Origin: an uncultured Clostridia bacterium
GTDB lineage: Bacteria; Bacillota; Clostridia; Saccharofermentanales; Saccharofermentanaceae
Length of the DNA: 64,000 nucleotides
Direction of reading: 5' to 3'
Assembly (NCBI GenBank): GCA_946537885.1
Contig: CAMNGC010000001.1
Coordinates: 57,897 to 121,896 of the forward strand
A program made the position numbers and the translations under genes. The notes below the pieces were generated by a model. The model was not told where the DNA came from. It was given only the letters and a program-made list of their open reading frames with translations, and searched no databases. This document shows, piece by piece, positions 1-64,000 of the stretch. Within the stretch, counting starts at the first letter, position 1, and every line of letters begins with the position of its first letter.

Positions 1-55
1 TGTTATAGTTTCTTTGTATTGCAAATTTAGACCGTAGGGACGGAGGATACGACAG

Positions 56-325
56 ATGATTATCAAATCCGATCTGGACAGATGCAGAGCAAAACTTCAG
101 ACGATGGTTGGCAAACGCGTGAGACTGACATCTAATGGCGGAAGAAAGAGGCTGATAATCCACGAAGGGACAGTTGAGAACTGCTATCCCAATGTATTCA
201 CCGTTAAGTGCAAGCGAGCATCTGATTCCAAGTACGAGATCATCTCTTACAGCTATGTAGATGTTCTTACCCGCGCGGTAAGGATCGCAATACCTGTCGA
301 GGCTGCTGAAGAAGTCGCCGGCTGA
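56..325 (+). CDS. veg: Veg family protein
   Basis: 89 aa with GK.V.L..NGGRKR...EG.VE.CYP.VF.V and SYSY.DVLT motifs; GGAGG SD; lies upstream of ispE as in other Firmicutes. Confidence 0.85.
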   Translation: MIIKSDLDRCRAKLQTMVGKRVRLTSNGGRKRLIIHEGTVENCYPNVFTVKCKRASDSKYEIISYSYVDVLTRAVRIAIPVEAAEEVAG

Positions 326-344
326 TAATTCTTTGAGACTATAG

Positions 345-374
345 AACCCCGTCATCTCAGATGGCGGGGTTTTT
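345..374 (+). terminator. Rho-independent terminator after veg
   Basis: AACCCCGTCATC-TCA-GATGGCGGGGTT stem followed by T tract. Confidence 0.75.
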
Positions 375-447
375 CGATATAAAAGTGAGCAGGGATCGAC
401 GGGATGACAAGTTTACGACCCCGAAGGCATATGACAGAGGGCTGATC

Positions 448-1353
448 ATGATCCACGAATACAGCGCGAAAGCGAATGCGAAGATAAATATTTTTCTTAA
501 AGTCTGCGGGAAGTACCCGAACGGCTATCACCGACTCTATATGCTCATGCAGGAGATCGATCTTGCTGATGACATAAAGGTCACGATCGACGACGACAGG
601 GACTTCGGGATAGCTGTCGCAAGCGACAGGGCTGATTTTGACATGAAGAAAGACCTCTGCTACAGGGCGGCCGAGAGTTTCTATAAAGAGATCGGTGATG
701 AGACAAGATGCGGCTTTACCGGAATCACGGCCATAAAGCACACTCCGGCTCAGGCAGGTCTTGGCGGAGGAAGTTCTGATGCTGCGGCGATCTTGAAAAT
801 ATTAAATAAGCACTATGGCGAGCCGATCGGGCTCACGCGCATGCTTGAGATAGCGGCGGCCTTGGGAGCAGATGTACCTTTCTTTCTCTACGGCGGCAGC
901 GCCTTCTGCGAAGGTATAGGCGAGATCGTAACTCCATTGCCGTCGCTTAAGGGCTTGAAGCTGCTTTTGGTCAAGCCGGCGCAGGGCGTGCCGACAGGGC
1001 CGTGTTTTAAGGCAGTTGATGCGATGACGGAGATTTTCGATGAAGAGGAATATAAGAACTTTATGGGATCGGTCTTTATGGATGAGACGCTTAGTCCTTC
1101 GGACCGCATCAGGAAGGCAGGAGGTCGCCTGACCAACGATCTTCAGGCTCCGGCAGTTGCCGAGGTGCCCCTGATCGAGGAATTGCTGGGGCTGATAGGG
1201 GAGACGGATTGTCTCTTTGCCGCCATGAGCGGATCCGGCAGCACGGTATACGGGATCTACGAGGATAATACTGCCGCAGAGCTGGCGAAGGCCAAGGTCG
1301 AGGCGGATCCGCGGACTGCGGGTTGCATGCTTTGCCTGGCGGAGATGCTATAA
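448..1353 (+). CDS. ispE: 4-diphosphocytidyl-2-C-methyl-D-erythritol kinase
   Basis: AKINIFL, GYH, P.QAGLGGGSSDAAA, GADVPFF, MSGSGSTV motifs. Start moved to ATG 448 (GAGG upstream) because the ORF-track start at 361 lies inside the veg terminator. Confidence 0.93.
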   Translation: MIHEYSAKANAKINIFLKVCGKYPNGYHRLYMLMQEIDLADDIKVTIDDDRDFGIAVASDRADFDMKKDLCYRAAESFYKEIGDETRCGFTGITAIKHTPAQAGLGGGSSDAAAILKILNKHYGEPIGLTRMLEIAAALGADVPFFLYGGSAFCEGIGEIVTPLPSLKGLKLLLVKPAQGVPTGPCFKAVDAMTEIFDEEEYKNFMGSVFMDETLSPSDRIRKAGGRLTNDLQAPAVAEVPLIEELLGLIGETDCLFAAMSGSGSTVYGIYEDNTAAELAKAKVEADPRTAGCMLCLAEML

Positions 1354-1365
1354 GGCCGCAAAAAA

Positions 1366-1934
1366 GCTTCTTCACGGAAAGCTTGGGATTTCTCATGTTG
1401 TATAGGGGGTTGCTGATCGAAAAAGCCGGCCCTGAGGTATCGGTCAAGGCTGCCGTCAACAGATTTGCTGTCTGGAGGCCTTTTCTGTTGACGCGCCGCC
1501 CCGCCGTCAACAGATTTGCCGTCTGAAGGTCATTTCTGTTGACGCAGTCGCCCCCGCCGTCAACAGATTTGCTGTCTGGAGGTCGTTTCTGTTGACGCAT
1601 CCGCTCCTGCTGTCAACAGATTTGCTGTCTGGAGGTCATTTCTGTTGACGCAGCCGCCCCCGCTGTCAACAGATTTGTCGTCTGAGGGCCGTTTCTGTTG
1701 ACGCACCGCCCTCGCCGTCAACAGATTTGCTGTCTGAAGGTCATTTCTGTTGACGCGCCGCCCTCGCCGTCAACAGATTTGTGGTCTGAAGGTCATTTCT
1801 GTTGACGCAACCGCCCCCGCTGTCAATAGATTTGTCGTCTCTGTGGTCATGAATTTTAAGCATAACCTTAAGCAACATGCTTAAGCCTTTGCTTAAAGCA
1901 TTCACGCTATATCCCAAGCTTTCCGTGAAGAACC
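1366..1934. mobile_element. MITE-like non-autonomous element with palindromic array cargo (copy 1)
   Basis: Perfect 22 bp terminal inverted repeat TTCTTCACGGAAAGCTTGGGAT (1368-1389 / 1911-1932), AAAAAA on both flanks, no transposase; ends are shared with 50574-51034. Confidence 0.8.
1452..1841. repeat. Tandem array of 7.5 palindromic units, 51-53 bp period
   Basis: GTCAACAGA-N20-TCTGTTGAC plus a 13-15 nt GC-rich linker; units start at 1455, 1506, 1559, 1612, 1665, 1717, 1769 and 1822 (partial). Confidence 0.95.
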
Positions 1935-1967
1935 AAAAAACGACACAGTAAACGATTTACTGTGTCG
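1935..1967 (-). terminator. Terminator of the arg operon
   Basis: CGACACAGTAAA-CGA-TTTACTGTGTCG hairpin; A6 on the + strand gives a U6 tract on the minus strand, downstream of the GNAT gene. Confidence 0.8.
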
Positions 1968-2015
1968 AATAATTGTCGATCTTTGTTCCGAACTACCCGA
2001 TAAGATGAAGAGCCT

Positions 2016-2552
2016 TTACATATCCAATATAGCGTGAATATACAGCCCGCGCTCGTAGCCGCGGGAATTCTCGCTGTCGAGCATGACAAAGCCGCGGTTG
2101 TGGTAGAACTCATGCATGCGGCGGTTGGCGACGGCGGTGTGAAGCATAGCCAGCCCCGACTCAAGGGCTTCCGGTTCGGATAGGGCGGTTTGCATCAGTT
2201 TCACGCCCAGGCCTGTGCCTCGAAGATCGTCGTCGACGGCGAAGCGTGATATGTATACGCAGCTTTTGTAGTTGGACAGATACTCCTCGGTTATGGTCGA
2301 GAAGCTGTATCTCATCGGATTATTAACGCGGGCGAGTGTAATTGTTCCGACAGGTTCGTCTCCGTCAAAATAGCACAGGCAACGGTTGCGGCCGATCCTG
2401 TCGGCCACTGTCTCAACGCTCTCGTGCAGGGATTCGAGAACACTCTCGGAGATGCCGGACTCCCGTCTGTAGGTCTGCATGCATCTGCGGATCAATTGTG
2501 AGAGCTTCTTTGCATCTTCAGGAACGGCCTGTCTTATGGTGTATTCGCACAT
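2016..2552 (-). CDS. GNAT family N-acetyltransferase
   Basis: IRQA.PED N-terminus, ISRFAV...RGTGLG acetyl-CoA loop, N....FY...GF; start overlaps the argF stop. Confidence 0.85.
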   Translation of the reverse strand: MCEYTIRQAVPEDAKKLSQLIRRCMQTYRRESGISESVLESLHESVETVADRIGRNRCLCYFDGDEPVGTITLARVNNPMRYSFSTITEEYLSNYKSCVYISRFAVDDDLRGTGLGVKLMQTALSEPEALESGLAMLHTAVANRRMHEFYHNRGFVMLDSENSRGYERGLYIHAILDM

Positions 2553-3472
2553 CAGCCCAGACAGTTTACCAGGATCGCCTTGTGGGCGTGGAGCCTGTTC
2601 TCGGCCTCATCGAAAATAACACTCTGCGGGCCGTCACACACCTCTTCTGTTACCTCATAACCGCGATATGCGGGCAGGCAGTGCATGAAGATGGCGTCCT
2701 TGTGGGCAGCGCTCATGAGCTTGGAATTAACCTGATATTTCTCGAAGATCTTGACTCTCATCGCCTTTTCTTCTTCCTGACCCATGCTGGTCCAGGTGTC
2801 TGTATAAACAACGTCGGCGCCCTCGACTGCCTCGAAAGGATCGGTGGTCATGAGAACTTTCGAGCCGGTTACGGCAGCATCCTTGAGAGCCTGCTGTACA
2901 TACTTGTCAGGGCAGGTGTAATCAGCAGGAGAGCCGATCGCCACATCCATACCCGCCTTGGCGCAGGCCTGCAGGAGAGAATTAGCCACATTGTTGCCGT
3001 CTCCTACATAGGCGAGCTTCAGACCCTTTAATCCGCCCTTGTGTTCCTTGATCGTAAGAAGGTCAGCCAATGCCTGTGTAGGGTGCTGATCGTCTGTAAG
3101 ACCGTTGATGACCGGGATGGAACCATACTTGGCCAGATCTTCGACATCACTGTGCTTGAAGGTCCTGATCATGATACCGTCTACCATTCCGGAGAGGACG
3201 TGAGCCGTATCATAGATGCTCTCGCCGCGGCCGATCTGGATATCGTTATTGCTCAGGAAGAGAGCCTGACCGCCCAACTGGTACATGCCGACCTCGAAAG
3301 ATACCCTTGTTCTTGTAGAGCTCTTGGTAAAGATCATTGCAAGTGACTTGCCCTTGAGAAGGTGGTGCTCGATGCCCGCCTTGGTCTTTGCTTTCATGTC
3401 TTCTGCGATCTCGAGCAGATGATCAAGATCCTCGAAGCTTACATCCTCGTGAAAATCTATATAGTGCTTCAT
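2552..3472 (-). CDS. argF: Ornithine carbamoyltransferase
   Basis: STRTRVSFE, HPTQ, SMG and HCLPA motifs. Confidence 0.97.
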   Translation of the reverse strand: MKHYIDFHEDVSFEDLDHLLEIAEDMKAKTKAGIEHHLLKGKSLAMIFTKSSTRTRVSFEVGMYQLGGQALFLSNNDIQIGRGESIYDTAHVLSGMVDGIMIRTFKHSDVEDLAKYGSIPVINGLTDDQHPTQALADLLTIKEHKGGLKGLKLAYVGDGNNVANSLLQACAKAGMDVAIGSPADYTCPDKYVQQALKDAAVTGSKVLMTTDPFEAVEGADVVYTDTWTSMGQEEEKAMRVKIFEKYQVNSKLMSAAHKDAIFMHCLPAYRGYEVTEEVCDGPQSVIFDEAENRLHAHKAILVNCLG

Positions 3473-3484
3473 TTCTATTTCTCC

Positions 3485-4777
3485 TTACTTGTTACCCGTG
3501 ATGTTTTTGATGCCGTCGATGATGGTTGATAGGGGGCCGCTCTTTCCGACTTCTGACTTAAGTATCGTCTCGAGTGTCTTGATGAATTCAGCGCACTCCG
3601 ATGTGCTGATGGTCAGCGGCGGTGCGATCCTTATGGTGGACTTGCCGATGGCGCTTACAAGAACTCCCATGGAGAAGAACCTCTCCTTCATGCCGGCGGC
3701 AGAGATCAGATTCTCGTCAAACTCCATACCGATCAGCAGTCCCATACCTCTTACATACTTGAGGTTCTCATACTTGTCTCTCAGCTTATTAAGCTCATCG
3801 AAAAGGTAGTTGGAGGAGTTGTTTACATTGGTAAGCAGCTGTCCGTCTGTCAGCCTCTCCATTACCACGTTTCCTGCCGCGCAGGCTAGGGGATTGCCGC
3901 CGAAAGTCGATCCGTGGTCTCCTACATGGAAGCCCGTTGCGACTTCGTTGGTGCAGAGCATGGCGCCGATGGGAACGCCGCCGCCCAGGCCCTTGGCCAG
4001 TGTCATGATATCGGGCTTAATGCCGTAATTCTCATAACAGAAGAGCCTTCCCGTTCTGCCGATACCGGTCTGGACCTCGTCGATGATGAGAAGGATACCC
4101 TTGGCCTTACAGAGCTCGGATACCTTCTTGATATACTCCCGGTCGGCCGGGTGTACGCCGCTCTCGCCCTGAATCAACTCCAGCATAACGGCCGCAGTGT
4201 TTGGTGTAACGGCATTTTCGAGTTGCTCATAATCGTTCAGATCGACATACTTGAAGCCGGGGACATTGGGAGCGAAAGGTTTCCTGAACTTCTCCTGGCC
4301 GGTAGCGGCTATGGTTGCCATTGTTCTGCCGTGGAAGCTCATGTTTGCCGTGATGATCTCATACTTGTCCACGCCCTTGTAGTAGAAGTAGCCTCTCGCG
4401 ATCTTGATGGCTGCTTCATTTGCCTCGGCGCCGGAATTACAGAAGAAGGCCTTGTCGGCAAAACTGTTGTGGCAGAGCCTGTAGGCTAATTCGCTTCTTT
4501 GAGCGATGTAGTAGTAGTTGCTGCAGTGGATGAATTTCTCGGCCTGCTTGGAGATAGCATTCGTAAGTTCCTTGTCGCCGTGACCCAGGGAATTGACTGC
4601 GATGCCTCCGATCATGTCAAGATATTTTCTTTTCTTAACGCCCTCTTCCTTCTTCTCCATGCTGTAGAGGTAGGAACCTTTTCCGTCGACGAAAGCGACG
4701 TCCATGGGGGCGAAGACCTGCAGGCAGTATTTTTTGTCAAATTCCTTTACAAGTTGGAAATCATTTTCGATGCTCAT
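3485..4777 (-). CDS. argD: Acetylornithine aminotransferase
   Basis: [36 protein letters not shown] motifs; arg operon context. Confidence 0.95.
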
Positions 4778-5708
4778 AGTAGTATTGCTCCTTATCTTTA
4801 ACTATCATTGTTCCGATGCCCTTGGCTGTGAATATCTCGAGCAGGATGCTGTGAGGGATCCTGCCGTCAATGATGTGTGCTCGTCTTACTCCTCGGACTA
4901 CGGTATCGAGGCATCCTTCGATCTTGGGGATCATGCCTCCGGTGATGATGCCGCGGTTGATGCAGTCAGCGATATCAGCTGAATCGAGCATGGAGATGAG
5001 CTTGGAGTTGCCGTCGGCGTCCTTTTCCATAACGCCGGGAACATCCGTGAGGGTGATGAGCTTACTGGCTCCGAGTGCCACTGCGATCTCGGATGCGACC
5101 GTGTCAGCGTTGATGTTGTAGCTCTCGCCCTGCTCGCCGACGCCGATAGGGGCGATGACCGGGATGAACTCGTCATTTGCCAGCATATCGATCACATGAG
5201 TGTCGATGCGCTTGATCTTGCCGACGTAGCCGACATCGATCTCGTTGCCCTTTGAATCGGTTGTGAGCTTCTCCGCCTGAATGAGGTTGCCGTCGATACC
5301 GCAGATGCCGATAGCCTTGGCGCCCTTGGAGTTCAGATTTGAGACGATCTCCTTATTGGTCTTTCCGATAAGGACCATCTGGGCGATCTGCATTGTATCG
5401 CTGTCAGTATACCTTAAGCCGTTCACGAAATGAGATTCCACATTAACACGGCTCAGCATATTATTGATGTCCGGTCCGCCGCCGTGAACCAGCACGGGGT
5501 TGATGCCGACATACTTAAGAAGCGTGATGTCGTCCATAACAGACTGTTTTAAGTCCTCGTTGATCATGGCGTTCCCGCCGTACTTGATAACGATGGTCTG
5601 ACCTCTCATCTTCTTCATGTAGGGGAGAGCCTCGATAAGGATCGAAGCCCGATCTATCTTGTTTTGCATCTCGCCTGACATATCAGGCATTATCTTGCTG
5701 TCAGCCAT
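4761..5708 (-). CDS. argB: Acetylglutamate kinase
   Basis: [26 protein letters not shown] motifs. Confidence 0.97.
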
Positions 5709-5775
5709 GCTTTATTCCTCTCATTTCGTTAAATGTAATTTATTATAATAAAAGCTTTATTGCCTATATCGAAAA

Positions 5776-6840
5776 TCATACGCCGCGGATGATATGCCCG
5801 AGCCCCGTAGCTTCATCCAGTCCGAACATTACGTTGAAGGCCTGGATCGCCTGAAGCGCCGCGCCCTTGCCAAGATTGTCCTGAGCGCTGAAGAGCTTAA
5901 TCATACCTGTCTCCGGATCAAATGTTCCGTTAACTTCGATGTAGTTGGAACCGTTTACTGCCTTTACATCGGGGAGTGTCTTGTCGGGGAGCACTCTTAC
6001 GAAGTTCTCGCCCTCGTAGGCCTTCTCGTATATCTCGTGGATCTTTGAAGCGGATACTTCAGTGAATCTCTCGGAGGGCTTGGCGTAGATCGTTGCCAGC
6101 ATACCTCTCTTGAAGGGTGCCAGGTGAGGAGTGAAAGTAACTTTGATGGAGTTACCGTCGCCGCCTGCCAAGAAGGAGCACTGCTCGTTGATCTCTGTTG
6201 TATGTCTGTGTCCGACTGCGCCATAGGGCTTAAAGGCTTCATCCAGCTCGCAGAAACTGTAGGCCAGATCGCTCTTCCTGCCGGCACCCGTGACTCCTGA
6301 TACTGCATCGATGATGATGCTGTTAGTATCGATAAGTCCGGCCTCGAGGAAAGGCTTTAAGGCGATTATGGAGCAGGTGGGATAGCAGCCGGGATTAGCT
6401 ACGAGTCTGGCGGTCTTAAGCTGCTCTCTATAAAGTTCAGGCAGTCCGTAAACCGCTTCCGTCAGAAGCTCCGGGTGCGGATGGGTGAGCTTATATGACT
6501 TCTCATATGTAGCCAGGTTCTTGTATCTGAAATCGCCGCTATGATCGATTACTCTCGTGCCGTTCTCCAAAAGCAGGGGAACTGTCTGCGAAGATACGCC
6601 GTGTGGCAGGGCAGTGATAACAAGGTCACTGTCCTTTGCCACCTGTGCATAATCTATATTTTCCAATACCTTGTCGCATACGCCCCTGAACTGCGGGTAT
6701 ACATCCGAGAAGTGCTGTCCCTCGAAAGTCTTCGATGTTAAGTGTACAAGCTCCGCTTCGGGATGACCTGCAAAGCCGTGTACCAGCTCTGCTCCTACAT
6801 AGCCCGTAGCCCCTATGATACTTACTTTTATCTTAGCCAT
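5776..6840 (-). CDS. argC: N-acetyl-gamma-glutamyl-phosphate reductase
   Basis: GATGYVG, ANPGCYPT, SGVTGAG, DNLGKGAA motifs. Confidence 0.97.
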   Translation of the reverse strand: MAKIKVSIIGATGYVGAELVHGFAGHPEAELVHLTSKTFEGQHFSDVYPQFRGVCDKVLENIDYAQVAKDSDLVITALPHGVSSQTVPLLLENGTRVIDHSGDFRYKNLATYEKSYKLTHPHPELLTEAVYGLPELYREQLKTARLVANPGCYPTCSIIALKPFLEAGLIDTNSIIIDAVSGVTGAGRKSDLAYSFCELDEAFKPYGAVGHRHTTEINEQCSFLAGGDGNSIKVTFTPHLAPFKRGMLATIYAKPSERFTEVSASKIHEIYEKAYEGENFVRVLPDKTLPDVKAVNGSNYIEVNGTFDPETGMIKLFSAQDNLGKGAALQAIQAFNVMFGLDEATGLGHIIRGV

Positions 6841-6924
6841 AGTCTTATCTCCTGTTGCTTACTATATGATAAATCCTTAACTGTTACTTCGCGGTTACGA
6901 TTAGGATATTTTCGTATAATATGC

Positions 6925-6966
6925 TTATAGCTTATGCAATATACTGCATAAATATGCAAAAGTCAA
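6925..6966 (-). promoter_or_regulatory. argC sigma-A promoter with ARG box (ArgR operator)
   Basis: Minus-strand TTGACT (6961-6966)-N17-TATATT (6938-6943); near-perfect palindrome TGCATAAATATGCA (6945-6958) in the spacer and a partial second box at 6925-6938. Confidence 0.75.
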
Positions 6967-7044
6967 CATTATTATTAATGTTCTTTATATGAAGGATTGT
7001 GAGTGAACGCACTTGATCGAAAAGATTTTTACAAGAGAGTATTT

Positions 7045-7140
7045 TTCCCGGAAGAATTCCCTATACATAGGGAACAGTACCGGGAAAAGAGGGCAGATTT
7101 CCCGGAAGACTTCCCTATAAGTAGGGAATACTAACGGGAA
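7045..7140. repeat. Two nested-palindrome units, 54 bp period
   Basis: TTCCCGG-N5-TTCCCTA-N4-TAGGGAA-N5-(C/A)CGGGAA at 7045 and 7099. Confidence 0.85.
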
Positions 7141-7218
7141 TCCCAATGCTTTTACAGCACCTGCAACCCTGCTGATCTGCCCCCAAATTAAGTCTTTTCG
7201 ATGAGAAAACAACGATAC

Positions 7219-7328
7219 TATGTCAAATTGCACATAAGAAAAAAAGCTTTGAATAGCTTAATAATCGGCAGTTTTTGTTTCGGCTTTGGCATTTATGCAC
7301 AAAAAACTTTTAACTTCAGTGTGCATAA
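7219..7328. promoter_or_regulatory. Candidate regulator-binding sites upstream of msmX
   Basis: TATGTCAAATTGCACATA (7219-7236) and inverted repeat TTATGCACA-N18-TGTGCATAA (7293-7328); the CdaR-family regulator downstream is a possible binder (inference). Confidence 0.4.
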
Positions 7329-7475
7329 TGTAAAAAGCTGAGCCATTACAAGCGGAATTGAATACAAAACGCCTTTGATTTTTTTGGATAACCTGACATA
7401 TGGTAGACAAGAATTGCCTTTGATATATTACGTGTATGAAAAAGCCGAGTGTCCTCGGCGCTTTGGAGGTATTAT

Positions 7476-8591
7476 ATGGCAAGTTTATCTTTCCAGCACG
7501 TTTACAAGAAGTATGACGGTGGCGTTGTTGCTGTTTCCGACTTCAACCTTGAGGTAGCTGATAAGGAGTTCGTTATCCTCGTTGGCCCTTCCGGATGTGG
7601 TAAGTCCACAACACTTCGTATGCTCGCCGGTCTTGAAGATATTTCAGAGGGTGAGATCTACATCGAGGATCGTCTTATCAATGACGTTCTTCCTAAGGAC
7701 AGAGATATCGCAATGGTTTTCCAGAACTACGCTCTGTATCCTCACATGACAGTTCGTGACAACATGGCATTCTCCCTGAAGATCAACAAGGTTCCGAAGG
7801 ACGAGATCAATCGTCGTGTATCCGAGGCAGCTAAGATCCTTGAGATCGAGCATCTCCTCGAGAGAAAGCCTAAGGCTCTCTCCGGTGGTCAGAGACAGCG
7901 TGTAGCTCTCGGCCGTGCTATCGTTCGTGATCCTAAGGTCTTCCTTATGGACGAGCCTCTCTCCAACTTGGATGCTAAGCTCCGTGTTCAGATGCGTGTT
8001 GAGATCACAAAGCTCCACCACAGACTTAAGACAACATTTATCTACGTTACACATGACCAGACAGAGGCCATGACCATGGGTACCAGAATCGTTGTTATGA
8101 AGGACGGTTTCATCCAGCAGGTTGATTCTCCTACAGAGCTCTACGATAACCCGGTTAACACATTCGTAGCAGGATTTATCGGAATGCCTCCTATGAACTT
8201 CATCAACGCAGTTATCAATGTTGAGGGCGAGGATGTTTACATCTCCTTCGAGAACGTAACAGTTAAGCTCCCTGAGCGTTATGCAGTAGAGGAAGTTATG
8301 GAGCGCGATGGTCAGGAAGTTATCTTCGGTGTTCGTCCTGAGGCTATCACAGATGAAGCTACATTCGTTACAGATCACCCTGAGACAGCATTCTCCGCTG
8401 ACGTAGACGTTGTCGAGATGCTTGGTGCTGAGACATACCTCTATGTAACAGTTAACGGTTCTCTGCCTCTCACATGTAGAGTTGACCCTACAACATCCCA
8501 GTCCACAGTTGGTCAGGTTGTCGATCTCGCTATCGATACAAACCGTATCCACCTGTTCGACAAGGATACAGAGCAGAGCATTATCTCATAA
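7476..8591 (+). CDS. msmX: Multiple-sugar ABC transporter ATPase (MsmX/MalK/UgpC type)
   Basis: [35 protein letters not shown]-terminal OB/TOBE region; GGAGG SD before ATG 7476. Confidence 0.92.
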
Positions 8592-8613
8592 TCAATACTC
8601 TCCAGAGTTTATC

Positions 8614-8648
8614 AGGACCGGCAGTCGTAAGGCTGTCGGTCCTTTTTT
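8614..8648 (+). terminator. Terminator after msmX
   Basis: AGGACCGGCAGTC-GTAA-GGCTGTCGGTCCT stem with T tract. Confidence 0.85.
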
Positions 8649-8748
8649 ACGCTTCGATTTCAAAGGGGAGTCCTCACTTGCTTGAATCATCGAAAAAAGT
8701 TACAATTTATAAGTAAAAATATGCGTATGCGGAAAGTGTGGTAGCGCC

Positions 8749-9855
8749 ATGGAAGAGATCAGAAAATGTATGCGTCAGGCAAGAAGCATTCTGAAGCAGC
8801 AGGTAGGTGTTATGGATACGGCCGGTCTTATAATCGCATCGACCGATTCCGACCTCGAGGGTACAACGGATCCGTCGGCAAGAGCCGTGATGATCTCCGA
8901 TGACCTTTTCGCCGGTACAGCCGATAAGACTTATATGAAGATAGCTGTCGGTGAACAGTTTAAGTACATTATCTTTATCGAAGGCGTCGAGCCCCAAGTC
9001 AGGATCTATCTTGAGCTTATGGCTGAGTGGATCAAGACGGCTATCAAAGAGAGAGGGACGGATGCCGAGAAGGAACTTTTTACTAAGAATGTATTGCTCG
9101 AGAATGAGCTGCAGGGTGAGATCCCGATCAAGGCGAGAGAATATAAGATCAACTGCAATGTGGCAAGGCTGGTTATGGTCGTGAGGACCAGCCGGGAAGA
9201 AGGGGCAGAGGCTCTTGAGATCTTGCAGAATTTCTATGCGGATTCCGAAGTCGGTTCGGTGCTGGCGATGGATGAGACAACTGCTATCGTTATATTGGAT
9301 GCTGAGGAGGCTATCGGAAACGAGAAGGACAGAGACGCTTTCGTAGATACTAACAGCAAGGCGGTTCTCGATTGCCTTAATAGCGAGAGCATCACTGCAT
9401 TTATCGGCGTTGGCTCTTTCGTAAGCCTTTTCCAGAATATATCAAAGTCATATAGAGATGCCATGCTGGCGCTTCGTGTAGGTAAGATCTTTGAGAAGAA
9501 CTGCCTTATTTCCAGATATGACAAATTAGGTCTCGGCAGACTGATCTATCAGCTTCCCGCGACCCTTTGCCAGATGTTCATCGATGAGGTCTTCCCCAAT
9601 GAGGCATATAAGACTCTTGACGATGATACGGTAGCTACCATCGAGAGCTTTTTCGCTAATAACCTTAACGGTTCCGAGACCAGCCGTGAACTCTATGTTC
9701 ACCGTAATACTCTGGTTTACAGACTCGATAAGGTTAAGAAGAATACGGGCCTGGATCTGAGGTCTTTTGATGATGCTGTTCTCTTTAAGATGGCATCTAT
9801 GGTCAGGACTTATCTCGAGTATCTTGAGACGAGCCGTGACAACATGATCAGATAA
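8749..9855 (+). CDS. CdaR/PucR family transcriptional regulator
   Basis: C-terminal HTH N.SETSRELYVHRNTLVYRLDK...GLDL; N-terminal GVMD..G.IIAS. Confidence 0.88.
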   Translation: MEEIRKCMRQARSILKQQVGVMDTAGLIIASTDSDLEGTTDPSARAVMISDDLFAGTADKTYMKIAVGEQFKYIIFIEGVEPQVRIYLELMAEWIKTAIKERGTDAEKELFTKNVLLENELQGEIPIKAREYKINCNVARLVMVVRTSREEGAEALEILQNFYADSEVGSVLAMDETTAIVILDAEEAIGNEKDRDAFVDTNSKAVLDCLNSESITAFIGVGSFVSLFQNISKSYRDAMLALRVGKIFEKNCLISRYDKLGLGRLIYQLPATLCQMFIDEVFPNEAYKTLDDDTVATIESFFANNLNGSETSRELYVHRNTLVYRLDKVKKNTGLDLRSFDDAVLFKMASMVRTYLEYLETSRDNMIR

Positions 9856-9881
9856 AGTAAGTCTAAGGGAAAATTTTTTAA

Positions 9882-11150
9882 GTGATCAGTTTTGATAACG
9901 TGCATAAGACATACAAATCCGGCGTTGATGCCTTAAAGGGAATCAGCTTCGTGATCGAAGACGGCGAATTTGTATTTATTATCGGCAAATCGGGGTCGGG
10001 CAAATCGACTCTTATGAAATGTATCACATGTGAGGAGGAACCCAGCGAGGGCGTTGTCGCCATAGACGGTTTTGACATCTCATCAATGTCCCGTAAGCTG
10101 GTTCCTGTCTTAAGAAGACAGATAGGTATGATCTATCAGGATTTCAGACTTATCGAATCGAAAACGGTATTTGAGAATATTGCTTTCGCCGGTGAGATAG
10201 TCGGAATCCCGCGCAAGAGCCTGAATCAGACGGTTCAGCTGGTGCTAAATATCGTCGGATTGAAGGACAAAGCGGATTCATATCCCCAGGAACTGTCAGG
10301 CGGCGAGCAGCAGAGAGTGGCGATCGCCCGCGCGATGGTGAACAACCCCAAGATAATCGTCGCTGATGAGCCGACAGGTAATCTTGACCCGGAGACAAGT
10401 GAGAACATAATGGCGTTGCTGCTGGATATCAATAACAGCGGAACAACGGTGGTTGTATGTACCCATGACAGTAATCTTGTCGACCGAATGAAGAAGAGAG
10501 TTATCGAGATCGAGTCAGGTCTTATTGCCCGTGACGAGAAAGACAGCCAATATAAGGGTGATGATTCAAGCAAGCAGATAAAGCCTATCGAAGTCGAGAA
10601 TGTCGGCTTTGCTTTTGGTGACGATCCTGCCTTCGAACACGATAACGACTACAGCGATTCTTTCGATGATGAACACTATGTACCGGCAGCCAAGCCGGAA
10701 GCTTTGGCATTCGGTGATGAGTTGTTGCCGGAGCCTGAACAGAAGGCTGCTCAGCTGCCCGTGATCGGAGACGAGGAAGTTGCCCCGATGCCGACGGAAT
10801 TGCCGGAAACTAATGAAAGCGTTGCGGAGACGGCAGTATCGCAGACGCAGAAGATCCTTTTCGATGATGAGGAGGAAGATGGCGGCGCTGAGGTCGCAGT
10901 GGAAGAGATGATGGCTCAGGAAGCTTCCGTGGTCGAGGAGATACCCATCGAGATGATGGAGAGCGTAACTGACGATCAGGAGAAGGCCGAGAAGGAGCCG
11001 GAGATACTTTTCGGTACCGAAGAGAAGGATAAAGAGGAAGAGCCGGAAAAGCCGCAGGATAATGAACCTGCAGAGGATTCTGAGCAGTGGATGGAGTCCC
11101 TGAAGCTTGAGGACAGCGATATAGATCTTGATATCTCGGAGGACGATTAA
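9882..11150 (+). CDS. ftsE: Cell division ATPase FtsE with long acidic C-terminal extension
   Basis: [39 protein letters not shown]; followed by ftsX. Confidence 0.9.
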
Positions 11151-12046
11151 TGAGTATTCGTGCTTTTTTCAATTCGGTCAAAGAGGGATTCAAGGGCATT
11201 ATAAGACACCCGCTGGTTACCGTGGCTTCGATCACGACGATCCTTCTTATGCTTATAATCATGAGCGCATTTTTTATCTTCTCGGCAAATGCCAGATTCA
11301 TCATGAAGAAACTGGGGCAGGAACCGCCTATAGAGATCTACATGGAGTTGGGGGTAAGCGAGAAGGATCTGCTGGCGACGGAAAAGCTGATCTCCGAGGA
11401 TCCTGACATCATCAGATATGAGGCAAGGACCCCCGAGGGAAACTATGTATATTTCAAGGACAATCTGGGAGAATCTTCTTCCATATTGGATAACTTTGAT
11501 TATAACAATTATCTGCCCTATACCTTTAATATCCAGATCAGCAATCCCAAACATGCAGATAGCATGGTAACAAGGCTTGAGGCTTATCCCGGCGTAAGCA
11601 AAGTCGATAAAGAGAGCAATGTAATGGATTTCCTGACAGAAGCCAGGAAGATCGTTAATGTGGCGACAGTGGCTTCTTTTGCCGTGTTATTCATAATCTC
11701 ACTTTTTATCATCTCCAATATGGTAAGGATCTCGGTCTATGCAAGAGCAAGTGAGATCGAGATAATGAAATTCGTCGGAGCAACCAATTTCTATATACGA
11801 ATGCCATACATAATCGAGGGCGGTATCGTAGGCCTTATAAGCGCCTTGTGCGCATGGGCGATATCGGTCCTGGTATATAGACAGATATTCTACAGCTCCA
11901 TGAAGAATATCAATCTGGACAGCTTCTATGCGCTCCTGCCTGCCGGCAATGTTATGTGGTGGGTACTGGTGCTTGCGATCCTTATCGGCGTGTTGATCGG
12001 AGCCATCGGAAGCGGCATCTCCGTTCGCAAGTATATCAAGGTGTGA
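11150..12046 (+). CDS. ftsX: Cell division permease FtsX
   Basis: About 4 TM segments, R..EIEIMKFVGATN.YIR.PY..EG motif, downstream of ftsE. Confidence 0.92.
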   Translation: MSIRAFFNSVKEGFKGIIRHPLVTVASITTILLMLIIMSAFFIFSANARFIMKKLGQEPPIEIYMELGVSEKDLLATEKLISEDPDIIRYEARTPEGNYVYFKDNLGESSSILDNFDYNNYLPYTFNIQISNPKHADSMVTRLEAYPGVSKVDKESNVMDFLTEARKIVNVATVASFAVLFIISLFIISNMVRISVYARASEIEIMKFVGATNFYIRMPYIIEGGIVGLISALCAWAISVLVYRQIFYSSMKNINLDSFYALLPAGNVMWWVLVLAILIGVLIGAIGSGISVRKYIKV

Positions 12047-12049
12047 TCT

Positions 12050-13519
12050 ATGAACAGCAGACTTAAGAAAACAATATGTCTTGCGGTAACTACGATCCTG
12101 ACAGGATCGGTCATTGCCATGTCTCTTATCAGGCCATATGATACGGCTGCTGCAGACAGATATTCTCAGATGGTGAGTATCCGTTATGCGAGTCAGGAAG
12201 AATTGGATGAGCGTCGTAATGAGCGCGATGAGGCCATGAGACAGGCCAGTGAAGCGGCCGCCATGGTAAGTTCGCTTACATCTCAGTCGGCGGAATTGAG
12301 CGGAGAACTGGCTGAACTGAATAAACTCGATGAGGAACAGCGTGAGCAGTATGATATGATCGCGGCTCAGTATGCTGCGGCACTGGTGGCCAAGGCTGAT
12401 GCCCTTAACCGTTATGTGCTGGCTCAGGATGAGCTGGAGACGGCGCAGAGAACTTTTGCCGAGAGATTGTCGGTAATGTTTGAATATCAGAACAAATCCA
12501 CTTTGGAGATAATACTCGATTCGGACAGCATCGCAGGCTTCTTTACTAATCTGGAGTTGATCACTTTGATCGCGGATGCCGATGATCAGGCAGTCGACCA
12601 AATGCAGATAGCGCTTGATAATGCCAAGCTGCAGGCTGACACGGCACTGGCGGAGGCTGAAGAGCTGGAAAGAGTTGCTCAGGAAAAGCTTGAAGAACTG
12701 GAAGCCCTGGAGCAGGGAATTGCTCTTACTCAGGCGCAGTTGGACGATATCAATGCATCTCTTGCCAATTGGCGTGACACCCAGAATTCCGCCGCATCCA
12801 TGGTCAGCTATCTTGACGGGGAGATCTCAAGGATTCAGGGCGATATCGCGGCTGAGGAAGAAGCAAGGAGATTAGAACAGGAAAGAGCTCAGCAGGAGGC
12901 ACAAGCTTCCGAGCCGGATCAGACAGAACCTTCGGAGAGCGGTGAGACAACAGAGCCGTCTGAGACAGAGGGGACAGAGGCGACCGACCCTACGGCTGAG
13001 ACCGGCGAGACCAGCGAGACAACGCCGGAGGTTACGGCAACACCTACGCCTACGCCCGTGCCTGAGACAACAACGGATCCGTCTTCCGTTCAGGGAAACG
13101 GTATGCTCTCCTGGCCGCTTTATGTATGGGATTATGTATCATCCGAATTCGGCTACAGATATCATCCTATCTATGGTGACTGGAGAGGTCATAAGGGAAT
13201 GGATATAGCTTCGGGCTTCGGAAACACAGTAGTTGCAGCTGCTTCCGGTACAGTTGTTTATGTTGAATATCCCTGCCCTGATCAGAATACGGGTGGTTCC
13301 GGATACGGTAACTACATCATTATCGACCATGGCAACGGAGTATATACTCTCTATGGTCATCTGCGTCATATCAGTGTTGAGAGCGGTGCTTATGTGTCAA
13401 CGGGTACGGCTATCGGCGAAGTCGGAAGCACCGGAGGATCTTCCGGCGCGCACCTGCACTTTGAAGTAAGAGAAGGCGGCGCTTGGGGTACGGCAGTAAA
13501 CCCGAGACTGTATCTTTGA
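12050..13519 (+). CDS. Secreted coiled-coil/M23 peptidase (EnvC/CwlO-like FtsEX partner)
   Basis: Signal peptide, long coiled coil, Thr/Glu/Pro linker, M23 domain with HKGMD and HLHFEV. Confidence 0.88.
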   Translation: MNSRLKKTICLAVTTILTGSVIAMSLIRPYDTAAADRYSQMVSIRYASQEELDERRNERDEAMRQASEAAAMVSSLTSQSAELSGELAELNKLDEEQREQYDMIAAQYAAALVAKADALNRYVLAQDELETAQRTFAERLSVMFEYQNKSTLEIILDSDSIAGFFTNLELITLIADADDQAVDQMQIALDNAKLQADTALAEAEELERVAQEKLEELEALEQGIALTQAQLDDINASLANWRDTQNSAASMVSYLDGEISRIQGDIAAEEEARRLEQERAQQEAQASEPDQTEPSESGETTEPSETEGTEATDPTAETGETSETTPEVTATPTPTPVPETTTDPSSVQGNGMLSWPLYVWDYVSSEFGYRYHPIYGDWRGHKGMDIASGFGNTVVAAASGTVVYVEYPCPDQNTGGSGYGNYIIIDHGNGVYTLYGHLRHISVESGAYVSTGTAIGEVGSTGGSSGAHLHFEVREGGAWGTAVNPRLYL

Positions 13520-13520
13520 T

Positions 13521-14294
13521 ATGAGTGACGATCTCTATGACATCCTGGCCGACCATTACGACATCCTGCAGGAAGGGATCGATAATGAGAAATGGGCCGC
13601 ATATATAGATAAGCTCGTTAAGCTCTACTGCGAGGCAAGCGGGAGCGGCAGGGACGGTAAGCTTTTGTTGTGTGATCTGGGTTGCGGTACCGGCAGGACG
13701 ACAGTCGAGTTGGCGAGGCGCGGTTATGATGCCATCGGCATTGATCTGTCCGTTAATATGCTGTCTGAGGCGCAGTTTAATTCCGATGAAGCGGGCGTTG
13801 ATGTTTTCTGGGTCAGCGGTGATATCACGGATCTACAATTAGCCGGCGAGGTCGATGTCTTTACTGCCCTGACCGACACCTTGAATCATCTTTATGAGCC
13901 GGGACAGATCGAGAAAGTGATCTGCGCGGCATCTTCCTACATGGCTCCCGGAGCGGTTTTTATCGCGGATATAGGCACCCTTGATCATTATCGAAAAACT
14001 CTCGGCGATAATGTATTCTACGAGGACTACGAGGACCTGACACTTCTCTGGCAGAACAGCTGGGACGGCGAGGTCAGCACTTCCGAGATAACCGTTTTCG
14101 AGACTGAGGATGGCGAGAACTACCGAAGATCCGATACTGAGGCCCACGAGCGATACCATTCGCCCGAGGCGATAAAAGAATTGGCAGAGCGTCACGGCCT
14201 GACGCTTGAGGCGGTACTCGGGGAACTGTCCGATGATCCCCCGACAGATAAAGACGAGAGATATTTTATAGTGTTGAAGAAGGCGGTAAGCTGA
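13521..14294 (+). CDS. Class I SAM-dependent methyltransferase
   Basis: DLGCGTG motif I, GIDLS..ML. Confidence 0.88.
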   Translation: MSDDLYDILADHYDILQEGIDNEKWAAYIDKLVKLYCEASGSGRDGKLLLCDLGCGTGRTTVELARRGYDAIGIDLSVNMLSEAQFNSDEAGVDVFWVSGDITDLQLAGEVDVFTALTDTLNHLYEPGQIEKVICAASSYMAPGAVFIADIGTLDHYRKTLGDNVFYEDYEDLTLLWQNSWDGEVSTSEITVFETEDGENYRRSDTEAHERYHSPEAIKELAERHGLTLEAVLGELSDDPPTDKDERYFIVLKKAVS

Positions 14295-15205
14295 TGAACG
14301 ATAATCCTTATTTTGCACCGGGAATTCCCGAAGATGACAGACTTGATCATATTGTGCGCGCCACGGCTCTTGAGGGGCATGTAAAGGCGCTTGCCATAAG
14401 GACTACGGAGGTGGTTCGTAAGGCGGCGTCGGTCCACGAGACTTCATCGGCGGCGACGGCGGCGCTGGGGCGTTTTATTACCGGTTCACTTCTGCTTGCA
14501 GATAATATGAAGAACCCCGACGACAGCCAAACTACCATCTTAAGATGTGACGGACCGATCGGAGGCATGACCTGCGTATGTGATGCGAACTGTAATGCCA
14601 AGGCTTACGCAAATGTGCCCGATGTCGAGACGAGCTATATAAGGCCCGGCAAGATCAATGTGGCCGAGGCTGTAGGCAAGGGAACATTGACGGTTATAAG
14701 AGACATCGGCCTGCGCGAGCCTTATGTGGGATCGGTAGAGCTGGTAAGCGGCGAGATCGCTGAGGACTTTACCTATTATCTGGCGGCATCCGAGCAGACT
14801 CCATCGGTAGTGGCGCTGGGTGTTTTGATGGAAGGCGGCGAGGTCAAGCACGCCGGCGGCATGATGATCCAGCTGATGCCGGGTGCGACCGAGGAAGATA
14901 TCTCCTACATTGAGGAGCGCGTAAACGGCGGCTTTCCGGAGATCACTTTCCTGCTGGAAGAGGGATTCTCCCCTGCGAAGATATTGGATCTGTTTATCGG
15001 CAACCGCGATCTTGTTTACCTGTCGGGGCGCCCCGCTGCATTTAAGTGTAATTGTTCGCGCGAGAAGATGTCGGAGGGACTTGCGGCTCTGGGCAAGAGT
15101 GACCTGGAAGAGTTGATCGCTTCGGGAGAGACCATTCAGACCGAGTGCCACTTCTGCGGCGCCAAGTACCGCTTCGAGCCGGACGAGCTGAAAGCGTTGC
15201 TGTAA
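14294..15205 (+). CDS. hslO: Hsp33 redox-regulated chaperone
   Basis: SGEIAEDFTYYL..SEQ.PS, CNCS...CHFC zinc site. Confidence 0.95.
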   Translation: MNDNPYFAPGIPEDDRLDHIVRATALEGHVKALAIRTTEVVRKAASVHETSSAATAALGRFITGSLLLADNMKNPDDSQTTILRCDGPIGGMTCVCDANCNAKAYANVPDVETSYIRPGKINVAEAVGKGTLTVIRDIGLREPYVGSVELVSGEIAEDFTYYLAASEQTPSVVALGVLMEGGEVKHAGGMMIQLMPGATEEDISYIEERVNGGFPEITFLLEEGFSPAKILDLFIGNRDLVYLSGRPAAFKCNCSREKMSEGLAALGKSDLEELIASGETIQTECHFCGAKYRFEPDELKALL

Positions 15206-15325
15206 GGCGGCGTGGAGTGCGAGGGATTGATGGATTCGACATTTTTTGTTTTTTTGAAATAGCGTCGAAAAGGCTTGGCTCAGGCCGGCAATGCCAGAGC
15301 TCCGGAGCTTACAGACCTTCTTTCC

Positions 15326-15760
15326 TTACTCCAGCGGCTTCTCGCCGTATTCCTCAAGGAGCTCATTTGTATCAGGAACGGACAGCTTCTTGTTCAGCGC
15401 ATAGATGATGACGCTGTCACGGGAGTCCTTGGAATATAATGTCCCGAGTTCTGCGATCTCGAGCGCCCTTCTCGTCTCATCGAAAGTGAACTCTGCGCCG
15501 ATACACAGCGCGATCAACTTGTCGCGACCGGGCTTACGGGTCCCGGCAGCGATCTGGTATGCATAGATCCTGTCAACATAGCTTCTGGCGATGGCATCCT
15601 TCTTAAGGATCCCCTTCTGCTTCAGCATATAATCGTAGTAGCCGGAGAGCGTTGTCTCGTAGCCGGCAGCCTTCAATTCGTCTAAATATTCCTTAAGCCC
15701 CTTCGTCGATCCGATCTCATTGAGCGCGTCGAGAAGGTCACCTGTTGATCTTTGTGCCAT
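15326..15760 (-). CDS. XRE-like HTH protein
   Basis: GGAGG SD before ATG 15760; Y.YQI..G.RKP.RDKLIALC pattern typical of clostridial XRE-like proteins. Confidence 0.75.
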   Translation of the reverse strand: MAQRSTGDLLDALNEIGSTKGLKEYLDELKAAGYETTLSGYYDYMLKQKGILKKDAIARSYVDRIYAYQIAAGTRKPGRDKLIALCIGAEFTFDETRRALEIAELGTLYSKDSRDSVIIYALNKKLSVPDTNELLEEYGEKPLE

Positions 15761-15900
15761 AACGTTATCCTCCAATAGATATGATACCACTGAGGCCGCG
15801 ATCGGGAACCTTCGCAAGCACGGTTTAATGCAATATTTACACAGATTTAGCAGAGAGCATACCGAAGGGAAAGCGAACGTTGATATACTACGCATATAAG

Positions 15901-15931
15901 ATTCAGAGATGCTCAACAAGCATCTCTGAAT
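15901..15931. other. Strong intergenic hairpin
   Basis: ATTCAGAGATGCT-CAACA-AGCATCTCTGAAT, perfect 13 bp stem. Confidence 0.6.
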
Positions 15932-16301
15932 AAATGATTCTTACTTCCTGTTTGGTTGGCAGTACATTTGAAATTATTACTTCTGAGTGAATAATCTATT
16001 CTATTGTAGGCAGAATGTCTATGAATTGTCCAACTATATATGGCTTTTACACGCCTGACCTGTCCGAGCAAATGCGTAAACAGAGTCTTAGCGGCCATTG
16101 CATTTTCCGGTTGCGCCATTGAGTTGGAAGATAGGGAGTGCAATATTATCGCAACCTTTATCCTCCTTGTAAGATTCGGATTCTTGTTCTGGATGTCGAT
16201 AATAAACGCCACGACTGTTATACTATGAATAACAGATACAGCGTATTAACATGATGCGCTGTATCAATATCTTTTATTACTTTATCGAGGAGGGGAGAAG
16301 T

Positions 16302-18380
16302 ATGATACTGAAGAAACGCAGTTTTCGAAGATGGATGACGCGGGTGATCGTCATGGCAGTTGCCATTTGCATGATTGCATCGCCCTTGTCCATGAGTCAG
16401 AAGACTGTACAGGCAGACGGGTCCGATTACAACACCGATGATGAAGAGCAGATCCAGGCTATCGAATCGTTTGTTACCAGACTTTATGATGTCTGTCTTG
16501 ACAGGCAGCCTGACTACGCAGGGCTTCACGACTGGAGCAGCAAACTTATTGATAAGCAAGCCACGGGTGTCAGTGTTGCTTACGGTTTTGTTTTCTCGAA
16601 TGAGTTCCAGAGCAAGGGCTATTCCAATGAGGAATATATCAAACTGATGTATTCGGCCTTTTTCGGAAGACCGGCAGATCAGGGCGGACTGGATTACTGG
16701 TTGGCGAAAATGAATTCCGGCATGAACCGTGAAGAGCTTTTCGCCGGATTTGCAAATTCAGATGAGTTTTATGCTCTTTGTTCGCAGTATGGCATCGTGC
16801 GCGGAGATTATTTCGTCGGCAAGGATGTAAATCAGACGGCCCAGGTCAATCTCTTTGTTGAGAGACTTTATAATGTAATCCTCGGAAGGTCTTGCGATAA
16901 GGCCGGTATGACAGATTGGACAACTAAGCTTGTCAACAAAACACTTTCCGGTACTGAAGTTGCATATGGTTTTGTTTTCAGTCCGGAGTTTATTGGCAAG
17001 AATCTTTCTAATGATCTTTTTGTAGAGCAACTTTATAGGGCGTTCATGGGAAGAGCATCTGATCCTTCCGGCAAGGCTGACTGGGTTGGGCAGCTTGATT
17101 CCAACTGCTCTCGTGAGAGTGTTTTTAACGGTTTTGCATTGAGTCAGGAGTTTGAAGGCATATGCAGGAATTACGGTATCAATAGAGGCGAAGCTATTGC
17201 TGTTACAGGCCCCGGAACAAGAGGTCCCTCTTCAACCGGAGGCGACGGCAAACTGACGGTTCTTTCTTGGAATGAGGAATTCTCGACTCTTATTGATTTA
17301 TATTATGGAAATAATTACGAGAAAAAGCAGGTTCCATCCAATGAGTATCAGATATATCTGGATGTAGCTTTGGCTTCGGGCGAGAATGCTCCGGATCTCT
17401 TCCTGTGTGACATTGACTATGCTTCCAAGTACATCAATTCGGATTACACAATTGGCGTAAATGATCTTGGTATTTCCGACAGCGAACTCTCACAGATGTT
17501 TAATTATACCCTTCAGTGCGGGCGCGATAACAGCGGAGTGCTTAAGGGCCTTACATGGAATATTAACGTTTCGGGAGTCTTTTACAATAGAAGCCTCGCA
17601 TCTCAGTATCTCGGTGTGTCTAAGCCCGAGGATGTACAAAAGTATTTCGCTACATGGGATTCTTTTTTGTCGACGGCCAGAAACGTTAATTCCGCATCCG
17701 GAGGCAAGGTAAAAGTTATAAGCGGTACAGATGATATTTTCCGCGCTTTTGAAGGTTCATGTACCACGAACTGGACTGTAAATGGTGAAGCCAATGTTGA
17801 TCCCGTCATGCTGGATTATATGGATCTGGCTAAGACGCTCTATGATGAGGATCTTACATTTGATACAGCTCAGTGGACGAATGAATGGCTTGACGGTGGA
17901 AAGAGTAATACTATTCTCTCTTATTGGGGGCCTATGTGGCTGGGCAAGTATTCATTGGAACTCTCAAACTGGGGTCTGGTAAAAGCCCCGACAGCTTCTT
18001 TCTGGGGTGGCAGTTGGATGATGGCATCCATTTATTGCGATGCAAAAACATCGGTTGCCGATATTATGAGAGCTCTTACAATTAATGAGACTAATCTCAG
18101 GGCAATGGCTCGCAACGGAGAGTATGTTAATTCAGCAGCAATAATGTCGGAAATGGCAAATGACAGTAATTATTCTGTCAGCTGGCTCGGCGGACAAAAC
18201 CCGTGCGGAATACTTGCTTCCATAGCCGAGGATATTAACTATAGAAGTTCTTCGGAAAACGATGGAATTGCGCGAATGTTTTTTGTAGATGCAGTTTCGA
18301 GTTATATTCACGGAGAAATAAACAGCAGGTCAAATGCAATCAACTATTATAATAGTCATTATGATAGTTTCACTAATTAG
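16302..18380 (+). CDS. Secreted DUF4214-repeat protein fused to a carbohydrate-type ABC solute-binding domain
   Basis: SD GAGGAGG before ATG 16302; signal peptide; repeated FV.RLY...L.R..D..G..W and F..S.EF units; C-terminal PDLF..D.DY, FYNRS.A, WGGSW. Confidence 0.8.
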   Translation: MILKKRSFRRWMTRVIVMAVAICMIASPLSMSQKTVQADGSDYNTDDEEQIQAIESFVTRLYDVCLDRQPDYAGLHDWSSKLIDKQATGVSVAYGFVFSNEFQSKGYSNEEYIKLMYSAFFGRPADQGGLDYWLAKMNSGMNREELFAGFANSDEFYALCSQYGIVRGDYFVGKDVNQTAQVNLFVERLYNVILGRSCDKAGMTDWTTKLVNKTLSGTEVAYGFVFSPEFIGKNLSNDLFVEQLYRAFMGRASDPSGKADWVGQLDSNCSRESVFNGFALSQEFEGICRNYGINRGEAIAVTGPGTRGPSSTGGDGKLTVLSWNEEFSTLIDLYYGNNYEKKQVPSNEYQIYLDVALASGENAPDLFLCDIDYASKYINSDYTIGVNDLGISDSELSQMFNYTLQCGRDNSGVLKGLTWNINVSGVFYNRSLASQYLGVSKPEDVQKYFATWDSFLSTARNVNSASGGKVKVISGTDDIFRAFEGSCTTNWTVNGEANVDPVMLDYMDLAKTLYDEDLTFDTAQWTNEWLDGGKSNTILSYWGPMWLGKYSLELSNWGLVKAPTASFWGGSWMMASIYCDAKTSVADIMRALTINETNLRAMARNGEYVNSAAIMSEMANDSNYSVSWLGGQNPCGILASIAEDINYRSSSENDGIARMFFVDAVSSYIHGEINSRSNAINYYNSHYDSFTN

Positions 18381-18408
18381 TCTATTATAGTCTAACAGGT
18401 AAACAGCG

Positions 18409-18434
18409 GGGGCAGGAGCGATCCTGCCCCTTTT
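18409..18434 (+). terminator. Terminator
   Basis: GGGGCAGGA-GCGA-TCCTGCCCC-TTTT. Confidence 0.85.
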
Positions 18435-18493
18435 CGATGATCGTAAATATCACCTGCAGGCAGATTTTGCGGCTATGATAATATATTCATATA

Positions 18494-20227
18494 TTGAATT
18501 CGCGAGGGATCATTACGGGCAGCAAGAGAAATTACAAGATACTTCATTCCTATGAAGAGAACGATCAGTATCTCATGATGGATGAGATAAGCGGCGAGCT
18601 GTGTCTCAAAAAGTATCCCGAACATCACGAAGACGCTGTTTATAAATACCTGAAAGAACATAAGAATCCGCATATTCCCGCCGTGATCGACTACGGAACG
18701 GACGAGAAGGGCTTTTATGTTATAGAGGAATATATAAAGGGCAAGACACTGACGCGTTATCTGGAGCAGGATAAGCCGGGACTCAAGGAGAAACGAAGGA
18801 TCTTAGACGAGATCATCGCCGGCATCGAATTCCTGCATTCGGCCAAGCCGCCAATAATCCACAGGGACCTGAAGGCCGACAATATCCTGATCGACAAGAA
18901 AGGCGACGTCTACGTTATCGATTATGATGCGGCCAAGATTTTTAAGTCCGGCTCCACCAAAGATACCGAGCTCATCGGCACCATCGGCATAGCAGCCCCC
19001 GAACAGTACGGTTTCGCCCAGTCTGACCGAAGGACCGACATCTACGCCCTGGGTCTTCTCATCAAAGAGATGTTCCCTGGCGTCTACCGTTACTCGCGAG
19101 TCGTCAAGAAAGCGACCATGTTCGATCCCAAGGACCGCTACGGCGACCTGGCTGAGCTTAAGAAAGACCTGGATTCCGACCGCTATATCCTCGGTTTTTT
19201 CTCTCGAAAAAGTCTTTACATCGCAGGAGCGGTTTTACTTGGGGTGTTGCTGATCTTTGGGTCCATCAAAATTTTCGGCCTGATCGATCGCGCTGATAAG
19301 TCTGTCGAAAAAGCTCCCGAGACGGCCGAGACTGCCCGCTTGGATGATGATCCGATGACGGATAGTCTGGCGGACTCGACTAAGCCGTCCGGCGAAACTC
19401 CCGCAGATGCCACGATCCGCGAGGGCGGAGAAGAGGAAGACGAGTCTGCCGAGGCCGGCTCGGAGGAGAATGCGGCGAGTGCGTCGCCAACGCCGACGCC
19501 TGTTTCCGGGAGGCGAATCAGCAGCACACCTGCACCCACGAGCGGGAGCGCCGGGCCCGATACTGTCCCACAGGGAACCGAGTCTGTGATCAATGTATCT
19601 ACTGCGACGGCAACCGCAACTCCGGTCCCTGCTGCGACTTCTGCGTCTTCCGACGAGAAACTTCCCACCCCGACTCCCACTGCTAAACCGACGCCCCACC
19701 CGACGGGAACGGTGACGCCCAAGCCTACTGTTACACCCAGGCCGACTGTGGCTCCCGCTGCTTCTAACAGTCCCACGCCGACTGCGACAGCTACGCCGAC
19801 CGTGACTTCGGCAGCTACCGCTACTCCGACCTTAACTGCCACGCCGAAGCCGACTGCTACGAATACGCCGACACCTACACCAAGCCCGACGCCGGCAATT
19901 GACGTGCTTGAGGTCTCTGCAAGAGAAATGAGCGGAAGCTTGGCATTTAATAGTAATCATTCCGGGAGTTTGACAGTAACTCCGAATGATGCAGGCTATA
20001 TCGAAGAGGCTCAGATCATTTTCCCCGACGGTGTTACAGTTACGGATGCGAGCGCTAGCGGAGATGACTATATGTGTTCTGTTTCCGGCAATACAATCAG
20101 CATAACGCTCAAGGGTAATGCTCCGCAGGATGAGAAAATAACTATCTCAGTGTTATGGAGTCCTGACGAGCGGATAGAGTCATATCAATTGAGAATGATA
20201 ACTTTTACTCCCGCATTTCCATGGTAA
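18494..20227 (+). CDS. Membrane Hanks-type Ser/Thr protein kinase with Pro/Thr-rich extracellular linker (paralog 1)
   Basis: IIHRDLKADN, IDYDAA, GTIGIAAPEQYG, TDIYALG; one TM segment; TP-rich stalk. Start is uncertain (TTG 18494 or ACG 18515). Confidence 0.9.
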   Translation: MNSRGIITGSKRNYKILHSYEENDQYLMMDEISGELCLKKYPEHHEDAVYKYLKEHKNPHIPAVIDYGTDEKGFYVIEEYIKGKTLTRYLEQDKPGLKEKRRILDEIIAGIEFLHSAKPPIIHRDLKADNILIDKKGDVYVIDYDAAKIFKSGSTKDTELIGTIGIAAPEQYGFAQSDRRTDIYALGLLIKEMFPGVYRYSRVVKKATMFDPKDRYGDLAELKKDLDSDRYILGFFSRKSLYIAGAVLLGVLLIFGSIKIFGLIDRADKSVEKAPETAETARLDDDPMTDSLADSTKPSGETPADATIREGGEEEDESAEAGSEENAASASPTPTPVSGRRISSTPAPTSGSAGPDTVPQGTESVINVSTATATATPVPAATSASSDEKLPTPTPTAKPTPHPTGTVTPKPTVTPRPTVAPAASNSPTPTATATPTVTSAATATPTLTATPKPTATNTPTPTPSPTPAIDVLEVSAREMSGSLAFNSNHSGSLTVTPNDAGYIEEAQIIFPDGVTVTDASASGDDYMCSVSGNTISITLKGNAPQDEKITISVLWSPDERIESYQLRMITFTPAFPW

Positions 20228-20385
20228 AGCGATAATAATTGGTTTTGTTTATTTGGAATGTCGGCTTACTGTTATCCGGAAGAACTAGATTTGATCATCG
20301 AGCTTTATGATGTTTATTCGATACAGTAGCGATGTAGCTGTTCAAACATGTTATATAATATTTACAAAAAACGCGAGGGGCCGTT

Positions 20386-22089
20386 ACGAACAGCAAGAAT
20401 CACTACAAGTTACTTCATTCCTACGAAGAATACGATCAGTATCTCATGATGGATGAGATAAGCGGCGAGCTGTGTCTCAAAAAATATTTGGAGCATCATG
20501 AAGATGCTGTTTACGAGTATATCAGGGAGCACCGATCTGCTCATATCCCGGCAGTGTTTGACTATGGAGTTGACGATAGAGGATTCTACGTCATAGAAGA
20601 ATATATTAAAGGCAAGACACTGGATCGATATATGGAAGATGTGGATGAGGATCCCGAAGAACGCGAGAGGATAATATACGAGATTCTAGATGCAGTCGAA
20701 TTCCTTCATTTGGCCCCTTCACCCATAATTCATCGCGACCTCAAGAGTGATAACATCTTGATCGATAAGAATGGTAAGGTATATCTCATTGATTATGATG
20801 CAGCCAAGGTGTTTAAAAGCGGCGAGACTAAGGACACTGAACTCATTGGCACCATCGGCATAGCGGCGCCTGAACAGTATGGCTTCTCTCAGTCGGATCA
20901 AAGAACTGATATTTATGCATTGGGGCTTCTGATCAAGGATATGTTCCCGAAAAACGCAAAGTTCCAACGAGTGGCGGATAAGGCGATGAAAATGGACCCG
21001 GAGCAAAGATATTCCAGCATAGGGGAATTAAGAAGAGCAATGAAGTCCGGGCGTAGGGCTAGCGTGTATATCAGACGATGGGCACCTTTGATATCTGTGA
21101 CCCTTGCGGCTCTTATATTGATCTTTATTTTGCAGTCCCGACATGTTAATAATGAACAGAAAAAGGCCGACCTGATCATCGATGAGGGCGAGACAGTTAT
21201 TGAGGTGACCACCGGCGAGATGATGGGAACGACAAACGTTTTCGAAAATGATGAAAGCGGTGTCTTCGACATGACTTTGGATACAACAGGAACTTTAAGG
21301 GAATCTGCTGAACTACCGATGACGACAGGGAGTGTGACTGAACTGACGGGGTTAGAACGTGACAATCTGTCGGTGAGCGACTCATCGGAGACTAGCCCAA
21401 TTTCCCGGAATGATGCTTACGAGACACAGACTATCCCATCTGAATCGAGAATTGTGAATGCTTATGAAGAACAGACTGATGCAACGACAATTGAGACTGC
21501 CGGACAAACTGAAACACCAACCCGGGTTCCGGCGACTACAACTCCCAGACCTGCTACGGCAACTCCTACCCGTGTTCCTGCGGCCGCAACTCCCAGACCT
21601 GCTACGGCAACTCCTACCCGTGTTCCGACTACTTCACCCTCCAACGTTGTGACAGCAACTGCGACCCCTAAGCCTGTAACAGTTACACCGACTGTTTCGA
21701 ATGAATATGTCTATATTGTTCCGACGGAGGCTCCACACTATACACCAACGCTCTCTCCTACTCCTACCCCGTACGCAGGCGGACCTACCGCTCAAAGTGG
21801 GACCCTTACTGCCGGTTTTTGGGATGAATCTGCCGGCAATTTGACGATTATCAGTGGAGATGGGAATCCAATCTATTCCGCAACTGTCAATTTCCCTGAA
21901 GGGTATACAATTAATATAAATCAGAACGAATGTGATTACAGATATACGCTCTCTATAAAATCTCCAAACTCGTTCACATTAACATACAATTATATCGATT
22001 ATCCTGTCGAATACCTCTGTGTATACTATTACTCGTGGACACCGGCGAAACAACCCGATACGATTACTGTCACTTTTTCAGGCGAATAG
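20386..22089 (+). CDS. Membrane Ser/Thr protein kinase (paralog 2)
   Basis: Same kinase motifs as paralog 1; homology extends at least 20 codons upstream of the first ATG (20446) and the start is placed tentatively at ACG 20386. Confidence 0.88.
   Translation, partial: TNSKNHYKLLHSYEEYDQYLMMDEISGELCLKKYLEHHEDAVYEYIREHRSAHIPAVFDYGVDDRGFYVIEEYIKGKTLDRYMEDVDEDPEERERIIYEILDAVEFLHLAPSPIIHRDLKSDNILIDKNGKVYLIDYDAAKVFKSGETKDTELIGTIGIAAPEQYGFSQSDQRTDIYALGLLIKDMFPKNAKFQRVADKAMKMDPEQRYSSIGELRRAMKSGRRASVYIRRWAPLISVTLAALILIFILQSRHVNNEQKKADLIIDEGETVIEVTTGEMMGTTNVFENDESGVFDMTLDTTGTLRESAELPMTTGSVTELTGLERDNLSVSDSSETSPISRNDAYETQTIPSESRIVNAYEEQTDATTIETAGQTETPTRVPATTTPRPATATPTRVPAAATPRPATATPTRVPTTSPSNVVTATATPKPVTVTPTVSNEYVYIVPTEAPHYTPTLSPTPTPYAGGPTAQSGTLTAGFWDESAGNLTIISGDGNPIYSATVNFPEGYTININQNECDYRYTLSIKSPNSFTLTYNYIDYPVEYLCVYYYSWTPAKQPDTITVTFSGE
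21520..21626 (+). repeat. 48 bp coding tandem repeat (TRVPA..TPRPATATP)
   Basis: Units start at 21520, 21568 and 21616 (partial). Confidence 0.85.
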
Positions 22090-22256
22090 TAGGAAGAAAG
22101 ACGATTTTTACCTTGCGCCTTAACCCAAGCTGGGTTAACACGAGAGTTAATCCGGATATTTAAGCTCTCCCGGCGATTGTTTTCGAAAAAAATCTCAGGC
22201 AAAAATACTTTATTTCGCCGGCCCTGAAGAAAGCCTCAAAAATAATAAAAAAGTAC

Positions 22257-22285
22257 TTGCCATATCTGGAATAAGGGCGTAAAAT
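22257..22285 (+). promoter_or_regulatory. Sigma-A promoter of the S10 operon
   Basis: TTGCCA-N17-TAAAAT with an A-rich UP element. Confidence 0.8.
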
Positions 22286-22289
22286 ATGC

Positions 22290-22565
22290 CTTGCGCGACT
22301 TTGAGAAGTGGCGTGAGCAGTGATACCGGAGATTGCCGTATCCGCCTGCGAGCTGAGCAGGAGACGCGGGTAACTTCGGAGGAGCAAGTCGGAACATCGA
22401 TATCCGACGATTCGGCCTAAGCCGGCAGCGTATATACTTGAACGTTGCCCAGAGCCAAAGTGCTGCTGATGCTGAGCAGTAACTGGATGTCTGGGCTTTT
22501 GAATGGGAGAGAAAGAAACGCCCGACAAGGTTGAAATAAATAAACAGCATTTGGAGGAAAAAGAA
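22290..22565 (+). ncRNA. Long structured rpsJ 5' leader (probable ribosomal protein leader)
   Basis: About 275 nt between promoter and rpsJ with several stems, e.g. GAGATTGCC/GGTAACTTC, GTCGGA/TCCGAC, GCAGCGT/ACGTTGC, GCCCAGA/TCTGGGC. Confidence 0.55.
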
Positions 22566-22874
22566 ATGGCAACACAGAAGATGAGAATCAAGATCAAGGC
22601 TTATGATCATCAGCTCCTTGATGAGAGCGTAGCTAGAATCGTTGATGCGATCCAGCGCACAGGCGCAAGCTATGCCGGCCCTATTCCGCTCCCTACGGAG
22701 AAGGAAGTAGTGACAATTCTCCGTTCCCCTCACAAGTACAAGGATTCTCGTGAGCAGTTCGAGCAGAGAACACATAAGCGTCTGATCGATATCTATGCAC
22801 CCAGCGCCAAGATGGTGGATGCATTGCAGAAGCTTGACATGCCTGCAGGTGTTTCTATCGAGCTCAAGGCTTGA
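22566..22874 (+). CDS. rpsJ: 30S ribosomal protein S10
   Basis: [30 protein letters not shown]; GGAGG SD before ATG 22566. Confidence 0.98.
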
Positions 22875-22974
22875 TAAGACGCTCAAAGGCTTAATCGGCA
22901 GCTGATCCGCCAAAGTCCGTTGCCGAGGTCACGTTCGCTTAGGCGAACCAATAACCTATTAGGAGGAAAAAAGA

Positions 22975-23604
22975 ATGACGAAGTTCGTAATTGGCAAGAA
23001 ATCCGGCATGACACAGCTTTTCGATGAGAACGGCAATGTTATCCCGGCAACTGTCATTGAAGTGGAGCCCATGTATGTGCTTCAGAACAAGACAGTTGAG
23101 AATGACGGCTACAAGGCTGTCAAAGTCGGAACAGGCACAGTTCGCGAGAAGCTCGTAAACAAGCCTGACAAGGGTCAGTTCAAGAAGGCTGACGTAGAGG
23201 TTAAGAAGTATATTCGTGAGTTCAAGACTGACGAAGAGTACTCCCTCGGACAGGAGATCAAGGTTTCCGATATGTTCGAGATCGGTGACAAGGTTGATGT
23301 CAGCGGTGTATCCAAGGGTAAGGGATATGCAGGTAACATCAAGCGTCACGGTCAGAAGGGCGGTCCTTCCGGTCACGGTTCCATGTACCACAGAAGAGTC
23401 GGTTCCATGGGCGCTAACTCCACACCTGCACGTGTACTCCCCGGAAAGAAGATGCCGGGTCATATGGGTGCAGTTAATTGCACAGTTCAGAACTTGAGCG
23501 TCGTTATGGTTGACGGCGACAGAGGCATCCTGGTACTCAGAGGTGCTATCCCCGGTCCTAAGGGCGGACTCGTAACAGTTGAGTCTTCCGTTAAGGCCAA
23601 GTAA
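22975..23604 (+). CDS. rplC: 50S ribosomal protein L3
   Basis: GKK.GMTQ, SKGKG, HRRVGS.G; S10 operon order. Confidence 0.98.
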   Translation: MTKFVIGKKSGMTQLFDENGNVIPATVIEVEPMYVLQNKTVENDGYKAVKVGTGTVREKLVNKPDKGQFKKADVEVKKYIREFKTDEEYSLGQEIKVSDMFEIGDKVDVSGVSKGKGYAGNIKRHGQKGGPSGHGSMYHRRVGSMGANSTPARVLPGKKMPGHMGAVNCTVQNLSVVMVDGDRGILVLRGAIPGPKGGLVTVESSVKAK

Positions 23605-23624
23605 GCGACGGGAGGACAATAATA

Positions 23625-24245
23625 ATGGCTAAATTAGATATTTACAATCTTAGCGGTGCCGTTACAGGTTCGATCGAGCTTTCCGACGACATTTTCGGTA
23701 TTGAGCCGAATCAGCATGCAATGTCTGCTGTCGTTCGCAATCAGCTCGCCAATCGTCGCCAGGGCACACACTCGACTAAGACAAGAAGCGAAGTAAGCGG
23801 CGGCGGCAAGAGACCTTGGCGCCAGAAGGGCACAGGTCGTGCTCGTCACGGTTCCACACGTTCTGCACAGTATGTAGGCGGCGGAATCATCTTTGGACCC
23901 ACACCCAGAGATTACAGCTACACAGTTCCCAAGAAGATCAAGAGACTTGCTATGAAGTCTGCTCTTTCTTCCAAGGCAGCTGCCGGCAAGATCATTGTCG
24001 TAGAGGATTTCAATCTCGAGAACATCAAGACAGCTGAGGCTGTTAAGGCTCTCAAGGCTCTTAAGACAGACAACGCTCTCGTTGTTCTTGAGGCTAAGAA
24101 TGAGAACGCTGAGCTCTCCGTAAGGAACATCCCCAACGTTAAGTCCGCTTTCGTTAACACAATCAACGTTTTCGATATTCTTAAGTACGACAGCTTCCTC
24201 GTAACAAAGGCTGCTGTTGAGAAGATTCAGGAGGTGTACGTATGA
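23625..24245 (+). CDS. rplD: 50S ribosomal protein L4
   Basis: RQGTHSTKTRSEVSGGG, QKGTGRAR. Confidence 0.98.
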   Translation: MAKLDIYNLSGAVTGSIELSDDIFGIEPNQHAMSAVVRNQLANRRQGTHSTKTRSEVSGGGKRPWRQKGTGRARHGSTRSAQYVGGGIIFGPTPRDYSYTVPKKIKRLAMKSALSSKAAAGKIIVVEDFNLENIKTAEAVKALKALKTDNALVVLEAKNENAELSVRNIPNVKSAFVNTINVFDILKYDSFLVTKAAVEKIQEVYV

Positions 24246-24598
24246 CAAGGGCACCGCAGGATATTATTCTCGCACCTGTAATTACCGAGAAGTCGGCAGG
24301 TGAGATCGCAGACGGCAAGTACACATTCAAGGTTGATGTGAATGCCACAAAGACAGAAGTTAAGATGGCTGTCGAAAAGCTCTTCAACGTTAAGGTCGTT
24401 GCTGTTAACACAGCTAACTTTGACGGCAAGGTTAAGAGACAGCGTTACCAGTTCGGTAGAACACCTGCCTTCAAGAAGGCTGTCGTTACAATCGATACCG
24501 AGGGCAAGGATGCAACATATCTTGCTAAGGGCGGTAAGACAACCAAGGTCGGCGCTAAGTACAAGACATCTATCGAAGAGTTTGGATTCGGCCAGTAA
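24242..24598 (+). CDS. rplW: 50S ribosomal protein L23 (C-terminal extension)
   Basis: P.ITEKS, ATKTEVK.AVE, KKAVVT. Confidence 0.97.
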   Translation: MTRAPQDIILAPVITEKSAGEIADGKYTFKVDVNATKTEVKMAVEKLFNVKVVAVNTANFDGKVKRQRYQFGRTPAFKKAVVTIDTEGKDATYLAKGGKTTKVGAKYKTSIEEFGFGQ

Positions 24599-24621
24599 GG
24601 TCAGATAAGGAGTGAATAAAA

Positions 24622-25452
24622 ATGGCAGTAAAAACATTTAATCCTACTTCTCCGGCAGTTCGACAGATGACCGTAACGGATTACTCCGTACTTACAAAGA
24701 AGGCACCTGAGAAGAGCCTTCTGGCTCCCGGAAGAAAGACCGGAGGACGTAACTCCTACGGCCGTATCACAGTTCGTCACAAGGGTGGCGGAAACAGAAA
24801 GAAGATCCGTATCATTGACTGGAAGAGAACAAAGGACGGTATCCCCGCAGAGGTTAAGGCTCTCGAGTACGATCCTAACAGAACAGCTTTCGTAGCGCTC
24901 ATCCAGTATGTTGACGGTTCCAAGTCCTACATCCTGGCTCCCCGTGGCCTTAAGGTAGGCGATAAGGTAGAGAGCGGTGAGAAGGCCGATATCATCACAG
25001 GTAACGTTCTTCCCATCTCCAGCATCCCTGTTGGTACAGTTATCTCCTGCATCGAGCTCAAGCCCGGCGCAGGCGCACAGCTCGTAAGAACAGCCGGTGC
25101 AGGCGCTCAGCTCATGGCTAAGGAAGATGCTTATGCTCAGATCAGACTTCCTTCCGGTGAGGTTCGTAAGATCTCCGTTAAGTCCCGCGCCATGATCGGC
25201 GAGATCGGTAACGAGGAGCATGAGAACGTAAATCTCGGTAAGGCCGGTCGTAAGCGTCACTTGGGCGTTCGTCCTTCTGTTCGAGGCGTTGTAATGAACC
25301 CGAACGATCACCCTCACGGTGGTGGTGAAGGTAAGTCTCCTATCGGACTTCCCGGTCCTGTTACACCTTGGGGTGTTCCTACTCTGGGTAAGAAGACCAG
25401 GAACAAGAAGAAGCAGTCTAACAAGTATATTGTTAAGAGCAGAAAGGGTTAA
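24622..25452 (+). CDS. rplB: 50S ribosomal protein L2
   Basis: [19 protein letters not shown]. Confidence 0.98.
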
Positions 25453-25464
25453 GGAGGCACGTAA

Positions 25465-25743
25465 ATGAGTAGATCTACTAAGAAGGGCTTTTTCGTTGAA
25501 GAGTCCCTTATGAAGAAAATCAAGGCTATGAACGACGCCAATGAGAAGAAAATTGTTCAGACGTGGTCACGTGCTTCTACAATCTTCCCTGAGTTCGTCG
25601 GACACACAATCGCAGTCTACGACGGTCACAAGCACATCCCGGTATATGTTACTGAGGAGATGGTTGGTCACAAGCTCGGTGAGTTCGCTCCCACACGTAA
25701 GTTTGGCGGACATGCCGGCGAGAAGTCTGCAGGCGCCCGCTGA
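25465..25743 (+). CDS. rpsS: 30S ribosomal protein S19
   Basis: [19 protein letters not shown]. Confidence 0.98.
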
Positions 25744-25761
25744 TATTAAGGAGGAACTATT

Positions 25762-26238
25762 GTGGAAAAGATTATTTTGAGCAAAGAAAATATCGAGAAG
25801 AACCGCGAGGCTATTCTCGAGGCTTATGCAGCTCCCACAAAGAAGAGCTCTAAGCTTCCCGTTCCCACCAAGAAGCAGAAGAAGCTTCTCGGCATCGGCA
25901 GGGATCAGGGTATCGCAACAGCTAAGTATGTTCGTATCACACCCCGTAAGGTTAAGATCGTTGCTGATCTGATCAAGGGTAAGAGCATTGACGATGCTTA
26001 TGCAATTCTTATGTACACACCCAAGGCAGCTTCTCCTGTACTCACAAAGGTTCTGAAGTCCGCTGAGGCCAACGCTGTTAATAACAACGGCCTTAACAGA
26101 GCAGACCTCTATGTTGAGGATGCATTTGCCAATCCGGGTCCTATCCTTAAGCGTTTCATCCCGAGAGCAAGAGGATCGGCTAACAGAATCAACAAGAGAA
26201 CAAGTCACGTAACTGTAGTTCTCAAGGAAAGAGTATAA
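25762..26238 (+). CDS. rplV: 50S ribosomal protein L22 (N-terminal extension)
   Basis: RITPRK, SAEANA, PRARGSA, TSHVTVV; AAGGAGG SD before GTG 25762. Confidence 0.97.
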
Positions 26239-26250
26239 GGAGGATATCAC

Positions 26251-26982
26251 ATGGGTCAGAAAGTAAATCCCCATGGCCTCAGAGTAGGCGTCATCAAAGA
26301 ATGGGATACACGTTGGTATGCTGACAAGAAGACATTCAGTGATTTCCTTGTTGAGGACAAGAAAATCCGTAGCTTCGTTATGAAGGAGACCGACGCAATC
26401 ATCAGAAATGCAGGCAGGAACTCCAAGAAGCCTTTCGATGAGAACCGCAAGAACATTGCAGGCATCTCCAGAATCGAGATCGAGCGTAAGGGTGCCGAGA
26501 AGACAACGATCATCATCAATGTTGCTCGTCCCGGCCTTGTAATCGGTTCCAAGGGTGCCGGCACACAGGCTCTCACAGCTGCTCTGGCTAAGAAGTTCGG
26601 CAGAGAGTTCAAGGTAGAGGTTAAGGAAGTTAAGAATTCCGATTCCAATGCTCAGCTCGTTGCAGAGAACATCGCATCTCAGCTTGAGAATCGTATCAGC
26701 TTCCGTCGTGCAATGAAGAAGGCTATGTCTTCCGCTATGAAGCAGGGCATCAAGGGTATCAAGACAATGTGCTCCGGCCGTCTTGGCGGTGCCGAGATCG
26801 CTCGTTCCGAGACATACCACGAGGGTACAATTCCTCTTCAGACACTTCGCGCTGACATCGACTATGGCTTCGCAGAGGCAAATACAACATACGGACGCAT
26901 CGGCGTTAAGGTATGGATCTATAACGGCGAGGTTCTTCCTGAGAAGAAGGTAGCCGCAACTAAGGAAGGAGGCGAGCTCTGA
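26251..26982 (+). CDS. rpsC: 30S ribosomal protein S3
   Basis: [33 protein letters not shown]. Confidence 0.98.
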
Positions 26983-27413
26983 TGTTACTTCCTAAGAGAG
27001 TAAAGCATAGAAAGCAGCACCGTGGTCGCTTGACAGGTAAGGCTACCAGAGGTAACAAGGTTACATATGGTGATTACGGCATTATTGCCACAGAACCCTG
27101 CTGGATCAGATCCAATCAGATCGAGGCTGCTCGTATCGCGATCAACAGATACGTAAAAAGAGGTGGTAAGGTCTGGATCAAGATCTTCCCTGATAAGCCT
27201 ATTACAAAGCACCCCGCTGAGGCTCGAATGGGTTCCGGTAAAGGTTCCGTTGAGTTCTGGGTTGCAGTAGTAAAGCCCGGTCGCGTTCTTTTCGAGATCG
27301 CAGGCGTAACAGAGGAGCAGGCTCGTGAGGCTATGAGACTTGCCGGCCACAAGCTTCCCTGCAAGACAAAGTTCGTATTCAAGGAAAAGGAGGACGAAGT
27401 AAATGAAGGCTGA
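26982..27413 (+). CDS. rplP: 50S ribosomal protein L16
   Basis: [18 protein letters not shown]. Confidence 0.98.
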
Positions 27414-27603
27414 TGAGATCCGCAATAAGACAACAGAAGAACTTCAGAAGGAACTCGTTTCTCTCAAGGAAGAGCTTTTCAAGCTTCGTTTCCAGCACGC
27501 TACGAACCAGCTTGATAACCCTCAGCAGATCGCTTCTGTTAAGAGAGATATCGCAAGAGTTAAGACAGTAATCCGTGAGCAAGAGCTCAAGGCAGCAAAG
27601 TAA
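27403..27603 (+). CDS. rpmC: 50S ribosomal protein L29
   Basis: [14 protein letters not shown]. Confidence 0.97.
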
Positions 27604-27618
27604 GGGGGATAATGCAAA

Positions 27619-27876
27619 ATGGCAGAAAGAAACCTCAGAAAGAGCAGAGTCGGTATTGTCACATCCGATAAGATGGACAAGACAATCGTAGTTTCTGTAG
27701 AAGAGCACGTTAAGCACCCTCTGTACGGAAAGATCATGAAGAGAACTTTTAAGCTCAAGGCTCATGATGAGAACAATGAAGCAGGTATCGGTGATAAGGT
27801 CCAGGTTATGGAAACACGTCCTATCTCCAAGGATAAGCGTTGGAGACTGGTCGAGATCATCGAAAAGGCTAAGTAA
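27619..27876 (+). CDS. rpsQ: 30S ribosomal protein S17
   Basis: SDKMDKT, HPLYGK, ETRPISK. Confidence 0.98.
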
Positions 27877-27901
27877 TGCAGGCTAAAGGAGGATATATCA
27901 G

Positions 27902-28270
27902 ATGATTCAGGTTGAATCCAGACTCAGATCTGCCGATAACACAGGTGCTAGGGAGCTTGCCTGCATTAAGGTTCTCGGTGGTTCTTGGCGTAAGTACGCC
28001 AATATTGGCGACGTCATCGTTTGCTCCGTTAAGACAGCTGCCCCCGGCGGCATGGTCAAGAAGGGCGACGTAGTTCGCGCCGTAGTAGTACGCACAAAGA
28101 AGGGCGTAAGAAGAGCTGACGGTTCTTACATCAAGTTTGATGAGAACGCTGCAGTTATCATCAAGGAGGATAAGAATCCTCGTGGTACGCGTATCTTTGG
28201 ACCCATTGCAAGAGAGCTCAGAGACAAGGATTATATGAAGATCCTGTCCCTCGCTCCGGAAGTACTGTAA
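27902..28270 (+). CDS. rplN: 50S ribosomal protein L14
   Basis: ADNTGA, GTRIFGP, SLAPEVL. Confidence 0.98.
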
Positions 28271-28285
28271 GGAGGGCGAGAAGGT

Positions 28286-28636
28286 ATGGCTAATAAGATT
28301 CACGTTAAGAAGGACGATCAGGTGCTGATCATTTCCGGTAAGGATAAGGGCAGCACAGGTAAGGTTCTTAAGACAGAACCCGAGACAGGTCGTGTATATG
28401 TTGAAGGCGTTAATATGATCAAGAAGCACCAGAAGCAGGTGAGCCAGAACTCACCCAGCGGCATCATTGACCGCGAGGGCTCCGTAGATGCTTCCAACGT
28501 TAAGCTTATCTGCCCCAAGTGCGGTAAGGCGACACGTGTAGCTCACGTTGTTAACGCTGACGGTTCCAAGGATCGTGTCTGCAAGAAGTGCGGCGCTGTC
28601 ATTGACACCATCAAGAAGGCTAGCAAGGGGGAGTAA
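28286..28636 (+). CDS. rplX: 50S ribosomal protein L24
   Basis: ISGKDKG, VEGVN, SNV.L.CPKC. Confidence 0.97.
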   Translation: MANKIHVKKDDQVLIISGKDKGSTGKVLKTEPETGRVYVEGVNMIKKHQKQVSQNSPSGIIDREGSVDASNVKLICPKCGKATRVAHVVNADGSKDRVCKKCGAVIDTIKKASKGE

Positions 28637-28640
28637 GTAA

Positions 28641-29180
28641 ATGTCCAGATTAAAAGACAAGTATGTATCTGAAGTTGCACCGGCGCTGAAGGAGGCTTTC
28701 AATTATAGCTCTGTTATGCAGATCCCCAAGATCGATAAGATCGTTCTCAACATGGGTGTCGGTGAAGTAAAGGATAACCCGAAGGCTCTTGATAACGCTA
28801 TGCGTGACATGGGAATCATTGCGGGCCAGAAGCCCGTTGTAACAGTTGCTTCTAAGTCTGTTGCAGCTTTCAAGCTCAGAGAGGGCATGAAGATCGGTTG
28901 TAAGGTAACTTTGAGAGGCGAGAATATGTATCAGTTCCTCGATAAGCTCATCAGCATCGCTCTTCCCCGAGTAAGAGACTTCCGTGGAATCAATCCCAAC
29001 TCTTTCGATGGTCACGGCAACTATGCCATGGGTGTCAAGGAGCAGCTGATGTTCCCCGAGATCGACTACGATAAGATCGATAAGATCCGCGGTATGGACA
29101 TCATTATTGTTACAACAGCTCAGACCGATGAGGAAGGAAGAAAGCTTCTTGAACTCATGGGTATGCCGTTCCACAAGTAA
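28641..29180 (+). CDS. rplE: 50S ribosomal protein L5
   Basis: [25 protein letters not shown]. Confidence 0.98.
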
Positions 29181-29197
29181 TCGGGAGGAAATAATAA

Positions 29198-29383
29198 ATG
29201 GCAAAGAAGTCAATGATTCTTAAAGCACAGAAGACTCCTAAGTTTTCTACACAGCAGCACAACCGCTGCAAGCTTTGCGGAAGACCCCACTCTTATATCC
29301 GTAAGTATGGTATCTGCCGTCTCTGCTTCCGTGACCTGGCTTACAAGGGCCAGATCCCCGGTGTTAAGAAGGCAAGCTGGTAA
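29198..29383 (+). CDS. rpsN: 30S ribosomal protein S14, zinc-binding type Z
   Basis: 61 aa, CKLCGR...[12 protein letters not shown]. Confidence 0.97.
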
Positions 29384-29408
29384 TCAGCAGATCAAGGAGG
29401 AAAAATAA

Positions 29409-29804
29409 ATGCAGATCACAGATGCAATCGCAGATATGCTTACGAGAATTCGTAATGCAGGTAATGCCGGACATCCGACAGTAACAGTACCTGCTTCCAA
29501 CTTGAAGAAGGCTATTGCCCAGATCCTGTTGGATGAAGGTTACATCGCAAGCTTCGATGTAGAAGAAGATAACAAGCAGGGAATGATCAAGATCAATCTT
29601 AAGTATTCCGGTAAGAAGCATGTTATCTCCGGTATCAAGAGAATCAGTAAGCCCGGTCTTCGTACTTACGCTGATAAGGAGAATCTCCCCAGCGTTTTGG
29701 GCGGCTTGGGCATCGCCATAATCTCCACATCCAAGGGAGTTATGACGGACAAGAAGGCAAGAGCCCTCGGCGTAGGCGGAGAAGTTCTTGCATATGTATG
29801 GTAA
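29409..29804 (+). CDS. rpsH: 30S ribosomal protein S8
   Basis: [21 protein letters not shown]. Confidence 0.98.
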
Positions 29805-29897
29805 TAAAGTCCCACGGGACTTTTGCACTCTGAAAAGCTCCCTTTCTGCGGACATACAGAGAGCGGAGCACAATCTAAAGAGCAGGAGGAAAAACAT

Positions 29898-30440
29898 ATG
29901 TCTAGAATCGGTAGAAAGCCGATAACGGTTCCTGCAGGCGTTGAAGTAAAGATCGACGGCCAGCACATCACTGTTAAGGGTGGCAAGTCCACTCTCGAAA
30001 TGGATGTACATCCTGACATGACAGTCAAGATGGACGGAAACGTTATCACAGTAGAGAGACCCTCTGATGATAAGAATCACAGAGCACTTCACGGTCTCAC
30101 ACGTTCACTGATCAACAACATGGTAGTAGGTGTTTCCGAAGGATTCTCCAAGGAACTCCAGATCAATGGTGTTGGTTACAGAGCAACAAAGCAGGGAAAC
30201 AAGGTAGTTTTCAACCTCGGTTACTCTCACTCTATTGAGGTAGTTGAGCCCGAGGGCATCACTCTCGACGTTCCTTCACAGAACCAGGTAATCGTTAAGG
30301 GCGCAGATAAGCAGCTCGTAGGCGAGACAGCCGCCAAGATCCGTAAGCTCAGAATCCCTGATGTATATAAGGGCAAGGGTATCAAGTATGCTGATGAGCA
30401 CTTGAGGATCAAGGAAGGCAAGACCGGTGCCAAGAAGTAA
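29898..30440 (+). CDS. rplF: 50S ribosomal protein L6
   Basis: MSRIGRKP start behind GGAGG SD; [13 protein letters not shown]. Confidence 0.98.
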
Positions 30441-30455
30441 TGGGAGGTGAAATAA

Positions 30456-30824
30456 ATGATTAACAAAATCGATAAGAACGAGATCCGTAAGAGAAAGCAC
30501 CTCCGTGTACGTAAAAAGATTTCCGGTACTCCCGAGTGCCCTCGTCTTTGTGTATACAGAAGCAATGCACATATTTATGCGCAGATCATCGATGATACAA
30601 ACGGAACTACACTTGTAAGTGCATCCTCTCTTGACAAGGATGTAAAGGCTGCTGCAGCTAACGGCAGCAACAAAGAAGCTGCTGCTCAGGTTGGTAAGCT
30701 TGTTGCAGAGCGCGCTGTTGCTAAGAATATCAAGGAAGTGGTCTTCGACCGCGGCGGATATATCTATCACGGAAGAATTGCAGCTCTTGCAGAGGCGGCT
30801 CGTGAAGCCGGTCTCTCATTCTAA
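30456..30824 (+). CDS. rplR: 50S ribosomal protein L18
   Basis: PRL.VYRSN.HIYAQ, FDRGGY.YHGR. Confidence 0.98.
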
Positions 30825-30840
30825 TCAGGAGGAGATATAA

Positions 30841-31335
30841 ATGGCTTTTGATCCCAATAGCGTAGAATTACAGGAAAAGGTTATTCACATCGGCCGTGTT
30901 TCCAAGACGGTTAAGGGTGGTCGTAACGCTCGTTTCACCGCTCTTGTCATCGTCGGAGACGGCAATGGACACGTAGGCAAGGGCATCGGCAAGGCTGCCG
31001 AGGTTCCGGATGCTATCCATAAGGGTGTTGAAGAAGCTAAGAAGAACATTATTGAGGTACCTGTTCTTAACGGAACAATTCCTCATGCAACACTTGGTGA
31101 GTTCAGTGCGGCAAAGATCGTTATGAAGCCTGCCGTTAGTGGTACCGGTGTTATTGCAGGCGGCCCTGTTCGTTCTGTATGCGAGCTCGCAGGAATCACG
31201 GATATCCGTACAAAGTCCCTGGGCTCCAACAACCCTAACAACATGGTCAATGCAACAATTGAAGGACTTAAGGGTCTGAAGACACTCGAGGAAGTAGCTC
31301 GTCTCAGAGGTAAGTCCGTAGAGGAAATTCGCTAA
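30841..31335 (+). CDS. rpsE: 30S ribosomal protein S5
   Basis: [18 protein letters not shown]. Confidence 0.98.
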
Positions 31336-31357
31336 GAATCTAATGGAGGTATAAAAA

Positions 31358-31804
31358 ATGAAGCTCAATGAATTGACTTCAGGCGCAAACGCCATAGCAT
31401 ACCGCAAGGGCCGCGGAGCAGGTTCCGGCAACGGAAAGACAGCAGGTCGCGGACACAAAGGTCAGAAGGCCCGTTCCGGTGGCGGAGTACGTCCCGGCTT
31501 CGAGGGTGGTCAGATGCCTCTTTACAGACGTCTGCCTAAGCGCGGTTTCAATAATAAGCGTTTCGCTCCTGACTATATTGAAGTAAATGTTTCCGATCTT
31601 AATAAGATCGCTGACGGTTCTGAGGTTAATGCAAAGTCTCTTGCTGAGGCCGGCATCATCACTCTGCCTAAGGTAAACGATGGTATTAAGATTCTGGGTA
31701 ACGGCGAACTTACAGCTAAGAACCTCAAGGTGCAGGCAGTTAAGTTCACTGCTTCCGCTAAGGAAAAAATCGAGAAGGCTGGTGGAACGGCTGAGGAGGT
31801 CTGA
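31358..31804 (+). CDS. rplO: 50S ribosomal protein L15
   Basis: [27 protein letters not shown]. Confidence 0.98.
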
Positions 31805-31806
31805 TC

Positions 31807-33123
31807 ATGAAAGGTATGTTTGACACACTTGTCAAAGCATTTCAGTTGCCGGATCTCCGTAAGAAGATCCTGTATACCCTCTTGATTTTGGCCGTATATG
31901 AGATTGGCGGTCTGATACCTGTTCCGGGTATCGACCGTGTAGTCTTCTCCAATCTGATCACCACTAACTGGGGTCAGATCGGACAGCTCATGGATATTAT
32001 TTCCGGCGGCGGTCTGTATGCGGCTACTATTTTCGCGATGGGTATTTCGCCCTACATCAATGCATCGATCATCATCCAGCTCCTTACTGTTGTTATCCCT
32101 GCGTTGGAGAATCTCTCCAAGGAAGGTGAAGCCGGAAGGAAAAAGATGACAAGGATCACAAGATACTCGGCAGTCGGCCTTGCTTTCCTGCAGGCATGCC
32201 TGTTCACATGGTCCACAAGATCTGCGATGGTTTCCTCTCTTCCTAAGGGAGTAAATGCAGCATTGATCGTAATCTCTTTTACCGCAGGCACATGCCTTGT
32301 TGTATGGCTTGGTGAGAGGATCAACGAGAAGGGCATCGGTAACGGTGTTTCACTGATCATCTTCGCAGGTATCGTAACAAGACTGCCTCAGATGGTTCAG
32401 AACCTCATTGATAAGAGCACAGATGTCAGCGGTAGGATAAATCCTGTTGCTTTCGGTATCCTTGTAGGTCTCCTCTTGTTTATGGTCGTAGCTTTCGTTT
32501 CGATCGCCATTATCATATTCGTAGTATTCGTACAGAATGCCGAGAGAAGGATCCAGGTTCAGTACTCCAAGAAGACTGTAGGTCGTAAGCTGTATGGCGG
32601 ACAGAGCTCCTACATCCCTCTTAAGGTCAACCAGTCCGGAGTAATGCCTGTCATCTTCGCGATGTCCATCCTGTCTCTGCCTTCGATGATCGTTACACTG
32701 TTTGCACAGGATAAGCACAATGTCGTTATCGACTGGTTCAGAGATTTTACGGGAAGTCCCTGGTATTACATCTTCTACTTCCTGTTTATCATTGCATTTA
32801 CGTTCTTCTATTCGTTGATCCAGTTCAACCCGATCGAGATCAGCAACAGCATTCAGAAGAACGGCGGCTTCATTCCCGGTATCAGACCGGGTAAGCCTAC
32901 AACGGAATACATTGCCAAGACGGCTAACAGACTCAACTGGGTTGACGCTTTCTTCCTTGCTTCCGTTTGTCTTGTTCCTACATTGATAAGTGCTCTTACT
33001 GACCTTAACAATGTATGGTTTGCAGGTACTTCAGTCCTGATCCTTACGGGTGTCGCCAATGATCTGGTAGTTCAGATCGAAGGCCAGCTCGTAACCAGAA
33101 ACTACAGAGGTTTCCTGGATTGA
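31807..33123 (+). CDS. secY: Preprotein translocase SecY
   Basis: GISPYINASII, GIGNGVSLIIF, GGFIPGIRPG. Confidence 0.98.
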   Translation: MKGMFDTLVKAFQLPDLRKKILYTLLILAVYEIGGLIPVPGIDRVVFSNLITTNWGQIGQLMDIISGGGLYAATIFAMGISPYINASIIIQLLTVVIPALENLSKEGEAGRKKMTRITRYSAVGLAFLQACLFTWSTRSAMVSSLPKGVNAALIVISFTAGTCLVVWLGERINEKGIGNGVSLIIFAGIVTRLPQMVQNLIDKSTDVSGRINPVAFGILVGLLLFMVVAFVSIAIIIFVVFVQNAERRIQVQYSKKTVGRKLYGGQSSYIPLKVNQSGVMPVIFAMSILSLPSMIVTLFAQDKHNVVIDWFRDFTGSPWYYIFYFLFIIAFTFFYSLIQFNPIEISNSIQKNGGFIPGIRPGKPTTEYIAKTANRLNWVDAFFLASVCLVPTLISALTDLNNVWFAGTSVLILTGVANDLVVQIEGQLVTRNYRGFLD

Positions 33124-33209
33124 TTAACTGTTATTGAATCGATCGCGGCCTCAGCACTCCTTGATCGGAGTGTTGAAGGCCGCTATTCTATGTAGAAAGA
33201 GGAATTATT

Positions 33210-33866
33210 ATGAAATTGATCATTCTCGGTGCTCCCGGATCCGGAAAGGGCACGACAGCTACGGTTTTAAGAGAGAAATATTCTCTTGCACATATATCCA
33301 CCGGTGATATCTTCAGAAGCAACATCAAGAACGGTACACCTCTCGGACTTGAGGCCAAGAGTTATATCGATAAGGGCGCTCTGGTACCTGATAGTGTAAC
33401 GATCTCAATGGTGGAGGACAGACTCGCTCAGGATGATTGCGCGAAGGGCTATATTCTGGACGGATTCCCCAGAACACTTGCTCAGGCTGAAGCTCTGGAT
33501 GAGATGCTCGCTAAGCAGAACACATCCATTGACGCAGTTCTTTCAATCGTTGTTGACGATGAGACCATTAAGGATCGTGTATCCGGCAGAAGAGTCTGCG
33601 AGAAGTGCGGTGCAAGCTTTAACGTAAAGTTTAAGCCCACGAAGATTGAAGGCGTATGTGATATCTGTGGCGGCAATGTCGTTCAACGTGCAGATGATAA
33701 CGAGGCAACAGTTGCGGCTCGCCTGGAGACTTATTATAAGAATACAAGTCCCCTGATAGATTTTTACGAGAAAAAGGGTATTATTGTAGAGGGAGACAAC
33801 AACGAGAGCTCGGATGTTTGCCTTTCCCAGATCGAGAACGGACTTAAGGCCAAGGGGCTTATCTGA
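33210..33866 (+). CDS. adk: Adenylate kinase
   Basis: GAPGSGKGT, LDGFPRT, Cys-containing lid. Confidence 0.97.
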   Translation: MKLIILGAPGSGKGTTATVLREKYSLAHISTGDIFRSNIKNGTPLGLEAKSYIDKGALVPDSVTISMVEDRLAQDDCAKGYILDGFPRTLAQAEALDEMLAKQNTSIDAVLSIVVDDETIKDRVSGRRVCEKCGASFNVKFKPTKIEGVCDICGGNVVQRADDNEATVAARLETYYKNTSPLIDFYEKKGIIVEGDNNESSDVCLSQIENGLKAKGLI

Positions 33867-33883
33867 GACTGAGGTGATCGACT

Positions 33884-34648
33884 GTGGTTGAGATCTTATC
33901 TGATTATGAATTAGACAGGATGCGCGAGGCCGGCAAGCTTACGGCCATGGTTCTTAAGGAACTTCGCGCAGCCGTCAAGCCGGGGGTATCGACCAAAAAG
34001 CTTGACGACATAGCCATGAGAGTCATCAGGGAAGCCGGTGGTACGGCACCTTGCGTAGGTTACGGAGAACCTCCTTTCCCCGGAGCGATCTGTACTTCCA
34101 TCAATGAGGTCGTTGTTCACGGCATACCTTCTGAGAAAGCGATCCTTAAGGAAGGTGATATTGTCACTTGTGACGTTGTGGCCGAACTTAACGGTTTTAT
34201 GGGCGATGCCGCAAGAACTTTCGCTGTAGGTGAGATCAGTGAAGAGAAGAGACTCCTGATCGACCGAACTCGTGAAGCCTTTTTCGAGGGGCTTAAGAAA
34301 GCTCAGATCGGCAATCGTATCGGCGATGTAAGCAGCGCTGTACAGGCATGTGCCGAGGGTTACGGTTATGGGGTCGTAAGAGAATTAACAGGTCATGGTA
34401 TCGGGCGCGAAATGCACCAGGATCCTGATGTACCGAATTACGGTAAGGCCGGCAGAGGCCATAGAATACTGAAGGGCATGGCTTTCTGCATAGAGCCAAT
34501 GATCAACATGGGTAAGCGTTATGTTGTTTTGGAAGATGACGGATGGACCGTCTTGGCAGCTGACGGATTGCCTGCAGCACATTACGAGAACACAGTAATC
34601 ATTACTGACAATGGACCTGAGATGACAACATATGAGGAGGAGATCTAA
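33884..34648 (+). CDS. map: Methionine aminopeptidase type I
   Basis: [27 protein letters not shown]. Confidence 0.97.
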
Positions 34649-34869
34649 TGTCTAAGGAAGATGTTATCGAGGTAGAGGGAATCGTGGCCGAGGCACTGCC
34701 GAATGCCAACTTCAAGGTTAAGCTGGAAAACGGACACATCGTTTTGGCCCATATTTCCGGCAAGCTCCGTCAGAATTATATTAAGATCCTGCCGGGCGAC
34801 AAGGTAACAATGGAGCTTTCTCCCTATGATCTTTCGAGAGGAAGGATCACCTGGAGAGCTAAGAACTGA
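34648..34869 (+). CDS. infA: Translation initiation factor IF-1
   Basis: [23 protein letters not shown]. Confidence 0.98.
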
Positions 34870-34884
34870 TGATTAACTAACATA

Positions 34885-34918
34885 CAAAGCCGGTGCAGTC
34901 AAATGCATCGGCTTTTGT
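34885..34918 (+). terminator. Probable terminator after infA
   Basis: AAAGCCGGTGCA-GTCAAA-TGCATCGGCTTT followed by TG. Confidence 0.65.
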
Positions 34919-34972
34919 GATGTCGGATTTCAGAAGATTGAAGATGAAGATTTGATATGATAATTTATTAAC

Positions 34973-37531
34973 ATGATTCTTCTGGATATACTTTATAGGA
35001 TAATAATTTATCCGCTTGAACTTTTTTTCGAATGCGTCTTCGACATTGCCGAGGATGCTTTGCACAATCCGGGATTATCGATACTCTGCCTAAGCCTCGT
35101 GGTTAATTTTCTCGTATTGCCGCTTTATATGCGTGCGGATGTTATGCAGGCAGAGGAGAGGGATGCCCAGGAACGGATGTCCGGCTGGATAACGCACATC
35201 AGAAAGACCTTTAAGGGTGATGAGCGTTTCATGATGCAGCAGACCTATTATCGCCAGCAGGGATATAAGCAGCTGTATGTTTTAAGAAGCAGTATCCCTC
35301 TTCTGTTGCAGGTTCCTTTCTTTATAGCAGCCTATAATTTCCTATCGAATCTTAATTACTTAAGCGGTGTAAGCATGGGCCCGATCAAGGATCTGGCTGA
35401 ACCCGATGCATTGATCAAGATAGGCGGTCACGCGATCAATCTGTTGCCCATTGCCATGACCTTGATCAATATAGTAGCCGGAATGATCTATTCGAAGGGA
35501 TTTCCGATCAAGCAGAAGGTACAGATGTACGGTATTGCCGCTATTTTCCTTGTTCTTCTTTATGATTCACCCGCAGGTCTTGTTTTCTACTGGACGTTGA
35601 ATAATGTATTCTCACTTTGCAAGAATATCGTAACTGCAGTTGCTGCCAAGATCCCCCGTAAGGAGAACGCAAAGAAAGATAGGAAATCTGAGAGCGAGTC
35701 GATAGTATATAAAGGAAGAGCGGATGATATTCTCTTCATATTGGCATCTCTCAGTATGGCTGTGATAAGCGGTCTTTATCATCCTTCTGAAGCAATTTCA
35801 AAGTGCCCTCAGGAGTATGTGAATCTGGTTCATCTGCCTCATCCTCTGGAACTGTTGCTCTATAGCGGTCCCATAGCTTTCGGTGTCTTCTTCGTATGGT
35901 TCGGCGTATTCTATCTTCTTGCCAAGGAGAAAGGAAGGGCGATCTTCAGCTATGTCATGACAGCGCTGGTTGTCGTCAGTGCAATCGATACTGTAATGGT
36001 CAGCTATAAGGGCATCGGGATGAGTACGGCATTCACTTATGCTGATTCATTCCGATGGGAGCAGACAGATACTATGAATAATCTTATGCTGGTACTAATG
36101 GGAATAGTGATTGTATATTTCATATGGAAGTTTAAGCGTAAAATACTGACACTCCTTATGGTAACAGCTCTTATTGCCTTATCGGTAATGTCTATATACT
36201 ATATGTCAATATCATATAATCTTACAAAAGATGATTATTATCTAGAGGAACGGTATGGTTCACCGGCAAAACTGACCTTCAGCAGAGGAGGGAAGAATGT
36301 AGTCGTATTTATGCTTGACCGCTCCATAGGCTACCACATACCCTTCATAGCCAACAACGAGGATTGGTTTCTTGAGAAGTTTGACGGATTTACCTTCTAT
36401 AGCAACACTCTTTCTTATGGTCAGAATACCATCTTCGGGGCTCCTGCTCTTTTCGGCGGTCCGGAATACAGCTGTGAAGCTATAAACCTAAGAGACGATG
36501 AGAGTATGGAGGATAAGTTCAATGAGGCTATGACAGCACTTCCGATCCTCTTCAGAGACAATGGCTATCATGTTGTTACATCCGATATCCCCTATGTAGG
36601 CTATAACTGGATTCCAAATCTTTCCGTATATGACGAACTTGGGATCGAGGCTTATTTTACAAAGGGGTGTTTCAGCAGTGAATACGACGGTTACGATGAA
36701 TATAGGACAGCTACCCGTATAAGGCAAAACCGTAACAGCTTTTGCTATGGACTGAGCAGATGTCTTCCGGCAGAACTTGTTGAATGGTTCTACGACGATG
36801 GGCATTATCATGCAGTGGAATATGGTAATTCCCAGAGAGATTACGCATCTGAATTTTCTGCCACATTCCTTGATTCGTACCTGGTTCTAAAGAATCTTGA
36901 CAGGATGACGGAGATAGTTGATGACGATTCGAATAACTTTATCATGATGGATAATGAGGCGCCTCATTCGTCCACCAGAAGACGCCCCGACAACTATGAG
37001 GAAGGCTTTTTTGATGCGCAGGGGCGCCATCTGGAATTCTCCGATTCGGCAAGTATAAAAGCCTATCAAGTAAATGTTGATTCACTGGAAGCAGTAGGTG
37101 AATGGCTTGATTACTTGAGAGACCAGGGTGTTTACGACAACACCAGGATCATTATCGTAGCCGACCACGGTTTCTATCTATATCAGGAAGAGGAGCTGAT
37201 AGATGATAACGGCGTTGATTTTATGGGGTATAACCCTACTTTGATGGTCAAGGATTTTGACGAGCACGGCTTTACAATTTCAGATGAGTTCATGATTAAT
37301 GCGGCAACGCCCTACTTTGCTACGATGGGTGGCGTCGTTGATGATCCTGTCAATCCATATACGGGCAATGAATACAACCTCGATTTCCTCGAAGAAGATA
37401 CTTTGATAATATCATCCAGCCACATCATGCCTCAGGACAATCCCGGTAACAGATTCGCGCCGGGTAGTTGGTATGTTGTACGGGGGAGGGTTCTCGAAGA
37501 TATGTACACCGAGGCGGTCGCAACGCCATAA
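34973..37531 (+). CDS. YidC/Oxa1-like membrane domain fused to an alkaline-phosphatase/sulfatase-superfamily domain (paralog 1)
   Basis: N-terminal PLLLQVPFFIA.Y and PAGLVFYWT.NN (YidC-like); further TM segments; C-terminal VVVFMLDR, NT, PH and IIIVADHG metal-site motifs. Confidence 0.78.
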   Translation: MILLDILYRIIIYPLELFFECVFDIAEDALHNPGLSILCLSLVVNFLVLPLYMRADVMQAEERDAQERMSGWITHIRKTFKGDERFMMQQTYYRQQGYKQLYVLRSSIPLLLQVPFFIAAYNFLSNLNYLSGVSMGPIKDLAEPDALIKIGGHAINLLPIAMTLINIVAGMIYSKGFPIKQKVQMYGIAAIFLVLLYDSPAGLVFYWTLNNVFSLCKNIVTAVAAKIPRKENAKKDRKSESESIVYKGRADDILFILASLSMAVISGLYHPSEAISKCPQEYVNLVHLPHPLELLLYSGPIAFGVFFVWFGVFYLLAKEKGRAIFSYVMTALVVVSAIDTVMVSYKGIGMSTAFTYADSFRWEQTDTMNNLMLVLMGIVIVYFIWKFKRKILTLLMVTALIALSVMSIYYMSISYNLTKDDYYLEERYGSPAKLTFSRGGKNVVVFMLDRSIGYHIPFIANNEDWFLEKFDGFTFYSNTLSYGQNTIFGAPALFGGPEYSCEAINLRDDESMEDKFNEAMTALPILFRDNGYHVVTSDIPYVGYNWIPNLSVYDELGIEAYFTKGCFSSEYDGYDEYRTATRIRQNRNSFCYGLSRCLPAELVEWFYDDGHYHAVEYGNSQRDYASEFSATFLDSYLVLKNLDRMTEIVDDDSNNFIMMDNEAPHSSTRRRPDNYEEGFFDAQGRHLEFSDSASIKAYQVNVDSLEAVGEWLDYLRDQGVYDNTRIIIVADHGFYLYQEEELIDDNGVDFMGYNPTLMVKDFDEHGFTISDEFMINAATPYFATMGGVVDDPVNPYTGNEYNLDFLEEDTLIISSSHIMPQDNPGNRFAPGSWYVVRGRVLEDMYTEAVATP

Positions 37532-38326
37532 GTAAGGTGCATTGAAAAATGCTCTGATTTCGAAAAATCTTCTTGCACATTGATAAAACAAATCATTTGA
37601 AGATAAAGACTTCTTGTGATAACTTATTAGCATGGAATTTTTGGGAATACTCTACAGGATAATAATTTATCCGCTTGAACTTTTTTTCGAATGCGTCTTC
37701 GACATTGCCGAGGATGCTTTGCACAATCCGGGATTATCGATACTCTGCCTAAGCCTCGTGGTTAATTTTCTCGTATTGCCGCTTTATATGCGTGCGGATG
37801 TTATGCAGGCAGAGGAGAGGGATGCCCAGGAACGGATGTCCGGCTGGATAACGCACATCAGAAAGACCTTTAAGGGTGATGAGCGTTTCATGATGCAGCA
37901 GACCTATTATCGCCAGCAGGGATATAAGCAGCTGTATGTTTTAAGAAGCAGTATCCCTCTTCTGTTGCAGGTTCCTTTCTTTATAGCAGCCTATAATTTC
38001 CTATCGAATCTTAATTACTTAAGCGGTGTAAGCATGGGCCCGATCAAGGATCTGGCTGAACCCGATGCATTGATCAAGATAGGCGGTCACGCGATCAATC
38101 TGTTGCCCATTGCCATGACCTTGATCAATATAGTAGCCGGAATGATCTATTCGAAGGGATTCCCGATCAAGCAGAAGGTACAGATGTACGGTATTGCCGC
38201 CATTTTCCTTGTTCTTCTTTATGATTCGCCCGCAGGTCTTGTTTTCTACTGGACATTGAATAATGTATTCTCGCTTTGCAAGAATATCGTAACTGCAGTT
38301 GCTGCCAAGATCCCCCGTAAGGAGAA
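34997..38326 (+). repeat. Near-identical 671 bp direct repeat (34997-35667 / 37656-38326)
   Basis: First about 506 bp identical by eye, then about 5 synonymous differences; offset 2659 bp. Confidence 0.9.
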
Positions 38327-40265
38327 GAAAAAGAGCGGAAAGAAGCCTCTGCTGTCATTTGTAGAATATAAGGGCAAGTCTGATGATGTGCTCTTCGTCT
38401 TGGCCGGTCTCAGTATGGCTGTATTTACCGGTCTCTGCCACACATCTCAGGCGATCTCAAGATGCCCCCAGGAATACGTAAACCTGGTTCACCTGCCCCA
38501 TCCCTTGGAACTGCTGCTCTATAGCGGCCCGATAGCTTTCGGCATCTTCTTCGTATGGTTCGGGGTCTTTTATCTTCTTGCCAACGAGAAAGGCAAGGCG
38601 ATCTTCAGCTACATCATGACGGCTTTGGTTGTCGTAGGTATAGTTGATACAGCTATTATCAGCTACAAGGGACTTAGTATGAGCACATCATTTACTTATA
38701 CCAAGCCCTTTCATTGGACTACAACAGCTAAATTTGTTGACTTATTAGCTGCTCTTGCCGCACTTATCATCGTTTACGTTATTTGGAAATATAAGCGTAA
38801 GGTTCTTACTTTCCTTATGATCACGGTCCTTCTTGCGACAAGTGTTCTGTCTGCTTATTTCACATCAGTGTCATATAAGCAGTTTAAGGATGATTATTAT
38901 ACGGATGACCGTTATCGTAAGCCCGCAGAGCTGACATTCAGCACTGAAGGTAAGAATGTTGTAGTATTCATGCTCGACCGTTCGATCGGATATTATGTTC
39001 CTTTTATTGCCAACAATGAGGATTGGTTTACGGAGAAGTTCGACGGCTTTACTTTCTATCAGAATACACTCTCTTATGGCCCTAATACGGTTTTCGGCGC
39101 ACCGGCACTTTTTGGCGGCCCTGAATACAGCTGTGAAGCGATAAACCTGAGAGACGACGAGAGTATGGAAGATAAGTTCAATGAAGCCATGACAGCGCTT
39201 CCGATCCTCTTCAGAGATAACGGCTATCATGTTGTAACAACCGATATTCCCTATGTAGGTTATAACTGGATCCCTAAGCTTTCTATCTATGATGAGCTCG
39301 GTGTGGAGTCTTACTTTACAAAGGGTGCTTTCAGCTACGGTTATGAGAATCCGGAAGAATACGAGGATGAGCCCTGGTATGATCTTCTGACAGATGCTGA
39401 TCGTCAGGCTCTGCAGAACTATGAAGACTATGCCGAAGCTACGCGCATTCGACAGAATCGTAACATCTTCTGCTACGGCTTCTCGAGAGCGTTGCCCACA
39501 TATCTGGTTCCTTCGGTATATGACGACGGCGATTATCATGCAGTTGAATATGGTTCAGAGACGACGGATTATTCGAAGCATTTCTCCGCATCATTCCTGG
39601 ATTCCTATCTAGTACTTGCTCACCTTTGTGATATGACCAAGATCGTCGATGATGATTCCAATAACTTCATTATGATGAATAACGAGACACCTCACTCCGT
39701 ACTCAGAAGAGATTCTAACGAGAGCTATGAGGATGGTCTTTACGATGCGCAGGGAAGACACCTTGAGTTCCCCGACACTGTAAGTATTGCTTCCTATCAG
39801 GTAAATGTTGATTCCTTTGAAGCTATCGCCTTGTGGCTTGATTACTTAAGAGAGAACGGTGTCTATGATAACACCAGGATAATCATCGTCGCTGACCACG
39901 GTTACTATCTGCATCAGGTAGACGAGCTCAAGGATCCCAAGACCGGGATCGATATCATGTCCTTCAATCCGACGCTCATGGTCAAGGATTTTGATGAGCA
40001 CGGCTTTACTATCAATTATGATCTGATGACCAATGCCGCTACGCCTTACTTTGCAACAATGGGCGGAGTAGTAGATGACCCCGTCAATCCCTATACAGGC
40101 AACGAATACAATCTGGACTTCCTGCAGGATGATATCTTGGTAATCGATTCGTCCCACATCATGCCTCATACCAATCCCGGCAATACATATGCTTCCGGCA
40201 ACTGGTACAGGGTACGCGGTGAGGTCCTTGAGGATATGTATCTCGAAAAGGTTCCGACGCCCTGA
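37632..40265 (+). CDS. YidC-like/sulfatase-superfamily fusion (paralog 2)
   Basis: Same architecture and motifs as 34973-37531, with an insertion of about 20 aa in the extracellular domain. Confidence 0.78.
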   Translation: MEFLGILYRIIIYPLELFFECVFDIAEDALHNPGLSILCLSLVVNFLVLPLYMRADVMQAEERDAQERMSGWITHIRKTFKGDERFMMQQTYYRQQGYKQLYVLRSSIPLLLQVPFFIAAYNFLSNLNYLSGVSMGPIKDLAEPDALIKIGGHAINLLPIAMTLINIVAGMIYSKGFPIKQKVQMYGIAAIFLVLLYDSPAGLVFYWTLNNVFSLCKNIVTAVAAKIPRKEKKKSGKKPLLSFVEYKGKSDDVLFVLAGLSMAVFTGLCHTSQAISRCPQEYVNLVHLPHPLELLLYSGPIAFGIFFVWFGVFYLLANEKGKAIFSYIMTALVVVGIVDTAIISYKGLSMSTSFTYTKPFHWTTTAKFVDLLAALAALIIVYVIWKYKRKVLTFLMITVLLATSVLSAYFTSVSYKQFKDDYYTDDRYRKPAELTFSTEGKNVVVFMLDRSIGYYVPFIANNEDWFTEKFDGFTFYQNTLSYGPNTVFGAPALFGGPEYSCEAINLRDDESMEDKFNEAMTALPILFRDNGYHVVTTDIPYVGYNWIPKLSIYDELGVESYFTKGAFSYGYENPEEYEDEPWYDLLTDADRQALQNYEDYAEATRIRQNRNIFCYGFSRALPTYLVPSVYDDGDYHAVEYGSETTDYSKHFSASFLDSYLVLAHLCDMTKIVDDDSNNFIMMNNETPHSVLRRDSNESYEDGLYDAQGRHLEFPDTVSIASYQVNVDSFEAIALWLDYLRENGVYDNTRIIIVADHGYYLHQVDELKDPKTGIDIMSFNPTLMVKDFDEHGFTINYDLMTNAATPYFATMGGVVDDPVNPYTGNEYNLDFLQDDILVIDSSHIMPHTNPGNTYASGNWYRVRGEVLEDMYLEKVPTP

Positions 40266-40307
40266 TCGAAGCGCTTCGGGAACATTTTCGATGAGTAAAA
40301 ATTCATC

Positions 40308-40335
40308 TTGCAAATAAAAAAATAGCTGATATACT
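40308..40335 (+). promoter_or_regulatory. Promoter for the rpmJ-alpha operon
   Basis: TTGCAA-N16-TATACT with extended -10 TG. Confidence 0.65.
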
Positions 40336-40396
40336 ATATTAGCGTGCGCGAAAAGCGCATGATTTGCGTTGAAACAAAAACAGCAGGAGGTTCAAA

Positions 40397-40510
40397 ATGA
40401 AGGTCAGACCGTCGGTCAAGCCCATGTGCGAGAAGTGCAAAGTCATTCGTCGCCGCGGCAAAGTCATGATTATCTGTTCCGATCCCAAGCACAAGCAGAA
40501 GCAGGGCTAA
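40397..40510 (+). CDS. rpmJ: 50S ribosomal protein L36 (not in the ORF track)
   Basis: [37 protein letters not shown] behind AGGAGG. Confidence 0.97.
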
Positions 40511-40709
40511 GGGAAAGGGAAACCGACTGCGGAAAGATTTAGCCCTTTCCATGTTGGTGCGGCACTGCTCTCGCCGCGTAATTGAACAAAACGAAGAATT
40601 GTAAATATAACACGTCACAGTAGGGGCGGCTGCCCTCCTGACCCGAGGGAACCTTACACTCGTGTCTTATATACAAAAACACTTAATACACTCAGATGGA
40701 GGTACACAA

Positions 40710-41078
40710 ATGGCTCGTATTGCCGGTGTTGATTTGCCGAACGATAAGAGAATCGAGATTGCTCTTACGTACATTTACGGCATTGGTAGGACAAGCGCTT
40801 CCGATATCATTAAGGATACGGGGCTCAATCCTGACACAAGAGTTAAGGATCTTACAGAGGATGAAGTCGCTAAGATCCGTGACAGAATCGAGAACAATTA
40901 CACAGTTGAGGGTGATCTCAAGAGAGAGATCGGAACCAACATCAAGCGTCTGACAGATATCGGATGCTTCCGTGGCCGTCGCCACAGAGCGGGACTCCCC
41001 GTAAGAGGCCAGCGCACAAAGACTAACGCACGTACCCGTAAGGGACCTAAGCGCACTGTCGCAGGCAAGAAGAAGTAA
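40710..41078 (+). CDS. rpsM: 30S ribosomal protein S13
   Basis: [10 protein letters not shown] start behind GGAGG; [11 protein letters not shown]. Confidence 0.98.
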
Positions 41079-41092
41079 GGGGGTAACGATAA

Positions 41093-41494
41093 ATGGCAAA
41101 GGCAGTTAAGAAGACGGCAGTTAAGCCGAAGAGACGTGAGCGTAAGAACGTTGTTGCAGGACACGCTCATATTCACGCTACATTTAACAACACTATTGTT
41201 ACCATCACAGATCCTCAGGGTAATGCAATCTCCTGGGCATCCGCAGGTCAGCAGGGCATGAAGGGTTCCCGTAAGGGTACTGCTTTCGCAGCTCAGGTTG
41301 CAGCAGAAGATGCAGCCAAGAAGGCTGTTGATCACGGCATGAAGACTGTAGAAGTTTTTGTAAAGGGACCCGGCGCAGGACGTGAGTCCGCTGTTCGTGC
41401 ATTGAACACAGCAGGTCTTGAGATTACGATGATTAAGGACGTTACACCCGTTCCTCATAACGGTTGCCGTCCTCCTAAGCGTCGTAGAGTTTAA
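41093..41494 (+). CDS. rpsK: 30S ribosomal protein S11
   Basis: [18 protein letters not shown]. Confidence 0.98.
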
Positions 41495-41519
41495 TTCTTA
41501 GAGAAAAGAGGATAAAGCG

Positions 41520-42119
41520 ATGGCAAGAGATATGACACCTGTCCTTAAGAGATGCAGGGCTCTTGATATTGAGCCGGCGTTCTTGGGCATAGATAAAAAG
41601 TCCAACAGACATAAGAATGTCAGAGGCAATAAGAAGATCAGCGAGTATGGTGCTCAGCTGAAGGAAAAGCAGAAGGCTAAGTTCATCTACGGCGTACTCG
41701 AGAAGCCTTTCCGTAACTATTTCGAAAAGGCTCAGAAGCTTAAGTACGGCACTACCGGTGACAACCTTATGATTCTTCTTGAGACAAGACTTGACAATGT
41801 TGTTTTCAGACTTGGTTTTGCAAGAACAAGAGATGAGGCAAAGCAGATCGTAAGCCACAGACATGTAAATGTTAACGGCAAGACTGTAAACATTGCTTCA
41901 TATAGCGTAAAGCCCGGTGATGTTATTGAGATCAAGGAGAACGCTAAGGGTTCTGCAAGATACAAGGAGATCGTTGAATCTACAGGCGCAAGAATGATCC
42001 CTGAGTGGCTCTCTTCTGATATTGAGAAGCTCAGCGGTAAGGTTCTGGCAATGCCCAGAGCAGAGCAGATTGACGTACCTGTCAACGCAGTTGCTATCGT
42101 CGAGTTGTACAGCAAGTAA
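41520..42119 (+). CDS. rpsD: 30S ribosomal protein S4
   Basis: SEYG.QL.EKQK, LETRLDNVVFRLG, VELYSK. Confidence 0.98.
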   Translation: MARDMTPVLKRCRALDIEPAFLGIDKKSNRHKNVRGNKKISEYGAQLKEKQKAKFIYGVLEKPFRNYFEKAQKLKYGTTGDNLMILLETRLDNVVFRLGFARTRDEAKQIVSHRHVNVNGKTVNIASYSVKPGDVIEIKENAKGSARYKEIVESTGARMIPEWLSSDIEKLSGKVLAMPRAEQIDVPVNAVAIVELYSK

Positions 42120-42161
42120 TAAGACGACGAACTGAAAGCGATAAACATAGGAGGAAAAACA

Positions 42162-43115
42162 ATGAACGATATTCTGGAACCCAACATTGAATGTGCTGAG
42201 TTAAGCGAAGACGGTTCTTACGGTAAATACGTTGTATCCCCTCTCGAGCGTGGATACGGCACAACACTCGGTAATTCACTCCGTCGTGTTTTGCTTTCTT
42301 CATTGACAGGTGCTGCAGTAACTGCAATTAAGATCGACAATATCTACCACGAGTTCTCCACAGTTCCCGGAATCATTGAGGACATGACAGAGATCATCCT
42401 CAATATCAAGGGTATCCGTGTGAAGCTTCATACAGATTCTCCCAAGACAGTTTGCATCAGCATTACTGAGGGCAGAACAGGTGAGCTCAAGGCCGGTGAT
42501 ATTGTCCACGATGACGAAGTCGAGATCATGAACCCTGACCATGTTATCGCTCATCTTAACGGTGAGTCCAAGGTATACATGGAACTGACTATCAGTGCCG
42601 GTCGTGGCTACAACACAGCCGAGCAGAACAAGTACGAGGGTCAGACGATCGGTGTAATCGCTATCGATTCGATCTTCACACCTATCAAGAAGGCGAATTA
42701 CATTATTGAGAACACCCGTGTAGGCGAGCGTACAGACTACGACAGCCTTACACTTGAGGTATGGACAGACGGCACTATTGCCGTTGATGAAGCTCTGTCC
42801 GCAGCTTCCGATATTCTTATCAAGCACCTCAATATCTTCAAAGGACTCAAGGAGACAGACAATGCTCTGAACTTCAAGAGTGTGGAGACAAAGAGCGAGA
42901 AGAATTCCGAGCTCGGCAAGGTAATCGAAGACCTCGATTTCTCAGTCCGCACATACAACTGCCTTAAGAGAGCAGCGATCAACACAGTTGGTGACCTCAT
43001 TTCCCGTTCCGAGGATGAGATGATCAAGGTAAGAAATCTCGGCAAGAAGTCTCTTGACGAGGTAATCGCTAAGCTTGACGGCATGGGTCTGCATCTTGCA
43101 GATAAAGAAGATTAA
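42162..43115 (+). CDS. rpoA: RNA polymerase alpha subunit
   Basis: PLERGYGTTLGNSLRR, SVRTYNCLKRA, NLGKKSL. Confidence 0.98.
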   Translation: MNDILEPNIECAELSEDGSYGKYVVSPLERGYGTTLGNSLRRVLLSSLTGAAVTAIKIDNIYHEFSTVPGIIEDMTEIILNIKGIRVKLHTDSPKTVCISITEGRTGELKAGDIVHDDEVEIMNPDHVIAHLNGESKVYMELTISAGRGYNTAEQNKYEGQTIGVIAIDSIFTPIKKANYIIENTRVGERTDYDSLTLEVWTDGTIAVDEALSAASDILIKHLNIFKGLKETDNALNFKSVETKSEKNSELGKVIEDLDFSVRTYNCLKRAAINTVGDLISRSEDEMIKVRNLGKKSLDEVIAKLDGMGLHLADKED

Positions 43116-43133
43116 TATCAGGAGGAAATAAAG

Positions 43134-43658
43134 ATGCCAGTTAACAGAAAACTCGGCCGTGCAGCAGATCAGCGTACAGCTATTCTGAGAAATATGACAA
43201 CGGCATTTGTTATCAACGGCAAGGTAGAGACAACTACTGCTCGCGCTAAGGAAATCAGCGCTATTGTCGAGAAGCTTATCAGCGACGCTGTTAAGGAGAA
43301 GGATAACTACACAACTAAGGAAGTAAATGTTTCTGCCGCCAAGATCGACGGCAAGGGCAAGAAGGTCCTTACAACAAAGACATCTAAGAATGGCAACAAG
43401 TATGAGGTTGTTGAGCGTGAGGTTAAGACAAAGACTGTTACAGTTGATGCTCCTTCCAGACTCGCAGCAAGAAGACGTGCAGCATACTGGTTGCTCAAGA
43501 GCCACGATTCCGAGGGCAACGTAATCAATCCCGTAAACAAGCTTTACGATGAGATCGCTGCAAGATATGAGGGAAGAACAGGCGGCTACACAAGAGTCAT
43601 CAAGATCGGCACCAGAAGAGGTGACGGTTCCGAGATGGCTATTCTGGAGTTCGTTTGA
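43134..43658 (+). CDS. rplQ: 50S ribosomal protein L17 (large internal insertion)
   Basis: RKLGR...QR, ETT.ARAKE, GGYTRVIK, RRGD. Confidence 0.97.
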   Translation: MPVNRKLGRAADQRTAILRNMTTAFVINGKVETTTARAKEISAIVEKLISDAVKEKDNYTTKEVNVSAAKIDGKGKKVLTTKTSKNGNKYEVVEREVKTKTVTVDAPSRLAARRRAAYWLLKSHDSEGNVINPVNKLYDEIAARYEGRTGGYTRVIKIGTRRGDGSEMAILEFV

Positions 43659-43691
43659 TCCCATAAGGAATCTTAAGATCAATCAATACGG

Positions 43692-43717
43692 CCCCGCGGT
43701 TACGCCGCGGGGTTTTT
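43692..43717 (+). terminator. Alpha operon terminator
   Basis: CCCCGCGG-TTACG-CCGCGGGG-TTTTT. Confidence 0.88.
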
Positions 43718-43849
43718 GTTTTGGGGGGCTTCACGGAATCTGTCTTATATATGCCTGACTCAAATAGGCTTGGAATTACAAGTAAGATGTTGGATTGGGC
43801 CAGACCTTCAACTGAGGAGATTTTCGAGCAGGCGCCACATCTATTCTCC

Positions 43850-43878
43850 TTGACAAAGTATTAAATATTATTTACTAT
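43850..43878 (+). promoter_or_regulatory. Sigma-A promoter
   Basis: TTGACA-N17-TACTAT upstream of the gene at 43914. Confidence 0.7.
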
Positions 43879-43913
43879 ATTCGCGGATTAAGGAATAAGA
43901 GGAGGATATTACT

Positions 43914-44435
43914 ATGAGACGTTTTTCATCTCAGGTTATCTATCAGATCGGCTTCGCGGCGAGCTGCCTTTTGTGCACGATCTTCAGTTTTATGACGGTC
44001 TATAAGCTTAACTGTGAGTACACAAACGGTACAAGCAGTGTCATCAGTGCCCATATGGCTGACTATGGCAGAGTGTATAATGCGCTGGTCATTCTGGCGC
44101 TTCTTGCCGGCGTCGTATCGATCTTTATTTATTTCAACAAAGCGGTCGTGGTGGCCTGCGGCATCCTGCTTTGCGGTGTAGGAATAAAGTTCATGACTTA
44201 CGCCGATTCACTAAAGGGGCAGATCTATTTGGTCACGGGAAGTACTGACGCTGTCGTTAATATGTTAGGTGATGTGTTGGATGCGTTGAGCGGACAGCCC
44301 ATGGTCATACAGGATAAGTTGGCCGGTGAGTTTACAGCATGGTTTTTCGCTTATATGATATCTGCTGTAGCATCTCTCTTCTTCGGCATCATGTGTGCCG
44401 TCTTCATCAAGGCTGACAGGTATTCATCCTATTAA
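43914..44435 (+). CDS. Hypothetical membrane protein (about 4 TM)
   Basis: GAGGAGG SD, promoter upstream, hydrophobic segments; no recognised motif. Confidence 0.7.
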   Translation: MRRFSSQVIYQIGFAASCLLCTIFSFMTVYKLNCEYTNGTSSVISAHMADYGRVYNALVILALLAGVVSIFIYFNKAVVVACGILLCGVGIKFMTYADSLKGQIYLVTGSTDAVVNMLGDVLDALSGQPMVIQDKLAGEFTAWFFAYMISAVASLFFGIMCAVFIKADRYSSY

Positions 44436-44502
44436 GCTGATTGTAAAGAGATCTCAGGCGGGTTCTTTACATTGTGCAATATTCTTTTTATAATCGTCTG
44501 AT

Positions 44503-46311
44503 ATGGACAATGTGGTTATTGCGCAGAAAGCTGAATTCTCATACACAAGCGTTATGGCTGACGGCCTTAAGGTCGCCCGTAAGGCTATCGATGGTCTGTC
44601 CCTGGAGATCAGGAAAGGATCATATACTGCTATACTCGGGCCGAATGGTTCAGGAAAATCGACACTGGCTAAGTTGATCAATGTACTGGAGATTCCCGAG
44701 GCCGGAAGTGTGACTGTTTTCGGGGTTGATACGAGAGATGAGGATGAATTCTGGGAGATCCGGGAGAATTGTGCCTGTGTATTTCAGAACCCGGACAATC
44801 AGATCGTCGGAACGATAGTCGAGGAAGATGTTGCTTTCGGACCGGAGAATCTGGGTATACCTAACCCCGAGTTGCGTAACAGAGTCGATAACGCCCTGAA
44901 GGATGTTGGTATCTTTGAACTGGCCAAACGTCAGGCGGCATCTCTCTCGGGCGGCCAGAAGCAGAAGCTTGCTATCGCAGGCGCCCTTGCCATGCAGCCG
45001 TCCATCCTCATATTGGATGAATCAACCGCCATGCTCGATCCTAACAGCCGCGACGAATTCCTGGATGTAGTCGATAAGATGCGCAGGACTAAAGACCTGA
45101 CGGTTATAACCATCACACATGACATGAGTGAGGCGGCGCGTTGCGATGACATATTTGTTATCGAAAATGGTAAGGTTAGCATGCACGGCAGCCCTTCTGA
45201 GATCTTCTCTGACGATTATAGGATCACGGCCGCAGGCCTTGAGCTCCCCACGCATATAAAGCTCACCAGCGAGATTGCCAAGAGCGTCGGTGTCAGGCTT
45301 AAGCCTGAGCAGCTGGAGAGTGAAGACAGCTGTGTAAAAGCCATATGTGATCTGATAAGCAAGGCGCATGTTACCTCGGCAGCTGCTCCCAGACAGGAAA
45401 CGCCACGCCAAAGAGGCCGTAAGATACTTTCGGTAGAGGGACTGGATTATTCCTACGATGACGGTAAGACAAAAGCCCTTGATAGTATTAACCTTGACAT
45501 ATATGAAGGCGAAGTCCTGGCTATAGTCGGCAAGAGCGGTTGCGGTAAGACCACACTTATTTCACATCTTAATGCCATCTTCAGGCCTCAGAAAGGCGAT
45601 GTAAAGCTCTTCTTGGAGGATCGTACTCTGTCAGCCTCCGATAAAAAGGATGTCAAGGCCATGAGGGAGAATGTGGGGCTCGTATTCCAGTATCCCGAAT
45701 ATCAGCTTTTCGAGGAGACGGTTTTTAAAGATATAGCGTATGGTCTTCGTAAGATGGGGCTGTCCGAGAGTGAACAAAGGACCAGGGTCCATGAAGCGGC
45801 AAAAGCGGTGGGTTTGACAGAAACGCATCTGGTCAAGAGCCCTTTTGACATGTCAGGCGGGCAGAAACGGCGCGCTGCCATGGCGGGCGTTCTGGCTATG
45901 CGTCCTAAGATATTGGTATTGGACGAACCGGCAGCAGGACTTGATCCGCGCGGTCGTAAGAATATGTTTGGGATCATCGAGAATTTGAGACGGGAAGGCA
46001 CGACTGTCGTGCTGGTATCACACAATATGGACGAAGCTGCGGCTTATGCTGACAGGATCTGTTGCATCGGCGGCGGCAAGGTTCTGGCTGTGGACACGCC
46101 CGAGAAGCTTTTCGCTGATGAAGATAAGCTCAAAGAGATGCAGATCGCGTGTCCGAAGCTCTTCGCGTTCTCAAATAGGGTTAAATGCGCTTTACGAGGA
46201 TTGATCCCCGGAGTGGAGTTCGAGTCCCCTCGAAAAAGTGCTGAGGATGAGGCGGAGTCTATTCTGAGAGCCTGCGCGGCAGCTGTCGGAGGAGGGACGG
46301 GAAATGCTTAA
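44503..46311 (+). CDS. ECF transporter ATPase with fused A-A' domains
   Basis: Two ABC cassettes: GPNGSGKS/FQNPDNQ and GKSGCGKT/FQYPEYQLFEE. Confidence 0.92.
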   Translation: MDNVVIAQKAEFSYTSVMADGLKVARKAIDGLSLEIRKGSYTAILGPNGSGKSTLAKLINVLEIPEAGSVTVFGVDTRDEDEFWEIRENCACVFQNPDNQIVGTIVEEDVAFGPENLGIPNPELRNRVDNALKDVGIFELAKRQAASLSGGQKQKLAIAGALAMQPSILILDESTAMLDPNSRDEFLDVVDKMRRTKDLTVITITHDMSEAARCDDIFVIENGKVSMHGSPSEIFSDDYRITAAGLELPTHIKLTSEIAKSVGVRLKPEQLESEDSCVKAICDLISKAHVTSAAAPRQETPRQRGRKILSVEGLDYSYDDGKTKALDSINLDIYEGEVLAIVGKSGCGKTTLISHLNAIFRPQKGDVKLFLEDRTLSASDKKDVKAMRENVGLVFQYPEYQLFEETVFKDIAYGLRKMGLSESEQRTRVHEAAKAVGLTETHLVKSPFDMSGGQKRRAAMAGVLAMRPKILVLDEPAAGLDPRGRKNMFGIIENLRREGTTVVLVSHNMDEAAAYADRICCIGGGKVLAVDTPEKLFADEDKLKEMQIACPKLFAFSNRVKCALRGLIPGVEFESPRKSAEDEAESILRACAAAVGGGTGNA

Positions 46312-47113
46312 AGATATCAGTCTGGGCAAATTCGTCGACACCGGTTCAGCCCTCCACAGGATCGATCCCCGCGTCAAAGTCATAATGTACGCCGTCTACC
46401 TGGTGGCCATCTTCATGATCAGTTCACCTGCCGCCCTTGCTCTTATGGGCATTGTGATAATCTTGCAACTCCTTGTGGCGAAGATGCCGCCCAAGGTCGT
46501 GAAGAGCACCGTGACGCCTATCATCCCGCTGACGATCTTCATATTTATCCTCAATATCCTGACCATCAAGACCGGCGATGTCCTCTGGCATAAAGGTTTT
46601 ATTCGCATAACCGACCATGGCCTTAACAAGGCGATAATAATGTCAGTAAGACTGATCTACCTGATCTTGTCGACGAGCGTTATGCTGACGCTGACCACTA
46701 CACCGCTTAAGATCGCTGATGCTCTCGAAAAGCTTTTCGCTCCCTTAAAGATTTTCAAAGTCCCCGTCCATGAGATGGCAATGATGATGTCCATAGCTTT
46801 AAGATTCATCCCTACCCTCATAGAGGAGACTGACAAGATCATGAAAGCTCAGATTGCGAGAGGCGCAGATTATGACACAGGCAGTTTTTTGAATCGTGTA
46901 AAAGGCTATGTCTCCGTTCTTGTTCCCCTCTTTGTATCAAGCTTTAAGCGGGCAGATGAACTGGCTGTTGCCATGGATGCGCGCTGCTATAGGGGCGGTG
47001 AAGGCAGGACCAAGCTCAACCCGCTTCATATTGTGAGATTTGATATCTTAGCAGCTACACTCCTTGTTGTAGGCGCTGTAGTACCGGTAGTGCTGGATCA
47101 GGTAATAAGATAA
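46304..47113 (+). CDS. ecfT: ECF transporter transmembrane component T
   Basis: DPRVK, IALRFIPTL, AQIARG and AMDARCY motifs. Confidence 0.93.
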   Translation: MLKDISLGKFVDTGSALHRIDPRVKVIMYAVYLVAIFMISSPAALALMGIVIILQLLVAKMPPKVVKSTVTPIIPLTIFIFILNILTIKTGDVLWHKGFIRITDHGLNKAIIMSVRLIYLILSTSVMLTLTTTPLKIADALEKLFAPLKIFKVPVHEMAMMMSIALRFIPTLIEETDKIMKAQIARGADYDTGSFLNRVKGYVSVLVPLFVSSFKRADELAVAMDARCYRGGEGRTKLNPLHIVRFDILAATLLVVGAVVPVVLDQVIR

Positions 47114-47199
47114 GCTGAATAAGTTCATAGATATAAAGCATATCATGTGTTAAAATAAGATTCGTTTACTTTAACAAATAAGGAAGGCAGGTCATTATC

Positions 47200-48192
47200 A
47201 TGGCATATTATGTGGGAATAGATCTCGGCGGCACCAATATCAAGGCCGGAATCGTAACCGATGAAGGCGTGATGCTCAACAAGGACAGCATCAAGACGGA
47301 GGCTGACACTCGCTCTAACGAGGAGATCATTCACGAGATGGGCAAACTTGCGCTTAAGGTGATCGAGGATGCTAACCTCAAGATATCTGATATCGAGGCT
47401 ATCGGTATCGGTTCCCCTGGAACACCTGATAATGTTGCAGGTATGCTCGTTTATTCCAACAATCTCCATTTCGAGATGACTCCCATGAGAAAGCTCATCA
47501 GAGATATAGTTGACCTTCCGGTATTTATTGATAATGATGCTAACTGCGCTGCGATGGCCGAGGCAGTTGCAGGCGCAGCCAAGGGAACAAAAGATTCTGT
47601 TACTATTACACTTGGAACCGGTGTCGGTGCCGGCGTTATCATCGGGGGCAGGATCTATTCCGGCTTTAATCAGGCAGGCTCCGAGTTCGGTCATCATGTA
47701 ATCGTATCCGGCGGTGTTCAGTGCTCTTGCGGACGTAAGGGCTGCTTCGAGGCTTACGGTTCTGCCAGCGCTCTCGTGAGGATCACAAAGGAAGTTGCTG
47801 AGAAGAATCCTTCATCCAGACTTGCTGCCATTATTGAAGAAGACGGCAAGGTAAACGGTAAGACAGCGTTCAAAGCCATGCGTGAAGGTGATGCGGCCGG
47901 CGCGGAGGTTGTTACGATCTACACAGACTATCTCGCCGACGGTCTTGCAAATGCTATCAATACTTTCATGCCTGAGGTTGTTGTTGTCGGCGGCGGTGTA
48001 TGTAATGAGGGCGATCCTCTTCTTATACCCTTGCGCGAGAAGACAATGTCTAAGCCCTATTTTGGTCCGGGAGTTAAGAAGACAAGGATCGAGCTGGCAC
48101 AGATGGGTAATGATGCCGGTATTATAGGTGCTGCCATGATGGGTAAGTCCTGCGTTGACGATAAGCTTGACGGAATCAACAGCGCTTCCTGA
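47200..48192 (+). CDS. ROK family sugar kinase (glucokinase-like)
   Basis: DLGGT, NDAN, LGTGVG, EFGH, CSCGRKGCFE. Confidence 0.9.
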   Translation: MAYYVGIDLGGTNIKAGIVTDEGVMLNKDSIKTEADTRSNEEIIHEMGKLALKVIEDANLKISDIEAIGIGSPGTPDNVAGMLVYSNNLHFEMTPMRKLIRDIVDLPVFIDNDANCAAMAEAVAGAAKGTKDSVTITLGTGVGAGVIIGGRIYSGFNQAGSEFGHHVIVSGGVQCSCGRKGCFEAYGSASALVRITKEVAEKNPSSRLAAIIEEDGKVNGKTAFKAMREGDAAGAEVVTIYTDYLADGLANAINTFMPEVVVVGGGVCNEGDPLLIPLREKTMSKPYFGPGVKKTRIELAQMGNDAGIIGAAMMGKSCVDDKLDGINSAS

Positions 48193-48210
48193 TAAGAGAA
48201 GGCGAGCTTC

Positions 48211-48966
48211 ATGCCAAGGATCGCGCTTACATGCGAATATGACGGCAGTGCTTTTGTCGGATACCAGATTCAGGATAACGGAAGGTCTGTTCAGCAGGTC
48301 TTGACCGAGGCATTAGAGAAGCTCTACAAAGAAGAGATCAAGATAACGGGATGTTCCCGAACGGATGCCGGTGTGCATGCACGCGGCCATGTCAGTTCGG
48401 CGGACGTCCCGTTTTATATACCGGTCGAAAAGCTGCCCCTGGCTATAAACGCCCTGCTTCCTCAGGATCTGGCAGTAAAGAAAGCTGTCTATGTTAACGG
48501 TGATTTCAACGCACGATTTAACAGTCTGGGGAAAAGATATGTTTACAGGATCTATGCCGCTCCAATAAGAAGTCCTCTCCACGCATCTTATGCATATTAT
48601 TCATCCTATGAGCCGGATGTAGATAAGATGGCACAGGCAGCGAAGCTTTTCGAGGGGGAACATGACTTTGCAGCTTTTTGTGCTGCAGGCGGCTCACAGC
48701 ATACGACCGTGCGAAGACTTAACAGTGTCAATGTCGAGCGTAAAGACAATACAATTGAGATAGAAGTTCAGGGCGAGGCTTTCCTTTACAATATGGTAAG
48801 GATAATAGCAGGAACTCTGTTCTATGTGGGAATCGGCAAGATCAAGGTTGATGAGATCGCGGATATCATAGAGAGCAGGGAGCGTAAAAGAGCCGGCAAG
48901 ACCTTGCCGCCTGAAGGGCTGACTCTCGAAGAAGTATACTATGACTGGGATAGATACATCGTCTGA
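48211..48966 (+). CDS. truA: tRNA pseudouridine(38-40) synthase
   Basis: YDG, SRTDAGVHA, HDF, FLYNMVR. Confidence 0.96.
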   Translation: MPRIALTCEYDGSAFVGYQIQDNGRSVQQVLTEALEKLYKEEIKITGCSRTDAGVHARGHVSSADVPFYIPVEKLPLAINALLPQDLAVKKAVYVNGDFNARFNSLGKRYVYRIYAAPIRSPLHASYAYYSSYEPDVDKMAQAAKLFEGEHDFAAFCAAGGSQHTTVRRLNSVNVERKDNTIEIEVQGEAFLYNMVRIIAGTLFYVGIGKIKVDEIADIIESRERKRAGKTLPPEGLTLEEVYYDWDRYIV

Positions 48967-49112
48967 AGCCCCTAAGTATAAAGACTTTATAAAGAAATAA
49001 TAAAATCGGATATAAGTTGATAGACGATATATTGAATTGGGAAATATCAAAAGTATATAATTTTTACAGAACGAAAAATCGTTTCATAAACTGGCTAAAG
49101 GAGGGAATAGTA

Positions 49113-49556
49113 ATGGATATGTGGATCATATGGCTTATCTTGATGACATGCGCCATCGTAGTTGAAGCCGCCACACTCGGATTGACTACCGTATGGCTTG
49201 CGGTCGGATGTCTGGCTGCTGCTGTTCTTGATCTGCTGGGTAAATCTGTTGCGACACAGATAACGGTAATGATGATAACGACAGTTGTGACTTTTGTTAT
49301 CTGTATCATTTGGATTAAACCCCGTTTCGATAATATGGCCAAACAGCGGAAGGAAGCTACCAATGCTGATAGGCTTATCGGTCAGGAAGGTGTAGTAATT
49401 AAGGATATCGATCCGATCGAGGGCAAAGGACAGGTCAAGGTCGGCGGTCAGGTATGGAGCGCCAAGTCACCGATACCGATCGTCGAAGGCACCAAAGTTC
49501 GCATCAGGGCGCTTGAAGGCGTAAAAGTCAAAGTAGAAGTTATAGATAACAAGTAA
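49113..49556 (+). CDS. NfeD family membrane protein
   Basis: N-terminal TM segments plus OB fold (LIGQEG, GQVK..G..WSA); adjacent to SPFH gene; SD AAGGAGG before ATG 49113. Confidence 0.88.
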   Translation: MDMWIIWLILMTCAIVVEAATLGLTTVWLAVGCLAAAVLDLLGKSVATQITVMMITTVVTFVICIIWIKPRFDNMAKQRKEATNADRLIGQEGVVIKDIDPIEGKGQVKVGGQVWSAKSPIPIVEGTKVRIRALEGVKVKVEVIDNK

Positions 49557-49579
49557 TTTTATTTAAGGAGGACATAACA

Positions 49580-50473
49580 ATGGGTGGAGGAGGATTAGCA
49601 GCGATCATTATCGGCGTAATTCTTTTGCTGGTAGCGATCTCATGCATCAAGGTAGTACCTCAGGCAACAACAGTAATCGTGGAGCGTTTCGGCGCGTACC
49701 AGGCCACATGGGAAACAGGCGTTCACATGAAGTTCCCGGTAATCGATAAGGTTGCCAAGAGGATCTCACTCAAAGAGAAGGTAGCGGACTTTGCACCACA
49801 GGCTGTTATCACAAAGGATAACGTTACTATGCAGATCGATACGGTTCTGTTCTATCAGATTGTTGATCCCAAGCTTTATGCATACGGCATTGAGCGCCCG
49901 ATCATCGCTATTGAGAATCTCTCTGCAACAACACTGCGTAACATCATTGGTGACCTCGAGCTCGACCAGACTCTCACAAGCCGTGACATCATCAACACAC
50001 GTATGAGAGAGATCCTCGACGAAGCAACAGATCCTTGGGGCATCAAGGTAAATCGTGTGGAGCTTAAGAACATCATCCCGCCTCGTGAGATTCAGGCAGC
50101 GATGGAGAAGCAGATGAAGGCTGAGCGTGAGAAGAGAGAAGCGATCCTCATCGCAGAAGGTCAGAAGGAATCCGCTATCCGTGTTGCAGAAGGTGAGAAG
50201 GAGTCGGCTATCCTCAGAGCTGAGGCTAAGAAGGAAGCAGCGATCCGTGAGGCAGAAGGTCAGGCTGAGGCTATCCTGAAGGTTCAGGAAGCTACGGCTA
50301 AGGGTCTTCAGATGATCAAGGATGTCGGAGCTGATCAGGGACTCATCGCCATCAAGGGACTTGAGGCATTCGAGAAGGCCGCTGACGGCAAAGCTACAAA
50401 GATCATTATTCCTTCGGAGATCCAGGGGCTTGCCGGCCTGGCTACATCCGTGAAGGAGATCGTAAAAGAATAA
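49580..50473 (+). CDS. SPFH/band 7 (stomatin-like) protein
   Basis: VERFG, ITKDNV, AMEKQMKAEREKR. Confidence 0.93.
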   Translation: MGGGGLAAIIIGVILLLVAISCIKVVPQATTVIVERFGAYQATWETGVHMKFPVIDKVAKRISLKEKVADFAPQAVITKDNVTMQIDTVLFYQIVDPKLYAYGIERPIIAIENLSATTLRNIIGDLELDQTLTSRDIINTRMREILDEATDPWGIKVNRVELKNIIPPREIQAAMEKQMKAEREKREAILIAEGQKESAIRVAEGEKESAILRAEAKKEAAIREAEGQAEAILKVQEATAKGLQMIKDVGADQGLIAIKGLEAFEKAADGKATKIIIPSEIQGLAGLATSVKEIVKE

Positions 50474-50504
50474 ATAATATTCGGATGGGTATAAGATAGG
50501 GGAT

Positions 50505-50540
50505 ACTCCGGCCAGATCGAGAAGATCGACCGGAGTTTTT
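50505..50540 (+). terminator. Terminator after the SPFH gene
   Basis: ACTCCGG...CCGGAGT stem followed by T tract. Confidence 0.7.
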
Positions 50541-50573
50541 CTTATAGGAGGATAAAGTTGTTAGTATTTCTTT

Positions 50574-51034
50574 GGTTCTTCGCGGAAAGCTTGGGATTTC
50601 TCATCTATAGGAGATTGCTGATCGAAAAAGTTCTTCTCCGGCATCGGGTAATGCTATTTTTTGCAATCTCGAAAATAGCATTACAAAATAGCGGCAAGAG
50701 TAATGCCAAAAAGCCCTTTGGCTTGATTTGGCATTACAGGATCACGAGATTGGTAATGCTGATCTACGGAAATTGAGAAATAGCATTATCAAATTGATAA
50801 AAAATGTAATGCTAATCAGCAACTATGCCTTAAATAGCATTATTGGCCGACTGAAAATGTAATGCTAATCAGCAGGTTTGGCATAAATAGCATTATCAGG
50901 CAAGCAATAATGTAATGCAAAAAATGAGGAATGCCAACAAAAGCATTACCGAGGAAGCATAGGATTCATTGTGCGGGAATGATATAGAGCGTCAGGCATC
51001 GAGCACCTTCCTCCCAAGTTTTCCGCGAAGAACC
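50574..51034. mobile_element. MITE-like element with palindromic array cargo (copy 2)
   Basis: 23 bp terminal inverted repeat GGTTCTTCGCGGAAAGCTTGGGA (50574-50596) / TCCCAAGTTTTCCGCGAAGAACC (51012-51034), 1 mismatch; T-rich flanks; left end homologous to 1366-1443. Confidence 0.8.
50648..50949. repeat. Array of 6 palindromic units with variable spacers, 52-53 bp period
   Basis: GTAATGC-N23/24-GCATTAY-N15/16; units start at 50648, 50700, 50753, 50806, 50859 and 50912. Confidence 0.93.
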
Positions 51035-51061
51035 TTTTTTATTACCAAAGTGAAAAACATT

Positions 51062-51082
51062 TAATAGTAACTATCACAAGAA
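51062..51082. promoter_or_regulatory. Candidate NrtR-type operator upstream of pncB
   Basis: TAATAGTAACTATCACAAGAA fits a GTnAnnnTnAC core; extended -10 TGGTATAAT at 51123-51131. Confidence 0.3.
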
Positions 51083-51170
51083 GGATGGAAGCGATGTTTT
51101 ATAAGTTAAGATATATCAATCGTGGTATAATCATAGCCATAGCGACTAATCACAGACAGGAGACACGGCT

Positions 51171-52637
51171 ATGAACAGTATGTGGAATGATCGTACCAAC
51201 ATGAGCATGCTCACGGATTTTTATGAGCTGACAATGAGCAAGGGCTACCTTGACGGCGGTTACGAGAATAAGATCGTTTATTTTGATATGTTTTTCAGAG
51301 ATGTTCCCGAGAACGGCGGCTATGCTGTAATGGCGGGACTGGAGCAGGTTATCGATTACCTGAACAACCTGAGCTTCAGTGAGGAGGATCTGGTCTTCCT
51401 TAAGGAAAGATACGGCTTTGACGATAAGTTTATCTCATATCTGGAGAACTTTAAGTTCAGTTGTGATGTCTGGGCTATCCCTGAGGGCACAGTCGTATTC
51501 CCGAGAGAGCCTTTGATCAAAGTAAGAGGACCTGTTATCGAAGCGCAGCTTCTTGAGACAGCTCTTCTTTGCACCATAAATCATCAGAGCCTTATAGCCA
51601 CAAAGACCGCAAGGATCGTAAGAGCTGCCGAGGGGCGTCCTATCATGGAGTTCGGTGCCAGAAGAGCACAGGGCTTTGATGCTTCCGTCCTGGGTGCCCG
51701 TGCAGCCTACATCGCTGGAGCAGCAGGCACTTCCTGTACTATCTGCGGCGAGCAGTTCGACATTCCTCTGTCCGGCACGATGGCTCACAGCTGGGTAATG
51801 CTTTTCGATGATGAGTTTGAAGCATTTAAGGCCTATGCGGAGTCTTATCCCGACAAGACTCTCCTGCTGGTAGATACATATGACGTACTGAAGTCAGGAA
51901 TTCCCAATGCCATCAGATGTGCTCATGAGGTGCTCGAGCCTATGGGCCAAAGGCTCAAGGGTATCCGTATCGACAGCGGTGACCTTACTTATATGACTCA
52001 GAAGGCTCGTAAGATGCTGGATGAGGCGGGACTTACGGATTGTAAGATCACTGTTTCCAATGCGCTTGATGAATACCTGATCCGAGACCTGATAAGCCAG
52101 GGCGCCTGCATAGATTCTTTCGGCGTGGGCGAGAGGCTGATCACATCGAAGGCGGAACCTGTTTTCGGCGGTGTATATAAGATCTCTGCGGTCGTTAATG
52201 ATGATGGTGAGATCGTGCCCAAGATGAAGATCTCCGAGAATGTCGGGAAGATCACAACTCCCGGAAGCAAGGAGATAGTGCGCTTTTATGACAAGGCTAC
52301 CGGCAAGGCATTGGCAGATGTGCTTTTCCTTGAGGATGAGGAGATCCCTGATGGTGAGCCCTACGAGATCTTTGATCCTGTTGAGACATGGAAGTCCAAA
52401 GTTTTGGAGAACTATACGACGCGTAAGCTTCTGGTAAAGATCTTCGATGGCGGCAAGCTGATCTACGATTCTCCTGCCATAAACGATATACGTTCTTACT
52501 GCACCAAGGAGATCGATTCACTGTGGGATTCCGTTAAGCGTTTTGAGAATCCTCACAACTATTATGTTGACCTGTCTCCCAAGCTCTGGAAGATCAAGGA
52601 CGATATCCTGCATAGTTACAGGCATAACAGAAAATAA
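51171..52637 (+). CDS. pncB: Nicotinate phosphoribosyltransferase
   Basis: [42 protein letters not shown]. Confidence 0.95.
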
Positions 52638-52654
52638 AATTAAAGGAGAAAAAC

Positions 52655-53140
52655 ATGGCAAATCCGATTGTAAACATCAAGATGAAAGACGGTGGCGAGA
52701 TCAAGTGTGAGCTTTATCCTGATATCGCGCCTATTTCGACTGAGAATTTTCTGAAACTGGCCGGTCAGGGCTTCTATAATGGTCTGACTTTCCACCGCGT
52801 AATCCCCGGCTTTATGATCCAGGGTGGTTGCCCCAAGGGCGACGGTACAGGCGGTCCCGGCTACACGATAAAGGGTGAGTTCTCCGGTAACGGCGTGAAG
52901 AACGATCTTAAGCACACCCGCGGCGTCCTCTCCATGGCACGCGCCATGGATCCGAATTCGGCCGGCAGCCAGTTCTTCATCATGCATGAGGATGCTCCGC
53001 ACTTGGATGGCTCATATGCAGCCTTCGGTAAGGTCATCTCGGGCATGGACGTTGTAGATCGAATTGCGAGCGTGCGCACGGACTATATGGACATGCCTTT
53101 GGAGCCTCAGGTCATCGAGATCATGGAAGTTCAGCTGTAA
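52655..53140 (+). CDS. Cyclophilin-type peptidyl-prolyl isomerase
   Basis: [29 protein letters not shown]. Confidence 0.95.
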
Positions 53141-53163
53141 TCAGTAATCTTTATCATGAGCGA

Positions 53164-53199
53164 AAAGGAGTTGCCGTCCATACACGGCAGCTCCTTTGT
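53164..53199. terminator. Terminator after the cyclophilin gene
   Basis: AAAGGAGTTGCCGT-CCATAC-ACGGCAGCTCCTTT. Confidence 0.8.
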
Positions 53200-53436
53200 G
53201 TTTATATTTGCTGTCTACAGATCATGCCCCTAATCCGCAGTCTTGCCTCATAGACACACTGACATATTCATGTAACAGGGACGCGCCCTTTCTCGGCATA
53301 GTCAACAACAACCAAGCGAAGTTACCTCAAAAATGCGTCATTCTGGTAATTGCCCCAAATGGGACAAAAAGGATAAAATCATCGTCAAGGTAATAGATGA
53401 ATTTAAGATAAAAAGATCCTGAAACGGAGAAAAATT

Positions 53437-54909
53437 ATGTTTTTACTTATTGGAATGATCATTTGGCTCATACAGTTGATCGCAGAAGGCTATGCGGCTT
53501 ATAAGCTCTTAGTTTTCGAGATGTTGCCGATGAAGTATATTGCCGTGGCGATACTTTTCTTTGGTGTTATGCAGATCGTCACAACACTCCTGCTCTTCTT
53601 GGGCAAGAAGAAGACAAAGGCGAGAGTCGTAAGACGTGTAATTGCCATGATATTGGCAGCATGTATGGTCTTTGTATCCATCAATCTTGCACTGGTCATC
53701 AACAAGGTAAACGAGACTATAGATAAGATAACGTCAGCCAACAAGCTTCAGGCTATGATGAATGTATATGTCTTGGAAGAAGATCCGGCTCAGAATATCG
53801 AGGATGCTGCCGGATATACTTTCGGCTATCTGAATACAGGTAAGGATGTGGAATATTCCACGATCGCGATCGAAGATATTAACGAGGAGCTTGAATCCCA
53901 GATAAACGCAGTTCCTTATAATTCCGTTATCGAGCTGGCCGGGGCTCTGTATTCCGGCAATGTCGGCGCTATCATCATGAACGAGGCATACGAAGGTCTG
54001 CTCTCCGACAGTGAAGGCTTTGAGAATTTTGCTACAAGAACAAGGATCATCTATGATGTGCCGATCAAGGGCAACGGTAAGGTCGAGAGCAATAGCGTCG
54101 GCAGCGTAACAAGCGATCCTTTCGTAGTTTATATCAGCGGTTCCGATACGAGGAGCCAGATTCTGGATACAAGCAGAAGTGATGTTAATATCCTGATGGT
54201 CGTCAACCCGAATTCCCACCAGATACTCATGATCAACACGCCCCGAGACTACTATGTGGCAAATCCTGCGGGCAATGGAGCGATGGATAAGCTGACTCAC
54301 TGTGGTCTGTACGGTATTGATTGCTCCATGCAGGCTCTCGCTCAGCTTTACGACGTAGAGGTCAACTACAGTGCTCAGATCAATTTCACGGGTTTTGAGA
54401 CTCTGGTAGACGCAGTCGGCGGCATTACCATCAATCTTGACTCAGGCTTCTCCACCGACGAAGGCTACTATTTCAGCGCCGGCGAGAACTCGTTGGACGG
54501 CGTGCACGCTCTGGCCTTCGCGCGAGACAGACACCATCAGTACGACGGTGACAACGGTCGTGGAAGAAACCAGATGAAGGTATTATCTGCCATCATCTCG
54601 AAAATGACCTCCGGCTCCACTATAGTCAGCCGCTACTCCGACATCCTGGGCAGCCTTGAAGGCATGTTTGTCACATCTTTAAGCTCCGACGAGATCAACT
54701 CCTTCGCCAGAATGCAGATAGACGATATGCCAAGCTGGAACACGCAGTCCTACGCCGTAGTGGGCAGCAACGGCAGCGAATATACATACTCGATGCCGAA
54801 TCAGGCAGCCTATGTAATGTATCCCGATCAGTCGTCCGTAGAACGTGCCCGTAACCTGATTGACAGAGTTATGGCAGGCGAGAATCTTACGGCTGAGGAT
54901 GTAGCATAA
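53437..54909 (+). CDS. LytR-CpsA-Psr (LCP) family protein, CpsA-like
   Basis: 3 N-terminal TM segments; RSDVNI, PRD, DKLTH, VDAVGG, GDNGRGRNQ. Confidence 0.92.
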   Translation: MFLLIGMIIWLIQLIAEGYAAYKLLVFEMLPMKYIAVAILFFGVMQIVTTLLLFLGKKKTKARVVRRVIAMILAACMVFVSINLALVINKVNETIDKITSANKLQAMMNVYVLEEDPAQNIEDAAGYTFGYLNTGKDVEYSTIAIEDINEELESQINAVPYNSVIELAGALYSGNVGAIIMNEAYEGLLSDSEGFENFATRTRIIYDVPIKGNGKVESNSVGSVTSDPFVVYISGSDTRSQILDTSRSDVNILMVVNPNSHQILMINTPRDYYVANPAGNGAMDKLTHCGLYGIDCSMQALAQLYDVEVNYSAQINFTGFETLVDAVGGITINLDSGFSTDEGYYFSAGENSLDGVHALAFARDRHHQYDGDNGRGRNQMKVLSAIISKMTSGSTIVSRYSDILGSLEGMFVTSLSSDEINSFARMQIDDMPSWNTQSYAVVGSNGSEYTYSMPNQAAYVMYPDQSSVERARNLIDRVMAGENLTAEDVA

Positions 54910-54915
54910 GGACGG

Positions 54916-56043
54916 TCATACTTCTGAATAGCAGCCCAGGAAAGTAAAGGCTGCGGGGTCGGCATCCAGCTGACAGAGGAGAGTGACTACGGCGTCGGAG
55001 TAGACTGACGCCTCGACATCCAGATAGAACATGAACTCGAAGTCACGTCCCGATATGGGGCGTGACTCTATTTTTGTCAGATTAAGCCCCAGGGAAGAGA
55101 AACGGGCTAATGTATTGGAGAGAGAGCCCGGGGTGTGACCGAGAGCCAGCATGATGGAGACTTTATTGGCGCCGGGGAAGATCGCCATATCTTTGCTGAT
55201 GCAGATGAAGCGGGTATAGTTGTGGTCCGTGTTTTGTATATCGTCTCTCAGGATATTAAGTCCGTAAAGTCCGGCGCAGTCAGGCGAGGAGATGGAGGCC
55301 ACGTCTTTTCGATCTGAATCAGCTACCATACGGGCGGCAATGGCGGTATTCTCAACGATGGTGACCTTGATATTACGGTTGTCCTTCAGGAAGCGGCTGC
55401 ACTGACCGATGGCCTGCTCGTGGGAGTAGATCTCCTTTATGTCTGCCATAGTGGTGCCGGGCTTGGCCAGCAGGCGGTGATTGATCTGAAGCTTGATCGA
55501 GCGGATGATGTGGAAATGATGGCTTCGCATCAGATCATAGACGGATGTGACGGAGCCGTATGAGGAATTCTCGATAGGGAGGATGCCGTATTCGCACAGC
55601 CCCGACTCAACCGCCTGGAAGACGCCGTCGAAAGTCCTGAAATACATGATATTAGGACATGTGAAGAGCTTGTCGCAGGCAATCTGTGAATTGGCGCCCT
55701 CGACGCCCTGGCAGGCAACTACGCCCTTGCTGGGAAAGATCTTGGGAGTCTCGTTAATTGCTCTGTTAATCCGCTCTGCCAGATCGGTCTTCTCGCCGTT
55801 TCGGGTAGCGCTGTAGGAATGGGACAGGTTAAAGAGAGTCTGGAAAAGCACTCTCTCGCAGCTTTCCATCTCGGCATCGCCGTTGCGGTCGATCCCTGTC
55901 AGGAACTCACGCTCATAGCGCCTTCCGTGGATCGCCGCCTCGCCGGGCGTCATCCCCTGTTCGCGCTCCGATGTCATCTGTATCCTGCGGCTGATAAGCT
56001 CAGCTACCTGTCTGTCAATTGCTCTGATCTCTTCCTCTGACAT
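54916..56043 (-). CDS. pheA: Chorismate mutase-like/prephenate dehydratase/ACT protein
   Basis: PIENS..GSV, SHEQA..QC, N.TRF, NLTKIESRP; GGAGG SD. Confidence 0.92.
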   Translation of the reverse strand: MSEEEIRAIDRQVAELISRRIQMTSEREQGMTPGEAAIHGRRYEREFLTGIDRNGDAEMESCERVLFQTLFNLSHSYSATRNGEKTDLAERINRAINETPKIFPSKGVVACQGVEGANSQIACDKLFTCPNIMYFRTFDGVFQAVESGLCEYGILPIENSSYGSVTSVYDLMRSHHFHIIRSIKLQINHRLLAKPGTTMADIKEIYSHEQAIGQCSRFLKDNRNIKVTIVENTAIAARMVADSDRKDVASISSPDCAGLYGLNILRDDIQNTDHNYTRFICISKDMAIFPGANKVSIMLALGHTPGSLSNTLARFSSLGLNLTKIESRPISGRDFEFMFYLDVEASVYSDAVVTLLCQLDADPAAFTFLGCYSEV

Positions 56044-56074
56044 ATTAACCTCCGGTCTTTTGTTTCATCTCATC

Positions 56075-56150
56075 GAAAAGGGCCTCGCAGCGTCTCACTG
56101 CGAAGCCCTTGTGTATAAGATTCTCACAAATTGTTCAGGCAGTGAAACGC
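56075..56150 (-). promoter_or_regulatory. pheA transcription attenuator (terminator/antiterminator)
   Basis: Minus-strand terminator AAGGGCTTCGCAG-TGAGACG-CTGCGAGGCCCTT-TTC; GCGTTTCACTGC (56139-56150) can pair with GCAGTGAGACGC (56090-56101). Confidence 0.85.
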
Positions 56151-56218
56151 GTCTCTTTCTTCGTAAAAAAGAAAAAGCCGTCAAAAAACTCAAAGCCTGC
56201 AAAAAATACGTTTCTCAT
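56135..56218 (-). CDS. Phe-rich leader peptide (PheL-like), 27 aa
   Basis: MRNVFFAGFEFFDGFFFFTKKETRFTA, 10 Phe codons, directly upstream of pheA. Confidence 0.88.
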   Translation of the reverse strand: MRNVFFAGFEFFDGFFFFTKKETRFTA

Positions 56219-56226
56219 GATTCGTG

Positions 56227-56255
56227 ATTATATACTCAGTTATTTTGAAAGTAAA
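56227..56255 (-). promoter_or_regulatory. pheA leader promoter
   Basis: Minus-strand TTTACT-N17-TATAAT, 8 nt before the leader ATG. Confidence 0.65.
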
Positions 56256-56315
56256 GCGGCAATTTAGCCTGTCTATATATCACCGTCGAGAAGGCCCTAA
56301 CGCCCTCCGCAAAGC

Positions 56316-56352
56316 TTGACCTTTGGGTGATTTTATTTTATAACAGTGTTAT
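56316..56352 (+). promoter_or_regulatory. TetR gene promoter with overlapping palindromic operator
   Basis: TTGACC-N17-TATAAC; palindrome ATAACA-G-TGTTAT (56340-56352) overlaps the -10 box. Confidence 0.6.
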
Positions 56353-56375
56353 CTAAAGACAGGATTGGAAGCATT

Positions 56376-56978
56376 ATGAATCACGCGGATCCGGCAACCA
56401 TCAAGAATATCCACGAGGCGGCCCTGAATGAATTTATGGAAAAGGGCTACAGCGGCGCGTCCTTAAGGAGCATAGTAAAGGCAGCGGGCGTTACGACCGG
56501 GGCCTTTTACGGCTATTACTCCAGTAAGGAGGAGCTTTTCGATGTGCTCGTATCTGAGGCGGCTGATGAGCTGCGGGCAATCTTCTCAGAAGCTTGGCAG
56601 ATTCCGGAAACGGACGACAAGCAAGAGATAATCGAGAGCTACCGTTTGATGGAGCTTCGGAGGATGACGAGGCTGACAAAGTATTCTTTTGATGAGCCGG
56701 GGATCGTCCGTCTGCTTGTGTGCGGATCTGACGGTACCAAGTATTCCAGGCTTTTCCACGAGCTGACGGAGCTGGAGATAGAGCACTCGGAGGCTTTAAT
56801 GGATGCCATCGGAAAACATCCTGTCAGCCGCGAGTTCGAGCACATTATAATAAGTGGTATGTTTAAGTCTTTTCAGGAGCTGATCGAGCACAATATCACC
56901 CGATGCAGCGCCGGCAACGCCATGAAAGTATTGGGCGAGTTCCATATCGCGGGATGGATGAGGATACTGGATCTCTGA
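56376..56978 (+). CDS. TetR/AcrR family transcriptional regulator
   Basis: AA..EF.EKGY..ASLR.I...AGVTTGAFYGYY.SKEELF HTH. Confidence 0.92.
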   Translation: MNHADPATIKNIHEAALNEFMEKGYSGASLRSIVKAAGVTTGAFYGYYSSKEELFDVLVSEAADELRAIFSEAWQIPETDDKQEIIESYRLMELRRMTRLTKYSFDEPGIVRLLVCGSDGTKYSRLFHELTELEIEHSEALMDAIGKHPVSREFEHIIISGMFKSFQELIEHNITRCSAGNAMKVLGEFHIAGWMRILDL

Positions 56979-57014
56979 TATAATTATCGTAATTCCCCCA
57001 AGGAGGCGGATAAC

Positions 57015-58190
57015 ATGACCTCTGATGATCACATTTATTACGAGAATATTCATGCCAAGCGCAAGGCTTTCCTGAGGAGCTTTATCGCTGTCTTTGTTCT
57101 GTTTGCCATCATCACACTGACCAGGCTCCCGGGGCATACGGAAAAGCTGGCGGTAAAGCTTTGCGCATTTGCTGCTGCAGCTTTTACCATAGGCCTGATC
57201 ATGGGGATCTATTCTGCCGTTAAAGCGGCTGATGTAAAGATCGTCATAGGTGATGAGACTGTTGATGTTACCGTCGGGAAGAAGCACGGAAGCTATCCGC
57301 TCGAAGACTTCGAGCGTGGGGAGAGCAAAGCAGCTGGCAATGCTTACAAGAGAACATATAGCCTGATCTTCCATGACAGCAGCATTGAGCCGGAGATTTA
57401 CAACAACAGCCGGGATGATCTTTATATCCTTCTGCCGGGCATAAGCGGGAAACTTTTCGAGAAGATCGCAGATGCGCTCTCGATCCGTAAGCATCTCGTT
57501 CACCTTTCGTATGAAGAAAGCATTCCTCTCGCGCCTTTTGTTGGAAATGTCTACAAGAACAGGGAAGAAGAGACGGGATTAAGCACCTTGATCAAGCTTT
57601 ATGTGGGGATGACCATAATAGCAGCTCTTTTTGTGGTAAGCGCAGTTGTCCTGTATGTTATCGATTTCTTCACGCTTTTTTATAGCCTTTTGATCGCATG
57701 TTGCGGGACTCTGGCGCTGATACTCTCGGCGGGGTTTCTGATCATGCTTATTCGCCGCGAAAAGAACGGAAGCGTTAACTATCTGCGCAGCATCGAATTC
57801 GGAATTGACAGTATCCGCATCAATGACGGCGAAGTTATTAATCTGCGGGATGTTGCATCTGTATACATCACTCAGCCCTACCTCGAGAATATGGAGTTTA
57901 GCAAACGTGTGCTCGTGATCGAGCCGCTGCTGCTTAAGGGGATGTCCGGAAATGCCTTGAAAGATGTCGGATTGGACGCCGGCGGGCGCCTGACTGACGG
58001 GGCCGATTCACGAGCTTTACTTACTTATGTCATCGGAAACCGCCCGTCTCCTTCCGGGTCTGAGCGTCTTTTGGCAGAAGGCTGCAGCTGTGAATATCCC
58101 GCGCTTTATGCCCGTATATGCCGTTTGTGCGAGAAAAATTTCGTGCTGGTCAGGGACTATCGGGACAGGTGGCTGTCAGATTTGGAGTGA
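57015..58190 (+). CDS. Hypothetical membrane protein
   Basis: AAGGAGG SD; two TM hairpins each followed by a soluble region; no recognised motif. Confidence 0.7.
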   Translation: MTSDDHIYYENIHAKRKAFLRSFIAVFVLFAIITLTRLPGHTEKLAVKLCAFAAAAFTIGLIMGIYSAVKAADVKIVIGDETVDVTVGKKHGSYPLEDFERGESKAAGNAYKRTYSLIFHDSSIEPEIYNNSRDDLYILLPGISGKLFEKIADALSIRKHLVHLSYEESIPLAPFVGNVYKNREEETGLSTLIKLYVGMTIIAALFVVSAVVLYVIDFFTLFYSLLIACCGTLALILSAGFLIMLIRREKNGSVNYLRSIEFGIDSIRINDGEVINLRDVASVYITQPYLENMEFSKRVLVIEPLLLKGMSGNALKDVGLDAGGRLTDGADSRALLTYVIGNRPSPSGSERLLAEGCSCEYPALYARICRLCEKNFVLVRDYRDRWLSDLE

Positions 58191-58193
58191 GAT

Positions 58194-58302
58194 GTAATGC
58201 TTTTTTCGAGAATAATCGAAAAAGCATTACCTGAAAGAAAAGTAATGCCAAATCCTTATTGCCTCAAAAATAGCATTACTGATCTGATGTTAGATGTAAT
58301 GT
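58194..58302. repeat. Truncated GTAATGC/GCATTAC palindromic array (2.5 units)
   Basis: Units at 58194, 58242 and 58296 (partial); same arms and 23-24 nt loop as 50648-50949. Confidence 0.88.
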
Positions 58303-58310
58303 CAAAATAG

Positions 58311-58571
58311 TGTCCCTTAAAACTAGTTGATGGAGGAATAGTTCATCCTGACTTTACCGTGCTTGATATTAAAACGCGTAAGGAAAAGTATTGGGAGCAC
58401 TTCGGGATGATGGGAAATTCCGAATATTCAGCAAATGCCATTCACAAGCTCAATAGATACTATGCTTCCGGACTGGACCCTGGAAATAGATTATATATGA
58501 CATTTGAATGCGAAAAGGAGCCGTTGACACCACAGACAATCAACACGGTGATTGATTCGATGGGATTATGA
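58311..58571 (+). pseudogene. 5'-truncated PD-(D/E)XK-like (Vsr/DUF559-like) nuclease gene fragment
   Basis: Reading frame CPLKLVDGGIVHPDFTVLDIKTRKEKYWEHFGMMGNSEY...KLNRY...LYMTFE; PDF..YWEH.G resembles a restriction-endonuclease-fold active site; in-frame TAG immediately upstream. Confidence 0.6.
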
Positions 58572-58572
58572 A

Positions 58573-58795
58573 CTCGCAACCCTTGCAAGCAAGTTGCTCG
58601 CCATGCAATATCGTCGCTTCGCTCGCAACCCTTGCAAGCAAGTTGCTCGCTTGTGCAATATCGTCGCTTCGCTCCGATAAAGCACACTGCGCTCGCAACC
58701 CTTGCAAGCAAGTTGCTCGCTTGTGCAATATCGTCGCTTCGCTCCGATAAAGCACACTGCGCTCGCAACCCTTGCAAGCAAGTTGCTCGCTTGTG
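58573..58795. repeat. REP-like tandem repeat, 70 bp unit
   Basis: CTCGCAACCCTTGCAAGCAAGTTGCTCGC... at 58573 (49 bp short unit), 58622, 58692 and 58762 (partial); internal hairpins. Confidence 0.92.
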
Positions 58796-58804
58796 TGCTA
58801 TAAT
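58794..58804 (+). promoter_or_regulatory. Extended -10 promoter, probably leaderless transcript
   Basis: TGTGCTATAAT followed after 6 nt by ATG 58811; no SD. Confidence 0.65.
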
Positions 58805-58810
58805 TCCCGC

Positions 58811-59686
58811 ATGGGCTCAAGTTCAGTAAAAGTTATAATTGCGGCGCATAAGAAGTGCGAGCTGCCGAGAGATGAGATCTATCTCCCGGTGTTTGTCGGC
58901 GCGGCTCTTAAGCGCAGCGGAGCGTTGGAGGCGTCGGAGGCGTCGGAGGCGTCGGGGGCGTCGGAGGCGAGTGGGATCCCTGAGGGCTTCACGCCTGATG
59001 ACACCGGCGAGAATATTTCGGTCAAGAACCCGTATTATTGTGAGCTGACAGGGCTTTACTGGGCTTGGAAGAATCTGCGTGATGACTATATCGGTTTGGT
59101 CCATTATCGCAGATTTCTTGGCAGACGCGGCAGTAAAAAGGATCCGTATGCCGGGGTGTTGACGAAGAAGCTTTGGGACAAGGAGCTAGCAGCGAATCCG
59201 GATATAAAAGTGATAGTGCCGCAAAAGCGTAATTATTACATTGAGACGCTTGGATCACATTATGCACATACTCACGATGCCACACATTTGGTGACGACGC
59301 GAGCTATAATAGCAGAACAGCAGCCGGATTACCTGAACTCTTTTGACCGTGTTATCAGGCAGAGAAGCGGACACATGTTCAATATGATGATCATGAAGCG
59401 TGATATGCTTGATAATTACTGTAATTGGCTCTTCCCCATATTGGATGAGCTCGTAAAACGCACGGATATAAGCGGCTTATCGGCATTTGATGCAAGATTT
59501 CCGGGAAGAATCGCTGAGATATTGTTGAATGTGTGGTTGGACTTTAACGCGGATATCGGTATTATTAGTAGGCGTAGCATTGTCTCGATGAGCTTTTTCG
59601 AGGCAGGAAGGGTGAACTGGCTTAAGAAAGGGACAAGTTTTCTGAGTGCTAAGTTCACCGGGAAAAGGTATAAGGGTAGCTTTTGA
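58811..59686 (+). CDS. DUF4422 family polysaccharide biosynthesis protein (putative glycosyltransferase)
   Basis: IIAAHK, DDTGENIS.KNPYYCELT.LYWAWKN, IGLVHYRR, FNM.IM motifs. Confidence 0.85.
   Translation: MGSSSVKVIIAAHKKCELPRDEIYLPVFVGAALKRSGALEASEASEASGASEASGIPEGFTPDDTGENISVKNPYYCELTGLYWAWKNLRDDYIGLVHYRRFLGRRGSKKDPYAGVLTKKLWDKELAANPDIKVIVPQKRNYYIETLGSHYAHTHDATHLVTTRAIIAEQQPDYLNSFDRVIRQRSGHMFNMMIMKRDMLDNYCNWLFPILDELVKRTDISGLSAFDARFPGRIAEILLNVWLDFNADIGIISRRSIVSMSFFEAGRVNWLKKGTSFLSAKFTGKRYKGSF
58922..58969 (+). repeat. 9 bp coding tandem repeat (GCGTCGGAG) x5
   Basis: Encodes ALE-ASE-ASE-ASG-ASE inside the DUF4422 gene. Confidence 0.9.
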
Positions 59687-59723
59687 TCGGAAGGCATTGT
59701 TGAAGATTTGGAGCAGATGACAA

Positions 59724-60521
59724 ATGACTGAGTTATCGAGAACATATAAGAGGACCAAGAGGAATCTTCTTAAGAACCGCTTTCTTTTCGAGGAGCTGGT
59801 AAAGAGAGATTTCTCGCATAAGTATAAGGGAACATTCCTGGGTATGGGATGGAGTATTATGGCTCCGCTCCTGCAGCTGTTGGTATTGAAGATCGTATTC
59901 ACGGAGTTTTTCGGTCGTAGTACGCCTCACTTTACCATCTATCTTTTCTCAGGCGTTACCGTCATGAACTATTACCGCGAGGCCACTAATAACGGTATGA
60001 CGAGCCTTGTAAGTAATTCATCCATCCTGACTAAGATAAAGGTGCCCAAATACCTGTTTCTACTGAGTCGCAATGTGTCGGCACTGGTCAATTATCTGAT
60101 CATTTTGGTGGTGTATTTCGTCTTCTGCGCGATGGATCATATAAATTTCCATGCGAATTTTGTCATGCTGATCTTTCCGGTAATGTGTCTGCTGATAATG
60201 AATATCGGCGTCGGCATGGTTCTGTCGGCCCTGTATGTTTTCTTCAGGGATATGACCTATCTTTACAGCATCTTCCTGATGATCCTTAACTATCTGTCAG
60301 CCATTTTCTATACGGTTGACCGCTTCAGCCCCAAGGTTCAGAGAATGTTCCTGGCAAACCCCGTTTATGTAATTATCAGATATTTCCGATTGCTGGTCAT
60401 AGACGGCGTCGTTCCGTCGCTCCAGTATCACGCCTTATGCGCCGGCTATGCGCTCTTCTTCCTGATACTCGGAAGCATTTTCTACAAGTCGCTGAATAAT
60501 AAGTTCGCTTATTATTTCTGA
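59724..60521 (+). CDS. Polysaccharide ABC exporter permease (Wzm/TagG type)
   Basis: LVKRDF..KYKG..LG..W....P, VFFRD, NPV; multiple TM segments. Confidence 0.9.
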   Translation: MTELSRTYKRTKRNLLKNRFLFEELVKRDFSHKYKGTFLGMGWSIMAPLLQLLVLKIVFTEFFGRSTPHFTIYLFSGVTVMNYYREATNNGMTSLVSNSSILTKIKVPKYLFLLSRNVSALVNYLIILVVYFVFCAMDHINFHANFVMLIFPVMCLLIMNIGVGMVLSALYVFFRDMTYLYSIFLMILNYLSAIFYTVDRFSPKVQRMFLANPVYVIIRYFRLLVIDGVVPSLQYHALCAGYALFFLILGSIFYKSLNNKFAYYF

Positions 60522-60537
60522 TATGAGAGGAAAAGAT

Positions 60538-61494
60538 ATGGCTGTTATTGAATGTAATGATGTAAGTATCAAATATATATCCGGTGACATTAAGCAGATC
60601 GGTCTTAAAGAGTATGTCATGCGTAAGCTGACAGGCAAGTTCAATAAGCGGATTTTCTGGGCTGACAAACATGTCTCATTCACTCTCGAAAAGGGTGATA
60701 TGTTGGGCATAATAGGCTCCAACGGCGCCGGCAAGAGTACTCTCCTTAAGGCGATCACGGGCGTTATGCAGCCGGCTGAGGGCAAGATCCATGTCAAAGG
60801 TGATATTGCAGCTCTCTTAGAGCTCGCCAGCGGTTTTGATCCGAATATGACAGTTCGCGAGAACACTTATCTGAGAGGCGCCATGCTCGGATATACCAAG
60901 GAGTTCCTGAATGCAAAATATGACGAGATAATTGCTTTTGCCGAGCTCGAGGATTTCCAGGAGTACACATTTAAGCAGTTATCGAGCGGAATGAAGAGCC
61001 GTCTGGCTTTCTCCATTGCATGTCTTGTCGAACCTGATATCCTGATCCTCGATGAGGTCTTGAGTGTCGGCGACGGTGCTTTCCGCAAGAAGAGCGGCGA
61101 CAAGATGAAGGATATCCTTAGCGGCGGCGTTACGGGGCTTCTCGTATCTCACGCAGTAGGTCAGATCAGAGAGCTCTGCAACAAGGTCCTCTGGCTCGAT
61201 CACGGCAATCAGATCATATTCTCGGATGATGTCGAGAAGATCTGCGATGCCTATGAGGAATTCCTTGAGACCAAGAAGCTTCCCGAGAACGAGGCTGATT
61301 TTGACGTTATGGCGATCGCTTATAACGAGAGGCTCAAGGAGGAGCGCGAAGCCAAGAAGGCCAAAGAGATCGCAAAGCTTGAAAAGGTCATCGAAGACGG
61401 TAATAATGACAGTGTGGTCGAGGCGGCGGTAAGGATCCTCATGAAGAATTCTCCCGAGCTTCTGAATATGGACGAGATCAAGAACAGAAAATAA
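60538..61494 (+). CDS. Polysaccharide ABC exporter ATPase (Wzt/TagH type)
   Basis: GSNGAGKSTLLK, SSGMKSRLAFS, DEVLSVGD; the alternative ATG is at 60523. Confidence 0.92.
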   Translation: MAVIECNDVSIKYISGDIKQIGLKEYVMRKLTGKFNKRIFWADKHVSFTLEKGDMLGIIGSNGAGKSTLLKAITGVMQPAEGKIHVKGDIAALLELASGFDPNMTVRENTYLRGAMLGYTKEFLNAKYDEIIAFAELEDFQEYTFKQLSSGMKSRLAFSIACLVEPDILILDEVLSVGDGAFRKKSGDKMKDILSGGVTGLLVSHAVGQIRELCNKVLWLDHGNQIIFSDDVEKICDAYEEFLETKKLPENEADFDVMAIAYNERLKEEREAKKAKEIAKLEKVIEDGNNDSVVEAAVRILMKNSPELLNMDEIKNRK

Positions 61495-61522
61495 AAGATG
61501 TAAAGTAGTCGTGGGGGCAGTT

Positions 61523-62569
61523 ATGAAGTTGGAACTACGAGCTGATGCTGTGTCTAAGTATCGCCAGGAATTGATGGGGTTAAGTATTCTCGGGATTCTG
61601 TTATTCCACTTTTTTCAAGACTGCCGAAGCAGTGGCTACAACTATACCGAATATGCCAGATTCTATTTCGAGCATGTGGGTTCGTCCTGTGTTGATGTGT
61701 TCCTCTTCCTATCCGGATTAGGCCTTTTTTACTCCCTTAAAAAGAACGGTGAAGTGCGAAGTTTTTATGCCAAAAGATTCCGGAAGATACTAATACCTTA
61801 CTTTCTGGTAGCAATTCCGGCATTTATATACCTGGATATAGTATCCAAAGATTCCATTTCCAAGTTCTTTAGAGATATATTCTTTGTATCCTTTATGAAG
61901 GATGGCAGTATTCTATTCTGGTATATCCTTTTGATAATGATATGCTATCTGTTCTCTCCTCATTTGTTCAGATATATTGATTCGTCAAGAGACGATCACG
62001 AGATGTATAGCAGAATGTTTGCCATTCTGACTTTCGTTATTTCCTGCATTCTTGCCCTGCAGCTTAATTGCGGTGAGTTCTTTGATAAGACAAATATCTT
62101 GATACTCAGGATACCTGCTTTTATCGGAGGAATGTTCATGGGGCGCCTTTCGTATACTAAGGCCAAGCTCGGTTCCGGTTTTTTTCTTATCTTGATCCTT
62201 GCTGTTTTCCTTAATAACCAGATTGCTATTTCTCCTATCTACACCTTGAGACTGGTGATAGCGTTGACGGCTATTTGCGCAGCTGTTTTGATTGCTTTGA
62301 TATCAGATGCTTTTTTATCCCGATTCAAGATCTGCAGCAAAATAGTCTTCCCGATACTCAGGTGGATAGGCAGGTATACATTAGAGTTGTACATCTGCCA
62401 TGTAGCGGTAAGAAGGATCCTTAACAAAGAGGATTATCCTACCTGCCGCTATCGCTATGAGCTTCTGATGCTTGCGATAAGCATCCTTGCTGTGGTAATT
62501 GTCCGTCTGTTGACACTGATGATAAATAAGGCCTTTGATACGATACACAAGAATTATGCTGCTAAATAA
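61523..62569 (+). CDS. Acyltransferase family 3 (O-acetyltransferase)
   Basis: R.ELMG, H, VDVFLFLSG.GL, KRF.KI, WYI, G.YTLE.Y..H; multiple TM segments. Confidence 0.85.
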   Translation: MKLELRADAVSKYRQELMGLSILGILLFHFFQDCRSSGYNYTEYARFYFEHVGSSCVDVFLFLSGLGLFYSLKKNGEVRSFYAKRFRKILIPYFLVAIPAFIYLDIVSKDSISKFFRDIFFVSFMKDGSILFWYILLIMICYLFSPHLFRYIDSSRDDHEMYSRMFAILTFVISCILALQLNCGEFFDKTNILILRIPAFIGGMFMGRLSYTKAKLGSGFFLILILAVFLNNQIAISPIYTLRLVIALTAICAAVLIALISDAFLSRFKICSKIVFPILRWIGRYTLELYICHVAVRRILNKEDYPTCRYRYELLMLAISILAVVIVRLLTLMINKAFDTIHKNYAAK

Positions 62570-63689
62570 GATCAGATCGATGTTAAATATGATACGAGTA
62601 TCCATTTCGAGGCCTGATATCGAGCCTGCGAAGATCTTCGTCATGACTTTTGATAATTCCTATAGCTGTAATCCCGCAGCGATCGCAGATGAGCTCTTAA
62701 GCTTAGGGGATGATCTTGATATCGTGTGGGCAGTCAGCGATAAAACGGATCTGTCTTTATTCCCAAAAGGGATCAGAACTGTAAAACGCGGCAGTAAAGA
62801 TATGTTCGCCGAGATGAGAAGTGCGAGGATATGGCTCGATAACGGCCTTAACTGTGTCTGGTATTTTATGCCAAAACGCAAGGGACAGATCTATATAAAC
62901 ACCTGGCACGGCAGTCTCGGGATCAAAAAGCTCGGTGGAAACAAAGCTTGGAAACTTAGAGCGAAGACCTGCCGCAGGAAGACCGATTACATGATCTCCA
63001 ACAGCAGCTTTGAAGAGAATGTTTTCGGCTCAACTTACTGGAAAGGCGTCCCTTGTCTCAGATTCGGACATGCGAGAAATGTTGTCCTTTTTAATGAGGA
63101 GCGATTCCCCGAGATTGCCACAAAAGTAAGAAAGACACTGGGCTTATATGATGGTCGCAGGATCCTCCTATATGCTCCGACCTTCAGAGACGATGGGCAG
63201 AAGGATTTTCCGAGACCGGATTGGGACAAGGTTATCGCAGCTCTAAAGGAGCGCTTCGGAGGAGACTGGGTCATCGTGTCAAGACTTCATATGAAGGACA
63301 GAGACAGTATTTCTTCATCTGTCGAAAATGTTATCGACGCATCCGGTTATCCCTTGATCTCAGAACTTATGATCGCATCCGATGTTGCCGTAACGGACTA
63401 TTCCAGTTGGATCTATGATTATATCCTGCTGAAACGGCCGGGCTTTATTTTCGCTCCGGATGCCAATGACTACGAGACGACAAGGGGACTTTATTATCCT
63501 CTGTCCGAGACGCCTTTTGATGTAGCTTCTGATACGGAAAAACTGTGTTCAGATATAAGGGGATTTGACGAGTCGGCATATGAGGCAAAGGTCAAAGGAT
63601 TTCTTAAGGAGAAAGAATGCTGTGATGATGCTGATTCGGCTAAGCGTGCCGCCGAGTTTATAATGGATAAGTGCCGCAACATAGTATAA
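62556..63689 (+). CDS. CDP-glycerol/ribitol phosphotransferase (TagB/TagF family)
   Basis: YSCNP, TWHG, G.ARN, LYAPTFRD, RLH, TDYSS; start uncertain (62556 or 62580). Confidence 0.9.
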   Translation: MLLNKIRSMLNMIRVSISRPDIEPAKIFVMTFDNSYSCNPAAIADELLSLGDDLDIVWAVSDKTDLSLFPKGIRTVKRGSKDMFAEMRSARIWLDNGLNCVWYFMPKRKGQIYINTWHGSLGIKKLGGNKAWKLRAKTCRRKTDYMISNSSFEENVFGSTYWKGVPCLRFGHARNVVLFNEERFPEIATKVRKTLGLYDGRRILLYAPTFRDDGQKDFPRPDWDKVIAALKERFGGDWVIVSRLHMKDRDSISSSVENVIDASGYPLISELMIASDVAVTDYSSWIYDYILLKRPGFIFAPDANDYETTRGLYYPLSETPFDVASDTEKLCSDIRGFDESAYEAKVKGFLKEKECCDDADSAKRAAEFIMDKCRNIV

Positions 63690-63725
63690 AATATATTGAT
63701 AAATCGTTATTAGAGAGGGAGCCAT

Positions 63726-64000
63726 ATGAATGTCGCGCTGATTTTCGCCGGCGGTACCGGTAAGAGGATGCACTCGGGTAATATTCCGAAGCAGTTTCTG
63801 GAGCTTAATGGGAAGCCGATCATCGTTCATACCATCGAGCATTTCGATAAGCATCCGGAGATCGATGCTATTGTTGTTGTTTGCATTGAAGGTTGGATAG
63901 ATTTCCTTAAGGATAAGCTTAAGGAATTCGGTATCACCAAGGTCATCTCGGTTGTACCGGGGGGAGCGACAGGTCAGGGTTCCATTCGTAACGGCCTATA
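63726..64000 (+). CDS. IspD/TarI family cytidylyltransferase (partial, runs off the window)
   Basis: [15 protein letters not shown]....PKQFL...GKPII.HT; GAGGGAG SD. Confidence 0.88.

Follow-up and report, generated by a model that had tools for sequence, protein, structure and literature searches.

The window analysed here, a stretch of DNA of 64,000 nucleotides, contains two array-bearing elements, element 1 (1366..1934, unstranded) and element 2 (50574..51034, unstranded), both of which are almost certainly ISL3 MITEs. On the reading that we favour, though with considerable reserve, these MITEs carry mosaics of helically phased palindrome arrays, and the arrays stem from double-stranded DNA sites of predicted dimeric PD-(D/E)XK nucleases. 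The MITE is an ordinary kind of element with unusual cargo, and the value of the finding lies in the nuclease-array system behind that cargo. The genome of the window, designated G000, comprises 2.07 Mb with 46.8% GC and is 87.6% complete, and the window is matched by sequencing runs from sheep, cattle and goat gut; C-numbers denote contigs, L-numbers loci outside G000, and G124 is a sister species.

Element 1 is 569 bp long, contains no gene and is flanked by a GHMP-kinase gene (361-1353), which is likely ispE, and by a GNAT gene on the minus strand (2016-2552). Its left TIR (1366..1389, plus strand) and its right TIR (1911..1934, minus strand) both resemble the left end (IRL) of autonomous ISL3; the perfect inverted arms span 22 bp (1368-1389/1911-1932), and 23 of 24 positions match over the full ends. 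End module A (1390..1443, plus strand), the usual partner of a GTAATGC array, here ends in a GGTATCGG microhomology that joins it to a GTCAACAGA segment of the type seen at C3:74581. The GTCAACAGA array itself (1452..1834, unstranded) consists of seven 38-bp palindromes plus a half unit, each of the form GTCAACAGA-N20-TCTGTTGAC, with linkers of 13-15 bp and periods of 51, 53, 53, 53, 52, 52 and 53 bp, and the right interior (1840..1910, unstranded) is made up of a fused ACCACAGA half-arm, a CTTAAGC module and end module B. Six consecutive A flank the element on both sides (1360-1365 and 1935-1940), and directly outside the right TIR lies a single unit resembling an 83-bp AAACGACA array family (1938..1978, unstranded).

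Element 2, of 461 bp and with end modules A and C, sits between an SPFH gene and a nicotinate phosphoribosyltransferase gene. Between its 23-bp TIRs, which are 96% complementary, a GTAATGC array (50648..50949, unstranded) holds six GTAATGC...GCATTAY palindromes of 37-38 bp with diverged loops, periods of 52, 53, 53, 53 and 53 bp and linkers of 15-16 bp. The left ends of the two elements are common up to GG(T/C)ATCGG, with 87.9% agreement over the first 58 bp of their alignment, and inside the TIR their right ends are unrelated modules (B versus C). The original prediction of 22-23-bp TIRs with a common left end of about 75 bp is thereby borne out, and the different arrays that it described after GGYATCGG, with palindromes of 37-38 bp, linkers of 13-16 bp and periods of 51-53 bp, were measured in both elements. 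At up to four mismatches the TIR has 37 matches in G000 and none in a shuffled genome, so it is not a product of chance. The 8 bp flanking it on the outside are 79% AT in this genome of 46.8% GC, in agreement with the AT-rich targets that had been anticipated.

The further TIR-bounded copies sought in the genome and its relatives do exist: G000 has 12 paired copies of 253-781 bp, none with a transposase gene, and the TIR is present in 22 of 143 family genomes and at 24 metagenome loci. A transposase with the same TIRs was likewise found. L055 and L060 are complete ISL3 elements of 1454-1457 bp with an identical 23-bp left end and a 450-aa transposase carrying PF01610 (E 7e-56 and 6e-60) and PF13542, and several TIR loci outside the window run on into a 450-aa reading frame. 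Both ends of the MITEs are like the left end of this ISL3 and unlike its right end. The G000 assembly, at 87.6% completeness, gave no match to the ISL3 transposase; since contig C18 terminates in the left end of the autonomous element together with a start codon, the gene is likely present but unassembled. The MITEs are likely moved in trans by the ISL3 transposase. On the same contig, one flank occurs twice (C18:36166 and C18:36803), once empty and once leading into the autonomous ISL3 left end, as at L051.

ISL3 elements generate target duplications of about 8 bp. Duplications of 8 bp were found at L055, L058 and C17 and one of 9 bp at L030; among the paired G000 copies only one in 12 has an exact 8-bp duplication, both window copies are bordered by degenerate A/T runs, and at the L058 site in G000 only a 9-bp remnant is left. 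Contigs of two studies (runs X1 and X3) join 50563/50564 to 51037/51038 and so represent an empty allele of element 2, the insertion having added a net 9 bp on top of the element. In G124 neither window site is occupied, and the orthologous gap at element 1 measures 61 bp and lacks TIR and array; this comparison covered about 785 kb of G124, in which 4 of the 33 G000 sites and 3 of the 14 G124 arrays had syntenic pairs. The search for empty sites was thus successful for element 2 and, between species, for both elements, but none of the four runs inspected showed an empty allele of element 1 within the species. An autonomous ISL3 with the same end, 12 mosaic copies and the empty allele together uphold the idea of a non-autonomous ISL3-type vehicle with exchangeable cargo.

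The mosaic nature of that cargo is seen in the 12 paired copies, which combine end modules A, B, C, D, E and G with GTCAACAGA, GTAATGC, ACCACAGA, TACCAACTGA, TTCCCGG and CTTAAGC array modules in many orders. End A leads into a GTAATGC array in 9 of 10 copies, and element 1, the exception, is the recombinant. Its GGTATCGG aligns with GGTACCGG of the C3:74581 copy, the two sequences agreeing from there on, and at its right junction a GTCAACAGA loop passes into a ACCACAGA arm. The C25 copy, read by eye, consists of one element nested in another, with a duplication bordering the inner one. The junctions of element 1 and this nested pair support an origin of the mosaics through nesting and fusion at microhomologies.

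One could suppose that the MITE itself selects the array geometry, so as, for instance, to juxtapose its ends, and that the link to nuclease genes described below is incidental. All 12 paired copies do contain array modules, mostly with a period of 52-54 bp, and at non-autonomous ISL3-TIR loci outside G000 an array, with several different arms, lies inside the end in 8 of 17 cases and outside it in 0 of 17. We nevertheless give this explanation next to no credence, because identical arms and periods are also seen at gene-linked loci that lack TIRs, the copies differ freely in length (253-781 bp) and in module content, and the autonomous ISL3 elements L055 and L060 carry no array. Arrays without TIRs are found at 7 of 12 GTCAACAGA loci and in G000 families with periods of 54, 60-61, 71 and 83 bp. 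The conserved geometry stressed in the original prediction is therefore real in both elements, but it is a property of the array source and not of the vehicle.

ISL3 is not the only vehicle. G124 contains IS3-ended MITEs (C5:34569-35527, C5:54506 and C1:145768-146652) with both ends alike and the 3' end of the transposase retained; these carry GGTAACG and GACAAC arrays together, and two complete copies show 3-bp duplications. Array capture by both ISL3 and IS3 ends suggests that the vehicle is interchangeable and that the arrays are the recurring part. Targeting of arrays by ISL3 was considered and is unsupported, an arm being present in 2 of 37 outer flanks compared with 2.6% of random 100-mers. 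Other repeats and insertions were noted along the way. At C4:39634-39905 of G124, an ACCACA array stands in place of about 320 bp of a gene whose G000 counterpart is intact, and no IS ends were found there. On C11 of G000, past a TGTCTAC array and a site resembling a TIR, there is a near-perfect long tandem repeat containing GC-rich hairpins (about 21500-21900, minus strand from 22283), and similar hairpins lie near 13800 of G124 C5. Two repeats of the window are in-frame coding repeats, one of 48-bp period at 21513-21627 (ORF 20446-22089) and one of 9-bp period at 58918-58969 (ORF 58772-59686, DUF4422).

The MITE cargo very probably derives from arrays linked to nuclease genes. In G000, a GTCAACAGA array with the same arm as element 1 lies 72 bp downstream of an intact gene for a 299-aa nuclease-fold protein (C12:35825-36721); the G124 orthologue, of 285 aa and 65% identical, is likewise followed by a GTCAACAGA array, whose 20/15-nt spacers are wholly different from those of G000. 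The window itself contains a TIR-free GTAATGC array of two palindromes (58194..58279, unstranded), likely a remnant of the gene-linked source of that family. Directly downstream of it is a 3' fragment (about 85 aa) of a nuclease-fold gene (58311..58568, plus strand), which has lost its 5' two thirds and matches the family with E 4e-18 (family HMM, E 2e-26). No intact cognate gene was found for GTAATGC, a pattern that occurs in one of 143 genomes (G000), the nearest proteins being at most 49% identical, nor did one emerge for the ACCACAGA, TACCAACTGA, TTCCCGG or CTTAAGC modules of G000. A distant family member at C11:27398 of G000 has an 83-bp array upstream. Directly after the broken gene, 58573-58795 of the window hold a palindromic repeat with a CTTGCAAGCAAG core, near-identical copies and periods of 49 and 70 bp, possibly a further repeat family at that spot.

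The linkage extends well beyond this genome. We took 90 of about 150 best-scoring homologue loci, at least 635 further loci lying beyond these and the fragment at 58311, the distant C10 match and some contig-end rows being set aside, and counted an array where at least four alternating inverted arms lay no more than 500 bp from the gene. An adjacent array was detected at 61 of the 90 loci; among controls, none of the 90 shuffled flank pairs had one, and 8 of 150 randomly chosen ORFs of G000 did. The same detector found none at the remaining 29. Five further homologue loci all had arrays, and 19 viral loci with the nuclease domain only (18 in proteins of 689-785 aa) had none.

Upstream arrays prevail (48 of the 61, many of them 10-60 bp from the start), 14 are downstream and one locus has both. 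Together with the up to 16 diverged matches per genome, this placement could be taken to mean that the arrays are operators or titration (sponge) sites restraining a toxic nuclease of an addiction or abortive-infection module, with dispersal and MITE capture as neutral accidents. Such a role would be compatible with binding to double-stranded DNA, and the nuclease domain matches the PADLOC candidate PDC-S68 in all 24 members compared; this match, however, is limited to the C-terminal 120 residues of 1200-aa models. The 14 downstream arrays speak against it, no partner gene was seen beside the nuclease genes, and repeated capture by two IS families is not explained by such a role itself. We consider it improbable, and hold to arrays that serve the nuclease as sites and are later captured.

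The 61 arrays fall into 47 arm clusters, and the share of pairs that agree in at least eight arm bases is 0-4% where protein identity is below 40% and reaches 100% where it exceeds 80%. Arm sequence tracks protein kinship, and array side and period are clade traits. Recent transposition of a gene-plus-array cassette found no support: among the 10 groups examined, close homologues have mostly the same flanks, and because they occupy the same locus even in different species, the nuclease genes appear to be resident and the cassette not recently mobile. We also considered homing of arrays with co-conversion of the flanks, prompted by the tig-clpX array tract, which is 96-100% identical between G000 and G124. 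Such tracts are common anyway, 129 of 1780 aligned 500-bp pieces (23 tracts, about 7%) being at least 95% identical against a mode of about 72-77%, and homing was rejected for that reason; the two species exchange DNA frequently and recently.

The median periods of the linked arrays are 51-53 bp (24 arrays), 62-64 bp (3), 72-75 bp (33) and 82 bp (1), corresponding to 5-8 helical turns, and further loci have periods of 83-84 and 94 bp. The mean phase is 0.02 bp at 10.5 bp per turn, a statistic that is about as high at 10.7-11 bp; as the periods take mostly two clade-level values, homologue loci are not independent in this respect, and departures within arrays fall within 2 bp of a whole turn in only 5 of 10 cases. 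Within G000, array periods of 53/64, 54, 60-61, 71 and 83 bp occur besides that of about 53 bp, so that the fixed period of about 53 bp first proposed gives way to one quantised at 5-8 turns. The accompanying argument that the geometry speaks against slippage had to be abandoned for the MITEs: within their copies unit-wise duplication alone keeps the period, and these copies are therefore not themselves evidence of selection. Among the gene-linked arrays many spacers are only 20-50% alike within one array.

As to whether the arrays act as DNA or RNA, only eight of 202 arm-pair deviations are compensated, a strand bias of G-U pairs is absent (44 versus 36), and Rfam gave no match to the arrays at the gathering score. 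Almost never compensated, the arm changes argue for double-stranded sites over hairpin RNAs, and together with the phased periods they make protein binding to duplex DNA the better reading; the arrays are probably double-stranded DNA protein sites. Of the two roles originally proposed, the protein scaffold is thus the one retained, whereas the hairpin RNA found no support. Transcription of the arrays into unit-length or guide RNAs for the neighbouring nuclease, in a CRISPR- or TIGR-like manner, would suit the constant arms and variable 20/15-nt spacers of the gene-linked arrays, and strong RNA folds are obtained for both elements (z about -10), as would be expected of any palindrome array. Besides the lack of compensation, strand bias and Rfam match, however, linkers that vary by steps of about 10 bp, arrays on either side of the gene and near-identical spacers in the window copies make guide RNAs a very improbable explanation.

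The arrays might instead be single-stranded hairpin substrates, REP- or Ssn-like, that the nuclease cuts and spreads, with phasing as a by-product. A vertically inherited nuclease gene beside its cognate palindromes, accompanied by dispersed gene-free copies, is the pattern described for RAYT-REP and Ssn-SRM (PMC3733652, PMC11893778). Units with shorter spacers also show slight internal complementarity (0.349 versus 0.292), but longer spacers show the opposite trend (0.287 versus 0.324). Hairpins would need neither loops of about 20 nt nor whole-turn periods, the low rate of compensation applies here too, and the protein is neither HUH nor GIY-YIG, with no Y1 transposase match in G000. We therefore regard single-stranded substrates as unlikely and continue with double-stranded sites.

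The protein family occurs in 131 of 143 genomes and forms at least 2611 clusters, its members being two-domain proteins of about 260-300 aa. It lacks a real Pfam match (24 members) and any match in NCBIfam, and PDB sequences yielded no significant match; Foldseek with the protein model returned nothing at E<=0.001, and the Atlas clusters of the family are unnamed, the nearest named one, DUF6788, accounting for 14% of members. The model (pLDDT 85.5) comprises a coiled coil with a three-stranded sheet, followed by a C-terminal domain (about 165-285) whose best fold match is the I-Bth0305I catalytic domain (Z 8.6, rmsd 2.9, 90 residues aligned), ahead of TnsA (Z 8.4, rmsd 3.4, 114 aligned) and Bax1 (Z 8.0), scores that are modest given the tool's stated background of 7-8. 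E182, D213, E228 and H229 are invariant across the family, which is predicted to have a PD-(D/E)XK nuclease fold. An arm-type DNA-binding fold for the N-terminal domain was sought and dismissed, its best structural match (Z 4.2) being unclear. A homodimer is also predicted: the model scores 0.55 against 0.13 for the best control, runs agree on at least 88% of contacts at pLDDT of at least 81, and the mark applied was attained for 20 of 30 solved homodimers and for 1 of 23 single chains. A dimer with two-fold symmetry is a good fit to inverted arms. On viral contigs (L253-L271), proteins of 690-790 aa without arrays terminate in this nuclease domain, which also matches the end of PDC-S68 models. 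Downstream of a truncated ISL3 at L050 is a 580-aa protein whose N-terminus, by eye, is like the coiled-coil/LPxG start of the family and is fused to another domain.

We propose that each predicted dimer would bind its own pair of 8-11-bp arms about 28-30 bp apart and that successive dimers would be aligned along the same face of the helix, an arrangement that would account for periods of 5-8 turns combined with freely diverging spacers. Binding or cutting may render the arrays recombinogenic, so that pieces are copied elsewhere, and pieces might then become enclosed by IS ends and joined to one another at arm microhomologies; these are the least certain steps, and that cutting by the nuclease drives the dispersal and mosaicism of the arrays is a guess that we put forward as possible. 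Inside the gene-less, ISL3-ended MITE, likely moved in trans by the ISL3 transposase, the array would be mostly a passenger that expands by whole units. More tentatively still, the family may represent an undescribed and widespread class of nuclease-repeat systems in gut Clostridia, in which thousands of diverged predicted dimers, each with an arm of 8-11 bp to itself, phase on 5-8-turn duplex arrays, cut or remodel them, and thereby provide self-spreading, recombinogenic cargo for repeated capture by IS families. If so, arrays and proteins together would form a natural library of protein-DNA specificity pairs.

Apart from this wider reading, a family with no real Pfam or NCBIfam match gains a testable partner sequence beside each linked gene, and with dozens of arm-protein pairs a recognition code becomes directly testable, which could lead to novel DNA binders or nucleases with sequence specificity. 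Ends from two IS families convert the predicted binding sites of another system into mobile mosaic repeats, and such capture may be a route to BOX- or BIME-like repeats. A literature search, thin on subscription journals and made without supplements, yielded no description of the nuclease-array pairing.

The C-terminal domain shares its fold and conserved acidic and His residues with I-Bth0305I, TnsA and Vsr/Bax1, but the N-terminal coiled coil and three-stranded sheet are without clear match, and we know of none of these proteins beside phased arm arrays. With REP/REPIN/BIME-RAYT systems, the present one has in common that a nuclease-type gene, resident and inherited vertically, lies next to palindromic repeats of its own, that copies without the gene are scattered between genes, and that repeat types form mosaics (PMC3733652). 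It differs in its predicted PD-(D/E)XK fold as opposed to HUH Y1, in arrays without an unpaired GTAG/CGTC tag, and in loops of about 20 nt compared with 4-5 in the CGTC class (PMC3733652). Here CGTC is paired with GACG and most arms have neither tag; the array also lies on one side of the gene only, and its phasing points to duplex DNA. No PF01797 match was found in G000 (87.6% complete), and the adjacent gene has no such Pfam match. The Ssn-SRM/NTS systems are similar in pairing nucleases and repeats with their own sequence specificity, linkage being 71% there and 61 of 90 loci here (PMC11893778). Ssn, however, is described there as a 94-aa, single-domain, monomeric GIY-YIG enzyme that cuts single-stranded hairpins (PMC11893778), whereas the present family has about 265 aa, two domains, a predicted dimeric state and phased tandem arrays, and none of the 24 members compared has a GIY-YIG Pfam match. 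As for the vehicle, streptococcal BOX elements have the structure boxA-boxB(n)-boxC (PMC3049150), and they and the mosaic TIME elements are non-autonomous, with TIRs common to a resident IS, a modular interior, variable numbers of tandem units, several end types and nested repeats (PMC3049150, PMC4133298). The elements described here differ in having ISL3 ends that are both IRL-like, helically quantised periods, and at least five interchangeable array types, two of them traced to a separate nuclease-linked source. By analogy with what these sources describe, the vehicle appears to work like BOX-type modular MITEs, and the system behind its cargo appears to work like RAYT-REP or Ssn-SRM while being a member of neither.

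What the first reader, a model, noticed from the sequence alone, without database searches (positions are those of the whole stretch)
50648..50949. Dual-repeat array with fixed inverted arms and two variable spacers per unit
Seen: six units of GTAATGC-N23/24-GCATTAY-N15/16 with tightly constant lengths while loops and linkers mostly differ. Arm extensions covary: GTAATGCTATTTT/AAAATAGCATTAC in unit 1 and GTAATGCCAAA/TTTGGCATTAC in unit 2. It is not CRISPR, since the repeats are only 7 bp and alternate in orientation and no cas gene is in the window. Established: TIGR arrays have short dual repeats with two spacers, but with about 36 nt units and box C/D motifs, which are absent here. Inference: a candidate new guide- or hairpin-RNA array, or a phased binding-site array. 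Units 4 and 5 are related, so ancient duplication with drift is also possible.
Basis: partly seen in the sequence, partly recalled or inferred. Interest (0 to 1): 0.8.

Follow-up and report, generated by a model that had tools for sequence, protein, structure and literature searches.

The report
Nuclease-linked palindrome array riding a mini-transposon
The six evenly spaced palindromes are unlikely to be guide RNAs: they are a gene-less copy of a helically phased DNA repeat that accompanies an unannotated family of predicted nucleases in gut Clostridia and likely serves as their binding sites, and this copy was inserted here inside a miniature transposon with ISL3 ends.

Summary
The six units are real (period 52-53). 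They lie inside a 461-bp element (50574-51034) whose 23-bp ends match an autonomous ISL3 insertion sequence. Contigs from two studies show the empty site, and four congeners lack the array there. Copies elsewhere in the genome keep the same units in the same order, so the loops are inherited, not acquired spacers.

The unit design belongs to an unannotated ~265-aa family with a predicted PD-(D/E)XK domain. 104 of 127 full-length homologs have such palindromes in a 600-bp flank, against 3 of 150 random windows. Units are about 38 bp; periods cluster at 5, 6, 7 and 8 helical turns. The arm motif differs from locus to locus. GTAATGC units abut a broken homolog at 58311-58571 and an intact one in a Lachnospiraceae genome. 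Gene-less arrays also occur without ISL3 ends.

Best reading: phased double-stranded-DNA binding sites of a REP/RAYT-like selfish system that uses a different enzyme. Binding, cutting and spread are inferred; a recognition-code test was inconclusive. A guide-RNA array is unlikely. The scan earlier noted analogous repeat-nuclease pairs with other nuclease families, none matching this protein by sequence.

The parts
50574..51034 (.). 461-bp non-coding element with ISL3-type ends (MITE-like carrier)
   Evidence: Inverted ends; 40 end-matches genome-wide at <=5 mismatches; empty site in runs X2 and X4
50574..50596 (+). left 23-bp terminal inverted repeat
   Evidence: differs at one position from the left end of the ISL3 element L285
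51012..51034 (-). right 23-bp terminal inverted repeat
   Evidence: 96% complementary to the left one
50648..50949 (.). six palindromic units GTAATGC-N23/24-GCATTAY, period 52-53 (five helical turns)
58194..58279 (.). two more GTAATGC units without ISL3 ends, directly upstream of the nuclease-gene remnant; spacing 48 here, 52 in an allele from run X4
   Evidence: 4-nt insertion after 58230 in one contig of depth 3.1
58311..58571 (+). 3' remnant (86 codons) of a gene of the RSKSE/PDF/EHxG nuclease-like family, the likely cognate gene
   Evidence: (profile positions 179-260, E 6e-28); a contig of run X1 has about 273 more nt at 58309/58310
50496..50545 (+). hairpin after the SPFH/Band-7 gene, probably its terminator; the element is inserted just downstream in a T-rich tract
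   Evidence: I8; a similar hairpin stands at the array-free orthologous locus in G119; terminator role is inference
1366..1934 (.). sibling element with the same ends carrying seven GTCAACAG-N22-CTGTTGAC units

Best explanation
The array is a gene-less set of helically phased palindromes, likely the double-stranded-DNA binding sites of an unannotated small PD-(D/E)XK-fold protein family, and it sits here as cargo of a non-autonomous element with ISL3 ends that inserted downstream of the SPFH gene. Shown: the ISL3 ends, the empty site, the dispersed copies with inherited loops, the adjacency of such arrays to the gene family, and the whole-turn periods. Inferred mechanism: a dimer would grip the two heptamers of a unit, about 30 bp (three turns) apart, perhaps through the beta-sheet at the tip of its N-terminal coiled hairpin. 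Neighbouring dimers would sit on the same face of the helix, 5-8 turns apart. The C-terminal nuclease would nick or cut nearby, and repair from other copies would extend and spread the arrays, keeping the arms and letting the loops drift. ISL3 transposase acting in trans would then move captured blocks as MITEs. This works like REP/BIME with RAYT, but with another enzyme class.
For: Carrier: 23-bp ends match L285, a 1.5-kb contig with both ends around a 450-aa ISL3 transposase (PF01610 E 3e-56). Its first 107 nt are 98% identical to the end of own contig C18. Thirteen paired elements of 253-781 bp carry different mosaics. A joint 50563->51038 appears in contigs of two studies, and the orthologous region in 4 of 4 congeners with a pncB hit has no array. 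Link to the gene family: >=2 units in a flank at 104 of 127 full-length homolog loci (upstream flank alone 90 of 127), against 3 of 150 random own-genome windows and 0 of 127 shuffled flanks. None of 15 viral loci with this nuclease domain has an array; 14 of them are long fusions. L074 has 7 GTAATG-type units at period 53-54 directly upstream of an intact homolog. Two other cargo motifs, GTCAACAG and ACCACAG, flank intact homologs L002/L126 and L189. GTCAACAG units occur in only 2 of 100 genus genomes, the two that hold L002/L126. Phasing: 188 of 226 intervals lie within 1.5 bp of n x 10.5 against 30% under a uniform spread; 67 of 72 loci have a modal period of 51-54, 63-64, 73-75 or 82-84. 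Period follows the protein tree (16 changes vs 31.8 +- 2.1 shuffled, 0 of 300). Arms are better kept than loops in orphan copies. Fold: pLDDT 90; best matches I-Bth0305I (Z 8.7, rmsd 2.9, 90 aligned), TnsA (Z 8.6, rmsd 3.3, 115 aligned), Vsr (Z 7.0); P228, D229, H245 and G247 are invariant in 87 homologs.
Against: No binding or cleavage has been shown. The search for protein columns that track the arm motif found nothing passing correction (66 loci; best column FWER 0.59). The link of GTAATGC itself to the family rests on two adjacencies (the window remnant and L074), and the remnant has no close relative among 143 family genomes (best 49% identity). 23 of 127 homolog loci have no detected array. 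The 127 loci are top-scoring hits, mostly from one genus and partly orthologous, so they are not independent; kin share the period label, so one search does not show co-evolution. Fold Z-scores are middling, and Foldseek gave nothing at E<=0.001. Only 1 of 13 elements has a perfect 8-bp target duplication, and the window copy's is imperfect. No full ISL3 transposase is assembled in the own genome (88% complete). Both empty-site contigs have depth near 3.3.
Confidence: 0.6

Rival explanations
1. The arrays are autoregulatory operators or sequestering sites of the nuclease-like protein (binding only). They spread passively by ISL3 capture, slippage and recombination, without the protein moving them.
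For: 85 of 104 array-bearing loci have the array upstream only, and 26 of 59 upstream arrays of >=3 units end within 37 bp of the estimated start codon. 9 of 11 GTAATGC clusters in the own genome are within 500 bp of an ISL3 end. One clade stays at one chromosomal locus across several genomes. The nuclease domain is homologous to the C-terminus of PADLOC defence candidate PDC-S68 (E 3e-28).
Against: 14 loci have arrays downstream only and 5 on both sides. Gene-less arrays are dispersed in G064, G103, G029 and G122, which had no match to this ISL3-end pattern; 0 of 18 fetched solo loci hit the nuclease profile.
Confidence: 0.22
2. A neutral minisatellite inside a MITE (as in P. gingivalis BrickBuilt or pneumococcal BOX): an old tandem duplication that drifted, with no partner protein.
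For: Copies differ by unit loss and fusion (2-6 units); units 4 and 5 are related; another array shows recent identical-unit expansion (L333 vs L339).
Against: Arms are kept far better than loops (p 9e-5). The unit length and whole-turn periods recur with dozens of unrelated arm motifs (65 distinct 8-letter consensus strings in 72 loci, an upper count because registers are approximate) beside one gene family.
Confidence: 0.08
3. A guide- or hairpin-RNA array: each unit is transcribed, processed and directs the nuclease through its loop or linker.
For: Fixed lengths with variable interiors; every unit can fold weakly (-6 to -20 kcal/mol); a nuclease-like gene lies beside related arrays.
Against: Loops and linkers are inherited in fixed order across genomic copies; no phage match and one chance-level plasmid match; no compensatory pairing between copies; periods are quantised in DNA helical turns, which an RNA guide would not need; arrays occur on either side of the gene; no excess of promoter-like sites (3 vs 2.8 expected).
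Confidence: 0.05

Closest known systems
REP / BIME / REPIN with RAYT (TnpA-REP) (PMC5581495 and PMC3184786, passages read; PMC2817692, search listing)
   Same: About 35-40-bp extragenic palindromes, clustered in mosaics, dispersed in many gene-less copies, flanking a partner enzyme gene, with lineage-specific motifs.
   Different: The partner is a PD-(D/E)XK-fold protein, not a tyrosine (Y1) transposase; no Y1_Tnp hit in the own genome. Arms are only 7-9 bp around a 20+ bp loop. Spacing is quantised in helical turns. Genomes carry up to 9 divergent paralogs, whereas RAYTs are described as single-copy.
ISL3-family insertion sequences and their MITEs
   Same: 23-bp terminal inverted repeats shared with an autonomous ISL3 element, non-coding interior, insertion in A/T tracts, empty allele exists.
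   Different: The interior is captured foreign cargo (several palindrome families in variable mosaics), not a deleted transposase; target duplications are mostly imperfect.
MITEs with internal repeat arrays: P. gingivalis BrickBuilt (PMC4596501, abstract and outline read); pneumococcal BOX (PMC3184786, passage)
   Same: Intergenic multi-copy element with ends plus a variable number of internal units.
   Different: BrickBuilt units are 23-nt spacer-less tandem copies. Here the units are spaced palindromes with conserved arms that also exist outside the MITE beside a specific gene family.
TIGR arrays (PMC12045711, passages read)
   Same: Two short conserved motifs alternating with two variable segments, in arrays of similar unit number.
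   Different: Unit 52-53 bp, not 36 nt; the motifs are inverted copies of each other; no UG...CCA repeat ends; the neighbouring protein is not Nop-like; variable segments are inherited.
PADLOC PDC-S68 C-terminal nuclease domain; Vsr / I-Bth0305I / TnsA fold
   Same: Homologous or structurally similar nuclease domain.
   Different: Here it is a ~265-aa stand-alone protein with an N-terminal coiled hairpin and three-stranded sheet; the long fusion forms found in viral contigs have no arrays.

Membership tests
ISL3-derived MITE (carrier) | Terminal inverted repeats shared with an autonomous ISL3 element | tested here: met
ISL3-derived MITE (carrier) | Insertion polymorphism (empty site) | tested here: met
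   Joint 50563->51038 in runs X2 and X4, two studies, depth about 3.3; no array in 4 congeners
ISL3-derived MITE (carrier) | About 8-bp AT-rich target duplication (recalled, not from a call) | tested here: inconclusive
   1 of 13 elements has a perfect 8-mer, 2 have 6-bp homopolymers; flanks mostly A/T-rich
ISL3-derived MITE (carrier) | Cognate transposase in the same genome | tested here: inconclusive
   Only the first 107 nt, at a contig end; no hit in the assembly, 88% complete
REP/REPIN-RAYT | Multi-copy extragenic palindromes of about 35-40 bp in mosaic clusters | tested here: met
REP/REPIN-RAYT | Flanked gene is a Y1 tyrosine transposase (RAYT) | tested here: not met
   The flanked gene has no Pfam hit and a PD-(D/E)XK-like model; PF01797 not found in the own genome
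REP/REPIN-RAYT | Enzyme binds and cleaves at the repeat | not testable with these tools
   Needs biochemistry
TIGR-Tas | 36-nt unit; repeats starting UG and ending CCA (box C/D) | tested here: not met
   Unit 52-53 bp with arms GTAATGC/GCATTAY against the description
TIGR-Tas | Adjacent Nop-domain Tas gene | tested here: inconclusive
   Neighbours are SPFH and NAPRTase genes; PF01798 not found in an 88%-complete genome, but that profile may miss Tas proteins
TIGR-Tas | Processing into unit RNAs | not testable with these tools
   Only assembled contigs of RNA runs were available
CRISPR | Long direct repeats with unique, acquired spacers | tested here: not met
   7-bp inverted arms; segments inherited in order across copies; no phage match
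CRISPR | cas1 in the genome | tested here: inconclusive
   PF01867 not found, genome 88% complete
PD-(D/E)XK nuclease (partner protein) | Restriction-endonuclease-like core with conserved acidic residues | tested here: met
   VIA Z 8.7/8.6/7.0 to I-Bth0305I, TnsA and Vsr; invariant E198, P228-D229, H245; HEAT_CxxC_PD-DEXK profile hit at E 7e-8 in 1 and 7e-5 in another of 4 proteins
PD-(D/E)XK nuclease (partner protein) | Nuclease activity | not testable with these tools
   Needs an assay

The most novel reading that the evidence does not exclude
An undescribed selfish system in gut Clostridia: a small nuclease with a rapidly re-programmed DNA-reading domain assembles on its own helically phased palindrome arrays and copies them around the chromosome. 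It leaves mixed-motif arrays as a record of past specificity switches, and ISL3 MITEs parasitise it by ferrying the arrays. This would be a second, enzymatically unrelated origin of REP-like DNA and a natural library of paired protein/site variants.
Probability: 0.35. Interest if true: 0.8.

Novelty: new variant of a known kind. Interest (0 to 1): 0.6.

Why it matters
How REP-like repeats arise and spread is known, indirectly, only for RAYT transposases. This family offers a second enzyme class with dozens of natural protein/motif pairs, a strict geometric rule (about 38-bp unit, 5-8 helical turns) and gene-less copies, so binding, phasing and spread can each be tested directly. If the specificity is carried by a small swappable domain, the family is also a source of compact sequence-specific nucleases. 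For the scan, it shows that 'dual-repeat, two-spacer' arrays can be DNA binding-site arrays rather than guide arrays.

Tried and rejected
Rfam: two hits at E 0.04 and 0.76, far below gathering scores. Phage and plasmid BLAST of the element: none, and one 30-nt hit at E 0.03. Terminal repeat in viral contigs: 0. The genome-collection scan for the GTAATGC pattern returned 80 stretches, almost all single chance matches; only L074 was a true array; the pattern was too loose and 80 may be a cap. The metagenome scan gave 4 loci: three copies of the same ISL3-ended elements and one unrelated 26-bp tandem repeat. The tandem GTAATGC pattern was not found in 99 other genus genomes.

RNA run X14: contigs cover the flanking genes but not 50463-51104; absence in contigs is not evidence.

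Recognition-code test (partial correlation of protein columns with motif similarity; 66 of 72 loci, 3 near-duplicates and 3 long branches dropped): no window or column significant after correction; uncorrected z about 3 at residues 36-50 (beta-hairpin) and 201-212. The N-terminal domain folded alone matched only generic coiled hairpins. The Atlas gave only unnamed clusters and a DUF6788 lead in 14% of one cluster. The search for longer relatives of the remnant found none at E<=1e-10. The careful IQ-TREE search did not finish; quick and FastTree trees were used.

Literature searches showed no description of this gene-array link in their listings. Keyword passages of two 2026 genome-language-model preprints did not mention it; their supplements are closed and could list such arrays.

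Full report
Observation. The six units are present as described, with periods 52, 53, 53, 53, 53; 13 strand-matches in the window compare with 0.01 expected. A 23-bp inverted repeat brackets the array, defining a 461-bp element at 50574-51034. Two more identical-design units lie at 58194-58279. The element sits between an SPFH/Band-7 gene and a nicotinate phosphoribosyltransferase gene, just after a hairpin at 50496-50545.

The carrier. The terminal repeat occurs 40 times in the own genome at up to 5 mismatches (29 at up to 2). Thirteen paired elements of 253-781 bp hold different mosaics of palindrome modules: GTAATGC, GTCAACAG, ACCACAG, TACCAACTG, GCTTAA and others. In G113 the same ends enclose a 450-aa ORF that is an ISL3 transposase (PF01610 E 3e-56, PF13542 E 9e-7). 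Its first 107 nt are 98% identical to the end of own contig C18, but no full transposase is assembled (genome 88% complete). Contigs from runs X2 and X4 (two studies, depth about 3.3 each) join 50563 to 51038 with four letters between, which is the empty site. The orthologous intergenic region in G119, G018, G005 and G015 has neither ends nor array (the fifth genome searched had no hit for the anchor gene). Target duplications are mostly imperfect (1 of 13 has a perfect 8-mer). So the array's presence at this locus is a recent insertion and says nothing about the flanking genes.

The cargo is inherited, not acquired. There are 25 GTAATGC units in 11 clusters, 9 of them within 500 bp of a terminal repeat. 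Nine aligned copies start with the same unit 1 and keep the order. C25 has all six units, C7 three and C17 two, and C3 goes from unit 1 straight to unit 6. Between the window and C25 the arms are 81/84 identical, loops 114/142 and linkers 58/75 (Fisher p 9e-5), so the arms are still maintained or homogenised. The stem extensions show one-sided changes only, by eye. The element matches no phage and no plasmid beyond chance level, and no Rfam family.

The partner family. The pair at 58194-58279 has no ISL3 end and abuts an 86-codon remnant of a gene. A full-length paralog, L002 (301 aa), is followed directly by a GTCAACAG array of the same geometry. The family has no Pfam or NCBIfam name and over 1,000 database relatives. 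It is present in 91 of 100 genus genomes, up to 9 copies each, and in 24 of 300 class genomes. I ran one detector over 140 loci (2 duplicates and 11 partial genes dropped, 127 left). It found at least 2 palindromic units in a 600-bp flank at 104 loci and at least 3 at 72 (upstream flank alone 90 and 59), against 3 and 1 of 150 random own-genome windows and 0 of 127 shuffled flanks. These loci are top hits, mostly congeners, and not independent. Arrays are upstream only at 85 loci, downstream only at 14 and on both sides at 5. The only true GTAATG-type array among 80 genome-collection hits, L074 from a Lachnospiraceae MAG, lies directly upstream of an intact homolog. Fifteen viral loci with the nuclease domain, 14 of them long fusions, have no arrays.

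Geometry. Units are about 36-39 bp whatever the motif. Periods cluster at 51-54, 61-64, 73-75 and 82-84 bp: 188 of 226 intervals lie within 1.5 bp of a multiple of 10.5, against 30% for a uniform spread. In the window array the heptamers are 30-31 bp apart within a unit and 22-23 bp apart across a linker, about three and two turns. The period class follows the protein tree (16 changes vs 31.8 +- 2.1 shuffled; kin share labels, so this shows inheritance, not co-evolution). The arm motif changes even among close orthologs. Whole-turn phasing is what proteins bound side by side on duplex DNA need, and an RNA guide does not; this inference is the main reason for the DNA-site reading.

Spread without ISL3. 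GTCAACAG units occur in 2 of 100 genus genomes, the two with the L002/L126 genes (50 and 20 units). TACCTACT units occur in 10 of 100 and are most numerous in G064, G103 and G029, whose gene-adjacent array has that motif; the other seven were not checked for a cognate gene. None of 18 fetched solo loci hits the nuclease profile, and G064, G103, G029 and G122 had no match to the ISL3-end pattern. Some solo arrays join blocks of different motifs.

The protein. The model (pLDDT 90) has an N-terminal coiled hairpin tipped by a three-stranded sheet, and a C-terminal alpha/beta domain. That domain's best matches are I-Bth0305I (Z 8.7, rmsd 2.9, 90 aligned), TnsA (Z 8.6), Bax1 and Vsr; Foldseek's weaker rows name the same fold class. 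It is homologous to the C-terminus of PADLOC PDC-S68. Putative catalytic residues are invariant. The N-terminal domain matched only generic coils. A test for residues that track the motif was not significant, and a dimer model could not be obtained, so the reading head and the oligomer are inference.

Mechanism and rivals. Most likely (0.6) the arms are duplex binding sites for this family; cutting and repair would extend and disperse arrays, and ISL3 ends ferry captured blocks. The carrier part alone I hold at about 0.9 and the binding-site part at about 0.75. A binding-only operator or sink with passive spread is the main rival (0.22): most arrays are upstream and 26 of 59 end within 37 bp of the start. 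A neutral minisatellite (0.08) and a guide-RNA array (0.05) fit poorly.

Comparison with what is known. It works like REP/BIME/REPIN with RAYT (PMC5581495 and PMC3184786, passages; PMC2817692, listing) but fails membership on the enzyme. It resembles BrickBuilt (PMC4596501, abstract and outline) as a MITE with an internal array. It fails TIGR on unit length and repeat ends (PMC12045711, passages). Seven literature searches showed no description in their listings; most subscription papers and bioRxiv supplements were not visible. Earlier notes of this scan report analogous palindrome-nuclease pairs with DUF559, AbiEi-DUF559 and GxxExxY proteins. None matched this protein by sequence, and I did not test them. 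The 8-bp ISL3 target rule and the 10.5 bp per turn value are recalled.

Verdict: real feature; a new variant of REP-like repeat-enzyme systems carried by an ISL3 MITE; interest 0.6.

Noticed in passing
window 1366-1934: Second element with the same ISL3 ends, carrying seven GTCAACAG-N22-CTGTTGAC units; an intact homolog gene with this motif downstream is at G000:C12:35825-36727 (L002).
   Followed up: yes
window 58573-58826: A different repeat family (29-nt core, 70-bp period) directly after the nuclease remnant; not characterised.
   Followed up: no
L345, L346 (G122); L335 (G064); L342 (G029): Gene-less arrays made of blocks with different arm motifs (TACCTACT, TACCGACT, TACCCACT) that keep period 74 within blocks; block junctions are 39-40 or 73 bp. 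Possibly a record of specificity switches.
   Followed up: partly
L336, L337, L340, L341, L343, L344: Doublets of TACCTACT units about 180 bp apart with a nearby ATACCCCCAGGGGGTAT palindrome, reminiscent of REPIN doublets.
   Followed up: no
G008, G005, G015, G022 (L286, L276, L012, L011): The same ISL3-type ends are followed by other palindrome arrays in other genomes, so capture by this IS is recurrent.
   Followed up: partly
G000:C11:27416-27784 with array at C11:28273: A divergent ~250-aa homolog with an upstream array of period 83 (eight turns).
   Followed up: partly
window 58172 and 58309-58310: The remnant locus is polymorphic: a contig of run X2 leaves the window sequence at 58172, and one of run X1 has about 273 more nt at 58309/58310.
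   Followed up: partly

What the first reader, a model, noticed from the sequence alone, without database searches (positions are those of the whole stretch)
58194..58571. The GTAATGC array runs directly into a PD-(D/E)XK-like nuclease remnant: candidate array-plus-nuclease system
Seen: 2.5 units of the same array as at 50648, with different spacers and no TIRs, break off mid-unit at ...GTAATGTCAAAATAG. The sequence then continues in a frame encoding CPLKL..G.VHPDFTVLD...KYWEHFGMM...EY...KLNRY...TFE. Recollection, not search-verified: this motif matches the C-terminal nuclease-like domain of a common uncharacterised clostridial family. Inference: a deletion fused an array to the 3' end of its downstream gene, so the intact locus would be array followed by nuclease. 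That would make the protein the likely cognate effector or mobiliser, with orphan arrays spread by the TIR elements.
Basis: partly seen in the sequence, partly recalled or inferred. Interest (0 to 1): 0.85.

Follow-up and report, generated by a model that had tools for sequence, protein, structure and literature searches.

The report
Nuclease with its own phased array
This spot is the broken remains of a common but unnamed bacterial cassette in which a predicted DNA-cutting protein sits right behind a row of inverted DNA repeats spaced at whole turns of the double helix, and because the repeat sequence changes along with one small part of the protein, the protein likely binds its own row, which would make it a natural source of nucleases with many different targets.

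Summary
Confirmed and extended. Window 58194-58308 holds two GTAATGC...GCATTAC units plus a third half-site. They run into the last 86 codons of an unnamed ~265-aa family (3,828 clusters at E<=1e-30) whose C-terminal domain is predicted to have a Vsr-like PD-(D/E)XK fold. Other samples carry a longer allele (275 nt more in one), still too short for a whole gene.

Intact homologs carry an inverted-repeat array within 450 bp upstream in 88 of 134 loci, against 24 of 461 other genes. Arms differ by locus. Periods fall at 41/52/63/74 bp (171 of 179 within 1.5 bp of whole helical turns), with no RNA-hairpin signature. Arm similarity tracks an N-terminal three-stranded sheet, not the nuclease domain. 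A homodimer is predicted.

Best reading: the dimer likely binds its own double-stranded array, as operator and sink of a selfish cassette. Binding and cutting are untested. The orphan arrays lie in or beside ISL3-type terminal repeats, so the nuclease is likely not their mobiliser.

I found no paper on it. The scan had no note on this family, only on analogous nuclease-plus-repeat pairs of other families.

The parts
58194..58230 (.). Array unit 1: GTAATGC half-site, 23-nt spacer, inverted GCATTAC half-site
   Evidence: spacer resembles the terminal unit of the orphan arrays
58242..58279 (.). Array unit 2
58296..58308 (.). First half-site of unit 3 (GTAATGT), cut off at the junction
58309..58310 (+). 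Junction: 2-nt overlap at which a longer allele has 275 further bases
   Evidence: contigs of X1 and X3 (one sample) map 58310 then 58309 with 275 nt extra; loose ends of X2, X5, X8 begin at 58309
58311..58571 (+). 3' remnant (86 codons and stop) of the nuclease gene; keeps the PDF and EHxG motifs, lacks the RSKSE helix, the coiled coil and the N-terminal sheet
   Evidence: matches profile positions 183-265 of 267
50574..50596 (+). Left terminal inverted repeat of a non-autonomous ISL3-type element
   Evidence: pair I2; the same repeat ends a 1451-bp element coding an ISL3 transposase
50648..50949 (.). Orphan six-unit GTAATGC array, periods 52-53 bp, inside the ISL3-type element
51012..51034 (-). 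Right terminal inverted repeat of the same element

Best explanation
The locus is a deletion remnant of a stand-alone cassette made of an upstream array of inverted half-sites and a gene for a predicted dimeric PD-(D/E)XK (Vsr-like) nuclease that likely binds its own array as double-stranded DNA through an N-terminal three-stranded sheet. Shown: the array-gene association, the helical phasing, locus-specific arms, invariant acidic and basic residues in the nuclease domain, gain and loss of the cassette at fixed intergenic sites, and ISL3-type ends around the orphan arrays. Predicted: the fold and the homodimer. Inferred: each dimer would span two inverted half-sites about 30 bp apart with the two nuclease domains on the dyad, as in AbaSI or I-Bth0305I. 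Successive dimers would load on one face of the helix. The array, ending close to the start codon, would act as operator and sink that keeps the nuclease in check. The cassette would then persist as a selfish, addiction-like element whose reader and arm change together so that resident copies do not neutralise a newcomer. Orphan arrays were likely picked up and spread by ISL3 ends.
For: Arrays of >=2 units: 88 of 134 upstream, 15 of 138 downstream, 0 of 142 in the coding region, 3 of 132 at 450-900 bp upstream; >=3 units 53 of 134 upstream. Control: 24 of 461 and 6 of 461 for other genes of this genome with >=200 bp non-coding upstream. Periods: 171 of 179 within 1.5 bp of n x 10.5; 10 of 57 arrays mix lengths, 7 of them in steps of about 10-11 bp. 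No hairpin signal: G.U 180 vs A.C 160 (p=0.30); flank pairing 0.223 for partner and 0.223 for non-partner arms, 54 arrays. 53 arm types among 80 arrays. Partial correlation of arm similarity with residues 31-60 is r=0.142 (0 of 500 permutations reach it), none for the nuclease; in 27 sister pairs partial rho is 0.71 for the sheet and -0.40 for the nuclease. L072 and L073 (83% identical, same site) differ in both sheet and arm. Fold: pLDDT 94; I-Bth0305I catalytic domain Z 8.8, rmsd 2.7, 90 aligned of 98; TnsA Z 8.8, rmsd 3.2, 115 aligned. PADLOC PDC-S68 C-terminus in 24 of 24 and HEAT_CxxC_PD-DEXK in 10 of 24 members. S158, K159, E178, D192, E207, E244 invariant in 127 sequences. Homodimer score 0.64, best of 3 controls 0.00; mark reached by 20 of 30 solved pairs and 1 of 23 single chains; runs agree in >=96% of contacts, partner pLDDT >=88. 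An 8-unit GTAATGC array lies directly upstream of an intact gene in L204. After potD, 17 of 31 loci have the gene, 6 are plainly empty, and at least 4 have an array without the gene.
Against: No binding or cutting was measured. Linkage could explain part of the co-variation: helix 1, nearer the array, also correlates (r=0.076, 1 of 500; rho 0.53). 46 of 134 homologs have no upstream array by my detector. The genome's only close full-length homolog (C12) has its array downstream, and of a type also common as an orphan. L204 shares the window's arm, but its protein ranks 257th among about 290 against the remnant (38% identity; only the C-terminal part can be compared). The structural Z of 8.8 is level with coiled-coil matches, and Foldseek gave no match at E<=0.001. 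Half-site centre spacing varies across the family (19-26 and 26-33 bp in most 52-bp arrays), so a fixed 30-bp span is not general. If each unit were a full cleavage target the array would be cut; the restraint I propose is untested. The addiction role rests on analogy only.
Confidence: 0.52

Rival explanations
1. Same binding step, different role: an anti-phage sentinel. The nuclease would be parked on its array and released or activated when infection degrades or remodels the chromosome, killing the cell.
For: The C-terminal domain matches PADLOC candidate defence models PDC-S68 (24 of 24), PDC-S69 (16 of 24) and HEAT_CxxC_PD-DEXK (10 of 24), and occurs at the end of helicases/AAA ATPases on plasmids. 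Several divergent copies per genome.
Against: Of 60 flanking frames scanned (60 of 158 extracted), those with a match at E<=1e-15 were housekeeping, metabolic or signalling genes (uvrB, recJ, tRNA ligases, secA, tpi, nadE, proC, potD), none a defence gene or DNA methyltransferase; about half had no match. The PADLOC matches cover the nuclease domain only.
Confidence: 0.17
2. The protein is a TnsA-like mobiliser. The phased array would be an end-binding platform on which it assembles and cuts to move or convert the cassette into new intergenic sites.
For: TnsA is a structural match. 143 loci fall in 92 gene contexts. Presence and absence at one site. Near-identical C-terminal halves on different N-termini point to frequent recombination in the gene.
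Against: No pair of proteins >=70% identical was found in different contexts. One clade stays at one site in 16-17 genomes. The array is usually on one side only. The orphans have ISL3 ends. Only 2 of 50,697 phage records match and no plasmid match covers 80% of the protein.
Confidence: 0.13
3. The array works as single-stranded hairpins, in RNA (guide or antitoxin) or in ssDNA as in REP/RAYT and Ssn/SRM systems.
For: Each unit is an inverted repeat, some with 11-13 bp stems. Nuclease-plus-palindrome pairs acting on ssDNA are known (PMC11893778). One RNA-run contig reaches from the upstream gene into the array (X16, to 58250), which is weak.
Against: No G.U bias and no partner-specific pairing. 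Periods quantised at the DNA helical repeat, also within single arrays. No Rfam match in the window. The nuclease is neither HUH nor GIY-YIG by fold search.
Confidence: 0.09
4. The arrays are independent dispersed repeats, sites of some other protein, that share intergenic hot spots with the gene; the co-variation is hitch-hiking.
For: Most arrays of this genome are orphans (19 arrays of >=3 units). Arrays without the gene occur at the potD site. Helix 1 also correlates with the arm.
Against: 66% against 5% in the control, with a strong upstream bias. Each gene has its own arm. The orphan in L347 is 79% identical over 192 bp to the array in front of gene L005 of the same genome.
Confidence: 0.07

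Closest known systems
Ssn nucleases with SRM/NTS repeats (Chenal et al. 2025, PMC11893778; abstract and Discussion read)
   Same: Stand-alone small nuclease gene beside cognate inverted repeats, many specificity pairs, repeats also spread away from the gene.
   Different: Ssn is a monomeric GIY-YIG enzyme that cuts ssDNA hairpins and is flanked on both sides. Here: PD-(D/E)XK fold, predicted dimer, separate variable N-terminal sheet, mostly one-sided array, phased as duplex DNA.
REP/BIME with RAYT transposases (Di Nocera et al. 2013, PMC3733652; passages read)
   Same: Palindromic units in clusters next to a DNA-cutting gene and as orphans between genes.
   Different: RAYT is a tyrosine transposase acting on hairpins. 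The units here lack pairing beyond the motif and have quantised periods. That paper's main text has no occurrence of 'Clostridi', 'Firmicutes' or 'DUF559'.
I-Bth0305I / EDxHD homing endonucleases (PMC3239194; passages read)
   Same: About 265 aa, N-terminal DNA-binding part, C-terminal Vsr-like domain (Z 8.8), dimer contacting up to 60 bp of pseudo-palindromic DNA.
   Different: Not in an intron or intein, no NUMOD/HTH module, motif is RSKSE...PDF...EHxG rather than EDxHD, and a cognate array lies upstream.
AbaSI / PvuRts1I family (PMC4081097; abstract read)
   Same: Dimer with two Vsr-like domains at the centre and two reader domains held apart, cutting between two sites (about 22 bp apart); the best architectural model here.
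   Different: AbaSI reads modified cytosine with an SRA-like domain and has no sequence specificity; no array is mentioned in the abstract.
Toxin-antitoxin and restriction-modification addiction modules with inverted-repeat operators, e.g. AbiE (PMC3985639, search listing only; operator details recalled)
   Same: Autoregulation through inverted repeats at the promoter, and diversification of specificity, are the proposed logic.
   Different: Single gene; no antitoxin or DNA methyltransferase seen among the flanking frames scanned.
ISL3-derived non-autonomous elements (MITEs)
   Same: The orphan arrays sit between the same terminal repeats as a 1451-bp ISL3 element; this part is a new member of a known kind.
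   Different: The cargo is a mosaic of several array types. No transposase was found in this 88% complete genome with that query.

Membership tests
PD-(D/E)XK superfamily (Vsr/TnsA-like) | Core alpha/beta nuclease fold | tested here: met
   AF2 model; 3r3p Z 8.8, rmsd 2.7, 90 of 98 and 1t0f Z 8.8; top Foldseek rows are nucleases of this fold but none reaches E<=0.001; PADLOC HEAT_CxxC_PD-DEXK E 2e-8
PD-(D/E)XK superfamily (Vsr/TnsA-like) | Conserved acidic catalytic residues | tested here: met
   D192 and E207 invariant, E161 >=90%, K159 invariant in 127 sequences; their roles are inferred from motif order, not from a superposition
PD-(D/E)XK superfamily (Vsr/TnsA-like) | Metal-dependent cleavage | not testable with these tools
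   needs an assay
EDxHD homing endonucleases | Composite EDxHD motif with the Vsr His69 and Asp97 equivalents | tested here: inconclusive
   E and D present; no conserved His after EHxG in the alignments; no residue-level superposition was available
EDxHD homing endonucleases | Gene inside an intron, intein or fractured host gene | tested here: not met
   Stand-alone between whole genes in the loci read
Ssn/SRM | GIY-YIG single-domain nuclease | tested here: not met
   Two-part protein with PD-(D/E)XK matches; no GIY-YIG Pfam or NCBIfam match in 24 members
Ssn/SRM | Repeats acting as ssDNA hairpins | tested here: inconclusive
   No partner-specific pairing in 54 arrays and helical phasing argue against; no assay
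REP/RAYT | HUH (Y1) transposase | tested here: not met
   No such Pfam or NCBIfam match in 24 members; positive matches are to another fold
RNA-guided arrays (CRISPR, TIGR-Tas) | Array transcribed and processed into unit RNAs | tested here: inconclusive
   Only contigs were available; no Rfam match; no G.U bias
Restriction-modification or two-gene toxin-antitoxin | Adjacent protective partner gene | tested here: not met
   92 contexts for 143 loci; no DNA methyltransferase or antitoxin among 60 of 158 flanking frames at E<=1e-15
ISL3-derived MITE (orphan at 50574-51034) | Terminal repeats shared with an autonomous ISL3 element | tested here: met
   L382: 1451 bp, ISL3 transposase above the curated cut-offs
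ISL3-derived MITE (orphan at 50574-51034) | Target-site duplication | tested here: inconclusive
   Flanks are A/T tracts; no exact duplication seen by eye in the 12 pairs printed

The most novel reading that the evidence does not exclude
A new class of one-gene addiction or defence module whose antidote is DNA: a dimeric nuclease with a swappable 30-residue sheet as reader is held inactive on its own helically phased array. Thousands of natural reader-arm pairs spell out a learnable protein-DNA code for two inverted 7-10 bp half-sites, and ISL3 ends spread captured arrays as decoys.
Probability: 0.3. Interest if true: 0.92.

Novelty: new variant of a known kind. Interest (0 to 1): 0.76.

Why it matters
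The family is large (3,828 clusters at 50% identity with E<=1e-30; 83 of 100 genomes of this genus) and has no Pfam or NCBIfam model. Each intact copy appears to carry its own target motif next to it. It would also explain a class of phased intergenic palindromic arrays and show how insertion-sequence ends capture and spread them. The window copy itself is only a remnant.

Tried and rejected
Pfam gave no real match for the remnant. Pfam and NCBIfam gave none for 24 members, nor Pfam for 109 N-terminal sheets (one member hit Arm-DNA-bind_1 at E 0.039, not significant). The PDB sequence search gave only E>=0.29. The N-terminal sheet alone (pLDDT 91) has no significant fold match: best Z 4.2, chromodomain/chemokine-like rows, so a likeness to integrase arm-binding domains is recalled only. 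The ESM Atlas gave unnamed clusters and DUF6788 in 14% of one cluster; 'DUF6788' is in no paper of the library.

Close full-length relatives of the remnant were not found (best 50% identity). A GTAATGC array pattern matched 3 of 100 genus genomes, the two others as single matches. Viral-contig scans found nothing. My first idea that arrays lie downstream (from the C12 copy) was rejected. The first downstream synteny column gave inconsistent values and was replaced. The promoter-overlap test was not informative: 21 of 80 loci had a scored promoter, mostly just downstream of the last half-site.

Rows dropped: of 168 loci, 151 unique matches and 142 full-length were kept; co-variation used 80 arrays; the hairpin test used 54 after removing near-duplicates and arrays under 3 units. 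Literature searches that found no description of this family or array. The library lacks most subscription papers, and supplements were not read.

Full report
Observation. The window has two full GTAATGC...GCATTAC units at 58194-58279 and a third half-site at 58296. The motif is far above chance (23 matches, 5.98 expected). After an in-frame stop at 58308-58310 an 86-codon frame runs to 58571. The array at 50648-50949 has six units at 52-53 bp inside 23-bp terminal inverted repeats; the 58194 array has no such repeat nearby. Rfam finds nothing in the window.

The junction. Contigs of one sample (X1, X3) match the window up to 58310, carry 275 further bases and resume at 58309. Contigs of three other studies (X2, X5, X8) leave the window sequence at 58309 with letters that continue the reading frame in family-like fashion. 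So the window lacks a piece that other samples have, at a 2-nt overlap. No contig bridges the window-type junction, so it is a strain deletion or an assembly collapse. The remnant begins at about residue 179 of 264, so 534 nt of gene would be needed; even the longer allele lacks the N-terminal part.

The protein family. Relatives occur in 23 of 41 genomes with the remnant as query, 83 of 100 genus genomes and 18 of 200 genomes of the class. There are 3,828 clusters at E<=1e-30, mostly Bacillota where known. No Pfam or NCBIfam model fits. The model (pLDDT 94) has helix 2-27, a three-stranded sheet at about 33-58, a long helix 61-96 and a C-terminal alpha/beta domain. That domain aligns with the I-Bth0305I catalytic domain (Z 8.8, rmsd 2.7, 90 of 98) and TnsA (Z 8.8). 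Foldseek's top rows are nucleases of the same fold but below significance. PADLOC models, one labelled PD-DEXK, match it by sequence. D192, E207 and K159 are invariant in 127 sequences. A homodimer is supported, not shown: score 0.64, best control 0.00, mark reached by 20 of 30 solved pairs and 1 of 23 single chains, runs agree in at least 96% of contacts, pLDDT at least 88. The contacts 93-93', 89-97', 86-98', 82-101' indicate an antiparallel crossing of the long helices. At 1.5 A per residue that would set the two sheets roughly 100 A, or 30 bp, apart. This is my rough inference, not measured on coordinates; it equals the 30-31 bp half-site spacing of the window arrays.

Arrays in front of intact genes. 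With one unbiased detector, arrays of at least two units lie within 450 bp upstream in 88 of 134 full-length loci, downstream in 15 of 138, inside the gene in 0 of 142 and further upstream in 3 of 132. Other genes of this genome give 24 of 461. The association also holds in other families (L036, L039, L042, L155). L204, a Lachnospiraceae record, has eight detected GTAATGC units directly before an intact gene, although its protein is not close to the window remnant (rank 257). The loci come mostly from one genus and are related, so the counts are not independent draws.

Duplex, not hairpin. Periods cluster at 41, 51-53, 61-64 and 73-75 bp; 171 of 179 lie within 1.5 bp of a multiple of 10.5, and 7 of the 10 arrays with mixed periods step by about one turn. 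Mismatches show no G.U preference (180 vs 160) and partner arms pair no better outside the motif than non-partners. This is the pattern expected of phased protein sites on double-stranded DNA.

Arm and reader. The 80 best arrays fall into 53 arm types. Arm similarity rises with protein identity. Once the rest of the protein is accounted for, it peaks on the sheet: partial r 0.142, 0 of 500 permutations, against 0.076 for helix 1 and none for the nuclease; in 27 sister pairs rho is 0.71, 0.53 and -0.40. Among 16 orthologs at one site the sheet is the most variable part (49% identity vs 77% for the nuclease) and the arms differ. Linkage explains some of this, but the sheet beats the helix that lies nearer the array. 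The sheet has no significant fold match.

Context and mobility. The 143 loci fall in 92 contexts, and the identified neighbours are mostly housekeeping genes. Phage and plasmid records hold almost none. After potD, 17 of 31 loci have the gene, 6 (this genome among them) are empty, and at least 4 keep or carry an array without the gene; these 30 were the nearest matches to a cassette-bearing genome, so the share is biased upward. No recent move of a near-identical gene was seen.

The orphans. Twelve terminal-repeat pairings in this genome (eleven distinct right ends) enclose several array types. The same repeat ends a 1451-bp element with an ISL3 transposase; none was found in this genome with that query. 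In G005 an orphan behind such an end is 79% identical over 192 bp to the array before an intact gene of the same genome. This supports capture from gene-linked arrays.

Mechanism. Most likely the dimer reads two inverted half-sites with its sheets, dimers load in phase along the array, and the array is operator and sink for a nuclease that would otherwise be harmful, making a selfish cassette whose specificity keeps changing. I put binding of the cognate array at about 0.7 and the full reading at about 0.5. Rivals are an anti-phage sentinel, a TnsA-like mobiliser, a hairpin system and hitch-hiking.

Known systems and novelty. It resembles Ssn/SRM and REP/RAYT in layout, and I-Bth0305I and AbaSI in architecture, but fails their defining tests. 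Seven literature searches found no description; subscription papers and supplements were not seen. The scan's notes had nothing on this sequence or genome, and only analogous pairings with GIY-YIG, GxxExxY and DUF559 genes, which I did not verify. I rate it a new variant of the nuclease-plus-cognate-repeat kind, interest 0.76.

Noticed in passing
window 58573-58790: A different repeat (about 70-bp period, core CTCGCAACCCTTGCAAGCAAGTTGCTCGC) starts right after the remnant's stop codon. It accounts for most of the matches in the 41 of 100 genus genomes hit by this region. Its partner gene, if any, was not sought.
   Followed up: partly
G000 C12:35825-36721 (L025): The genome's only close full-length homolog has a ~37-residue low-complexity insertion and a four-unit GTCAACAGA array downstream rather than upstream; that array type is the commonest orphan in the genome.
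   Followed up: partly
G000 C11:27398-28150 (-) and C10:69015-69536: A distant full-length homolog with an upstream array of about 74-bp period (read by eye), and a second nuclease-only remnant.
   Followed up: partly
G000 C3:169656-170430, C12:29999-30718, C18:20247-20689 and others: ISL3-ended elements are mosaics of several array types in a fixed order, suggesting recombination among copies.
   Followed up: partly
L072 vs L073; L102 vs L114: Nearly identical C-terminal halves on different N-terminal halves, pointing to recombination or gene conversion within the gene.
   Followed up: no
plasmid hits H3-H11; L043, L044: The same nuclease domain ends long RecD-like, RecQ or AAA proteins in other phyla, matching PADLOC PDC-S68.
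   Followed up: no
L204:3075-3200: The intact GTAATGC cassette is followed by what looks like a tmRNA gene (read by eye, not scanned).
   Followed up: no
window 57015-58190 and 58772-64000: The remnant lies between an unnamed membrane-protein gene with only distant genus relatives (mostly 23-35% identity) and a surface-polysaccharide cluster beginning with DUF4422 (the other labels are from reading the translations).
   Followed up: partly
window 58922-58969: A 9-bp tandem repeat (GCGTCGGAG) inside the DUF4422 frame encodes ASE repeats.
   Followed up: no
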